Shown here: in pieces, positions 1 through 58,523 of the stretch
How the letters are laid out: the number at the start of each line of letters is the position of its first letter
Numbering within the stretch: position 1 is the first letter of the stretch
Assembly: GCA_965366815.1 (NCBI GenBank)
Contig: CBDUGV010000004.1
Location: 1 to 58,523, forward strand
Direction of reading: 5' to 3'
DNA length: 58,523 bases
DNA from: an uncultured Bdellovibrionales bacterium
Lineage (GTDB): Bacteria > Bdellovibrionota_C > UBA2361 > SZUA-149
Position numbers and translations under genes: made by a program
The notes under the pieces: model-generated
Seen by the model: the letters and a program-made list of their open reading frames with translations, nothing else
The model's database searches: none
Told to the model about the DNA's origin: nothing

Positions 1-321
1 CATTTATTGCCATTCTTTGGCGTCTGTCATGTAGGGTATATTCCAAATGGTAGAATCATTGGCGCCTCGAAAATCCCCCGTATTGTTGATGCCTTTGCCC
101 GTAGACTCCAAGTCCAAGAGAACCTCACACGCGAGATAGCTGAGACTATTGCCGAGCACACCAACGCGAAAGGTGTCTCTGTCGTAATCGAAGCACGGCA
201 TTTTTGCATGATGATGCGCGGAGTCGAGAAGCAAAACTCTGTGATGAAAACCTCCTGTTCGCTCGGAGTTCTCAAAGAAGATCCGGTTCAACGCTCAGAG
301 TTTTTAAGTCTACTTTCATAA
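1..321 (+). CDS. folE: GTP cyclohydrolase I, 5'-truncated by the window edge
   Basis: Frame is open from base 1 (HLLPFFG). Motifs [39 protein letters not shown]. Confidence 0.95.
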
Positions 322-334
322 CTTGGTACCCTGT

Positions 335-1600
335 ATGCGCTTAGCATATTTCAGCACGGATCATCTTCATAGACCCAGAAACGAAGTCATTTTCCAAGGC
401 CTCAAGCAAAACGGGCATGAGGTCACCACGTTTAATTTCAATGTCTGGAAGAACGTTAAAGACAAGGCTTTCGTACATTCCTTCTCCCACATGCTGCTTA
501 TCGCACTGCGCTATTGTCTCGCCTATCCCTACATCCTAGCCCGCTATGTCTTCTCCAAACGCCACGACGTCGTTGTGGTTCCCTATATGGGTTTCATCGA
601 TGTCTTGATTCTCTGGCCATTTGCTAAATTGCGGGGCGAAGCTATCGTCTGGGATGCTTTCATTTCGATCTACAACACAGTAGTTGAAGATCGAAAAATG
701 ATTGGCCCACGCCATCCACTGAGCTACCTCATCCATTGTGTTGAATTGCTCGCCACTCGAGCCGCGGACCTGATTGTGCTCGATACTCAGGCTCATGCTC
801 ACTACTTTCAAACTCGATATGGGCTAGACGAAGATAAAGTCATTTCTGTGCTTATTGGCACTAAGGCGCGATTTTTTGAAGGGGTAACAACTCCAAGCCG
901 CAAACCACCAGCTGAGCCCCTCACCGTGCTTTTCTTTGGAACATTTATTCCGCTCCATGGGCTTGAAACAATCTACCGGGCTGCGGCACTTACACCGGCC
1001 TCCGAGGTTCGCTGGGTTGTCATTGGAAAAGGCCAGGAAGAAAAACGTATTCAAGACCTATTTGGGAATCAAGATCTGCCGCAACTCGAACGCATTGAGT
1101 GGATAGAGCATGAAGAACTTATCGAATGGATAGATTCTAAAGCGGATATCTCTTTGGGAATCTTTGGAGATACCGACAAGGCCGGACGAGTCATTCCCAA
1201 CAAGGCCTACGAAATAATCGCCCGACGAAGACCATTTATTACCCGTGATTCTGAGGCTGCTCGCGAGTTGCTCAGCCCTGAGATGGATGGCGTATGGTTG
1301 GTCCCCCCGGCCGATCCGCAAGCGCTCAAAGACGCGGTGTATGCTGCGGCAAATGAACTGGATCGCCTCAAGGATCTCGAGTTATTTCCAGAGCTCGTAG
1401 AGCAGATTACCCCACACACTATTGCAGCTCAGCTACTGGAGCTGATGAAGAGCCGTCTAGGCATTGTTGAGAAGAGCGCATCAATACCGCGAGAAGAAAC
1501 ACCAAGCCATCGGCGGCAACCTGCGCTAGACGAGAAAGAGCCGCAGCACCCAGAGCCGGAGCTCTCCCGTAAACAGGCTCAAGTAAAAGAATCAGTATAG
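335..1600 (+). CDS. Glycosyltransferase family 4 (GT-B)
   Basis: VLFFGTFIPLHGLETI, DISLGIFG...RVIPNKAYE, PPADPQAL. ATG at 335 preferred (ORF track starts at 323). The charged tail overlaps the convergent gene. Confidence 0.85.
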   Translation: MRLAYFSTDHLHRPRNEVIFQGLKQNGHEVTTFNFNVWKNVKDKAFVHSFSHMLLIALRYCLAYPYILARYVFSKRHDVVVVPYMGFIDVLILWPFAKLRGEAIVWDAFISIYNTVVEDRKMIGPRHPLSYLIHCVELLATRAADLIVLDTQAHAHYFQTRYGLDEDKVISVLIGTKARFFEGVTTPSRKPPAEPLTVLFFGTFIPLHGLETIYRAAALTPASEVRWVVIGKGQEEKRIQDLFGNQDLPQLERIEWIEHEELIEWIDSKADISLGIFGDTDKAGRVIPNKAYEIIARRRPFITRDSEAARELLSPEMDGVWLVPPADPQALKDAVYAAANELDRLKDLELFPELVEQITPHTIAAQLLELMKSRLGIVEKSASIPREETPSHRRQPALDEKEPQHPEPELSRKQAQVKESV

Positions 1601-2405
1601 ACTCGCGCACTCCCATTCCGGCGGGAGCTCCTGGCACCAAAAAGCCGGCGACAAACGCTACCGCAAAAGATCCAATTATATACCCTTGTCCCGACGACGG
1701 ATGTCCAAAACCATATCGACACAAATAATCCAACGAAAGCCCCAACACAACAAACGTCAAAAGGCTCAGCAGTGAACAAAGGGTAATTACCTTCGCGCGG
1801 GGCAATAGCGCCAGGTGGTCTTTGTGAACGAGACGACCAAGCAGTGCGCAGCCGAGGTCAGTTCTTAAAAAAATCGGCATCGCCAGAAACGAAACTGCCA
1901 CAGCAATGAGAAGAATGACCTTCCAAAGCGGTGGCACGACACCTACGGTGGCATTTGCTGAACCGAGGAGCGCGAGTGCCGCTATGCAAGAAGAGCTCAA
2001 CACAAGAACAATTGCTTCAATGAAGAGAGTTACCACAACTCGTCTTGCAGCAACCCCTTCTTGTTTGGCAAGCCCGACTCGCCCGATTAAATGCGCGACA
2101 TTACCCGGTACGTATTTCCCCACTTGGGAAAGAAAGAAAATACGTATCACCCGCTTCGCCGCTAGCTTTTCCCCCAGATCTCTTAGGAGAAGGAGCCAAC
2201 CGAGGGCTCCAAAGACATTGGCAGTCACAAAAGCAAGCATCACTACGACGAAAGAAAGATAGAGCTGTGAATTCCACGCAATGGTGACACCAGCCTGGAG
2301 TTGCTGGTGGATCAGATAGGCAAAAAACACCAACGACAGGAGCGTCAATAGTCTTCCAGCCCACGTGAAACCCGACTTTGCTGCTTGAGTTGACATAGCC
2401 GTCAA
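1419..2405 (-). CDS. Lysylphosphatidylglycerol synthase TM / UPF0104 flippase-like membrane protein
   Basis: Multiple TM helices, SQVGKYVPG motif, PGAPAGMGVRE motif. Confidence 0.82.
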   Translation of the reverse strand: MTAMSTQAAKSGFTWAGRLLTLLSLVFFAYLIHQQLQAGVTIAWNSQLYLSFVVVMLAFVTANVFGALGWLLLLRDLGEKLAAKRVIRIFFLSQVGKYVPGNVAHLIGRVGLAKQEGVAARRVVVTLFIEAIVLVLSSSCIAALALLGSANATVGVVPPLWKVILLIAVAVSFLAMPIFLRTDLGCALLGRLVHKDHLALLPRAKVITLCSLLSLLTFVVLGLSLDYLCRYGFGHPSSGQGYIIGSFAVAFVAGFLVPGAPAGMGVRESILILLLEPVYGRAPALGAAALSRLAQVAADGLVFLLAVLMRSSQQCLDGSSSAPVAELQ

Positions 2406-2462
2406 GAATACTCACAATACCAACCTTCTGCAAACAGAACACCTCTTACACAACGGAGCTAA

Positions 2463-3296
2463 ATGAATCGTCATCCGCTATACGGATTAGTCGTGCCAGA
2501 GAAAAATTGGGTACCCGCCCCAAGGTTCCTGTTGCGTCGTGAACGTATTCTAAAAATGCTTCGCAAAATGCCGAAAGGTCGTGTCTTAGAGATCGGCTGT
2601 GGCGCTGGGACTCTGCTCGGTGATTTGAGCGAACTCGGATTTCAGTGCGATGCACTCGAAACGTCGCCACAGGCGCTCGAGCTTGCCAAGTACGTGCATA
2701 AAGACAATCCCGCTGTGTGCATTCATGATAAAGCGCAAGCCGACTGGAGTGCCGCCTTCGATTACGTTCTCGCCTTCGAAGTCTTAGAGCACGTAGAGGA
2801 AGATGTTGCTGCACTTTCCGAATGGCGAAATTGGGTAAAACCTGGCGGAACAGTGCTCTTGTCAGTGCCGGCCCATCAACGCCGATTTAATGCGGTCGAT
2901 GTCTGGGCGGGTCATTTCAGACGATACGATAAGCGTGATCTCTTGAGACTCGTCGAAGAAGCCGGGTTCGAGAACCCCAACCTTGAATGTTATGGCTTTC
3001 CACTTGCAGATGTTATTGAGCGAACCAAAGCAGTAGCCTACCGCAAGAAAAGTAGTCAGAACCCTGACGGTGCCGAGCTAGCGCAAAACACCAGCCGAAG
3101 TGGCACTGAGCGAAATGTCGAAATGCAACTCTTTGGCTTTCAAGAAAGTTTTTTGGGCGTCTGCTGTATGCGCTTGAGTTTTTTACTACAGCGTCTGTTC
3201 CTGAAGACGAGCTTGGGAGGATGTTTTCTGATCCAGGCGCGCTGTCCTTATGACGAGCACCAACAACAACCGATTCGAACGCGGTCGGCTGCCTGA
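2463..3296 (+). CDS. Class I SAM-dependent methyltransferase
   Basis: VLEIGCGAG, FEVLEHVEED, VKPGG.VLLSVPA, GHFRRY. GGAG RBS upstream. Confidence 0.88.
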   Translation: MNRHPLYGLVVPEKNWVPAPRFLLRRERILKMLRKMPKGRVLEIGCGAGTLLGDLSELGFQCDALETSPQALELAKYVHKDNPAVCIHDKAQADWSAAFDYVLAFEVLEHVEEDVAALSEWRNWVKPGGTVLLSVPAHQRRFNAVDVWAGHFRRYDKRDLLRLVEEAGFENPNLECYGFPLADVIERTKAVAYRKKSSQNPDGAELAQNTSRSGTERNVEMQLFGFQESFLGVCCMRLSFLLQRLFLKTSLGGCFLIQARCPYDEHQQQPIRTRSAA

Positions 3297-3308
3297 ATCA
3301 AGGTTTAA

Positions 3309-5396
3309 ATGCTTCTAACCATCACAGTCCTCACCATCGCCCTCACTTTTCTTCTTTCACGGCGCTGGCTTTATGCTGAACTCGATATCGTCTCACAGTT
3401 CGTCCTTTCCCTCGGCTGTAGTGTGACCCTAGTCGTTGCTGGAGGCGCATTTGCCGCTACTCAGTATCGATTTAGTCAAAAGGCATTTATCTGCATGCTC
3501 GGCGCGTACTGCCTGGTGGCGTTGGCAGTTCTCCTCTGGAGTATGCTTAAGCAAAAGCAGCTCCAGCCGAGTCGTAAGATACAGGCGACTTCCTTGGCGA
3601 TGCTCGTTCTCGTTGGAATTTGCTACGTCCCTCCGTCGCAGATAGTGATTGGCGGACAAGATCCCTCCGCCTATGTCGCGGTAGCAAAGGCCCTGGCCTT
3701 CGATAGAAAAGCAACCGTCGATTCTTGGGCTCATCGCGCGCTGACCGACGTTGAACGGGAACAATTGCTCGGTATGTCCAAGGCGCCCGATCGGAGTAAT
3801 CAGATTTATAACGGAGTCTCCATAAAAAACGATGGACATGGCAAAATAGAACTCTACCTCGCAAGAGGACCAAGCTATCTCCTGGGCTATGCCTTTCTCT
3901 TCCAGCCAATGGAGCAGGCCTTTTATGCCAATTGCCTCTATTGTCTATTGAGTATCTATATCTTTTTTCTTTTTGCAAAAGAGGTGCTCAACATCCGTTG
4001 GGCTTGCTTTGCTACTCTTTTGCTAGCGCTCTCTCCCGCGGAACTTTGGTTCGGTCGAGCAACCTACTCAGAAGTACCATCGCAGTTTTTTATACTCTTT
4101 TCCTTGTATCACCTGGTCCTGCTTTCGAAACGAAGTGTGGAACGCGAACATGAAAGATCCCTCCTCTATCTTGTATCGATAGTCGCTGCCGCTGGCGCCA
4201 CCCTAATGAGAATCGACCAGGCGGTATTGTTATTTATGCTTATTTTCCTCGCCCCTTGGGCACGAGCAGGAGGAGTTTCTGGAACTATTCTATCTCAGGC
4301 ACTTGCTTTACTTTTGCTCGTCTTGCTTCGATTAGAGTTAGAAATAACCGCCTTTCGCTACACATTCGCTGTCGAGAAGGAAATTTTCTTTGCCAAGAGT
4401 CCTGTCACCTGGGGCGCGGGGATGGTTGCTGCTTCGCTCGTGCTGTACGGCAAAGGTATCCGCGCGAAACTCGAAGTGCTCTACGAATGGCTCAAATCCT
4501 ATTTCTTCTCGGAGCGTGGTATCGCGCTGATATCAGTAGCCTTCATTCTCTTTCTTGTATGGGGCTTGGTAATGAGAGACACCCTCTTTCCCAAGGAAGT
4601 ATTTGGCGCAGACATGAATCACAATTCCGGTGTGCGCTCAATGGATGAGACGATATTTGCTCGCATGGCCGTGTTGTGCGGACCGACGGTATTTGTCATG
4701 TCATTTTGGGGAATCCTGTTTTATCTCAAACGCGAAAAGCTTCAGCTGGCAACCTGCGTCTATGTAGGGCTGTGGGCTGCCTATGCCTGGGTGCTCTTCT
4801 TTGATCAGAGGAACTCCCCGATGCTCTACTGGGCGTCGCGAAGATACGTCCCGGTGCTGATACCATCGACTATTTTATTTGGCTGCTACTTTTTTACACA
4901 GCTACGAGTGTTTCGCGATGAAGCTACAAACCGCTTACTCGCTTGGTCAACAGCGGCTCTCTCGGTTATCCCTATGGTAGTTGCCGACCGCAGTATTCTT
5001 TGGCGGGGAGAGATGAATGGACTGATCCCAATGGTGCATCAGCTTGAAAGCGAGTTCGATAGATCCTCTACGGTATTCCTAACGGATTCGCGCGGGCGAC
5101 ATTATAACTTCATCTTTCGCTTCCTAGGGAACTTCCAAGTCCTACAAATCCCTGGCCTTCGTGAATACGAGGAACTTCATCAGAGAATGCTCCCCCCACT
5201 CGTGAGTCGCCTAAAAAACGAAGGGAAGACCGTAGTGCTGCTGGACGACAAGAACGTCAACCAAGCATTCGATAAAATGAGCTCGGAACCAACCAAAGAA
5301 ATTACGGCAAGCTACAGCCGACTCGGGGAGAACCTCGATCAGTTCCCGAGCACCCGCTGGCCACGAGTGCATCGCTGGCATTATCAGCGACAATGA
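3309..5396 (+). CDS. GT-C fold (ArnT/PMT-like) polytopic membrane glycosyltransferase
   Basis: More than 10 TM segments, an early large loop with DPSAY, LSPAELWFGRATYSE, RRYVPVLIP, soluble C-terminal domain. Confidence 0.65.
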   Translation: MLLTITVLTIALTFLLSRRWLYAELDIVSQFVLSLGCSVTLVVAGGAFAATQYRFSQKAFICMLGAYCLVALAVLLWSMLKQKQLQPSRKIQATSLAMLVLVGICYVPPSQIVIGGQDPSAYVAVAKALAFDRKATVDSWAHRALTDVEREQLLGMSKAPDRSNQIYNGVSIKNDGHGKIELYLARGPSYLLGYAFLFQPMEQAFYANCLYCLLSIYIFFLFAKEVLNIRWACFATLLLALSPAELWFGRATYSEVPSQFFILFSLYHLVLLSKRSVEREHERSLLYLVSIVAAAGATLMRIDQAVLLFMLIFLAPWARAGGVSGTILSQALALLLLVLLRLELEITAFRYTFAVEKEIFFAKSPVTWGAGMVAASLVLYGKGIRAKLEVLYEWLKSYFFSERGIALISVAFILFLVWGLVMRDTLFPKEVFGADMNHNSGVRSMDETIFARMAVLCGPTVFVMSFWGILFYLKREKLQLATCVYVGLWAAYAWVLFFDQRNSPMLYWASRRYVPVLIPSTILFGCYFFTQLRVFRDEATNRLLAWSTAALSVIPMVVADRSILWRGEMNGLIPMVHQLESEFDRSSTVFLTDSRGRHYNFIFRFLGNFQVLQIPGLREYEELHQRMLPPLVSRLKNEGKTVVLLDDKNVNQAFDKMSSEPTKEITASYSRLGENLDQFPSTRWPRVHRWHYQRQ

Positions 5397-5398
5397 AA

Positions 5399-5947
5399 CT
5401 AGGAAGGAACACGCAAGGTGCTGAGCTGTCTCGCAGCTTCAAAGCGTTGCACATACTTCGCAGCTTGCCCTGAAGTCTCTTCAACCGAAACCGAAACACT
5501 GAGGACGGCGGCTCCACCGTAGTCTTGGCAGAGTGCATCAATCATCTTGCCATAGACATACTGCGCGAGCAGCTCAGCTGTCGTATTCGAAATCGGAAGC
5601 ACAATTACATCTGTACGTGGAAAAACAAAACAGTCTGCATCCCGATACGTAAGCTTGAGAGTCTGCTCATCTTCTTCAAACTGCAAATCGGGGTGAGTGC
5701 CTTGCAGTAGAACTTTATGATCTAGCGAATCTCCAATTTTCCTGAGGATTGGCTTGATATCGCAGAAATCGATAAACAAGTCTCGTTGCTCTGTGAGTAG
5801 ACCATCAATCTCGACGCTGATGTAGTAATTGTGACCATGCAAAGCCTCGCGCTGACCAGGACCGAAGATCACAAAATGCGCTGCTGAAAAGTTAAGGTAT
5901 TCTTTGTGAACGCGAATGCCGTAGTATTCGGTTGGACGTGTTTCCAA
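5399..5947 (-). CDS. 6-pyruvoyltetrahydropterin synthase family protein, PTPS-III type (ExxHGH)
   Basis: FSAAHF, REALHGHNY, IDF, LDHKVL, NTTAELLA, VEETSGQAA. Glu replaces the catalytic Cys of QueD. Confidence 0.85.
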   Translation of the reverse strand: METRPTEYYGIRVHKEYLNFSAAHFVIFGPGQREALHGHNYYISVEIDGLLTEQRDLFIDFCDIKPILRKIGDSLDHKVLLQGTHPDLQFEEDEQTLKLTYRDADCFVFPRTDVIVLPISNTTAELLAQYVYGKMIDALCQDYGGAAVLSVSVSVEETSGQAAKYVQRFEAARQLSTLRVPS

Positions 5948-5962
5948 TGTCGTATTCCTCTC

Positions 5963-6349
5963 TTAAGAGCTGCCGTGAAGTATCTTCGCAAGGGCAATGC
6001 CCAACCAAACTGCTAACAGACCACAAATTAGTTGCAGAGCAATATTAAAGAACGCCTGCGAGAACCCTGCTTCATGGCGCAAGCGAATCGTGTCTAAACC
6101 AAAAGTAGAGAAAGTAGTTAAGCTACCAAGTCCACCCACCACGAAAAACAATCGAGACTGCACCGAAAGTTGCAACTGACTGCCGAATTCTCCAATCACA
6201 CCAATGGCAAAACAACCAACGACATTGACGACCAACGTTCCCCAGGGAAAGCCTGTAGCAAAAGGAAAGGCAGCAACAGTTGAAGCAATCCAATACCGCA
6301 GAAGCGCCCCAAAGAAACCACCAATTCCTACACACAATGCTTCGACCAC
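5963..6349 (-). CDS. crcB: Fluoride efflux channel CrcB/Fluc
   Basis: GGFFGALLRY, PWGTLVVNVVGCF, GGLGSLTTFSTF; 128 aa, 4 TM. Confidence 0.95.
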   Translation of the reverse strand: MVEALCVGIGGFFGALLRYWIASTVAAFPFATGFPWGTLVVNVVGCFAIGVIGEFGSQLQLSVQSRLFFVVGGLGSLTTFSTFGLDTIRLRHEAGFSQAFFNIALQLICGLLAVWLGIALAKILHGSS

Positions 6350-6476
6350 TTCTATCGTCTCAAATTTCTCAGACCAAAAAACTCTAGCAAAGTATAACTA
6401 CGATACCACTGAATGACAAAGTGCTAATTGGCCGGGAGGCATTGGGGGGACAGCAAGGTACTCAAGCTATAATAGC

Positions 6477-7952
6477 TTAGTCGATTGAATCGGCGCTTGC
6501 GCCGAGCAGCTCAAGGGCTCGTTTATAGTTGTCATTCAGCTCGGCAAAGGCCTCAGCTGTTCCACCATCAACGTCAGGATGAAGTTTTCGAGCCATAGTG
6601 CGATAGCGCTTCTTGACTTCGTCAGCAGAGGCACGCTCATCTAGACCGAAGTACAACTGTAGTGTCCCCAGCTCTGAGAACTGCACCGGGGTCAACGTTT
6701 GGGTCCCCAAAGGCTCATCAGCCTCAACAACGCTAAATCGGCGCCAGGCAAATATTGCCGCAGATAGCGAGCAAAGCACAACAAGTATCGCCATGATCGG
6801 AACCCAGGAGATCCCTGGAGAGGCCGCCCCCGACTTTACCGCCGGAAGTATCATCATCGCACGCTCGTAATCCTGTTTATCGGCTTTTCTCCGTTTTTTG
6901 CGAAGCTCATCCAAGGAGATCAGTCGACCCATCGCATTCATTAAGGTCGGGTCATCGAGGGCGAACGCTGAGAGCATTTCGCCAACCTCGTTATCACGCA
7001 CCTCTTCCCAATCTATCTCTGACTTGCCTCGCTCCACCTCACTAAGGATCGTATGCAAGGCGCGGTGCATCTCCGGAGTTCGAAAGTCATCGTAGGGAGT
7101 AGTTGCCAGGAGAGTCAGTCGCTCACGTGCCGGAATCGAAGTATCGGCAATTCGGGCTAACACCTGCTGAACCTGGACACGCTTAAGATAGATCTGCAAC
7201 GCCTCATCAAGCTGAGCAATATGCGCCGCAGAACAAAGCGACGAACTTGTATCAAATCCGGCTTCACTGCAACTTACCAGCAATTTTCGAAGATCTTCAA
7301 TATCAGCTGCCCAAGTGCTACCAAGCATCCGCAGCTTGTCCTCAACGCTTTTCAATGCAAGTTGATCACCAACAAGATTGGTAACGGATAGTCGATCGAC
7401 TAAATCGGAAAGATCCTTATCTGGACTTTGAACAGCAATAACAGCACGGAGCCCCATACTGTCGTTGTTATTCTCCGGGCCTAATATATCCCATAGGGCG
7501 TTTAGAATCTCAGGATTGCCCCAACCTTCATTTATCAACTCTTCAATCGTCTCTGGATACAAACGACTAAATCTACTGACATTGAACAGGAACTCATCTT
7601 GTCCTTTCTCATCGCGCATCAACAACCAGAAAAGCTGTCGAGCCCGGCGGTACTCAATTTTATTTTTTATGAGATAGGCGACTATCTCGGAATGGGTGGG
7701 ATACATCGATCGAGTCAGACCTGCTTGCGAGATGAGGTAATCAACTATCTCAGAACAAGCAACTCGCATCGGCTCACCGCCATGCAGTACTTGGCAATCG
7801 GTCTCGTTGACCTGCACACAGCCCGGACAAAAGAAACTGAGTCCGTTGACCCGGATAAGTCGCGGTTCGGCCAAGACCTCAGACAAGCAAAGCACAATCC
7901 CCGCCAGAATGAGCAGAAGACCGATTGCTCTATGTGTAAATTTTGTTTCCAC
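6477..7952 (-). CDS. Membrane-anchored protein with a C-terminal J domain
   Basis: N-terminal signal/TM, ~350 aa helical region, second TM (WVPIMAILVVLCSLSAAIFAW), then VKKRYRTMARKLHPDVDGG...F..LN..Y..AL. Confidence 0.75.
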   Translation of the reverse strand: METKFTHRAIGLLLILAGIVLCLSEVLAEPRLIRVNGLSFFCPGCVQVNETDCQVLHGGEPMRVACSEIVDYLISQAGLTRSMYPTHSEIVAYLIKNKIEYRRARQLFWLLMRDEKGQDEFLFNVSRFSRLYPETIEELINEGWGNPEILNALWDILGPENNNDSMGLRAVIAVQSPDKDLSDLVDRLSVTNLVGDQLALKSVEDKLRMLGSTWAADIEDLRKLLVSCSEAGFDTSSSLCSAAHIAQLDEALQIYLKRVQVQQVLARIADTSIPARERLTLLATTPYDDFRTPEMHRALHTILSEVERGKSEIDWEEVRDNEVGEMLSAFALDDPTLMNAMGRLISLDELRKKRRKADKQDYERAMMILPAVKSGAASPGISWVPIMAILVVLCSLSAAIFAWRRFSVVEADEPLGTQTLTPVQFSELGTLQLYFGLDERASADEVKKRYRTMARKLHPDVDGGTAEAFAELNDNYKRALELLGASADSID

Positions 7953-8006
7953 TCACCCTACTACTCTACGAATCTGCTCGAGCCCAAAAACATAGCAGTT
8001 TCCTTG

Positions 8007-9833
8007 CTATTCTGGGACATATTCTAGTTTTGGTCTATTTTTGCCAGTATGTAGCACTTTTTTCACCGCTAATATCAGTGCATTAGGGGAAAAAGGCTTC
8101 TGCACGAACACTATCCGGTCATTATCAGTAGAAAACGGTATCGGATGGCTGGCTCCTGTCACTAGAACTACCGGAATCTTCCGACTGTATCGGCTTAACA
8201 ACTCCCAACAGCTCCTATCATTGAAATAGAGATCGCTCACAATGAGCCCTGGGGACTCCTCCCGCTCAACTGCACGTCGGAGGTCTCCGATACTTTTCGC
8301 CCGTCTCAATTGCCCTACAGACCCGTGTAAGCTTCGCTCAAGCACCCGCAACCCGATAACATCATCGTCCGCGATAAGAACTGAGGTTTGAGCCAGCACT
8401 TCATCACTCTCACATCTCTTCTCTCGTTCAACTCGACGAAGCAATAGGCTAAAGATTGATCCTCCACCGATCTTTGGTTCATACCTAACGGAACCTTGAT
8501 TTAACTCGGCCAACACCCGACAGATGCGCAAACCGAGTCCGGTCCCCTCTACCCGATTATCTGTACTGGTGGTTCTGGACTCAAAGAAAATTGAGCTACG
8601 TAGCGGCAAAGGAACTCCGGCTCCCGTATCGATCACTTTAAAACGCACATGGCCACGGGTAGCGATAACTTGAACGCAAATCTCACCGCTTTGCGTATGC
8701 TTGACTGCATTCGAGACAAAATTGTGAATTATTCGCCTAAAGTGCTCGGGGTCGACTCTTACAGTTTCTTCGAGATCGGTCTCACAAACAAAATGGTTCC
8801 CGCTTTGCTCGACTAGCTCGTTAACATCCAGTCGTATCAATCCTATGAGATTCTGTATCCCAACATTCTGTAGGTGCGCCTTCATGAATCCATTCTCGGC
8901 ACCAGAAACTGCGAGCACCTTGTCTATCAATTGTAATTGCTGCCCAATAGCCTCTTGTGCTGTCACGAGTAGTTGCCTTTGCCGAAACGATTGCGCTCCT
9001 AGCTCCTCTCCCAACTCTGAAATAGAGTATAATGCGCGAATACTGGGAGTGCGCAAATCATGCGAAAGTCCAAGTAAATACTCGCGTTCGGCATTATTCA
9101 TGATCTGACACTGCTCGATCGCCCCCGATATGGTGAAAGCAGCCGAAGCCTGCTCTGCGACGAATTGAAGAAACGCTCGACGTTTCTGAGATAGTCCTCC
9201 TGACATTCTGTGAAAACCGAGATAGATGGCACCGAGCAATACGTCACCGTCATGGAGGGGAACCAAAGTCGAGGTGCCTACATCGAAAAGCTTGAAGTCC
9301 ATATGCACAGGTTCCATTGGAAGAAACTGTCGTCCAGACGTCGACCCGCCACTCAGTGAACCGGCCAGACGACCAAAAGCAACAAACAGGCTTTCTTTAA
9401 TACGATGAACGGGAAGCCCCTTGCATGCCGCAATGGTAATGCGCTGCGAATGAACGTCTCTTACTAGTATCGCAAGACCACGAAGATTTGGCTGCAGTCC
9501 CTCGTAGAGTAGCTCAGCGAGAGTTTCCGCCGATTGTTTCTGACTCCCACCGCGCTTTGCAATACTCTTCGACAGCTGCACGCTCATAATTGCCTGGGGA
9601 TCTTGTATTTCAGAACAGTGGCAAGACGCCGGGGGTATTGATGAAGCATTCTCGACTCCATTGAGAAAGTCGAGTTGCACTTCGCGGCACCGAACCTCTC
9701 GCCTCTCCTTGAGAAGCCAACTCAAGAGGGGTAGCACCGCGGCAACGCTCAGCAAGACTAGTAGTTCGAATCCCACGACAAGAAAATCACCTCGGAAACG
9801 CCGTTGCTCGTTCGCGCCAACGTCACATTCCAC
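8007..9833 (-). CDS. Hybrid sensor histidine kinase (TM-GAF-HisKA-HATPase-REC)
   Basis: H box SHDLRTP, N box NFVSNAVKHT, G1 DTGAGVP, G2 GTGLGL, receiver VLIADDD/IVSDL/QKPF. A likelier start is GTG 9776 (GAGGTGA RBS). Confidence 0.88.
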   Translation of the reverse strand: MECDVGANEQRRFRGDFLVVGFELLVLLSVAAVLPLLSWLLKERREVRCREVQLDFLNGVENASSIPPASCHCSEIQDPQAIMSVQLSKSIAKRGGSQKQSAETLAELLYEGLQPNLRGLAILVRDVHSQRITIAACKGLPVHRIKESLFVAFGRLAGSLSGGSTSGRQFLPMEPVHMDFKLFDVGTSTLVPLHDGDVLLGAIYLGFHRMSGGLSQKRRAFLQFVAEQASAAFTISGAIEQCQIMNNAEREYLLGLSHDLRTPSIRALYSISELGEELGAQSFRQRQLLVTAQEAIGQQLQLIDKVLAVSGAENGFMKAHLQNVGIQNLIGLIRLDVNELVEQSGNHFVCETDLEETVRVDPEHFRRIIHNFVSNAVKHTQSGEICVQVIATRGHVRFKVIDTGAGVPLPLRSSIFFESRTTSTDNRVEGTGLGLRICRVLAELNQGSVRYEPKIGGGSIFSLLLRRVEREKRCESDEVLAQTSVLIADDDVIGLRVLERSLHGSVGQLRRAKSIGDLRRAVEREESPGLIVSDLYFNDRSCWELLSRYSRKIPVVLVTGASHPIPFSTDNDRIVFVQKPFSPNALILAVKKVLHTGKNRPKLEYVPE

Positions 9834-10564
9834 GGGAACTCGGCATCAGCAGAGAGGAGAAAATTGCTACTCCGATACATTTCTCCAATTAAACTCTCAT
9901 ATACCAATGGGTGCACTCCGCCAGTATAGCGCTTCCCTTTTGCGACAAACTCAAACTTAGATTTGTCCGGTTGACCAAGAAACACTTCACTCGCACCCAC
10001 ACTCATCGCGTCTGTCGCCAGTTGTCGAATGATGAGCTCGCAATGCTCCAATGAGTATTGTCCGCTAAGAGTTGCATCGAGTAGCTGTAGATAGCGCACC
10101 CAGGTACGGACGATCTGGCTTGCTCCTGCGAGCACCACTGACGTGCCTGGCAACTGAATTGGGATCTTGGTATCCGCAATAGCGAACCGATACCCTTCAA
10201 CGCACTCCTGACAGCGCTGTGGTAGCACGTGCCAATGCCGCATTTCTTCAACCGTTAGCGTACTCCCATAGCGCTCCACTGCCCTCTCAGAAACACTCTG
10301 CAACAACTCAACCGTTGGGAGATGAAGTGAATTGCAAACTGGGAGACCAAGTACGTTTGCAACTTCCTTTAACAAACCAACTGGGCTGTAGCCCTGTTGA
10401 TCCGCTACTAATGCAATGAGGTCAGGCTGTGGGGCTGCGGTTCGCTCCGCACTTCGAACGATCCGTCGTCCGACTATCCTACAAAGTGCGCTTCTCACGT
10501 CTTTTGCTCTCACTAGCTCAGTTACGAGTTTTGCAAGCTGATTCTGCACGGATCTGCCTCCCAA
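9758..10564 (-). CDS. Hypothetical protein resembling PilB/GspE N-terminal domains, no ATPase domain
   Basis: KEVANVLGLP segment is T2SSE_N-like. DAMSVGASEVFLGQP resembles the A..gASDIHIEP motif. No Walker A. Paralogous to 16363..16932. Confidence 0.5.
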   Translation of the reverse strand: MGGRSVQNQLAKLVTELVRAKDVRSALCRIVGRRIVRSAERTAAPQPDLIALVADQQGYSPVGLLKEVANVLGLPVCNSLHLPTVELLQSVSERAVERYGSTLTVEEMRHWHVLPQRCQECVEGYRFAIADTKIPIQLPGTSVVLAGASQIVRTWVRYLQLLDATLSGQYSLEHCELIIRQLATDAMSVGASEVFLGQPDKSKFEFVAKGKRYTGGVHPLVYESLIGEMYRSSNFLLSADAEFPWNVTLARTSNGVSEVIFLSWDSNY

Positions 10565-10578
10565 TCATCTCTCTGAAA

Positions 10579-11385
10579 CTAGAGACTCACTTTCTCAACA
10601 GCAATGGTTCGAGTGAGCTCTAGAATGGGAACTATGGGAACTGCGGCCACAAGCAACATCAAACCAATCACACTGAGAAACACTGGAAAAACTACCGCAT
10701 TCTCTAGTTTCTTAACCCGGGCTTCAACCGATGTACGCCATTCGAGATGTGCATATTCACTCAGATTTCGTAGCGATGGGATGAGTTCCGCGCCCTCTCG
10801 CATGCTGATATCGAGATGTAGTAGTGTATGTTGCAACGAACTGTGGGGAACCGATTCGGCCAGTCTTTGGAGAGCGTGCTCAATGGGCGCACCACTCGCA
10901 CACTGCTGATACAACACTCTAAACAGTCGAACAACTGGGTTCGCCGAGTTACTGATCTCTTCCGAAGAAATCAATTTCTCAATCGCCGCGAAAACACTGA
11001 GACCCGAATCAACCGCCAAGATAAGTGCCTCAAGCGTCAAAGGGAGTCGAAAGAGTACCTCACGATAAAATCTAATCTCTCGCCAACGGAAATATCCAGC
11101 ACATACGTAGGGTACGATTACCAACCAAATCAACGTACCGTAAACGCTTCCGATCAACCCCGCAGAGAAATATCCAAAGCAAACCGCGAATACCCAGCAA
11201 ACACTACCGCACAGTGTGATCCAAAACCGTGCGCGGCGACGATCGAGCAAAGACATGAATCCCGCCCGCCCTAAGCGACTACTGAGCAATGCTACTTCAA
11301 TCTCATCGACTCTATGTGACGACTCCGAGTAAGCCTGTCCCATATCTTCAAGCCATTGCAGGCGCTTTCTGTCTTTCAGGCTCAT
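10579..11385 (-). CDS. tadC: Tad inner-membrane platform protein TadC (T2SS F family)
   Basis: LPLTLEALILAVDSGLS, GAELIPSLRNLS, C-terminal TM. ATG 11385 overlaps the tadB stop (ATGA). Confidence 0.82.
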   Translation of the reverse strand: MSLKDRKRLQWLEDMGQAYSESSHRVDEIEVALLSSRLGRAGFMSLLDRRRARFWITLCGSVCWVFAVCFGYFSAGLIGSVYGTLIWLVIVPYVCAGYFRWREIRFYREVLFRLPLTLEALILAVDSGLSVFAAIEKLISSEEISNSANPVVRLFRVLYQQCASGAPIEHALQRLAESVPHSSLQHTLLHLDISMREGAELIPSLRNLSEYAHLEWRTSVEARVKKLENAVVFPVFLSVIGLMLLVAAVPIVPILELTRTIAVEKVSL

Positions 11386-12248
11386 GGTGTAAAGGCACTC
11401 ATCCGCCGAAGCGTAAGATAACTCACAAGAATTAACAGCGAACCGCTCAGTGCAAGTATGCGAGCAGTCGGATGGTGAAACAGAGTAGTCCAATATTCGT
11501 TTGTTCGAAGCGCCACCATGCCGACCAGCGCCGGAGTCAGGCAGAGAAGTATGTGCGCAGTCGTTCGCATCGTTGCGGTGCTCACTCTGGCAGACTGCAC
11601 CAAGACCGCACGATCTCTTGAAACCCGAGCTAATCGCTGCAAGGTCGGTGAAAATCGGCCTCCGTTCTCCAGTACGAGCAAGAGACCTTGGCGAAACAGC
11701 ACTAAATCTGGTTGGTCAATGCTAGCAGCAAACTCAGCGAGGGCACGTTCCTTGGACACACCACTGCGGAGTTTCTCTAAGAGCAAGTCAGCCTCACGCC
11801 GAACCAGGTTTTCTCGTGGGAAGAACTGAACCGCTCGCTCGAGTGCAGCATACGGACTCAAGCCAGCTTTGAGACTCGCTGCCGTTGCAAGCACGACACT
11901 CGGATAGTCTTCGAGAAATCGATGCGCTCGCCGAGCGGCCAACCGGCGCAACCAAGCAATGCCCATGTAGAGAACAAGCAGAAATACAACCAAAGCTCCA
12001 AGTAAAGAAAACAATCTGATCGAGAATCCAGCACAAACACTGGCCACTAGGATGAGACTAGAGATGAATTCATACGGACTCTTGTCAACATCGGCTTGAA
12101 GGAGCAGGAGCGAGAGTTGCGACTGACTGCTTGTACTTCCTTCATCTCGGCAAGCGGTTGCCTCTTTGATCGAGGCATCGCGAGTATCAGCATGGGCGAG
12201 CCAAGTCATTCGTTGATAGTCAGTAGCTCTCTGAGTACGAAACATCAT
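11382..12248 (-). CDS. tadB: Tad inner-membrane platform protein TadB
   Basis: FLEDYP..VLATAASLKAGLS..AL, ENGGRFSPTLQRLA, C-terminal TMs; follows tadA. Confidence 0.85.
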   Translation of the reverse strand: MMFRTQRATDYQRMTWLAHADTRDASIKEATACRDEGSTSSQSQLSLLLLQADVDKSPYEFISSLILVASVCAGFSIRLFSLLGALVVFLLVLYMGIAWLRRLAARRAHRFLEDYPSVVLATAASLKAGLSPYAALERAVQFFPRENLVRREADLLLEKLRSGVSKERALAEFAASIDQPDLVLFRQGLLLVLENGGRFSPTLQRLARVSRDRAVLVQSARVSTATMRTTAHILLCLTPALVGMVALRTNEYWTTLFHHPTARILALSGSLLILVSYLTLRRMSAFTP

Positions 12249-13657
12249 CCACGTACCCGCTCAAACGCTCGCCCTTGCGGCTCAGTTCCGATTTGCATTT
12301 CTGTGCCCAAGGGAGGTAGCTCAAACCCCTGGGCTTCTAACTCTTTCGAGAACATTGAGATGCCACTTTCTCGTCGCCACACGGGCTCAGTAGAGGAATC
12401 TGATGGTCGGATAAAGGAAAATATGGGTGACACTTGCACTTCACCGTCGGTAGAACTATGAACCTCGAGTACTTGTAGAATTTTCCGCTCGCCACTCGTT
12501 GGATCAATTCCGAGAAAAACAACTACCGAGATTGCGTTACTAATCTGTCGACGTATGGTCGATATGGAAACACCCGATTGCGCACGAGACAAGAACAGTT
12601 CTAGTCGAGACAGTGCATCTCGTGCGCTTCGCGCATGGATCGTGGACATTCCCACATGCCCCGAGGAACAAACATCTATATACGCCTCGGCGGCTTCTGC
12701 ATCTCGCATTTCGCCCAGAATTACTCTGTTCATCGCCATCCGCATTCCGGCTCGAATTGCGTGAGCGGGGGCAATCCGTCCCGCACCCTCAGTGTTCGCG
12801 TCTCGAGTCAGGAGTGTCCGAGTAAACGGCCTATCCAGAACAATTTCATGAGTATCTTCGATTACCAGAATTGCTTGGTCGGACTCGATCTCGAGTGCGA
12901 GCGCCCGCACCAATGTTGTTTTTCCGGTACCAACTTCTCCTGCGATCAAGACCGAAGCGGCTCCTTTGTTAACTATGCCCGCAAGATACTCTAAAACTAT
13001 CCGCGGGCAGAGACGGAAACCAACTAGTCTTGTGAGCGAAACAAACTCATGTCTGGATATTCGCAGCGTGAGCATTGGACCAGAGTTTTCAGGAGAAAAT
13101 GACTCGTGCGTAACACAGGCTCTCACTTTCGAATCAATGCTCGCGTCAACTACCGGCGCGGCAAGAGTAGATGCTTTCCCTGCACGCTTGAGGAGATTCT
13201 CCACAAACGACACATAGCTTGAATGATCGGAGAACTTGAGATCTGTTTGGATATTCGTTCGACCTGTCTGAACGCTTATATCGTCGAACGATCTAATAAT
13301 GATATCGTTGATTTTGGGGTTCTCAACAAGTGGAGTCAGAATATCGTAGTTTGTCAGTGAAGCCGACAAGGCAGCAACCGCTGCATGCCGTTCATGGGCT
13401 GACAGCTCTTCGCCTTGGTTTTCTTCAACTTGATCTACGAACTCAGTTAGCTCAGCGTGATCGGGATCAATTGAAAATTCGTCATTTCGATGTCGCTCGA
13501 CGAGCCGACGTGCTTCATCGACTACATACTTTGCTGTTGGTGTAAGGTGAGTTGCGCACATCGTTTGACGGGTTCTGGAATACGATCGACCGAAATACTC
13601 CCTGCGGATTTCCCGAGCAGTGACTCGTCGAGCCTCGTTAGCCTTGCGACGATGCAT
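12245..13657 (-). CDS. tadA: Tad/Flp pilus assembly ATPase TadA/CpaF
   Basis: ENPKINDIII, Walker A GEVGTGKTT, Asp box EDTHE, Walker B VILGEMR, His box GHVGMSTIHA. Confidence 0.93.
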   Translation of the reverse strand: MHRRKANEARRVTAREIRREYFGRSYSRTRQTMCATHLTPTAKYVVDEARRLVERHRNDEFSIDPDHAELTEFVDQVEENQGEELSAHERHAAVAALSASLTNYDILTPLVENPKINDIIIRSFDDISVQTGRTNIQTDLKFSDHSSYVSFVENLLKRAGKASTLAAPVVDASIDSKVRACVTHESFSPENSGPMLTLRISRHEFVSLTRLVGFRLCPRIVLEYLAGIVNKGAASVLIAGEVGTGKTTLVRALALEIESDQAILVIEDTHEIVLDRPFTRTLLTRDANTEGAGRIAPAHAIRAGMRMAMNRVILGEMRDAEAAEAYIDVCSSGHVGMSTIHARSARDALSRLELFLSRAQSGVSISTIRRQISNAISVVVFLGIDPTSGERKILQVLEVHSSTDGEVQVSPIFSFIRPSDSSTEPVWRRESGISMFSKELEAQGFELPPLGTEMQIGTEPQGRAFERVRG

Positions 13658-14543
13658 ACAGTTCTCCTATCGACTTCTCCTCCCAATGTTCGTTTTCAGT
13701 AAGCACGTAGTGCTTGCCATCTGGTCCACGCGCCGTACCTCGATATCGTTTGGGTTCTCGAATCCTCATGGTTGGAAGCCCGAGAATCTCGCGTTGACTC
13801 ATTCTGCGAACATACGTGGGCTGCTGATCTCCTATGCCCCTCAGTGTTAAGGTTACCCTCCCTACCTCAGAGGCTGCGGAGATCCTAAGTGCGTCATCTT
13901 GACTGACCAGCAGAGTGATTGTGTCTGGCACTCGCAACACGGTAGGTCCCTGGGCTACTGGTTCGGACGAACGACCCGCTGATAGTACTTGAACATTCTC
14001 AGCAATCACTCGACTTTGTATTTCGCCCGCGCGACCAGCTTTTCGGCGAAGAACTACTACATCCACATGACTACCTGACTGAACCCATCCTTCAACGGCG
14101 GATTCAGAGTTTAGCGTCACGGTCACGGCGCGCATTCCTTCGGGGATACGCTCGGTAACCGAGTTCCCCGGAGTTCGAGTTTTACTGAGGGACGACAAAG
14201 GCACGGGCATAAACGCGGGCAGCAGCGTTCTTGCCAAATGATCCTGGTAGGCATCTGCCTCCCTTAGATAATCACCAACTAAATAGCTCTTCGGCCATTT
14301 TATTGTAATGAACTTCGTCTCTCCTACCCGTTGCCCTTTCACCACATCTCGATGAGGAACTGGCACGAGGATTGTGTCGAAATCGCGAGCGACGCGGATA
14401 GACGAATCGGCGCTCGTTTGACTCTGTTGCGGTCTAAAGCCGATACCCGCGGCAACGAGGCCACATACTATACACAGCAGGACCGGAGCCAAAACTTGAC
14501 GCTTGGAGCGGTGCCTTCGAGGTAGGGTCCGCCTGTGCATCAC
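13638..14543 (-). CDS. cpaB: Flp pilus assembly protein CpaB/RcpC
   Basis: N-terminal TM, SAF-like region, IPEGMRAVTV...VEGWVQSGSHVDVV, TITLLVS.DDA, LTLRG.GD. Confidence 0.9.
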   Translation of the reverse strand: MMHRRTLPRRHRSKRQVLAPVLLCIVCGLVAAGIGFRPQQSQTSADSSIRVARDFDTILVPVPHRDVVKGQRVGETKFITIKWPKSYLVGDYLREADAYQDHLARTLLPAFMPVPLSSLSKTRTPGNSVTERIPEGMRAVTVTLNSESAVEGWVQSGSHVDVVVLRRKAGRAGEIQSRVIAENVQVLSAGRSSEPVAQGPTVLRVPDTITLLVSQDDALRISAASEVGRVTLTLRGIGDQQPTYVRRMSQREILGLPTMRIREPKRYRGTARGPDGKHYVLTENEHWEEKSIGELYASSQG

Positions 14544-14725
14544 TGCCCACCGCTTGCAGGACCGCCAATGTTTGTCGGCGGTGCAGCGAATCCGATATTG
14601 GCAAAGTAGTCAGACAAATTGTTGTAGAAGACTAGTAAGCCCGCGGAGAGCGCTACAACAGCTCCAATGAACAAAACCTGCTCCAAGGCAAGGCTCCCTT
14701 TTTCCTCAAAAAAGCTTATTCTCAT
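14540..14725 (-). CDS. flp: Flp (type IVc) prepilin
   Basis: 61 aa; short leader ending EEKG, then SLALE (Glu at +5) and a hydrophobic helix; lies inside the tad operon. Confidence 0.75.
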   Translation of the reverse strand: MRISFFEEKGSLALEQVLFIGAVVALSAGLLVFYNNLSDYFANIGFAAPPTNIGGPASGGQ

Positions 14726-16100
14726 CGGGTTCTCCTAATTCGCATTGAGTTGGTGGCACGTAGTACGGCGTGCTTGTCTGGGTAAGATTGTTTGCTGGCA
14801 TGAGTCGCGGAACCTGCTCAGCACAAGCGGCATTGCCTGGTTCAACTAGCTTTGGACGAAAGAACCGGCTCAAGAGACCGGTGGGACGTTGTCTTGGCCT
14901 ACCCACCAGAGTTGGTGTCGCCAGGTCAGAGTGCAGCTCGGTGAGTGCGTCTCGAAGAAGTGCATCCAAGACAATCTTGGTTCGTTTTCGTGAAGCGGTG
15001 TAGAAGTTGCTCCCACTACCTATCCAATTCCTGCCGTTTGTGTCGTGTGGGACAACCATTTCCAACGCCATTTCTGGATCAAACGCCGGGTAGAGTGAAA
15101 GAAATTCCATCATATCGGTTCGAGTTACCCCATCAGGCCTTAGTTCGTTCAGTACTATTCGCGCATTCATATCGCCGGGGGCCTCGGCAAGGTTCGTGAG
15201 GAGGTGTCCGAGTAGATGTACCGATGCCGCGTCATTTGAACTCACAAGAAGTGCCGTATCAGCTCGACACCTCAACGCAAATGGCAAAACACCTTCGACG
15301 CCAGCTTGATCGATAAGTATAAGATCAAATCTCATCGCAAAGTAGTCGAAGGCAGATAGCGTATGCTCAAAAGTATCCGCACTGCGTAGCCACAGCTCGC
15401 GAATTGCCGAGCCACCAGCGGGAGGAAGCAGTACTTTCACTTTCGTGGGAGCCTCTACGATGCAGCGTTCAAGAATATGCGGATCCGGAGCAATCCCCTC
15501 AGACAAGGCAGACGCATACTCTGCTGAATCCCATCGGTCACAGGCTAGGTAGAACGGAATCACGCCACCATAAGAGAAATCGACGACGAGGACGCGTAGT
15601 CCCAAAGCTTGCGCCGCATGCGCGAAACCCAGAACCAGAGAAGTTACCCCGGTTCCCCCTTTCACGCCCTGGACGGTGATGATCTTGCCGCCATTTGATT
15701 CTTCTTGTTTCGCCGAGAGAAGAAGAAACTCGTGAATGATTCTCAGCGAAGACTCCTCCACAGAGAAAATCTGACAACAAAACTTGTCGAAGTGTCGTAG
15801 GGTCCTTAGTTGATACCGTGCCGGTTCTAGAAACAGAAAAATAGGGACTTCTGGGTATGCGCAATGCAGATCAGAACAAAGCGAGTACGTCTCGTCCATG
15901 CCCATCCGACCACCAATGGCAAACGCCTGTGGTGCTGCACTAAAGAACACCTCCTCAGAGGAAGCCGGGTACGGTTGGACAAACGCGGTGTGCCCAACAC
16001 TCGCTCGATACTGCTTGCAGACGTCGTTCAGATAGTCACGCAGTGCAACCCGATCGTCGGGCTCTCTATCAATGCAAGCGATTCGAACAATTCGACTCAT
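14706..16100 (-). CDS. cpaE: TadZ/CpaE-like pilus localisation protein (REC-like plus ParA/MinD-like domain)
   Basis: Degenerate receiver at the N-terminus (RIACIDRE), deviant Walker A GVKGGTGVTS, VLVVDF, FDLILID. Confidence 0.8.
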   Translation of the reverse strand: MSRIVRIACIDREPDDRVALRDYLNDVCKQYRASVGHTAFVQPYPASSEEVFFSAAPQAFAIGGRMGMDETYSLCSDLHCAYPEVPIFLFLEPARYQLRTLRHFDKFCCQIFSVEESSLRIIHEFLLLSAKQEESNGGKIITVQGVKGGTGVTSLVLGFAHAAQALGLRVLVVDFSYGGVIPFYLACDRWDSAEYASALSEGIAPDPHILERCIVEAPTKVKVLLPPAGGSAIRELWLRSADTFEHTLSAFDYFAMRFDLILIDQAGVEGVLPFALRCRADTALLVSSNDAASVHLLGHLLTNLAEAPGDMNARIVLNELRPDGVTRTDMMEFLSLYPAFDPEMALEMVVPHDTNGRNWIGSGSNFYTASRKRTKIVLDALLRDALTELHSDLATPTLVGRPRQRPTGLLSRFFRPKLVEPGNAACAEQVPRLMPANNLTQTSTPYYVPPTQCELGEPDENKLF

Positions 16101-16362
16101 AGAACAACCTCAGCTCAAACAAGGTGTCAAAGGAAGTCGAGCTATACCGATTACGAATGGAATTCTCTAGAGGGTGCAGCTATTTCAAGTCGTAGCCTCC
16201 AGCACAACAGATAGCTGGCTGAGTGGTAACTCAAAGATATTCCTAGGCTTCAACCGAGTGCGGTCGCCATCATTTATTCGAAATTGAGATGAGGAATGCG
16301 GGGTGCGAAGAAAGCTGAGTTTCCTCTTTGCCAGCTACCAATCTTGTCACTCAACTTTCTGA

Positions 16363-16932
16363 CTACTGCTGAAAGTGATCGTATTCAGTTTCCATCACAG
16401 AGGTGTCAAGCCAACGCATACGCCACGAAAGATGGACTACCGGATTGAGGTAGTTGCTCGTGAGTGAAAGGTTGAGAGCCTCAACATCTGCCCAATCGAC
16501 ATCAACTGAAATGTCAGGATCGTCGCCGAACAATTTCAACAGACCGAAGTAATCACTGGGATCAATCGAGCCCTGATAGCCACGATCATCAACGAAGAAC
16601 TCATAGCGGTACTCACGAGGATGTCCGATGTATACTTCCCGAGCACCGTACTCTATTGCCTCTAAAGCAATCTGCTCAGCTACGTGAAACAAACGTTTGC
16701 GAATAATCGTCCCGGAATTTTTAAGGGCAACAAGTTCACGATACTGGTCTTCGCAGCCAACAACTGAAAATTCACTGTCTCCCGAAAATACCTGGCTGTT
16801 CTGAGCTGGAGTCTCGTATGATCGTTCATCTCGCTGATCAATTTCCGAGAATTTACGAAATACAGAAAGTGGCTTGAGCAAACCACTGAGTGTGTTTTTT
16901 CGTTTTGCTTTCTTTTCTGAGACGTACAACAT
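16363..16932 (-). CDS. Hypothetical protein, paralogue of the C-terminal domain of 9758..10564
   Basis: 16/49 ungapped identities by eye to 9758..10564; both end V.LSW. AGGGG RBS. Confidence 0.65.
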   Translation of the reverse strand: MLYVSEKKAKRKNTLSGLLKPLSVFRKFSEIDQRDERSYETPAQNSQVFSGDSEFSVVGCEDQYRELVALKNSGTIIRKRLFHVAEQIALEAIEYGAREVYIGHPREYRYEFFVDDRGYQGSIDPSDYFGLLKLFGDDPDISVDVDWADVEALNLSLTSNYLNPVVHLSWRMRWLDTSVMETEYDHFQQ

Positions 16933-17027
16933 TGAATCCCCTGAGATAAGTAAACTACCGCCTGAATTCGATATAGCTCAAGCTGCTAATTTGAGCAAAT
17001 TAGAGACAGAATATTAAGCATAGCTAA

Positions 17028-18239
17028 TTACTCAACTATTCGAACTGACCGCTCAAACTGCAACAGGTTCTCGAACGCCAATTTTGAACCAAAAGGCACC
17101 TGCCCGTCCAACTCAGCTACACCCAGTGATATTCTCAGCCATTGACGAGCTTTGTAAAGATCTTCTGGCCCCTTGGCAGCGGCAAACAAGGCAACTGCAG
17201 CATTGTTAAAAATGAGCGCATAAAGATCGGGGTCATCGTGAATTCGCACCAGACCTGCGGCACGCTGAAACCGTTCTAAAGCTGACTTGTATAATTCATC
17301 AGCAACTCCACCCTGATCGATTGCCTCAAGCAAGTCGAACGTGCCAAGTAAATAATGCCCGAGACCAAAGGGGCTATTGGATAACCAAACACCGTTGAGG
17401 GTAGTAATCTGCACTAGTGAATCGCGACGCAATGCAACGGTATGTTCGGCTATATTCTTCGATCCCGGTGCAAGCTCGTCATATTGCCACCGCAAGGACT
17501 GAGCTAACCAAGCTAAGAAATGGAGTCCAAGTTCTCTGGGTTCTCCTGGCACTTTCAAGACATCTGGCAAGTAGCCAATCTTGAATTCCTGGTCCGACCA
17601 GTCAACTGTAACACTAGTCGTTTTTCCTCCGTCATCAGAGCCGAGTTGCAGACTTGGATTAAAGACGACCTCCATCCAATCGGGCTGGCCACGCACTAAA
17701 AACGGACTTTTCGGGTGAAACTCAGACAACCATTCGCCTGCGGTTCCATTCGAACCAACGCCCCGATGAACAAGACGACCATCTAGGAGATGGTAGGTAC
17801 GGGCGATTTGCGTATATCGTTGAAACAAACCGCGCGCCGCTAGGCCTTGCTCGTCAGTCTGGAGCCTTGCAAATATTATTTCTGAAAAGTCCTTCTCTCC
17901 CGGTGTTACTCCCCGCACGTGCAAGGTCGCGCCCATCCAAAGCGCAAGCACCAAAATCATTAGTGGAGCGGGAACTCGAAACGCCGGATCTTTTGGAAGC
18001 CGCCAGAAACCAAGAAACAAAATCGGGAAGGCAAACGCCTGGAGATCTTCACGCAACAAGCCGGCAAATGGAAGAAGCACTAACCCGAGAACAACAAGTA
18101 CTATGAGCGAAAGCCAGGCAAATCGAAGTTGTGTTTTCGCCAAGCGACACAGAGCAACCCACCCCTGTCGCAATCCGCAAGATAGTGCAGAGCCAAGTCT
18201 GCGAAGAACGTAAGCAATTGAGAGATTTTTCGAAAGCAC
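17028..18239 (-). CDS. Hypothetical membrane protein (3 N-terminal TM, soluble domain, TPR-like C-terminus)
   Basis: 403-aa ORF. Hydrophobic segments in the first 105 aa; helical C-terminus with ALERFQRAAG, FNNAAVAL, KARQWLRISL. Confidence 0.65.
   Translation of the reverse strand: MLSKNLSIAYVLRRLGSALSCGLRQGWVALCRLAKTQLRFAWLSLIVLVVLGLVLLPFAGLLREDLQAFAFPILFLGFWRLPKDPAFRVPAPLMILVLALWMGATLHVRGVTPGEKDFSEIIFARLQTDEQGLAARGLFQRYTQIARTYHLLDGRLVHRGVGSNGTAGEWLSEFHPKSPFLVRGQPDWMEVVFNPSLQLGSDDGGKTTSVTVDWSDQEFKIGYLPDVLKVPGEPRELGLHFLAWLAQSLRWQYDELAPGSKNIAEHTVALRRDSLVQITTLNGVWLSNSPFGLGHYLLGTFDLLEAIDQGGVADELYKSALERFQRAAGLVRIHDDPDLYALIFNNAAVALFAAAKGPEDLYKARQWLRISLGVAELDGQVPFGSKLAFENLLQFERSVRIVE
17997..18032 (-). 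repeat. Copy 1 of a 36-nt element encoding AFPILFLGFWRL (inside 17028..18239)
   Basis: Minus strand reads gcc ttc ccg att ttg ttt ctt ggt ttc tgg cgg ctt. Confidence 0.9.
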
Positions 18240-18292
18240 CTAAGCAGCTCAGCTTGTTGGTCTAAACCCTTGTTTCTAAGATTACCTACTTA

Positions 18293-18508
18293 TTAGCTCG
18301 GGGACTGCCGATTGGCAAACATAGCTTCACAAGTTTTCGAAATGTACCGCGTAATCAAGCTATGAACTCGCAGCAGTCGCCAAAATCCCAGAAATAAGAT
18401 AGGAAAGGCGAGGGAAAAACATCTTACGCGGTTAGAAATGGGAGAGAAAATGCGCAGTGTCAGAGCGGCCAGAGCAACGTTCACCGGCGATGCGCCTGAG
18501 CTTGCCAA
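18293..18508 (-). CDS. Possible small ORF carrying copy 2 of the AFPILFLGFWRL peptide
   Basis: 71-aa ORF upstream of and co-directional with 17028..18239. It overlaps the divergent kinase start and has no clear RBS. Confidence 0.3.
   Translation of the reverse strand: MASSGASPVNVALAALTLRIFSPISNRVRCFSLAFPILFLGFWRLLRVHSLITRYISKTCEAMFANRQSPS
18374..18409 (-). repeat. Copy 2 of the 36-nt element encoding AFPILFLGFWRL
   Basis: Minus strand reads gcc ttt cct atc tta ttt ctg gga ttt tgg cga ctg; 9 differences from copy 1, all at third codon positions and all synonymous. Confidence 0.9.
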
Positions 18509-19682
18509 GCTTCTCGCCCAATTGGGGCATAAGATTGGTCACGAAATTGGCAATCCGCTCACCTCGATAATTTCCCTCGCAACGATAATTGAGCGTTTCT
18601 CAGAACCGGGTTCTGACAAAAATCAGCAATACGCTCGCTCAATCATTAGCGAAGCTTGGAAGATCAGCAACCTCGTAGAGAAGTTTGTGCTGCTGTTTTC
18701 AGAACGAGCAGGAAACCAATCAATCTGTGCGCTTGATGAGGCGCTGCGACGGACCCTTAACAAACTCAAATCGCGCGGCGCCTACGATTTGGATGATATC
18801 ATTCTGCGCGTAGAAGATGAGGTCCCGCCCACCGCACATGTAGATCTCGATCAACTCTGCACTATTCTCGCCGAGTTGCTGGCAAATGCTTGTGACGCTA
18901 GTCAGTCTGGCTCGAGCGCGGCAGCATCGAACCCCGACGGAATTGAACTCACAGGTGACCCGATCATTGTCCGCTTGTATTCGGTAGGTAGCTGTAGTTG
19001 TGTCGAAGTAATCAACCCGATAAAGCAGCCGAGCTCGCATGAACTTGCTGAATTATTCCAACCCCTCGTAACCACTTCACCCACGCAAAAAAGTTTGGGA
19101 ATTGGTCTTTCCGTTGTGTCTAAGATCGCAAAGCGTTTTGGCGGCCTGAGTGAAATTGAGGAAGTACTCCTCGACGGAGATCGCCTTCATTTCGTTGCTC
19201 GTTTGGTACTTCCAGCTACTGAAACAGCATCGATCGGTGATTGGGACAGAGCCGAAGCCGACACCCGTCCCGAACTTCCGAAACAAAAGACAGAAGTGGC
19301 CTCGACCGGTATCCCGGAAGAGCTTCGCGTCTTAGTTGTTGAAGATCAACAGATGGTAGCAAGCGCTATTCGTAAAATCCTAGAGTTCGCTTTGAAGGAT
19401 CATTCGAAAGTAACCTGCGATTGTGTCACAGGAGTTGAAGCAGTCGAGATGATTTCAGATGGGGAGGCCTTCGACGTCATTTTATGTGATTTGAATCTCA
19501 ATTCGATGAGCGGCAAGAAGATCTACGAAATACTGTCGCGGGATCAACCCGAGCAACTCTCTCGTTTCGCGTATATGACCGGTGAGCTCCGCCCAGATAT
19601 CGACCAAGAGATTCCGTGCCTCAAGAAGCCGTTCGAGCCGGAAGAATTAATACGAATCGTCTTAGAATTGTTGCAGCGCTAG
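18438..19682 (+). CDS. Sensor-less HisKA-HATPase-REC hybrid with a degenerate ATP-binding domain
   Basis: H box HEIGNPLTSI near residue 36, N box ELLANACDA, G1 replaced by VINPIKQP, G2 SLGIGL, receiver VLVVED/ILCDL/LKKPF. Confidence 0.8.
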   Translation: MGEKMRSVRAARATFTGDAPELAKLLAQLGHKIGHEIGNPLTSIISLATIIERFSEPGSDKNQQYARSIISEAWKISNLVEKFVLLFSERAGNQSICALDEALRRTLNKLKSRGAYDLDDIILRVEDEVPPTAHVDLDQLCTILAELLANACDASQSGSSAAASNPDGIELTGDPIIVRLYSVGSCSCVEVINPIKQPSSHELAELFQPLVTTSPTQKSLGIGLSVVSKIAKRFGGLSEIEEVLLDGDRLHFVARLVLPATETASIGDWDRAEADTRPELPKQKTEVASTGIPEELRVLVVEDQQMVASAIRKILEFALKDHSKVTCDCVTGVEAVEMISDGEAFDVILCDLNLNSMSGKKIYEILSRDQPEQLSRFAYMTGELRPDIDQEIPCLKKPFEPEELIRIVLELLQR

Positions 19683-19702
19683 ACCATAAAAGACAAATAT
19701 CA

Positions 19703-20221
19703 ATGGCACTATTAGATATAGTTTTATACCCCGACCCTTGTCTACGTGAGATGTGCGAACCAGTGGAACAAGTAACCGACGAGATACGAAAGTTACTCGA
19801 TGATATGGCCGACACGATGTATGACGCTCCGGGAATTGGACTCGCCGGACCGCAAGTGGGAGTAAACTATCGCGTGCTTGTCGTCGATGTTGGCGAGGAT
19901 CCACCGGCTGGACATGAGAGTAGTTTGTTTAAACTAATCAATCCAGAAATTGTTGAAGAGACCGGCAAAACAGACTCAGAGGAAGGCTGCCTGAGTATTC
20001 CAGACATACGTGAAACTATAAAACGCGCAGAAACGGTTGTGGTTCGAGCACTGAATGAGCGTGGTGAAGAAGTGACAATCGAGGCAGACGGTATGTTGGC
20101 GATTTGCTTACAGCATGAAATCGATCACCTCAACGGCGTTCTCTTCATCGACCACCTGAGTAAGTTAAAGCTGCGTCTCATTAAATCGAAACTCAATAAA
20201 CTAGTTGCTGCCCAGCGATGA
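19703..20221 (+). CDS. def: Peptide deformylase
   Basis: GIGLAGPQVG, EGCLSIP, QHEIDHLNG. Start ATG 19703. Confidence 0.97.
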   Translation: MALLDIVLYPDPCLREMCEPVEQVTDEIRKLLDDMADTMYDAPGIGLAGPQVGVNYRVLVVDVGEDPPAGHESSLFKLINPEIVEETGKTDSEEGCLSIPDIRETIKRAETVVVRALNERGEEVTIEADGMLAICLQHEIDHLNGVLFIDHLSKLKLRLIKSKLNKLVAAQR

Positions 20222-21249
20222 GCGATACACCACCTCAACGTAAGCCGCGGATTGTGTTCTTCGGCACTCCTGTGTTTGCGGTTACCGTGTTGGAAGAAAT
20301 ACGTGCTACTGATGCCTATGACATCGTTGGTGTCGTGACGGAAACAGACAAACCAGCTGGTCGAGGTCAAAAACTCAGACCTCCCGCAGTCAAGGAATAT
20401 GCACTTGCTCATGCAATCCCAGTGCTACAACCCGAGTCGCTGCGGGGACTCTCGCGTGTTGAGGATGCTGACCCTCCACAACTGGTAAGTCGTGATCCAC
20501 GATCGGAAGGACTCGCCACATTTTTGAATCAGCACGCTCCGATTGATATTTTTGTAATCGTTGCCTACGGGAAGATTATCCCACGCGTGCTTCTCAACTT
20601 CCCACCGTTTGGAATGATTAATGTGCACGGCTCGCTCCTCCCACGCTGGCGCGGGGCTGCCCCTATTCATCGAGCGCTGTTTGCCGGTGACACCCACACC
20701 GGTGTGTGCGTCATGCAAACTGCATATGAACTCGATACAGGCCCTGTCTATCTAAGTGAAGAACTACCGATTACCGAACGAGATACGTTTGGTTCACTTC
20801 ACGATGCGATGGCCGTGCTCGGTGGAAAGGCGATATGTAAGGCGTTGCCAGGTATTCTCGACAGCTCATTGCCCGCGGTACCACAGTCGGAAGAAGGAAT
20901 CACCTACGCCGAAAAGTGGCAAAAAGAAGATTTACTCATTCGCTGGGAAGAGCCCGCCGAACAAACGCTTCGCCGCATTAGGACCTGCGCCCCAACTCCT
21001 GGTGCGCGAACGAACAAAGATGGCACCTTGGTCAAGATATTTGCGGCCCATCTGCAAGCAGATCAAAACTTTCCAAAAGCTGAACCGGGGACGGTAGTTG
21101 AAACTAATCACCAAGAGCTTATTGTCGCCGCTGGTACTTCTCAGTATATTAGTGTTGACGAATTGCAGATCGCTGGAAAAACAAGAATGCCAGTCGCTGA
21201 AGTACTCCGCGGCAATGCGATTAAAGTAGGAGATCGATTCACATCGTGA
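20218..21249 (+). CDS. fmt: Methionyl-tRNA formyltransferase
   Basis: IVFFGTPVFA, DKPAGRGQKL, INVHGSLLPRWRGAAPI, LDTGPV; overlaps the def stop. Confidence 0.96.
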   Translation: MSDTPPQRKPRIVFFGTPVFAVTVLEEIRATDAYDIVGVVTETDKPAGRGQKLRPPAVKEYALAHAIPVLQPESLRGLSRVEDADPPQLVSRDPRSEGLATFLNQHAPIDIFVIVAYGKIIPRVLLNFPPFGMINVHGSLLPRWRGAAPIHRALFAGDTHTGVCVMQTAYELDTGPVYLSEELPITERDTFGSLHDAMAVLGGKAICKALPGILDSSLPAVPQSEEGITYAEKWQKEDLLIRWEEPAEQTLRRIRTCAPTPGARTNKDGTLVKIFAAHLQADQNFPKAEPGTVVETNHQELIVAAGTSQYISVDELQIAGKTRMPVAEVLRGNAIKVGDRFTS

Positions 21250-21914
21250 CGAACAGTAACTCAAATATCCTTATTGCTCCTTCCATCTTGGCTGCTAATT
21301 TCGGAGCGATCGATGAAGAGGTAAAAAACGCCGTAGCAGCGGGCGCTGATTGGCTTCATCTCGACGTTATGGACGGACACTTTGTTCCAACTATCACCTT
21401 TGGCCCGGCGCTTGTTGAGGCGATTAACAAAACCTGTGACATCCCCCTTGATGTGCACCTGATGATAGAAAAACCAGAACGACATCTAGAAAGTTTTGCC
21501 AAGGCTGGAGCTGACGTGCTGACTGTTCATCTGGAGACTTGTCCGCATATTCACCGCACCGTGCAACAAATAAAACAACTCGGGTGCAAGGCGGGTGTCG
21601 CGCTCAATCCCGGCACTCCAGTTGCCGCTTTACACGACATCATTGAAGATCTTGACCTGGTATTGATAATGACGGTCAACCCAGGCTGGGGCGGCCAAGC
21701 GTTTATCCCACGCTCTGAGCAGCGCATACGAGAAGCCTCCGAGTTGATTCGTGCGAGCGGAAAAACAATTCATCTTGAAGTCGATGGCGGCGTCAGCGAA
21801 AAGACAGCTCCGATTGTAAAAAATGCCGGAGCAAATGTTCTCGTTGCGGGAACCTCAGTCTTTCGCCAAACAGAATACGCAAAGGCAATCCAAACGCTAC
21901 GAGACGTCACCTAG
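21246..21914 (+). CDS. rpe: Ribulose-phosphate 3-epimerase
   Basis: IAPSIL, HLDVMDGHFVPTITFG, DVHLMI, MTVNPGWGGQ, EVDGG. Confidence 0.97.
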   Translation: MTNSNSNILIAPSILAANFGAIDEEVKNAVAAGADWLHLDVMDGHFVPTITFGPALVEAINKTCDIPLDVHLMIEKPERHLESFAKAGADVLTVHLETCPHIHRTVQQIKQLGCKAGVALNPGTPVAALHDIIEDLDLVLIMTVNPGWGGQAFIPRSEQRIREASELIRASGKTIHLEVDGGVSEKTAPIVKNAGANVLVAGTSVFRQTEYAKAIQTLRDVT

Positions 21915-21960
21915 TGGTTGGCTTCGCCCTTTCGAATCGAGTAGCCGATGCAAGAACACT

Positions 21961-22593
21961 ATGAATAACTTCTTTGCACTCCACATTCTGAGCTTTTTTA
22001 TTGGAGCAATTCCAATTGGCTTTCTCATAGCTCATCGCAAAGGGGTCAACATTAAATCCGAGGGGAGTGGAAACACCGGGGCAACTAATGTTGCTCGCGT
22101 TGTTGGGAAATCAGCCGGCGTCATTACTTTGGTAGGCGACATGCTCAAAGGAGTGCTTGGCGTCTGCGTCGTGTTTCTTGCCTCACAAGATACAAGCCTC
22201 AGCTACGCTCGCTTTGCCGAACTGGGCGCAAGCTTTGGTTTCCTTGCCATACTTGGACATTGTTTTTCGCCATTTCTCGGATTTCGAGGAGGCAAAGGAG
22301 TCGCCACAAGCTTAGGTGTCTACCTGGCGCTGGCCCCACTACAATCGCTGACAGCGGTAGCCGTGTTTGCGATCGTGGTTAAAATGACGAGATTTGTTTC
22401 ACTAGGTTCAATCAGCGCCGCGCTCGCAATGCCATTGCTCCTTTGGATAAGCGGAACAACACCAATGCTACAATTGATGACAGTACTGACTGGATTGTTG
22501 ATTGGGCTCAGACATAGCGGCAACTTGCAGCGTCTGGCTGAAGGAACGGAGCCGATGTTCAGGGATTCGAAATCAAAGACCGAGCCGGCCTGA
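21961..22593 (+). CDS. plsY: Glycerol-3-phosphate acyltransferase PlsY
   Basis: GSGNTGATNVAR, DMLKG, GHCFSPFLGFRGGKGVAT, RHSGNLQRL. Start ATG 21961. Confidence 0.95.
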   Translation: MNNFFALHILSFFIGAIPIGFLIAHRKGVNIKSEGSGNTGATNVARVVGKSAGVITLVGDMLKGVLGVCVVFLASQDTSLSYARFAELGASFGFLAILGHCFSPFLGFRGGKGVATSLGVYLALAPLQSLTAVAVFAIVVKMTRFVSLGSISAALAMPLLLWISGTTPMLQLMTVLTGLLIGLRHSGNLQRLAEGTEPMFRDSKSKTEPA

Positions 22594-22630
22594 AGCCGGT
22601 TTCAGGTAGACCAGTCTGAGATAAACCAGC

Positions 22631-22837
22631 CTACGCTTTCTCAAGTCCGTTTGGAATAAAGTGCGAAGTCGTACCGTTATCCCATAACACAGTGACAGTA
22701 ATACCTGGCAGCTCAGCTTTTTGCTTGATCGATTTCCGAACAGTTTCCACTCGAACTTTCTGAACAGTACCTCTCGGACCGTCAGACCCGCTCTGTTTAA
22801 CTCTATCTCCAGTGGAAAAAGGCAACTCTACACTCAT
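22631..22837 (-). CDS. Small SH3-like protein, YodC/DUF2158-like
   Basis: FSTGDRVKQSGSDGP.GTV...VTVLW.NG...F.P..LEK pattern. Confidence 0.5.
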   Translation of the reverse strand: MSVELPFSTGDRVKQSGSDGPRGTVQKVRVETVRKSIKQKAELPGITVTVLWDNGTTSHFIPNGLEKA

Positions 22838-22981
22838 TATTTTAACCCTTTCTTGATCTAACGGGCATCAACTCTATTGCTGAGCCGTCTGCATGATTGT
22901 AGCCTAATGCATGGCACCGAGCATTACAACCAGACATTGCTGCTCTCAAGCGTTTGAACCCCATGGAATCTTTAGTTCACA

Positions 22982-23596
22982 ATGGAAAAAGCAAGAGCAA
23001 CACAAGTAAATGATTCGCCAATTGCGCTAAGGATTCGCCTCTTTGCGCGAATTGCCACAATTGGCATGATGATCGTTGCTTGTATTTCCGCTATTTTCGG
23101 AAGGGTACTCTACGACGCCTATACGAGCCTGTTTGGCTGGCTTCCGATAGTTGGGACAATCGGCGTGACCTTCGTTTTTGGCTCATTGGTAGCGGCTCAC
23201 CGCAAATCGAACCCGACCCCAAGCAACTGGAAGAGCAAGGACCTCATAAGACCAATTCTGCTGACGATTGCTGCAGTAATTATTTGCGTGTTTCTCTCCG
23301 AGTCACTCATTGTGCATGGAACTGAACGAATTCATTTCTTCAAGTATGGCCTGCTTTGCCTATTTTCCTTTTATAGTCAGGCCCGAACTGGAGTCTATCA
23401 GCGACTCATTATTGCCACCCTCTTTGCCGCAGGTGTAGGAGCCTGCGAGGAAGGCATCCAAAGCTTTGTTCCCCATCGAGTAAGCGAAATGCGCGACGTT
23501 GGTCTCAACGCCGCTGGGGCTGGATTTGGAATGATGTTTAGCTGGCTTAGCATTCAGTGGCAAAAAATTGGCCAATCAGGCTCAATTTCTCAATAA
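22982..23596 (+). CDS. VanZ family membrane protein
   Basis: IHFFKYGLL, EEGIQSFVPHRVSEMRDVGLNAAG. Confidence 0.85.
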   Translation: MEKARATQVNDSPIALRIRLFARIATIGMMIVACISAIFGRVLYDAYTSLFGWLPIVGTIGVTFVFGSLVAAHRKSNPTPSNWKSKDLIRPILLTIAAVIICVFLSESLIVHGTERIHFFKYGLLCLFSFYSQARTGVYQRLIIATLFAAGVGACEEGIQSFVPHRVSEMRDVGLNAAGAGFGMMFSWLSIQWQKIGQSGSISQ

Positions 23597-23608
23597 AGGA
23601 AGGCTGCA

Positions 23609-24430
23609 CTATTCACCGAGCATTAGTCGCACCGCATTCGGCATTTGCTCGACTTCCCTGTTTCCCAAGCCCACTCCTTGAGCTACCAGTTTTTTATACG
23701 CCGGCATCCCTCCCCACTCTGAGACCACTGCGGCAAGGCAGGCAGCACCGGTTGGAGTCAGAGCCTCATGCCCAATAGCTTTACCGCTCGTAGGTATTCC
23801 GTACGTCTTGAGAATTTCGACCACCGCTGGGGGCGGCACACCCAAACAACCATGTGCAGTGTCAACCGTTCCCTCGCCCGTGGTAACTGCCGAAGCGACT
23901 ACCCTATCGACATTGAGTGCCTTCCAGGCCACAGCAAACCCGGCTATATCCATGATCGAATCAAAGGCACCCACTTCATGAAAATGGACCTTATCTATAG
24001 TGGTCCCATGAACCTTGGCCTCAGCCTTTGCTAATATGTTGAAAATCTCTTTCGCCAGCTCGAAGCTATCAGCTCCGAAGACACCCTGTTCTACTTGAGC
24101 TTCGAGCAGCCCGAGAATGTCTTTTAAATGGCGGCCATGGCCGTGCGAATGGGCATGGTGACCCTTCTCACTCTCGTGATGATGAAAATCGTCCGCATGA
24201 GTATTGCCTACGAAGAAATCGACTTTCAGACCTTGAAGCCCACCGCGCATACCGTCGCGAATCTCAACTCGAGCGTCTGTTTCCAAGCTGAGCAGTCCCG
24301 ATATTTTTTCCCTCCAGGGCTGACAATCAGTCGCATCCCAAGAGACTTCTCGTAAAACATCCAGTGTTGCAGCGAGCAACATATCTCCGGCGGCGCCGGC
24401 ACTGCAGTCGAAATAAGCTATTCTCGCCAT
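23609..24430 (-). CDS. larC: LarC family nickel-insertion protein, N-terminal domain only
   Basis: AYFDCSAGAAGDMLLAA, His-rich HHHESEKGHHAHSHGHGRHL, VHFHEVGAFDSIMDI, TPTGAA; ends at NAVRLMLGE (273 aa). Confidence 0.85.
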   Translation of the reverse strand: MARIAYFDCSAGAAGDMLLAATLDVLREVSWDATDCQPWREKISGLLSLETDARVEIRDGMRGGLQGLKVDFFVGNTHADDFHHHESEKGHHAHSHGHGRHLKDILGLLEAQVEQGVFGADSFELAKEIFNILAKAEAKVHGTTIDKVHFHEVGAFDSIMDIAGFAVAWKALNVDRVVASAVTTGEGTVDTAHGCLGVPPPAVVEILKTYGIPTSGKAIGHEALTPTGAACLAAVVSEWGGMPAYKKLVAQGVGLGNREVEQMPNAVRLMLGE

Positions 24431-24692
24431 CTCTCTTTTATCTCCCCAAGACGTAAGGACCTGTAATCATTACCATTCACACAGATAGCTACTGGAATCG
24501 CTGTTCTCGAAGTCTAAAGCTTCCGCAATGCAATGCCGATTTAAATACTAGTAGGTTTAGTAGCATAACTATATTTTTCGTTTTCTTGAAACTGCACACC
24601 CGGTTGGGACCATCAGAACTAGTGAAGGGAATGTTATTCCCGTTAAGGAAGAGGGTTCCTAGAGGTTAATTTGGTATTGGGGGTGTCTCAAG

Positions 24693-25967
24693 GTGATTGG
24701 AAAAAACGATAAACTCACACGCAGTTCTATGCTTCAATGTTCGTTTTGCGGAAAGTCTCAGGATGATGTTCGAAAGCTCGTAGCGGGGCCGAACGTGTAT
24801 ATTTGTGACGAATGTGTAGACCTTTGTAACGACATCCTCAGTGAGGAACTCGTCGAGCAGAAGGCCAATCACTTCGCAAATGATCTCCCAACTCCGGTTG
24901 AAATCCACGAATATCTGGACAAGTATGTAATCGGACAAACGCAGGCCAAAAAAGTTCTCTCGGTCGCTGTTCACAACCATTACAAACGGATCAACACACT
25001 CGAAGCAGTTCGTAGCGCTGAAGACATTGAGCTTCAGAAGTCGAATATTCTTCTGCTCGGCCCAACGGGCTGCGGAAAGACGCTTCTCGCACAGACGCTC
25101 GCTCGTATGCTCGACGTTCCATTTTGCATCGCTGATGCGACCAACCTTACAGAGGCTGGATATGTCGGAGAAGATGTTGAGAATATAATTCTCAGCTTGC
25201 TCCAATCCGCGGACTACGACGTAGAACGCGCAGAACGCGGTATCGTCTATATCGATGAAATCGATAAAATTTCGCGAAAGCAGGATAGTCCATCAGTTAC
25301 CCGGGACGTATCAGGTGAAGGCGTGCAACAAGCACTATTGAAACTGGTTGAGGGAACAGTTGCAAGTGTTCCTCCAAAGGGTGGACGCAAGCATCCGCAA
25401 CAAGAAATGCTTCAGTTGGACACTACCAATATCCTGTTCATTTGTGGCGGTGCGTTTGACGGCCTCGAAGGGGTTATCAAGCGACGCATGGGTAAATCGA
25501 AAATCGGCTTCGGTCAACAAGAGGATAAAATTGTCGAAATGAAGGAGCAGCGTGCCGCTGACCTTCATGCGGTCGAGCCAAAAGATTTGCTGAGCTACGG
25601 GCTTATCCCTGAATTCATCGGACGTCTGCCCATAATCGCAACGCTCGAAGAACTCAATGAGGAAGACTTAGTTCGAGTCTTAACTGAACCACAGAACGCT
25701 TTGATTAAACAGTATCAACAGCTATTCCAAATAAGCAACGTCATCTTACGCTTCACCGAGGGGGCAATGACAGAAATTGCCAAAAAAGCCCGCGTGAAGA
25801 AAACAGGTGCTCGAGGACTTCGATCGATTATTGAAAACGCAATGCTCGATACGATGTATGAAGTACCAAGTAAGCAAGACGTGAAGGAAGTTGTTGTTTC
25901 GGAGAAAGTGATTACCCAAGGCGAACAGCCAATGATCGTTTTTGAAAACGCGGTTCAACAAGGGTAA
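24693..25967 (+). CDS. clpX: ATP-dependent Clp protease ATP-binding subunit ClpX
   Basis: CSFC...CDEC zinc site, [25 protein letters not shown] loop, GARGLR. Confidence 0.98.
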
Positions 25968-26034
25968 CCGTTTCTAGAGCCAACTGCGAAGCCCGGGGTC
26001 AACCCGAGAGAGAGCGCAGGCGGCTCAAACGGTT
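25966..26034 (+). other. Long interrupted RNA hairpin immediately 3' of clpX
   Basis: Nested pairs aaccgttt/aaacggtt, gagcc/ggctc, ctgcg/cgcag, cggg/cccg with a gtcaa loop. Confidence 0.55.
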
Positions 26035-26126
26035 TCAATACCGATTGCAAAGGAAGCTACTTGAAAAATAACGCATTAGTTTGCAAAACAGTTTTAGAAA
26101 ACCGCCGTTTCGCTACCGGCACCGGG

Positions 26127-26171
26127 AAAAAGGTAGGCCTACGTAAGTAGTGCCTGCCTTTTTTCTTTTTT
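26127..26171. terminator. Bidirectional intrinsic terminator between clpX and the convergent gene
   Basis: aaaaaggtaggc-ctac-GTAA-gtag-t-gcctgcctttttt; GNRA loop; A tract before and T tract after. Confidence 0.8.
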
Positions 26172-26191
26172 GAGATTGATCGTGCTCGCGA

Positions 26192-27595
26192 TTAGCGAAT
26201 CTGAATCTTCTTACCACCAAATTCCATACTGTCAATGTAGCGAGGACCCGGAGTATATCGAACGCTGGTGCCTCTCATAACATAGTCAGTCGGCGCCTTT
26301 CGGGCATACACATTGAAGTGGCCTGAGAAAGTTTTCGTCTCAACTTTTTGCTTCTGCGTCTTAGGATCTAACACGGGCGCACCGGTCGTTGCGTCAACCA
26401 TCGGTTTTGTTGCGGTTACCTCAAAGGGTATGCCATATCCGGTGCTCGTGTGAATCGGGGCCTGTCCCGCAACAATATTCCCTCGCGTTGACTCAAACGG
26501 TTGGAGTGATTGAACGGAAAAACCCTGTGGCAGGAGAGGGGTCAGCGTTGCCGCGAGATCGACCTGTTTCATCACCGGATCGTAGCTTTGCCCATTGGCC
26601 CTCCGCCCCACCTGGACGCTTATCACGTTAGGCAGAACTTGATTGGAGGAATCGCGGGCTTCAGTAATCCGAGGAGTTGTCCCATCAAACTTAGCTAACA
26701 CTACATTCTGTGCATGCCTATCGGGTCTTTGCCGAGTTCCCAGCGCAGTGTACCCATGAATATCACCATTGAGCCCGTTCACTAGAACTGCAACTCGAGC
26801 GGTCCTATCCGCGGTCGGCTTAGCTCGATCATATGGATAGGTTGCGGTAATCGCGAACCGACCATGCACCCCATCGCGCGAGTTTTCAGGATCGTCGGGC
26901 TTGGAAAACTTTCGTCCAGTCCCTGAGTCCGGCACAAAAGCAAAGGTCGGAGTCCCAGGAAGTCTGTTATGTGGCCCAACATGTATTTCATCTGGCAAAC
27001 CTGAAGGCTGCGAGTTGGAGGACGAATTTATCCGCAACACTCGAAGCACTCGTCCTGTCGGGTTCGCAGAGGTAGGATCACCGGCCTTCTTCTCACGAAC
27101 CAACAAAACGGTATCGTAATAGGTACCCGGCTTCCCTTCGTTCACTTTATCGATGATATCTTTGGCATGACTTACCAGCGCGCGCTCTTCATCGGTCGCC
27201 AAGGAATTCAAATCAAATGTTTTAATGTTCGCAAAGGCGACATCTACCGCGAGGTGTTGCTTCTCGTATTGATCAGTGCTGATCCCCGCAACAGTCTTGC
27301 TGTCCAACGCTGGAGGAAACACTCCAGTGCCTTGACCCGCCGGAGCAGTTGTCCCTTGCTGTTGCGTAGTTTGTGGAACCTGTACTTGCACAAACTGATA
27401 CTGCGGTTCATTGAGTTGACGACCTGGCCCTTGTTCGGTTCCGGAGCCGAGAGATTCCAACCCCAGTGATTCATATTCCGGAAGTTTGAAATCCATTGAC
27501 TCCAAATCGATAGTAGTCGATTCGGATGCTGTTTCGAGCTGATCGCGAAGATCACTTGGTTGAAGTGCTCGCTGGTCCTGCTTTACTAGTGTCAT
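26192..27595 (-). CDS. Hypothetical protein (acidic, Gln/Thr-rich N-terminus, beta-rich C-terminus)
   Basis: Long ORF. ATG 27595 follows a GAGGTGAGGAG RBS (ORF track starts at 27613). No recognisable motif. Confidence 0.75.
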   Translation of the reverse strand: MTLVKQDQRALQPSDLRDQLETASESTTIDLESMDFKLPEYESLGLESLGSGTEQGPGRQLNEPQYQFVQVQVPQTTQQQGTTAPAGQGTGVFPPALDSKTVAGISTDQYEKQHLAVDVAFANIKTFDLNSLATDEERALVSHAKDIIDKVNEGKPGTYYDTVLLVREKKAGDPTSANPTGRVLRVLRINSSSNSQPSGLPDEIHVGPHNRLPGTPTFAFVPDSGTGRKFSKPDDPENSRDGVHGRFAITATYPYDRAKPTADRTARVAVLVNGLNGDIHGYTALGTRQRPDRHAQNVVLAKFDGTTPRITEARDSSNQVLPNVISVQVGRRANGQSYDPVMKQVDLAATLTPLLPQGFSVQSLQPFESTRGNIVAGQAPIHTSTGYGIPFEVTATKPMVDATTGAPVLDPKTQKQKVETKTFSGHFNVYARKAPTDYVMRGTSVRYTPGPRYIDSMEFGGKKIQIR

Positions 27596-27874
27596 CTTAA
27601 TTCTACTCCTCACCTCTCGTCGGCTACTCCACAGGTGGAATAGCTAGCCATATTGCTTGTTCTAGAGCTTTCCTGGTTGAGTTATGCTGAATTACCACTA
27701 ATGTGTTGCCCACAAAGTTGAGTGAGTCCCAATCCTAAATCGCTGTAAATACAGCAAGTTCCGAAATACCCGGGTTTCAGTATTGAGCACGGTCCTTGAT
27801 TGAAGCGCATAACACTCCCTATACTGGCCTCTGTTCAGTATTCAGAGACACGGAACAATCTAGCGACGAGACAT

Positions 27875-28567
27875 ATGGCAAACAGTTCTTCCGCGGTTAA
27901 GCGAAAGCGTAAAGATTCGAGCAGTATGCAAATGCTTGGCCGTCGAGATCCTATGCGACTCCCCCGTCGCCGATCTGCTGAACTATCGAATGAAGAAATT
28001 CAACGAGAATTGACATGCGATCGAGAGCAGCTCGTATTGAGAAATCCGCTCCGTGGAGAACCGCTCGATTGCCTACTTGAGCGATTGCAATACCCTGAGG
28101 AGCGCATTCGCTGTCTTGCCGCTGAAGCACTTGGCGGAGTAGGCCCAAAAGCGTGCTGTGCGATCCCCGCCCTAATTAGTTGTCTCGAAGATTCGTCTCG
28201 AAAAGTTCGTTACTATACAGCCCAAGCACTAGGCAATATCGGTACTCACGGAGACCTCAGCGCACCAGCCTTAGTTCGCCTCATCGATAGAGAAACTGAC
28301 TTAAGTCATGGGAGCCCAGCCAAAGCGGCAATTCTTTCCCTGGCCAAGCTCGCCCACCACAAGCCGTATCATGTGATGACACTGCTTTGGAAGGAAGCTT
28401 CGCAAACTCTACCGATTGCAAGAATTGCGGCGATTAAATGTCTTTACTTGATTGGAACCCAATCACCGAAGCTACTAGAAGAGTCACTCGAGCGCGCATC
28501 GAGAAGCAAAATACAGAGTCTGCATCAAACTGCGGCAATCCTAAGAGAGAAACTGGGGACCAACTAA
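27875..28567 (+). CDS. HEAT-repeat (PBS-lyase-like) protein
   Basis: IRCLAAEALGGVG, ALISCLEDSSRKVRYYTAQALGNIG, AKAAILSLAKL. Start uncertain (ORF track 27800). Confidence 0.75.
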   Translation: MANSSSAVKRKRKDSSSMQMLGRRDPMRLPRRRSAELSNEEIQRELTCDREQLVLRNPLRGEPLDCLLERLQYPEERIRCLAAEALGGVGPKACCAIPALISCLEDSSRKVRYYTAQALGNIGTHGDLSAPALVRLIDRETDLSHGSPAKAAILSLAKLAHHKPYHVMTLLWKEASQTLPIARIAAIKCLYLIGTQSPKLLEESLERASRSKIQSLHQTAAILREKLGTN

Positions 28568-28586
28568 CAGCCCCGCTTCTATTCCG

Positions 28587-29288
28587 CTAATTTTCGATTA
28601 TTATCTCGACTCGGCGATTTCGAGCCCTTCCGGCGTCACTGTTGTTAGTCGCAATGGGCGCGCCTTCCCCGTATCCGGTTACCGTTATCTGACCGCGAGG
28701 CACCCCTCGACTCGCTAATTTCTGAGACACGGCGCGAGCCCGTCGAAGTGAGAGTTGCTTGTTGTACATCACCGTTCCAACAGAATCAGTATGCCCTTCA
28801 ACTGAAATAGGACGGTCTTTCACTGTACGGACTACATCAATGATTTCGTCTAGGGTTCTATGCGCTTCAGGCGTGAGACGAGCGCGATCAAACTGAAAGA
28901 GAATATCCGGTAAATTGATTACCACACCGCGATCGGACGTTCGAGCTTCGGCACCGCGCTTGCGGAGTTCCTCAATCAAGCGGCGATTCTCATCAAGCAA
29001 TCTTTGGTTCTGACCGACTCGATCCTCGAGCTGCTTGTTTTCCTTGTCGAGCCGATCAAGTTGATTTCCAGCTAGTGCACCACCAAGCGCGCCGATGCCG
29101 GCGCCAATTGCAACTCCAGCACCCGAACGACCAGTTTGATTACCGATGATAGCCCCACTTCCAGCCCCAACCGCTGCTCCGGCCAAAGCTCCAGCCGCAG
29201 TCTTGTTAATACCCTCCGCACACCCAGAGACGGCGAGTAAGAACACCACACATACTATCCCAATTATTTTTCCCTGCACTGCTTTCAT
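28587..29288 (-). CDS. OmpA-family lipoprotein with glycine zipper and coiled coil
   Basis: Lipobox VSGC, AGALAGAAVGAGSGAIIG zipper, OmpA C-domain ILFQFD, EGHTDSVG, N.QLS.RRA, RARNRRVEI. Confidence 0.9.
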   Translation of the reverse strand: MKAVQGKIIGIVCVVFLLAVSGCAEGINKTAAGALAGAAVGAGSGAIIGNQTGRSGAGVAIGAGIGALGGALAGNQLDRLDKENKQLEDRVGQNQRLLDENRRLIEELRKRGAEARTSDRGVVINLPDILFQFDRARLTPEAHRTLDEIIDVVRTVKDRPISVEGHTDSVGTVMYNKQLSLRRARAVSQKLASRGVPRGQITVTGYGEGAPIATNNSDAGRARNRRVEIIIEN

Positions 29289-29306
29289 CGTACTGCTGTT
29301 CCCGTT

Positions 29307-30593
29307 CTAGTACGCCGTTCCCAACATTATCATGCTCAGTTCTTCTTGCGCGGCCTCGTTGTCAGGATCTAGCTCAAGCGCCTTGTTAAATTCGTGCTGC
29401 GCATCTTGGGTTCGGCCGATATTGACATACACTTTTCCAACTTCGACGTAATATTCTGGCTGTTCTGGACAGAGTCGAATTGCTCGTCTGAAATAGAATA
29501 GCCGGTCTGCATCAGAACTAGACTTAAGCCCACGAGTGGCTTCCTTCGCAGCTTCTCCACAAGGACCGTCGTGAGGCACTGCCTCGGCAAGTTCTTGCGT
29601 CAGCGTATCGTGCTGCGGTGCATCTTGAACTATCGCCGTTGTAGAATCATTGCTTTTCTCGCCAGCACTTCTAGGCTCCGGAACATCCAATACGTTGTCC
29701 TCTTCTGCTTCATCGTCAACCACGCTAATCACTTTCTTAGCTGGAGGAAGCGTTTCGGCCTCAGGCAAGTGTTTAACTACATTCTTAGGCTCAGGAGGTG
29801 TTGCTGGAAGCGGTTTAATAGCAGGTCTGTCAACTGTCTTGGCCGAAGGAATGGTAATAGTCGGCTCCGGCAGCGTTGCCTTTGGCAGCCCACGCGTCTC
29901 CATCTCCGCAATAGCTTCCGACGGAAGCACCGGTGCTGGTGGTTCGACTGGCAGCGCTGCGAGTCTCCGTGGTTCAGAATCTACATCAACAGATGGAGTC
30001 GTGACCCGTGGAGTAGTGACCCTTGGAGTAGTGACCGGTGGAGTAAGGTCGAGATCTTCAACTCGAACTCGTTCTCCTCTCGCGAATCGGCCCCGCCCAG
30101 CGGCTCCGGTTTTCGCGGCCATATCCTCTGCTTCAGGAATAACTACTGGCGCTGAGCCATCCCAGGATCGAGCTTGGCGATTGCCACGCCGACCGAGACT
30201 CGGCTGATTAAAACCCGATATCTCGAAACTACCGTCCCCAACACTTTGTCGCAGTTCTTCAATCTGCCGACCTTGCTGATTAATGATTTCATCTTGTCGA
30301 GCAACAGTCTCTTCTTGTTCCTTGAGCTTGTCCTCTTGCCCCTGAAGCGCCATACCAATTCCAGCACCAGTTGCAGCGCCCGCGGCGGTGCCGAGAAACA
30401 AGCCCTCGCCTCCGTTGCCGGTCGTTGACCCTATCGCCAAACCGAGGCTCGCACCAACAACAGCTCCAGCTATAGCGCCGACGCCGGTGGTACTAAGTTT
30501 AGGTTCTGACCCCTCAGGCTGCGGCCCCCAGATTTTGGCGCAACCGGAAAGAAGAATAAGTAGAGCGAGTAAGAAATGTCGCAGGAGTGACAT
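29307..30593 (-). CDS. Glycine-zipper lipoprotein with Pro-rich linker and C-terminal TPR
   Basis: Lipobox LSGC, GVGAIAGAVVGASLG zipper, coiled coil, Pro/Thr-rich stalk, FRRAIRLCPEQPEYY...FNKALELDPDN. Confidence 0.8.
   Translation of the reverse strand: MSLLRHFLLALLILLSGCAKIWGPQPEGSEPKLSTTGVGAIAGAVVGASLGLAIGSTTGNGGEGLFLGTAAGAATGAGIGMALQGQEDKLKEQEETVARQDEIINQQGRQIEELRQSVGDGSFEISGFNQPSLGRRGNRQARSWDGSAPVVIPEAEDMAAKTGAAGRGRFARGERVRVEDLDLTPPVTTPRVTTPRVTTPSVDVDSEPRRLAALPVEPPAPVLPSEAIAEMETRGLPKATLPEPTITIPSAKTVDRPAIKPLPATPPEPKNVVKHLPEAETLPPAKKVISVVDDEAEEDNVLDVPEPRSAGEKSNDSTTAIVQDAPQHDTLTQELAEAVPHDGPCGEAAKEATRGLKSSSDADRLFYFRRAIRLCPEQPEYYVEVGKVYVNIGRTQDAQHEFNKALELDPDNEAAQEELSMIMLGTAY
30001..30045. repeat. 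3 x 15-bp coding tandem repeat (VTTPR-like units)
   Basis: gtgacccgtggagta gtgacccttggagta gtgaccggtggagta. Confidence 0.9.
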
Positions 30594-30785
30594 CTGAATT
30601 ACCTCATATGTCCCATATCACCGGAACGATTTCCGGTTAGACTTGCAGAGTAGCGTTAATATTCTTTTGGAAGCCGTTTATCGACCGCCCTCGGAAAAAG
30701 AGTACAATATGTAGTACGGTCGCGCCATAGGAAAATGGAGCTGTGGTCGGCAAAAAGAACCAATTTATAGTGATTTATCCGCTTC

Positions 30786-31151
30786 TTAGTAGCGTCGATA
30801 GAGATCGTCGTATCTCTGCTGGCGGCGAAGGTCTTCGATTTCTCTTTGTTGGCGTTTCAATTGCTGCCGCTGTCGATATCGATCTTCCTCGAGGCGCTCT
30901 CGCTCCAAATCTTGAGCATCGAGCTGAGTTCCGACCAAGGCACCGCTGAGCAGACCCACTCCGCCTCCAAATGCAGCCCCTAGTCCGGCTTTTCCAACCT
31001 GAGAACCAATAAGCGCTCCTGTTCCAACACCCAGGACCCCTCCTGCCCCCGTACCGATGGCGGCGTTACTCAGTGGTCGATTTGTCGCTGCGCTGCATGC
31101 AGCAAGGCAGCTCACAACCAATATGCCAAGACTTACTCGAACCAGCTTCAT
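30786..31151 (-). CDS. Small glycine-zipper lipoprotein
   Basis: Lipobox LAAC, IGTGAGGVLGVGTGALIG...GAAFGGGVGLLSGALVG, then a Gln/Arg coiled coil. Confidence 0.8.
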   Translation of the reverse strand: MKLVRVSLGILVVSCLAACSAATNRPLSNAAIGTGAGGVLGVGTGALIGSQVGKAGLGAAFGGGVGLLSGALVGTQLDAQDLERERLEEDRYRQRQQLKRQQREIEDLRRQQRYDDLYRRY

Positions 31152-31622
31152 AGATTTTCTCTAATGTTTTTAAACCTTTACAACAAAGGAGCCCAATTGT
31201 CCTTTGCAAAGTTATGCGTTGAATCAGTAGAAACGTAGCCTTGAAACCATTCAAAGGTGGACCCTGCGGCCTGCCGCTGGAACCAGGAATTTTGGTGATT
31301 TCACTCGCTACTCCCCCGTTGATCTACGTTGACTCCGCAACCTGAAGCGATACCGGCAGCAAGACCTTGCAAAACGTTGTCGCAGACGGGACTTCAGACC
31401 CAGCTTATGGCACTATCAGAACATTTTTTCTTTCAACATACCGGGTAGAAGTATCCTACTTGGTCTTGAGTAGAGAGCCATTCTGCGCAGGGCCAGTAGC
31501 GTGCCAAGGTTCTTGTGAATGAACGAACTCGTTCCTTCGCAAGTCATCACCTACCGTTTTGGTTCTGCACCAATACCCCCCACTTATTTAGTTCACTCTC
31601 GCATTCCGAATCGGAGGTGTTT

Positions 31623-32405
31623 ATGTTTAACAAGGCAACAACCTTGGTTGTGATTACCACTGCGATCCTTGTGCTGGCGCTTAGTGCCAAACCGGAGTTG
31701 AGGCATCAGCTCGTCGAGCCAAGCGACCCGATCGCCGCTCTCGAAAGTGTCGGTGTCGACGTTGAGGTCTATTCCCATGGGACGAAACTCACGTTCACCG
31801 AGTCGAGTCAATTGCTCCATCTCGAGAATCTCGTAGAACTCGAAGAACTGAAACGACTCGAGCAAGGAGACGAGGAGGGGATTGCACTCGATGTCCGAGT
31901 CCACGTTTCGGCCCTTGACGATCAAGCGCTGGAATCGCTGACCGAACTCGACTTGCAAAGCCTGCACTCACTGCGTGTCTTTTCAATTGATGCCGCCGAT
32001 GAGTGGCTCCTTCAGGCGCAGGAGCAACTGCCTTCACTGCAGTTCTCGAAGCAACAACTGGAACGATTTGTCGAGAAGCACCGACTCGCAAAGCTTGAAG
32101 CTCTCGAACTTCGGGGAGTTTCCATCCCAAAGGAGATTCTTGAGCTATTGCCCGATTTGGCGCTACGACGAATCGACCTCGCACTGAGCGAGGTCGACGA
32201 CCAGGCCCTTGAGGCCTGCGCGAGACCGGTCCAGTTCAAAGAGCTGGGTCTATCGGGGACGAGGGTTACAGATGAAAGTATGAAGTCTGTTGCCAAGATG
32301 CTTGGGCTGGAACATATCGAAGCTCAAGCAACGAAGGTAACATGGTATGGGGCAAATTCTGCGAAAGAAGAAAACCCCACTCTACAGACTCAACAGGTCT
32401 TATAA
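31623..32405 (+). CDS. Exported leucine-rich-repeat-like protein
   Basis: GGAGGTG RBS, N-terminal hydrophobic helix, LxxLxL units (LEALELRG, LRRIDLALSEVDD, KELGLSGTRVTD). Confidence 0.7.
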   Translation: MFNKATTLVVITTAILVLALSAKPELRHQLVEPSDPIAALESVGVDVEVYSHGTKLTFTESSQLLHLENLVELEELKRLEQGDEEGIALDVRVHVSALDDQALESLTELDLQSLHSLRVFSIDAADEWLLQAQEQLPSLQFSKQQLERFVEKHRLAKLEALELRGVSIPKEILELLPDLALRRIDLALSEVDDQALEACARPVQFKELGLSGTRVTDESMKSVAKMLGLEHIEAQATKVTWYGANSAKEENPTLQTQQVL

Positions 32406-32465
32406 TCTGCCCTCCGTTTCAGATCACAACCAACACCCTATGAGCCAGGTTAGCGCACGCTACTT

Positions 32466-32490
32466 GGCTCAGCAGACGTTCTGCTGAGCT
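32466..32490. terminator. Hairpin at the lspA stop, between convergent genes
   Basis: gctcagcaga-cgt-tctgctgagc, 10-bp perfect stem; no immediate U tract. Confidence 0.4.
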
Positions 32491-33004
32491 ACACTGCTAT
32501 TTTTTCGAGCTTTGCCTCAGAATCCGATTCTTTCTCAGGCTGTTTTTCAAACAGCAATCGAATTACCAAAACCACCACTCCAACCGAAATCGCCGAATCG
32601 GCAATATTGAATGCTGGCCAATGATAGGTGCCGTAATACACATCCAGAAAATCGACTACGGCATCAAAGCGAAAGCGATCAATAATATTGCCGAGCGCTC
32701 CGCCGAGAATCGCCGATAACGCGAGCTGCGAGACGAGGTCTCCCTTGGCGTCTTTTAGGATAAAGCGAAACACCACAAGCAGCGCCAGAAGTGAGACCAC
32801 AATCAGCACAGTGCGACGCCAGACATCTGGTAAGCCGCTGAACATCCCGAAGGCAGCTCCAGGGTTATAGACCAGAGTGAAATTAAAATTGGAGAAGACT
32901 GGCACCGGTTGACCTTCAACCAGCATCGATCGAGCTACGATCTTGCTGACCTGGTCACTGATGAGCACAACAAAAAATAGAATCCAACAAGAAACGGTTT
33001 TCAC
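32489..33004 (-). CDS. lspA: Lipoprotein signal peptidase II
   Basis: DQVSK, YNPGAAFG, GALGNIIDR, VVDFLD, WPAFNIADSAI. Confidence 0.97.
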   Translation of the reverse strand: MKTVSCWILFFVVLISDQVSKIVARSMLVEGQPVPVFSNFNFTLVYNPGAAFGMFSGLPDVWRRTVLIVVSLLALLVVFRFILKDAKGDLVSQLALSAILGGALGNIIDRFRFDAVVDFLDVYYGTYHWPAFNIADSAISVGVVVLVIRLLFEKQPEKESDSEAKLEKIAV

Positions 33005-33020
33005 AACGATACTACAACCT

Positions 33021-36000
33021 CTAACCCTGCATTCGCGTTAAACTAATAATGACAGTCTTGCCGTCGATCTCTTGGGCCGCTGGCAAATGAACTGAACTCC
33101 CTTGCATACCCAGTTCACCTTCTTCGCGAACCGGCTCCAAGTCTACCGCAAGTGTTTCAAGCATCACATATTCGCGATGCTCACCGAGTGCGGTCGAAAG
33201 ACGTGGACATGCAGTCATGTATTTCACAATAATGCGGTCGGTCACTTCAAAACCGAATTCTTTACGAAGTTTTTGTACGCGATTCACAAAATCTCTAGCA
33301 AGTCCTTCGAGGCGGAGTTCTTGAGTCAGATGAGTGTCCAAGACCACAGTAACCTGTCCCGAAGAAGCTGCTGCTCGAATTCCCTCGACTGGCTTGCGAT
33401 CGATTAGAATATCCTTAGCGCCAATTGTCACGTCGTCATGCTGCAAAGTGGCACCACGTTCAATTTCCCGAATGCGTTCGGTAGTGAGCGCCTGCACTTG
33501 CTTATGGAGTGCTTGCATACCATCGCGACCCAGTTTCGGACCGAGCACCTTGCCCAAGCGACGCGTGTTGAGCTTCGCGGTGAGTGTGACAAACTGCTCT
33601 TCGTCTGACACGTACTCAATTTCCTTCACATTGAGCTCGTCAGTAATATACCCATCGAGCAACTTCAGATTCTCCAGCTCTGTCTCTGAAGGATATACAA
33701 CCGTGAGTTTTTGCACTGGCTGGCGAATTTTAAGACCATGCTCATTGCGCAATCCACGCGCCAACAATATCACCTCTTCAAATAATTCCATCGCCTGCTC
33801 GAGATCGGAGTCAATTTCTAGACCCTCGAGCTCTTTCAGTGTTGGGAACGGACAAAGGTGTACGCTGTCTCGATTGATAACTCCTTTGGAGAGGTTTCGA
33901 AAAATCTCTTCACTTATAAATGGGGCAAGTGGAGCCAGCACACGTACGAATGTTAGCAACGAGCGGTGAAGTGTTGCATATGCATGCATCTTGTCTTCGA
34001 CTTCGCCTGGTTTGTTTCCTACCCAAAAGCGACGACGATTCAAGCGGATGTACCAGTTCGTCAGCTGGTCAACGAATTCGAGAATAGGTTGAGCTGCCGA
34101 ATACAGGTGATACGAACCCAACGCCGTATCAACTCCTTCCACGAGTGAGGCAACTTTAGACAAAATCCAGCGATCAAGGACGTTCGGCGACTTCTCATCG
34201 CTAAGCTGCTCTGGTGTCCAATTGTCAACGGTCGCATAGGTGACGAAGAAGTTGTAGGCATTCCAAAGCGGTAACAGTGTCTGACGCACAACGTCACGCA
34301 CACCAGTATCGCTAAAGCGTAGCTCTTCAGCACGAGTCGCTGCTGAGCTTAGTAAATACAGTCGCAAGGCGTCTGCGCCATACTCGTTCATTACCTTATC
34401 CGGAGGCGGGTAGTTCTGCAGAGACTTTGACATCTTGCGCCCGTCTTCAGCCAAGACGATCCCGTTCACAATCACATTGCGAAACGCGGGCCGACCAAAC
34501 AACGCACTACTCAATGCCAAGAGCGTGTAGAACCAACCGCGGGTCTGATCGAGCCCTTCGGCAATAAAGTCCGCCGGGAAATTCTGTTCAAACTCTTCTT
34601 TATTCTCAAACGGGTAGTGATTTTGCGCATAGGGCATTGCACCGCTTTCAAACCAGCAATCCAGCACCTGCGGGATTCTCTTCATCGTGCCATTGCAACT
34701 TTCGCAAGCGAACGTCAGGGGATCAACGAAATGGCTATGAAGGTCGTTCACCTGCTGGCCCGTCTTCTCTTCCAATTCAGCTACTGACCCCAAACAGCAA
34801 CTTGCATCACAACTATCGCAGCGCCAAATTGGAATCGGTGTGCCCCAAAATCGGTTTCGTGAAATCGCCCAGTCTCGAGCATTTTCCAACCACTTGCCAA
34901 AACGACCATCACGAACATGGGCAGGCACCCAATGAATCTGAGAGTTGCCATGCAGCATCAAGTCCTTTACCGACTCAACTTGCACAAACCAACTTGCCAC
35001 GGATCGATAGATCAACGGTGTATCTGTGCGATAGCAAAACGGATAGCTGTGCTCGATCGTCTTATGGGCTACGAGTAAGCCGTTCTCTTTCAACGCTGCC
35101 GTTATCTTCGAATCGGCATCTTTGATGTACATGCCGGCAAAATCGCTCACGGGCTCTTCAAAGACCCCGTCTTCATCCAAAGGATCGACCGGCGTAATTC
35201 CATTGGCTAAGAACAAGTTCAAATCGTCTTCACCAAAAGACGCCATATGCACAATCCCAGTTCCCTGTTCGGTCGAAACGAACTCACCCGGATAGACTTT
35301 GAACGCATTTTCAGCGCGCTGCTCTTCATAGTATGGAAAGAATGGAGTATATTCTTTGCCGACCAGCTGCGATCCCACACATTCTCCTGCTATCGAAACA
35401 CCTTCTGCCGAACCAGCCTTGCCATTCTGCTTGGCATCTTCGGCTAACTCAGGAAAATGTTCGGCGAGAAGTTCTTTCGCGACAATCGCTATTTCTTTAT
35501 CTGGAACCACGACCGCGACATATGCAATGTCCACCCCAACTGCCAAAGCGAGATTACTCGGTAAAGTCCAGGGAGTCGTCGTCCAAACGTAGGCGTGAAT
35601 CGGAAGGTCCGGTAGGCCGCTGAGGCCTAACACTTCATTGGGTGTGCCGTGGAGCTTGGCTCGAACAGTAACTGAAGGATCTTGTACATCCTTGTAATTC
35701 TGATTTGCCTCAAAGTTACTCAGTGGAGTGTTGATCGCCGGGGAATACGCGACATTCTTGAAGCTCTCGTAGAGCAAACCTCGATCCCAGAGACTCTTAA
35801 GCGCCCACCAAATAGTCTCCATGAACTCCTTGTCCATGGTCCTATAGGGAGTCTCAAAATCGACCCAACGACCTGATCGCACGACAAAACGCTCCCACTC
35901 TTTGGTGTAGCGCAGTACTATCTTTCGACACTCTTCGTTAAAATTATCTATGCCAAACTCGCGAATGGCTTTGGCACCGTGAAGATTCAAATTCTTCTGA

Positions 36001-36320
36001 ATTTCGAACTCAACCGGAACACCGTGACAGTCCCAGCCGAAACGGCGATGCACATGGTAGCCCTTCATCGTAAAGAAGCGGCCCACCACATCCTTTATCG
36101 TTCCAGCAAGCAAATGCCCGTAGTGCGGCAAGCCAGTCGCAAAAGGTGGCCCGTCGTAGAAAACGTAGGTCGGTCGAGGGGATTCCCGTCGTTCGCCATC
36201 CTCAAAGCCATGTGGCGCATGAGTATCCATCGAGCGACGAAACACGTCGTCCTTTTCCCAATAAGCGATTATCTGCTCTTCAACCTCGGGAAGAGAAACG
36301 TCTGAATTAACTTCTTTCAT
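33021..36320 (-). CDS. ileS: Isoleucyl-tRNA synthetase, type 2
   Basis: DGPPFATGLPHYGH, GWDCHGVPVE, WTTTPWTLPSN, RDWAISRNRFWGTPIP, EGLDQTRGWFY, KMSKS; 1099 aa. Confidence 0.97.
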   Translation of the reverse strand: MKEVNSDVSLPEVEEQIIAYWEKDDVFRRSMDTHAPHGFEDGERRESPRPTYVFYDGPPFATGLPHYGHLLAGTIKDVVGRFFTMKGYHVHRRFGWDCHGVPVEFEIQKNLNLHGAKAIREFGIDNFNEECRKIVLRYTKEWERFVVRSGRWVDFETPYRTMDKEFMETIWWALKSLWDRGLLYESFKNVAYSPAINTPLSNFEANQNYKDVQDPSVTVRAKLHGTPNEVLGLSGLPDLPIHAYVWTTTPWTLPSNLALAVGVDIAYVAVVVPDKEIAIVAKELLAEHFPELAEDAKQNGKAGSAEGVSIAGECVGSQLVGKEYTPFFPYYEEQRAENAFKVYPGEFVSTEQGTGIVHMASFGEDDLNLFLANGITPVDPLDEDGVFEEPVSDFAGMYIKDADSKITAALKENGLLVAHKTIEHSYPFCYRTDTPLIYRSVASWFVQVESVKDLMLHGNSQIHWVPAHVRDGRFGKWLENARDWAISRNRFWGTPIPIWRCDSCDASCCLGSVAELEEKTGQQVNDLHSHFVDPLTFACESCNGTMKRIPQVLDCWFESGAMPYAQNHYPFENKEEFEQNFPADFIAEGLDQTRGWFYTLLALSSALFGRPAFRNVIVNGIVLAEDGRKMSKSLQNYPPPDKVMNEYGADALRLYLLSSAATRAEELRFSDTGVRDVVRQTLLPLWNAYNFFVTYATVDNWTPEQLSDEKSPNVLDRWILSKVASLVEGVDTALGSYHLYSAAQPILEFVDQLTNWYIRLNRRRFWVGNKPGEVEDKMHAYATLHRSLLTFVRVLAPLAPFISEEIFRNLSKGVINRDSVHLCPFPTLKELEGLEIDSDLEQAMELFEEVILLARGLRNEHGLKIRQPVQKLTVVYPSETELENLKLLDGYITDELNVKEIEYVSDEEQFVTLTAKLNTRRLGKVLGPKLGRDGMQALHKQVQALTTERIREIERGATLQHDDVTIGAKDILIDRKPVEGIRAAASSGQVTVVLDTHLTQELRLEGLARDFVNRVQKLRKEFGFEVTDRIIVKYMTACPRLSTALGEHREYVMLETLAVDLEPVREEGELGMQGSSVHLPAAQEIDGKTVIISLTRMQG

Positions 36321-36545
36321 GAACCAATTGGTTTCCAGCCTGAATAATTTCTAACACCACACGCTGAAACGTGAGAAAATCGGGAATTCCGTCCTAAGTC
36401 TGGCACCTTACCTACTTTTTAAAAGGCTCACAAGTTTAGCAGATAGCTAGAACCCTGGCGAATGAGAGGTGAACGAGTGATACAGACACAACTCGAAGAA
36501 AGTGGTTAGAAGTCGGCAAATAACGTTCGCCGATCTACCTTGCTC

Positions 36546-37949
36546 TCACTTCACTGAGTCTAATTGAGCCTGATCAGCTTCCTCTGCGCTCGGGCAGAAC
36601 TTGAGCCGTTGAGTGACATCCCCTCCAGCTAAGGCACTTGAATCAATCACCATAACCGCTCCTCCCTGCTGCGCCGCCCAAATCAAGGGAGATGTTACTG
36701 CAGTGCCGAGATGGGTTATAGGGTCGCGAAAGAGTGGTGATTGAGCAATTAGCACCGCGGTAGTCGGTTTTTCAACCTCCGCTGGGATTGGGGGACCCTC
36801 AAACAATTCGGGATTCTCAGCAGCAGCAATCATCTCTGCTTCGCTTGGAACTACCAACAATCCAGGCGCTCGGGTCAAGTCTTGTCGCTTCGGTTCTCGG
36901 CACCAAAAACTCACTCGCTGACCGCGGCCAGCAGAGATAATCGTGGGCATCAGTTGGTCAGACGCTCTCAATGGAAGTAAGCCACCAATTACCGTGAGGA
37001 CTGAACCTGGGCCCAGTGTTAAGGGGACATCGGGTCTCAATCCGCGAACTTTCCAGATGTAGACGTTGCCATCACTCATCGCGATATAGAGATTTTCACC
37101 ATACTCGCTCAGCCAGATTGTTTCGACCTGGCCAGGGAATCTCGCAACTGGCACCTGCCTCCTGCCCCGCTTTTGCTTATCGACTTCGGCATTTTCATCG
37201 CGCAAGCCCAGTTCTCGCTCGGTTCGAAGCAGTCGCCACAGCACGACAACTCCGCCGCGCTCTGCCGCGAAAAACGCTCGTCCTGAGGGGTGAAACCGCA
37301 ATCCAACTACGGGTGAAGTTGCTCCTTGATAGGCCTCGAGGGCTCGATCGTGATCTTCCCCGGCATACCAGCCCTCCTTGAGATTCCAAAGATAGATATC
37401 GCCATTGGCCCGGCCAAAGGCCAGAGACTCACCTCGCGGGTCCCAGGCAAGTGAAAGAATCCGCCCCAGCACCCGAGTCATGCGGGCCACTACATGCCGA
37501 CCAATCAGGTCATAGATTGCAACTGAGGAGAATTGAGCTATGGCTAACCGCTCGCCATCAGCCGACAAGCTCAGCGCGAGAATCGGGCGATTACCTTCAA
37601 GCAGTAGCTCTCGCTCAAATTCCAATTGCCCACTATTCTTAATCGCTCGGAACAAGACCACACGTCCATCCTGCCCCCCCGTAATGGCCTGAGTCCCATC
37701 TGGGCTTACCACGAGAGCGTTCACCGTACCCACATGAGCTGGAAAAGAAAGAAAAGGAGTAATCGGCAGCTGATGCTGGTATACAACCTCTGATGTGGTA
37801 TCTACCGTAAGCGGATGTTGCAGCTTGAGCTGCACAACAGCACCATCTCCTGGGCGGAGCCCAGATTCGCGCACCGTATCCGACTTAGTTAGAAATGCCG
37901 GAGTACAGGCCGAACACAGCAGAAGCAGACAAATTGAATAAAGCCTCAT
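36546..37949 (-). CDS. WD40-repeat lipoprotein
   Basis: Lipobox CSAC, AHVGTVNALVVSPDG..ITGGQDG.V, ILSLAWDPRG..LAFGRANGDIYLWNL. Confidence 0.8.
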   Translation of the reverse strand: MRLYSICLLLLCSACTPAFLTKSDTVRESGLRPGDGAVVQLKLQHPLTVDTTSEVVYQHQLPITPFLSFPAHVGTVNALVVSPDGTQAITGGQDGRVVLFRAIKNSGQLEFERELLLEGNRPILALSLSADGERLAIAQFSSVAIYDLIGRHVVARMTRVLGRILSLAWDPRGESLAFGRANGDIYLWNLKEGWYAGEDHDRALEAYQGATSPVVGLRFHPSGRAFFAAERGGVVVLWRLLRTERELGLRDENAEVDKQKRGRRQVPVARFPGQVETIWLSEYGENLYIAMSDGNVYIWKVRGLRPDVPLTLGPGSVLTVIGGLLPLRASDQLMPTIISAGRGQRVSFWCREPKRQDLTRAPGLLVVPSEAEMIAAAENPELFEGPPIPAEVEKPTTAVLIAQSPLFRDPITHLGTAVTSPLIWAAQQGGAVMVIDSSALAGGDVTQRLKFCPSAEEADQAQLDSVK

Positions 37950-37985
37950 ATAATGACAATTTATTTTTGATGTCTTTTATAGTTT

Positions 37986-39971
37986 TTGAATTCTCATACC
38001 ATGATGTCTACTAGCGATCTATCTCCCGAAGAAGACGAATCAACACCGATAACCTTTTCTTCAATAATTGACGATGCCGAAATACTAGCACGCCTCGACA
38101 AACTAGGGTTTCATACGCCAACTGATGTGCAACGGCTAGCTGTTCCACCGGCCATGGCCGGAAACGACGTAGTAGCTCAGGCACAGACCGGGAGCGGCAA
38201 GACCCTGGCATTTTCTTTGCCCCTGCTCAAGCGGCTCTACGAAAGCAGCCCGAGTAAGAAGGACACCTTCGCGCTGCTTATCGCACCAACGAGAGAACTG
38301 GCACTACAAATACAACAAGTCATCACTTCACTCGATGACGAGATTGCGCCTGTCTTGGTAATCGGCGGTGCCGACGAACAAAAACAACGCAAGGCCCTCG
38401 AACGAGATGCTCGAGTGGTAGTCGGTACACCGGGTCGCCTCTTGGACATGATTAAGCGCAAAGTCGTCAAACTGCGGACCTGCCGATACTTCGTTCTCGA
38501 CGAAGCAGACGAAATGCTTTCAATGGGTTTCATTGAGGACGTCCGCGCTATTCTTGCGAAGCTACCGAACAAACGACAGGGCATGTTCGTGAGCGCGACA
38601 ATCACACCGCGCGTCGACATGCTCGCGAACAGCTTCTTGTCAAAAGCCCAACAAATCAATGTGGCTGATTTCAAGGAAGACAAGGCACCTATTGAACATC
38701 TGTATTGCGAAGTGACAGGCGACCTGATGGCAAAACCTTCAGCTCTCTGTGACATCATCGAAACACAGCGACCGCGTTCGGCAATTATTTTTTGCAACAC
38801 GAAGTCGGACACCCAATTAGTCGAAGTACTTCTACGACGTCGTGGGTTCGATGCACGCCGAATCAATTCTGACCTCACTCAATCACAGCGAGAAAAAGTA
38901 ATTAAAAAGATTCGCGCCGAGGATCTACAATTGTTAGTAGCAACAGACATTGCTGCGCGAGGTCTCGATATTGAACAGATTGATTTGGTCGTAAACTATG
39001 CGATTCACGATCAGCCCGAAAGCTATGTCCACCGAACTGGACGTACTGGTCGAGCAGGCCGGGCTGGTCGAGCGATAAGCTTAGTCGGTCCGCGGGACTT
39101 CGGGGCCTTTCATTACTTGCAGAAAGTTGTCGACTTTGACTTCAATAAATTAGAGTTGCCGACCGACGAAGAAGTCGCAGCGGCACGTCTCGCGCACCTC
39201 TATGAGATACTTCGCACCCAAGAGATTGAGGTCGATGAGCGCCTGACAATGGTTGCGCAAAAACTGGTTCGCGACAATAGCGATATAGAGAATCCGCCCG
39301 AAGAACTGAGCGCAGCAATCGGAATGCTCTGTGGGTTCGCGACGGAACACTTCGTCAATCAGGAATCGAAAAGTCTTGACGAGGAACTCGAAGCGGCACC
39401 GCCTTCAAATGAGAAAGGTGACCGTCGACGAAAAGATCGAGGCAAAGATCGAGGCAAAGATCGTCCTCGCGAACGCGACCGGGACAGAGATCGAAACCAA
39501 AAAGCTGAAGGCAAGGAACGAGAACCTCGTAAGCGAGAAGCGAAAACTGAAGGACGCGAGCGAAAACCTCGAGAGAAGCGTACCGCACGTAAGGACTCGG
39601 ACAAAGACAGTGATTCCAGGGGACGGGATCGCTCCGCTGGTCGCAACAGAAAGAAGGACTCACGCGATCGCATACGCCTGTATATCGGCCAAGGCTCCGA
39701 ACATGGTTTAGACGCGGAGACCTTCACTAAGCTTGCGACAGAGCGTGCAGACATTGAGGGAAAGGATCTGCAACGCATCACGATTCGCAAGCACTACGGA
39801 TATGTCGATGCATTTCGTGAGCAGGCAACAGCTATGCTTGAAACGATGGCTGACATTGAGCACAACGGCCACAAGCTGCCTTTAGAAGTCGCTACTGTAT
39901 TTGAATACAAAGCGCCTAGAAACGCGAGAAACAATCGTCGCAATCACTCAAATTCTAGACGGGAAGACTAA
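37986..39971 (+). CDS. DEAD-box RNA helicase (DeaD/CsdA-like) with charged linker and DbpA-type C-terminal domain
   Basis: Q motif, AQTGSGKT, PTRELALQI, TPGRLLD, DEAD, SAT, ARGLD, HRTGRTGRAG. Likely start ATG 38001. Confidence 0.93.
   Translation: MNSHTMMSTSDLSPEEDESTPITFSSIIDDAEILARLDKLGFHTPTDVQRLAVPPAMAGNDVVAQAQTGSGKTLAFSLPLLKRLYESSPSKKDTFALLIAPTRELALQIQQVITSLDDEIAPVLVIGGADEQKQRKALERDARVVVGTPGRLLDMIKRKVVKLRTCRYFVLDEADEMLSMGFIEDVRAILAKLPNKRQGMFVSATITPRVDMLANSFLSKAQQINVADFKEDKAPIEHLYCEVTGDLMAKPSALCDIIETQRPRSAIIFCNTKSDTQLVEVLLRRRGFDARRINSDLTQSQREKVIKKIRAEDLQLLVATDIAARGLDIEQIDLVVNYAIHDQPESYVHRTGRTGRAGRAGRAISLVGPRDFGAFHYLQKVVDFDFNKLELPTDEEVAAARLAHLYEILRTQEIEVDERLTMVAQKLVRDNSDIENPPEELSAAIGMLCGFATEHFVNQESKSLDEELEAAPPSNEKGDRRRKDRGKDRGKDRPRERDRDRDRNQKAEGKEREPRKREAKTEGRERKPREKRTARKDSDKDSDSRGRDRSAGRNRKKDSRDRIRLYIGQGSEHGLDAETFTKLATERADIEGKDLQRITIRKHYGYVDAFREQATAMLETMADIEHNGHKLPLEVATVFEYKAPRNARNNRRNHSNSRRED
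39432..39463 (+). repeat. 2.7 x 12-bp coding tandem repeat (KDRG)
   Basis: aaagatcgaggc aaagatcgaggc aaagatcg. Confidence 0.9.
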
Positions 39972-39976
39972 GCAAC

Positions 39977-41236
39977 ATGAGTAAGCAATCCGAGGAGTCC
40001 GGGACGATGTTCCACGGGTTCCGCCCGGTACCGCGTACCGGTGTCATTTATGTAATGACAGAAGCGGCAAAACTTGGCTTCCGCGACGAGAGAGAAAAAT
40101 GGTCCAATCTCGGCCAAGGAGCTCCAGAGACCACTGCGATCCCGGGGGCCCCAGCTCGCATTTCTTCGGTGGAGATAGCGATCGAAGATCTCGAGTACTC
40201 GCCGGTTGTCGGTATGGATGAGTTACGAGACGCTGTTGCGAATCTCTATAATCACCGCTACCGACAAGGAAAGGCCTCGCAGTATACTCGTGAGAACGTC
40301 ACGATCTGTGCCGGTGGACGACTGGCCCTGACTCGCCTCGTCTCAACGCTCGGCAAAACAAATCTTGGCCATTTTCTTCCAGACTACACCGCGTACGAAG
40401 AACTGCTCGATAGCTTCAATCGATTTGTACCGATTCCGATACTGCGAGAAACCGAGGAGGACTATCGATTTACTGCAGAACAGTTGCGACGAGAGATTCT
40501 AGGTCGAGGTGTCTCTGCCGTCCTCCTTTCGAACCCAAGCAACCCGACCGGCGCACTGATTGAAGGCGAACAGCTGAAAGCCTGGGTTCAAACTGCACGA
40601 GAATTAGAGTGTGCACTTATTTTCGATGAGTTCTATTCCCATTATGTCTACGGCGATCGACCCTATGTCTCGGCGGCTGAATATGTCGATGACGTTGATC
40701 GCGATCCCGTCCTGCTCTTTGACGGCCTGACCAAGAATTGGCGCTATCCAGGTTTTCGAGTCTCTTGGACAGTTGGCCCGCCTGAAATCATTAATGCGAT
40801 AGCTTCAGCGGGTAGCTTTCTCGATGGCGGATGCCCGCGACCCTTGCAACTCGCGAGTCTCCCGCTCCTCGATCCGAAGTTTGCAGATCAAGAGGCCTCG
40901 GCATTGCGAACTTTGTTTCGCGAGAAGCGCCAACTTATGGTCGATGGTCTTCGCGAACTCGGTATCAAAATATCAGTCCCACCTCCAGGCACATTTTACT
41001 GTTGGGCCGATCTGAGTGAGCTTCCGAAAGAGTTAAATACCGGCATGAAATTATTTCGTAGAGCGTTGCAAGAGAAAGTAATACTAGTCCCCGGGGTCTT
41101 CTTTGACATCAATCCGGGACACCGCAGGCCCGATCGTGCGAGTCGCTTTGGCCATTTCGCGCGTTTTTCCTTTGGGCCACCAGTTGAGGAGTTGCAGTTA
41201 GGGCTCAAGTCGTTGGAACGTGTAATTAAAGGTTAG
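39977..41236 (+). CDS. PLP-dependent aminotransferase, class I/II
   Basis: NLGQGAPE, SNPSNPTG, IFDEFY, GLTKNWRYPGFRV. Confidence 0.9.
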   Translation: MSKQSEESGTMFHGFRPVPRTGVIYVMTEAAKLGFRDEREKWSNLGQGAPETTAIPGAPARISSVEIAIEDLEYSPVVGMDELRDAVANLYNHRYRQGKASQYTRENVTICAGGRLALTRLVSTLGKTNLGHFLPDYTAYEELLDSFNRFVPIPILRETEEDYRFTAEQLRREILGRGVSAVLLSNPSNPTGALIEGEQLKAWVQTARELECALIFDEFYSHYVYGDRPYVSAAEYVDDVDRDPVLLFDGLTKNWRYPGFRVSWTVGPPEIINAIASAGSFLDGGCPRPLQLASLPLLDPKFADQEASALRTLFREKRQLMVDGLRELGIKISVPPPGTFYCWADLSELPKELNTGMKLFRRALQEKVILVPGVFFDINPGHRRPDRASRFGHFARFSFGPPVEELQLGLKSLERVIKG

Positions 41237-41240
41237 GCTC

Positions 41241-41693
41241 ATGTCATACTGGCTCGTTAAAACTGAACCAAGCGTATATTCCATTGATGACTTGCAGAAA
41301 GACAAAGTCACTCCCTGGGACGAAGTCCGCAACTATCAAGCCCGCAACAACCTACGTGAGATGAAGAAGGGGGATCAGGTGTTGATCTATCATTCGAACG
41401 CCGAACCTCCATGCATTGCCGGACTTGGAAAAGTAGCGAAAGAAGCCTACCCTGACGCTTCGCAGTTCAACAAAAGAAGCAAATACTACGATGAGAAGGC
41501 GACCAAAGAGAATCCGCGTTGGTTCTCGCCTGATATCCAGTTCGTGAAGAAATTTAAAGAGATACTTTCTCTCCAAGACATCAAAAGTGATAAGAAACTT
41601 GCAAAGATGGTACTAACTCAGCGCGGCTCTCGATTAAGCGTCCAACCAGTAACCAAGTCCGAATTCGATCACATTCTAAAAGTGGTTGGCTAA
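41241..41693 (+). CDS. EVE domain protein
   Basis: YWLVKTEP, WDEVRNYQARNNLREMKKGD..L.YHSN, RGSRLSVQPV. Confidence 0.93.
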   Translation: MSYWLVKTEPSVYSIDDLQKDKVTPWDEVRNYQARNNLREMKKGDQVLIYHSNAEPPCIAGLGKVAKEAYPDASQFNKRSKYYDEKATKENPRWFSPDIQFVKKFKEILSLQDIKSDKKLAKMVLTQRGSRLSVQPVTKSEFDHILKVVG

Positions 41694-41747
41694 CAACGCA
41701 TTCCTCTACTACCCTACCTCAACCTCGATTTCTCCATTATCGTCTGT

Positions 41748-42581
41748 TTAGGTATCAGGAGCCTCCTCGTTGCGTACTCTACGATGTTTCAACGCGACAC
41801 TCCTATACGTACCGACTACAACGAGTAGACTTAGAATAGAAGCGCAGTGCATGATCGCTGCGGATAGAAGCTCTGCTCCAACATACCAACTATACCAAAT
41901 CCCAAGAGCATCTTTTGTAATTGTACCTGCGTCTCGAACCCACGATACTCCGCCGGTTCGTTCCGACTGCCAAATTCGAAATGCTTGTAAGAGATTCATC
42001 CCAACCACCAACACCGCAAGAGCCAAGGTAATCGTATCGATGTGAACCGCAAGAATGCGTAGATAGGCACGCCCGATAAATGGAGTCACGCATAGTATCA
42101 ACGCGAGAATCGCTAGAAGAAAACAACTGAGGAAGAACGAGAGCTTGGCACGAAAGACTTTCTGCTCACGGTAGATGTAAAACAGAACTATCCAAGTCAG
42201 AAATATCGCCGGTGTTCTTGTCCAGACTAATACGTGATCGAAATAGCTTCGCGAAAGACCAATTGCCGTAAAGAGATAGAATGCGAGAAAGATAACGAAA
42301 TAGCGCAAAGGCTCCATGGATTGCGAGGCGAGTTCTGAGAGCTCGCCTCGCTCTTTGCTTCGTCGTCGACGAACCACCTTTACAACTTGCGCCAACATGC
42401 CCCCGACGGAAAAGACGAGATAAGAGACAGCGGCAAATAATGCTGGGGCAGAAACCATTGTCATGCCAGAATATCGATTTACCGTCGTTTCGCAAACAAT
42501 CTCTATGAAACTGAAAGGCGCACTTGTCTTACTACGTATGCCAATCATCTGCTGGTCTGGGTACGCACCAGTCGATCGCAT
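41748..42581 (-). CDS. Seven-TM membrane protein, PQ-loop/SWEET-like
   Basis: Seven hydrophobic segments; MLAQVVKVVRRRRS and NLLQAFRIWQSERTGGVS resemble PQ-loop motifs. Likely start ATG 42464. Confidence 0.5.
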   Translation of the reverse strand: MRSTGAYPDQQMIGIRSKTSAPFSFIEIVCETTVNRYSGMTMVSAPALFAAVSYLVFSVGGMLAQVVKVVRRRRSKERGELSELASQSMEPLRYFVIFLAFYLFTAIGLSRSYFDHVLVWTRTPAIFLTWIVLFYIYREQKVFRAKLSFFLSCFLLAILALILCVTPFIGRAYLRILAVHIDTITLALAVLVVGMNLLQAFRIWQSERTGGVSWVRDAGTITKDALGIWYSWYVGAELLSAAIMHCASILSLLVVVGTYRSVALKHRRVRNEEAPDT

Positions 42582-42674
42582 TACCTGGTGGCTCGAAGCA
42601 GCACCTGTTTTTGCTGGTATAGTCGGAATCTACTCCTAGGGAAGAAGATTTCCCCGGTCAATGAGCTCTAGCGC

Positions 42675-43211
42675 TTAGCTGCCCATCCGTGATCGAATTG
42701 CACGGCGGGTGGGAATTATCAGTGCGAGTAGCACTCCGATCCAGACACACAGTATTGCGTTTTTCCAATCGGCATGACGCATCTGTAGTGGAATCAGTTC
42801 ATTTGCCAACCAGACGATTCCCAAGGCAAGTCCAGGGACTACAAGCAAGTAGGCAACGAAATCCCAAACGATATTGCGCGTTGAGCGGTTCTCCCAATCA
42901 GCCATCGTCTTGCGGTATACCGGGACTGGACCTTGTGGAGTGGGAATTGTTCTCTCCCCCAAAAGCAATCGGAAAAAAGCGTAGCCCAATCCGAACAAAC
43001 CACCAATCCAAAGAACAAAGACAATTCGGCTCCAATCGCGTCGTTCAAGTTGGACATCGAAGAAAAAGATATATCCGAGCACCAGGCAAAGCGCGACGAA
43101 AGGAAGTCCGAAGGCGATGAGATTAAATCGATATATCAGACTGCGTGTCTCTTGGTGTTCTCGTCGTCTAGGATTCTCTTCCATCACCAATCTCAAATGT
43201 CGTTTTGCCAA
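42675..43211 (-). CDS. Four-TM hypothetical protein with an internal duplication
   Basis: Q....DW-x7-WIG occurs twice. Confidence 0.65.
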   Translation of the reverse strand: MAKRHLRLVMEENPRRREHQETRSLIYRFNLIAFGLPFVALCLVLGYIFFFDVQLERRDWSRIVFVLWIGGLFGLGYAFFRLLLGERTIPTPQGPVPVYRKTMADWENRSTRNIVWDFVAYLLVVPGLALGIVWLANELIPLQMRHADWKNAILCVWIGVLLALIIPTRRAIRSRMGS

Positions 43212-44694
43212 GGGCTGCTACCATGAAACTTATCAGTGTCCCGACAACGGTATGCCAGGTCCAACCAAGTTCAAAAAAGAGAGCCTTTCGAACGCAAGTA
43301 ACTGCTAGCACACCTGCAAAAAGACCACACAGTATACTTGTTGTGCTTCCACGCTTCGTAAAGATTGCAGTTAGAAATACACCCAAAACGGGGCCGTAAA
43401 AAAGTGCCATTATTCCGAGAGCTAAGGTCAGCAGTTCACTTGTCCGGCCCAAATCCCCATCCGCTGCTACTTCGGCGACAATAGCTTGATGACTTGCGGC
43501 CAAGAACACTGCGGCGACAGCTAACACTACTCCCCAAAACAGCGAAATACCACGAGAGAGTCGCAGCAATTGTCGCTCACTTAAAGCAGCACCACGCCGA
43601 ATGGGCACAAATATATCAGTCACACTTACCGCCGATAATGCAGTCAATGCGGAATCGAGACTCGACATCGCAGCGGCCAAGATCGCTGCAACGAGCAGAC
43701 CCCGTATACCGCTTGGCAGTTCCGTTGCGATGAAAAACGGGAACACCGACTCCCCGCTACCGGGTGGCGTCGCGTTTTGATAAAACAGCCAAAGCGCAAG
43801 CCCAACGCTCACAAACAGGAGAGCGACTGGTATCTCGACCAGTCCGGCGAGTATCAGCGCTCGTTTACTTTCTTTGCTCGTCCGACAGGCAAGCATTCGC
43901 TGAACCATATCCTGGTCAGTTCCATGCGTCGCAACTCCAAGACTAAAGCCGCCAACTATCGCACCAACAAACGTATACGGATTCTTCCAAAACGCTGCGG
44001 AGAAAATATCGATTTGAAAATCGAACATCTTCAACTTGCGAGCGCTGTCAAGCATTGCAACCGATGAATGCCAAGCATCGAGTTCCCAGAAAATAAACAA
44101 TAGTACGTAGCAAGCAACTGCCAGGAACAACACTGCTTGCATTGCATCGGTCCATACGACGGCACGCAAGCCTCCAAACACCGCATAGACAATCGCGACA
44201 ACCGCTATCCCAACGATGACAGTCGGAATGGGAACACCAATGATGGTCGCAACCGCAAGTGCTGCAATATAGAGTCGGGCACCACTTGCCAGCGTCCTGC
44301 CAAAAGAGAAAAACAGCGCACACACTACCTGCACGACTGAGCTAAATCGCTTCGCGAGATACTCGTAGACGGTGACGACTCCATGTCGGTAGTAGACCTC
44401 GATGAAAAAATATGCGAGGAAGAAGCGCGAACAAATCGCTCCAATCGTTGTCTGCAAATAAGCAAGGTCACCCCGAAAGGCAGTATCTGGCCCGCCAATG
44501 AATGTTGCAGCACTCGTTTCGGTGGCGATTATGGAAGCGGTAACAGCGAGAACTCCCAGGCTTCGGCCAGCCAGAAAATACTCTCTGAGTGCATTTTTCT
44601 TGCTATCCAAGCGCATCTGGCGGCTGGCGATTCCCCCAAGTAGCATAACTGCAGCCATATACGTGGCTACGATAAGCCAGTCGAGCAGAGTCAT
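43168..44694 (-). CDS. Sodium:solute symporter (SSS) family transporter
   Basis: EYFLAGRSL, ATETSAATFIGGP, FGGLRAVVWTDAMQ, DQDMVQRMLA, AAAMSSLDS. Confidence 0.93.
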   Translation of the reverse strand: MTLLDWLIVATYMAAVMLLGGIASRQMRLDSKKNALREYFLAGRSLGVLAVTASIIATETSAATFIGGPDTAFRGDLAYLQTTIGAICSRFFLAYFFIEVYYRHGVVTVYEYLAKRFSSVVQVVCALFFSFGRTLASGARLYIAALAVATIIGVPIPTVIVGIAVVAIVYAVFGGLRAVVWTDAMQAVLFLAVACYVLLFIFWELDAWHSSVAMLDSARKLKMFDFQIDIFSAAFWKNPYTFVGAIVGGFSLGVATHGTDQDMVQRMLACRTSKESKRALILAGLVEIPVALLFVSVGLALWLFYQNATPPGSGESVFPFFIATELPSGIRGLLVAAILAAAMSSLDSALTALSAVSVTDIFVPIRRGAALSERQLLRLSRGISLFWGVVLAVAAVFLAASHQAIVAEVAADGDLGRTSELLTLALGIMALFYGPVLGVFLTAIFTKRGSTTSILCGLFAGVLAVTCVRKALFFELGWTWHTVVGTLISFMVAALGKTTFEIGDGRES

Positions 44695-44836
44695 AGCGAT
44701 TTCGGCCTATAGAGCGAGGGGCTAAAGTTGGAGAAGGTAAAGATACTGAGAAGGTTGCTGTTCAAATTTCCTCGACAAGTCGCTATAACCAGTGTTCCTC
44801 ATTATCGTTGTATCTAAAGTATAGAGCTTTGTATTT

Positions 44837-45850
44837 ATGATTATTATCCTAAAGAAAGGCGCAGGGCAGGAAGATGCCTCCCCGATTCTCGACCAAATCC
44901 GTGCGCTCGGCCTGGAGCCGCTCTACATGCCTGGTGAAGAGAAAATCGTAATTGGCGCCATTGGAGACGAGCGGGTTCTTGCCAAGCTGCAACTTGAAGC
45001 AGTCAGTACAGTTGAGCGGGTAGTTCCGATCCTCAAGCCCTATAAACTCAGCAACCGCGAATTTCAACAAGAACGTTCTCAGATAAAGGTGCAAGATGTC
45101 ACTTTTGGCGGAGAAGAACTGGTTGTTATTGCCGGACCCTGTTCAGTTGAATCAGAAGAACAAATTATCACCGCAGCTCGTGCGGTAAAGGAAGCAGGAG
45201 CGCATATGTTGCGCGGTGGGGCATTTAAACCGCGCACCTCGCCCTATTCCTTTCAAGGGCTTGAGCAAGAAGGACTTCGACTACTACAACTTGCACGCGA
45301 AGAGACTGGTCTTCCGGTAATTACGGAACTCGTCAGCGAACACGATATTCAAGCGGTAGCTGACGCTGCTGATATGTTTCAAATTGGCGCTCGCAACATG
45401 CAGAACTTTCGCCTTCTCAAGGCGGTCGGAGAGACTCGAGTACCGGTAATGCTGAAACGAGGTCCTGCGGCCAGCATGAGTGACTTCTTGATGGCAGCGG
45501 AATACATCATGTCAGAGGGGAACTCGAACGTAGTTCTCTGCGAGCGGGGAATTAAGAGCTTTTTTAATGATACGAGAAACACCTTCGACCTCTCGATTAT
45601 TCCACTCTTGAAGCAAGAAACGCATTTACCAATCGTTGCCGACCCCTCGCATGGAACAGGGGTCCGGTCTATTGTTGGCGATATGTCCCTCGCCGCAGTT
45701 GCGGCGGGAGCCGATGGATTGATAATTGAAGTACATCCGAAACCGGAAGAAGCACTCTCCGATGGGTTTCAACAGCTTACCCCTGCCGAATTTTCCGCAT
45801 TGACTGGCCGGATTCAGTCCGTGGCCAAAGCCGTCGGGAGAGGATACTAG
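44837..45850 (+). CDS. aroF: DAHP synthase, class I-beta, with N-terminal regulatory domain
   Basis: [58 protein letters not shown]. Confidence 0.95.
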
Positions 45851-45857
45851 CTCACCG

Positions 45858-46673
45858 ATGTCTTTACTACGCTCTGAGTATAATGTGTTCCTCCTGCTCT
45901 ACGAATTCTTTCGCGATATCTATCTGTATCGCGAGTATCTGAAACAGTCCGTCGCACGAGACCTTCGCCGTCGCTACAAGCGATCGGTATTAGGTTATTT
46001 TTGGAGCATGCTCAATCCATTGATGATGATGGTCATTCTCTCAGTGGTCTTTTCGAATATCATGCGGCAAAATATTGAGGACTACGCCGTTTTCCTTTTC
46101 TGCGGCATGCTTCCCTACTCCTGTTTTAACGGCACGAGCATGGGGTGCCTCTGGTCAATTCGCGCCAACGCGAAAATCATCGAGCAAATCGCAATTCCCA
46201 AATATATTTTTCCGCTCTCCATCGGATTTTCAGCACTTATCGACTTCATACTCTCAATCGTCCCACTTTTGTTAGTTATGATTGTTGTCGGCCGACCGAT
46301 TACTTGGACCGTTCTCGCCTTACCGATTATCATTTTGCCACTCTTCCTCGTGTCTATGGGAGTTGGCCTACTGGTCGCGGCCTCAAACGTGTTTTTTGAG
46401 GACACCCAACACCTAACGGAGGTGCTATTCCGCGCCTTGTATTTTCTTTGTCCCATCTTGTATAGTCGAGAACTACTTCCCGACTGGCTCCAGGAATGGG
46501 TCGTTCTCAATCCCGTGTTCTGCTTGATTGAATTTGCCCGCGGAATCTTCTACGGCGGGACAATGCCGGACTGGGAAGTCTATACGGTGAATTTCTTAGG
46601 CTGTTTGGCAATTCTCATGCTTGGTCTCTGGGTATTTCGTCGAACTGAAAAAAAGTTTGTCTATTTCCTTTAA
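45858..46673 (+). CDS. ABC-2 polysaccharide export permease (Wzm/TagG-like)
   Basis: RDLRRRYKRSVLGYFWSMLNPL, FEDTQHL, LYFLCPILY, LNPV. Confidence 0.9.
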   Translation: MSLLRSEYNVFLLLYEFFRDIYLYREYLKQSVARDLRRRYKRSVLGYFWSMLNPLMMMVILSVVFSNIMRQNIEDYAVFLFCGMLPYSCFNGTSMGCLWSIRANAKIIEQIAIPKYIFPLSIGFSALIDFILSIVPLLLVMIVVGRPITWTVLALPIIILPLFLVSMGVGLLVAASNVFFEDTQHLTEVLFRALYFLCPILYSRELLPDWLQEWVVLNPVFCLIEFARGIFYGGTMPDWEVYTVNFLGCLAILMLGLWVFRRTEKKFVYFL

Positions 46674-46692
46674 TCGATTGGTGGCGTAAGCG

Positions 46693-47541
46693 ATGGATGC
46701 TGCAACCCAAGAGTCAATGGTTCGAAGAACGCCGACGCGAAAGATCCCCGGCTATGCGCGAGAGGAGGTCTCACCCGACCTGCCCGCGGTTGAAGTAAAG
46801 GACGTGACAATCAAGTTTCGCTCTTACGAAAGACGACCGACCACTATTAAGGAATCGTTTTTGACGCTTTTTCGTGAAGGCAGGGTTAAGCACTACCGCA
46901 CTTTTGAAGCACTGAAAGGCATTTCGATTCAAGTACCTCGTGGTGGCATTTTTGGAATCATCGGCGCAAACGGTGCTGGTAAAAGCACGATGCTGAGAAC
47001 CATTACCGGCGTACTTCCTCCCTCACAAGGAGAAGTAGTGGTGCGAGGAAGAATCGATTCTTTGATCGAACTTGGAGCTGGCTTCGATCACGAACTCAAT
47101 GCTATCGAGAACATCTACCTCAATCGCTCACTGTTTGGCATGACTCGAAGCGAGATTAAGAAACGAGTTCCGGCGATTATCGAGTTTGCTGAGTTAGAAG
47201 ATTTTGCAACGACTCCTATTAAGTATTATTCCTCTGGAATGTCAGCCCGGCTTGGTTTTGCGGTAGCCATTGATCGAGAACCAGACATTCTCGTCGTCGA
47301 TGAAGTGCTCGCTGTCGGAGACGAACGATTTCATCTCAAGTGCATGGATGTCATCAAACGATTTCTCAAGCAGAAAAAAACCATTGTGATTGTAAGCCAT
47401 AACCTAGAACAGGTTCGCTTGATGGCGGATCAAGTTGCCCTTCTTTCAAAGGGGCGTCTGGTGTATCTCGGAGACCCCGCCGAAGCAATTGATCGCTATC
47501 GTGACGAATCGTATCTTGCGCACCAGCAGAAAGGGTCCTAG
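46693..47541 (+). CDS. ABC polysaccharide export ATPase (Wzt/TagH-like), no C-terminal carbohydrate-binding domain
   Basis: GANGAGKST, ELGAGF..ELNAIEN, YSSGMSARL, ILVVDEVLAVGD. Confidence 0.92.
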   Translation: MDAATQESMVRRTPTRKIPGYAREEVSPDLPAVEVKDVTIKFRSYERRPTTIKESFLTLFREGRVKHYRTFEALKGISIQVPRGGIFGIIGANGAGKSTMLRTITGVLPPSQGEVVVRGRIDSLIELGAGFDHELNAIENIYLNRSLFGMTRSEIKKRVPAIIEFAELEDFATTPIKYYSSGMSARLGFAVAIDREPDILVVDEVLAVGDERFHLKCMDVIKRFLKQKKTIVIVSHNLEQVRLMADQVALLSKGRLVYLGDPAEAIDRYRDESYLAHQQKGS

Positions 47542-47547
47542 ACCCCG

Positions 47548-58523: not shown

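What the first reader, a model, noticed from the sequence alone, without database searches (positions are those of the whole stretch)
17997..18409. Same 12-residue peptide encoded twice, with only synonymous differences
Seen: AFPILFLGFWRL is encoded at 18032..17997 (a TM segment of the 403-aa protein) and again at 18409..18374 (a small upstream ORF on the same strand). The 36-mers differ at 9 positions, all third-codon and all synonymous (9 of 11 degenerate codons), and similarity stops abruptly on both sides. Chance identity is implausible. A decaying duplicate would not avoid non-synonymous changes, so selection on the peptide is implied. Inference: a small decoy or leader peptide mimicking a TM helix of its neighbour, which could compete for a partner or tune translation. 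Caveats: the shifted plus-strand frame is also conserved (SRQKPRNKIGKA vs SRQNPRNKIGKA, the latter in frame with the kinase at 18438), so the selected strand of copy 2 is ambiguous. An assembly or editing artefact cannot be excluded.
Basis: partly seen in the sequence, partly recalled or inferred. Interest (0 to 1): 0.72.

Follow-up and report, generated by a model that had tools for sequence, protein, structure and literature searches.

The report
Relic patch of neighbour gene's helix
A 36-base stretch between two genes of an uncultured marine predator-phylum bacterium spells the same 12 amino acids as a helix of the neighbouring membrane protein; it is most likely a leftover scrap copied from a related species' version of that gene, not a working mini-protein.

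Summary
AFPILFLGFWRL is encoded at 18032..17997, inside the 403-aa membrane protein. It is encoded again at 18409..18374, in the 198-nt gap before the divergent hybrid histidine kinase. The two 36-mers differ at 9 sites, all third-codon and synonymous. Six independent assemblies carry both copies.

Neutral decay of a copy of copy 1 is rejected (about 4e-8). The codon-phased pattern need not mean selection on copy 2:
- Copy 2 has no counterpart in any of seven relatives.
- The 71-codon frame around it is not called as a gene, and it shares no three 5-residue words with any similar-sized protein among 5.8 billion.
- Copy 1 and copy 2 share no more codons than random synonymous choice would give (3 of 12).
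- Copy 2 matches the orthologue of a 61%-identical relative, L001, at 32 of 36 bases and 8 of 12 codons (P about 0.02-0.08).

Best reading (about 0.5): a short templated patch from a diverged homologue. The synonymous differences arose while both sequences were working genes. The small decoy or leader peptide remains possible (about 0.1). No RNA data or close relatives were available. The whole-genome tools (genome search, the fetch from genomes) were closed.

The parts
17997..18032 (-). Copy 1: codons 70-81 (AFPILFLGFWRL) of the 403-aa membrane protein, in the helix between TM1 and TM2
   Evidence: The 12-mer is identical in the 61%-identical orthologue P0002 (L001). It matches at 7 of 12 or fewer in the 39 other family representatives aligned.
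18374..18409 (-). Copy 2: a 36-nt patch that encodes the same 12 residues on the minus strand. It lies in the intergenic gap, 28 nt upstream of kinase ATG 18438.
   Evidence: It matches copy 1 at 27/36 and L001 copy 1 at 32/36. Read and contig support.
17028..18239 (-). Gene of the 403-aa membrane-anchored protein. It has no Pfam family. Its family has 136 clusters at 50% identity.
18438..19682 (+). Divergent hybrid histidine kinase / response regulator without a sensor or TM domain. An alternative start at ATG 18450 has GGAGAG upstream.
   Evidence: (P0004 is the 410-aa call)
18240..18437 (.). 198-nt gap between the divergent genes. It is far longer than in the two nearest relatives (29 and 20 nt). 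No gene is called here.
18293..18508 (-). Mechanical 71-codon ORF that contains copy 2. Its first 59-71 bases run antisense through the kinase start.
   Evidence: The best 19-residue hydropathy window is 1.61.
18342..18365 (+). ATG in frame with the kinase, followed by TGA at 18363. The frame is then open through copy 2 (SRQNPRNKIGKA) to ATG 18438. It may be an old kinase start, but this is unproven.
   Evidence: alignment to the L006 start, p 0.62, not significant; TGA is a normal stop here
18434..18454 (+). Purine-rich 21-mer at the kinase start. It is 76% identical to the 3' part of copy 2 (18390-18410), which in turn is 76% identical to 18013-18033. Possible extended microhomology.
   Evidence: family D1. 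In one search, the L001 kinase N-terminus matched copy 2 at 16/20 (p 0.006, uncorrected for 20 tests).

Best explanation
Copy 2 is most likely a non-functional relic. It is a short patch of about 36 nt copied from the coding sequence of a diverged homologue of the 403-aa gene. The nearest available relative of the donor is the lineage of contig L001. The patch was inserted into the 5' edge of the divergently transcribed kinase gene.

On this reading, the nine synonymous-only differences from copy 1 did not arise after a duplication. They arose while donor and resident sequences were evolving as working genes in separate lineages, under the same purifying selection that keeps this 12-mer identical between the window and L001.

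The likely route (inferred) is a templated microindel. Single-stranded DNA from outside or inside the genome anneals at a microhomology and is built into the nascent strand. The alternative is an aberrant end of a homologous-recombination event with DNA from a relative.

Shown: the repeat, its codon phase, its absence from relatives, and its greater likeness to L001. Inferred: the donor, the mechanism, and the lack of function.
For: 1. Derived state.
- Seven relatives keep the same divergent gene pair but have no copy of their own motif upstream.
- The two nearest have gaps of 29 nt (L001) and 20 nt (L005), against 198 nt here.
- MAFFT places copy 2 inside a block present only in the window.

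2. Saturated synonymous divergence.
- Copy 1 and copy 2 share 3 of 12 codons; 4.5 are expected for independent synonymous choice.
- This equals the window-L001 orthologue comparison (4 of 12).

3. Likeness to another lineage.
- Copy 2 matches L001 copy 1 at 32/36 bases and 8/12 codons. All four differences are synonymous.
- P(8 or more shared codons) is 0.023 to 0.078, depending on the codon-usage null.
- In a blastn-short search of the whole gap against all loci and the rest of the window, this is the only significant hit (33 nt, 91%, E 4e-6).

4. The motif is not generally invariant.
- L005 keeps 6 of 12 residues; 39 other family representatives keep 7 of 12 or fewer.
- A donor must therefore come from the window/L001 clade.

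5. No paralogue or second carrier is known. Besides the window's own protein, only P0002 has this 12-mer among the proteins searched.

6. No sign of a gene or RNA element at copy 2.

7. Mechanism precedent. SPDIR gives insertion-deletion patches of 3 to about 100 bp. They are templated by intra- or extragenomic single strands at microhomologies (bioRxiv 10.1101/2023.11.22.568220, citing Harms et al. 2016).

8. The same pattern was noted elsewhere in this scan.
Against: - The preference for L001 rests on 36 bases and is only modestly significant (P 0.02-0.08).
- No donor identical to copy 2 was found.
- The junctions show no clean microhomology. The purine-rich 21-mers are only a lead: p 0.006 before correction for 20 comparisons.
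- The nearest relative with sequence is only 61% identical in protein, so the age of the insertion is unknown.
- A patch with exact codon boundaries that covers exactly the identical 12 residues is a little too neat. This could be an ascertainment effect of a longer, unrecognisable relic.
- Lack of function is inferred from absence of evidence. No transcript or ribosome data exist for this organism.
Confidence: 0.5

Rival explanations
1. First reader's model. Copy 2 is translated on the minus strand as part of a 63-71-aa small protein or leader peptide upstream of the 403-aa gene. Its hydrophobic helix copies that of the large protein. It is kept by purifying selection, as a decoy, an assembly partner or a translation-coupled sensor.
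For: - Nine of nine differences are synonymous in this frame.
- The frame is open for 71 codons and ends 53 nt before the start of the 403-aa gene.
- Residues 28-46 reach a borderline TM hydropathy of 1.61.
- Copy 1 shows that selection can hold this 12-mer fixed over saturating synonymous divergence.
Against: - The only starts are TTG 18508 and GTG 18484, antisense within the kinase gene, without a good Shine-Dalgarno.
- It was not called on any of three contigs.
- No similar small protein is in the 5.8 billion searched.
- It is absent in all seven relatives, including L001, which has the identical motif in its large protein.
- Copy 2 is nearer to L001 copy 1 than to its own neighbour, which a within-lineage duplicate does not predict.
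- The REDLQA and PK flanks, conserved with the motif in the orthologues, are not kept.
- The only SNP inside the ORF (18333, contig L010) is non-synonymous in it.
Confidence: 0.12
2. Copy 2 was copied from the genome's own copy 1, in frame, into the N-terminal tail of the kinase. It was then kept by selection on the plus frame (SRQNPRNKIGKA). The third codon positions of the plus frame coincide with those of the minus frame, so the changes look synonymous in both.
For: - The plus frame is in frame with ATG 18438 and with an upstream ATG at 18342, and is open from 18366 to the kinase.
- In the plus frame, eight third-position differences are synonymous (counting GCA/GCG at 18033/18410, just outside the 36-mer) and one changes the residue, K to N.
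- Basic N-terminal tails are typical of these kinases.
Against: - TGA at 18363 stops the frame, and TGA is an ordinary stop in this genome (14 of 50 long ORFs).
- There is no canonical start between that TGA and ATG 18438.
- Kinase N-terminal tails vary from 3 to 57 residues and are poorly conserved. Keeping 11 of 12 residues through saturated synonymous change is therefore not expected.
- This model does not explain the likeness to L001 copy 1.
Confidence: 0.08
3. Copy 2 is the last recognisable piece of a longer, old duplicate: a lost tandem paralogue or a partial duplication of the 5' part of the 403-aa gene. That duplicate evolved for a long time as coding sequence and was then mostly deleted or eroded.
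For: - Weak collinear echoes appear in the flanks.
  - ACATCTT-ACGC against AGATCTTCACGC, 10-12 nt from the core (banded test p 0.03-0.1).
  - CGAGTTC, in frame, after a 15-nt gap.
- Saturated synonymous divergence fits an old split.
Against: - The flanks are not significantly alike in unconstrained tests (p 0.29, 0.61).
- The family-invariant E, Q and P residues beside the motif are missing.
- No paralogue exists among the proteins searched.
- No relative shows a trace of such a duplicate.
Confidence: 0.12
4. The two 36-mers are a functional nucleic-acid element: a protein-binding direct repeat, or a pairing site between the kinase 5' leader and the 403-aa mRNA.
For: - They are direct repeats 377 nt apart at a divergent promoter region.
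- Copy 2 on the plus strand is partly complementary to copy 1 on the minus-strand mRNA (27 Watson-Crick pairs and 3 G-U of 36; by inspection).
Against: - A mismatch at every third base gives no stable duplex and fits no known DNA-binding register.
- No Rfam match, and no structure beyond shuffles (z -1.16 and +0.95).
- No promoter-like sites.
- Not conserved in relatives.
Confidence: 0.03

Closest known systems
[quoted passage not shown] 2016, as described in bioRxiv 10.1101/2023.11.22.568220)
   Same: - A short patch within the 3 to about 100 bp range is inserted at an ectopic site.
- Its template is recognisable elsewhere and may come from outside the genome.
- There is no mobile-element machinery nearby.
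   Different: - The event was not observed, only inferred from a single natural locus.
- Junction microhomologies are not clear.
- The exact donor was not found.
Gene ends duplicated with synonymous-only differences beside inserted DNA
   Same: - The same peptide is encoded twice, and the differences are confined to synonymous sites.
- The cause is that one copy evolved as a working gene in another lineage.
   Different: - The repeat here is internal to the gene (codons 70-81), not a gene end.
- The 341 nt between the copies are the gene's own conserved N-terminus plus the gap, with no cargo, integrase or hairpin cassette.
Small membrane proteins and leader peptides that modulate sensor kinases or report on membrane insertion (MgrB, SafA; MifM, SecM; from general knowledge)
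   Same: - A short hydrophobic ORF sits next to a kinase gene and upstream of a membrane-protein gene.
   Different: - No evidence of translation, no conserved ORF, no homologues.
- Those peptides are not copies of a segment of their target.

Membership tests
Translated small membrane protein / leader peptide (uORF) | ORF with a credible start codon and ribosome-binding site, recognised as a gene | tested here: not met
   The only in-frame starts are TTG 18508 and GTG 18484, antisense inside the kinase gene, with weak or absent Shine-Dalgarno. No gene is called in the gap on three contigs.
Translated small membrane protein / leader peptide (uORF) | ORF or peptide conserved in related genomes | tested here: not met
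   Absent upstream of the homologue in L001-L007. No similar-sized protein sharing three 5-residue words in 5.8 billion. Zero hits to the degenerate motif pattern in JGI metagenome contigs and IMG/VR.
Translated small membrane protein / leader peptide (uORF) | Transcription and translation of the frame | not testable with these tools
   No RNA run holds the stretch.
Short templated patch (SPDIR-type microindel / illegitimate recombination footprint) | Patch of 3 to about 100 bp whose template can be identified elsewhere | tested here: met
   The 36-nt core matches L001 copy 1 at 32/36 and the window's own copy 1 at 27/36, and the flanks are unrelated. Size range.
Short templated patch (SPDIR-type microindel / illegitimate recombination footprint) | Derived state: site empty in relatives | tested here: inconclusive
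   Empty in seven relatives. The nearest is only 61% identical in protein, so no true sister with an empty site was seen.
Short templated patch (SPDIR-type microindel / illegitimate recombination footprint) | Microhomology at the crossover points | tested here: inconclusive
   Purine-rich 21-mers at 18013, 18390 and 18434 are 76% alike. The L001 kinase N-terminus matches copy 2 at 16/20, p 0.006 uncorrected. No clean junction.
Segmental or tandem duplication pseudogene | Homology continuing into the flanks of the repeat | tested here: not met
   Flank shuffle tests gave p 0.29 and 0.61. The banded collinear test gave at best p 0.03-0.1 on one side.
Integrative element flanked by att-type direct repeats that restore a gene | Foreign cargo (integrase or other genes, or a cassette) between the repeats | tested here: not met
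   The 341 nt between the copies are the gene's own N-terminal 69 codons, conserved in relatives, plus 134 nt with no called gene.
Diversity-generating retroelement template/variable repeat pair | Differences confined to adenines of the template | tested here: not met
   The nine differences include C/T, G/T, T/C, G/A, T/G and T/A. On either strand and in either direction, at most 4 of 9 involve A.
CRISPR spacer | Spacer flanked by direct repeats of an array | tested here: not met
   No repeats flank 18374-18409.

The most novel reading that the evidence does not exclude
Copy 2 is translated from the minus strand as a lineage-specific micro-protein or leader peptide. Its helix is an exact copy of helix 63-80 of the adjacent membrane protein. 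It is held identical by selection because it docks into, or competes for, the same partner. That partner could be the sensor-less hybrid kinase complex. The peptide would then tune expression or assembly of the membrane protein at the head of the tad locus.
Probability: 0.1. Interest if true: 0.75.

Novelty: new member of a known kind. Interest (0 to 1): 0.3.

Why it matters
The pattern 'same peptide, only synonymous differences' is usually taken as proof of selection on the second copy. This case shows a cheaper explanation that genome scans must exclude first. The differences can be inherited from a donor gene that evolved under selection in another lineage.

If the reading is right, this is a natural footprint of very short patch transfer between related uncultured marine Bdellovibrionota. 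Such transfer has been shown at the bench in the Acinetobacter work read here. It landed in the 5' edge of a kinase gene, which now seems to start downstream of the patch.

If the minority reading is right, it would be a rare example of a micro-protein born as an exact copy of a helix of its neighbour.

Tried and rejected
One search failed because the query was too short. The rest of the genome could therefore not be searched for a paralogue or a second copy.
I could not test whether an L001-like donor lives in the same samples.

Searches that found nothing:
- JGI metagenome contigs: no relatives with the family alignment and no hits with a degenerate pattern for the 12-mer.
- IMG/VR with the same pattern: none.
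- The 71-aa ORF: no protein relatives.
- Rfam, promoter and terminator scans: none.
- RNA folds of the gap on either strand are no better than shuffles.
- No RNA runs.
- No second copy at 80% or more in the four metagenomes.
- PDB fold search of the 403-aa model gave only generic helical-repeat matches (E above 0.01, TM about 0.24).

Ideas considered and rejected:
- Chance.
- Assembly artefact.
- Alternative genetic code reading TGA 18363.
- DGR, CRISPR spacer and att-site duplication (see the membership tests).
- Antisense pairing of the two copies.

Unproven leads:
- ATG 18342 may be the ancestral kinase start. The alignment to L006 ends exactly on both start codons, but p is 0.62.
- The extra sequence may be a 51-nt in-frame insert (18360-18410) between I-K and R-E-K-H-L-T-R of the kinase tail. 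This rests on a by-eye alignment to L005 and L001; the shared 10-mer is not significant.
Full report
**What is there.**
- The window comes from an uncultured marine bacterium. Four marine metagenome runs hold it. Earlier notes of this scan place it in Bdellovibrionota.
- On the minus strand, 17028-18239 encodes a 403-aa protein with no Pfam family.
- On the plus strand, 18438-19682 encodes a hybrid histidine kinase with a receiver domain: HisKA, HATPase_c and Response_reg. It has no TM or sensor domain.
- Another gene caller starts the kinase at ATG 18450, which has GGAGAG upstream (P0004).
- The two genes diverge from a 198-nt gap (18240-18437) in which no gene was called on three independent contigs.
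- Downstream of the 403-aa gene lie a 189-aa ORF, a CpaE/TadZ-like ATPase, a 61-aa ORF and RcpC. This is a tad pilus locus.

- Minus strand 18032..17997 and 18409..18374 both encode AFPILFLGFWRL.
- The 36-mers differ at nine sites, all at codon position 3 and all synonymous.
- It is the only peptide of 10 or more residues that occurs twice in the six-frame translation of the window.
- Nine random differences would fall in one codon phase with P = 7e-6. Nine third-position changes would all be synonymous with P = 0.006.
- Local alignment covers only 18375-18409 against 17998-18032. The flanks are not significantly alike (p 0.29 and 0.61). A banded, collinear test gave p 0.03-0.1 for the right flank only.
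- Logan contigs of four runs carry the stretch without a difference, and in two runs one contig spans both copies.
- Two ENA assemblies agree. The only nearby variants are 17892 and, in contig L010, 18333.
- So it is neither chance, nor an artefact, nor neutral decay of a copy of copy 1.

**What copy 1 is.**
- An AlphaFold2 model built from six family members (mean pLDDT 74) gives helices 7-37, 40-59, 63-80 and 91-107. An alpha/beta part and a helical-repeat C-terminal domain follow.
- No PDB structure matches beyond generic helical repeats.
- The motif is residues 70-81, the C-terminal two thirds of helix 63-80.
- Mean hydropathy of residues 63-81 is 0.64, against 2.8 at best for TM1 and 1.8 at best for TM2. 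It is a moderately hydrophobic helix in the short loop between two TM helices, not a classic TM segment.
- The family has 136 clusters at 50% identity in 1.84 billion representatives.
- Across 41 aligned members the pattern is ED.Q...FP......WRLP.
- The exact 12-mer is shared only with P0002 (61% identical overall). All others keep 7 of 12 or fewer.

**Relatives.** Seven loci with the same divergent pair were recovered.

| Locus | Relationship | Gap length |
|---|---|---|
| L001 | P0002, 61% identical to the 403-aa protein | 29 nt |
| L005 | kinase 59% identical | 20 nt |
| L006 | kinase 44% identical | 189 nt |
| L007 | kinase 41% identical | 39-66 nt |
| L002 | 403-aa homologue 35% identical (P0003) | 54 nt |
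| L003 | 403-aa homologue 30% identical | 113 nt |
| L004 | 403-aa homologue 33% identical | 117 nt |
| Window | | 198 nt |

- None encodes a copy of its own version of the motif within 400 nt upstream of the membrane-protein gene, on either strand.
- MAFFT puts copy 2 inside a block present only in the window, directly upstream of the part of the kinase that aligns with L005, L001 and L006.
- The 71-codon frame around copy 2 shares no three 5-residue words with any protein of comparable size among 5.8 billion.
- The degenerate DNA pattern for the 12-mer has no hit in JGI metagenome contigs or IMG/VR.

**Where the codon pattern comes from.**

| Comparison | Bases identical | Codons identical |
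|---|---|---|
| Copy 1 vs copy 2 | 27/36 | 3/12 |
| Window copy 1 vs L001 copy 1 | 27/36 | 4/12 |
| Copy 2 vs L001 copy 1 | 32/36 | 8/12 |

- The expectation for two independent synonymous encodings under the window's codon usage is 4.5 shared codons. Copy 1 and copy 2 are therefore as different as random synonymous choice allows.
- The window and L001 orthologues are equally different, yet selection has kept their peptides identical.
- All four differences between copy 2 and L001 copy 1 are synonymous.
- P(8 or more shared codons) is 0.023 with window usage, 0.027 with mixed usage, and 0.078 with L001 usage for both.
- The gap was searched with blastn-short against all fetched loci and the rest of the window. 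The only significant hit is this one (33 nt, 91%, E 4e-6).
- A duplicate made inside the window's lineage should not be nearer to another lineage's gene than the window's own gene is.
- The simplest account is that copy 2 descends from the coding sequence of a diverged homologue close to L001. The synonymous-only differences then accumulated while both sequences were working genes. On this account no selection on copy 2 itself is needed.
- The statistical support is modest because only 36 bases are available.

**How it could have got there (inference).**
- Short-patch double illegitimate recombination inserts patches of 3 to about 100 bp. The template is intra- or extragenomic single-stranded DNA that anneals at microhomologies.
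- The 3' part of copy 2 (18390-18410) is 76% identical to a purine-rich 21-mer at the kinase start (18434-18454) and to 18013-18033 in copy 1.
- The orthologous part of the L001 kinase matches copy 2 at 16/20. That gives p 0.006 in shuffles, but 20 comparisons were made.
- This may be the extended microhomology that guided the event. It is a lead, not a result.
- The same signature, and the same explanation by foreign homologous DNA, was noted in other genomes of this scan. Those notes agree with my reading but are not independent evidence.

**The plus frame.**
- Third codon positions coincide in the minus frame and the shifted plus frame. The pattern therefore cannot tell the two apart.
- Within the 36-mer, seven of the eight differences that fall in the conserved plus-frame peptide are synonymous and one is K to N. 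A further synonymous difference (GCA/GCG) lies one base outside.
- The plus frame is in frame with ATG 18438 and with ATG 18342. TGA at 18363 interrupts it, and there is no canonical start between that TGA and 18438.
- TGA ends 14 of 50 long ORFs in the window, so the code is standard.
- N-terminal tails of these kinases range from 3 to 57 residues and are poorly conserved. Strict conservation of an inserted 12-mer in that tail is therefore unlikely.
- The idea that 18342 is the old start rests on an alignment that is not significant (p 0.62).

**The small-protein model.**
- For it: nine of nine synonymous changes, an open 71-codon frame ending 53 nt before the 403-aa start, and a borderline hydrophobic stretch (1.61).
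- Against it:
  - The only starts lie antisense inside the kinase gene.
  - There is no gene call, no homologue and no counterpart in any relative.
  - The conserved REDLQA and PK flanks are lost.
  - The single SNP inside the ORF is non-synonymous in it.
  - Copy 2 is closer to L001 than to its own neighbour.
- No transcript data exist, so it is not excluded. I give it about 0.1.

**Verdict.** The sequence feature is real and statistically striking. Its most likely meaning is a mutational footprint: a short patch from a diverged homologue of the neighbouring gene. Confidence is about 0.5. Limits on the analysis:
- The donor comparison rests on one 36-base stretch.
- No close relatives were available.
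- L001 could not be used as a query against sequencing runs.

Noticed in passing
window 17028-19682; loci L002-L007: The 403-aa membrane protein (no Pfam family; 136 clusters at 50% identity) is paired divergently with a sensor-less, TM-less hybrid histidine kinase in all seven relatives recovered. def and fmt often lie downstream of the kinase. The membrane protein may be the missing sensor of this kinase.
   Followed up: partly
window 18342-18437 (+): An ATG at 18342 is in frame with the kinase and is stopped by TGA at 18363. The frame is open from there to ATG 18438. The kinase may have lost an older start when the extra sequence arrived. The alignment to relatives is not significant (p 0.62).
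   Followed up: partly
window 18408-18417 and 18571-18580: A perfect 10-nt inverted repeat (GCGAGGGAAA / TTTCCCTCGC) joins the right edge of copy 2 to codon 45 or so of the kinase. About 0.2 such pairs are expected by chance in 700 nt.
   Followed up: no
window 57461-57487 and 58120-58146 (-): The peptide RFPSNWELS is encoded twice. It lies in the two tandem MotB-like paralogues already noted by the scan, so this is an ordinary paralogue repeat.
   Followed up: no
L006 1539-2811 (-): In this relative the homologue of the 403-aa protein is split into 188-aa and 225-aa ORFs. This is either a frameshift or a low-coverage assembly error (the contig is labelled 2x).
   Followed up: no
window 17892, 18333: Strain variants. 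17892 is T, against C in the window, in all four runs and in three other contigs. 18333 differs only in contig L010. Diversity is about 0.1% over 6-7 kb.
   Followed up: yes
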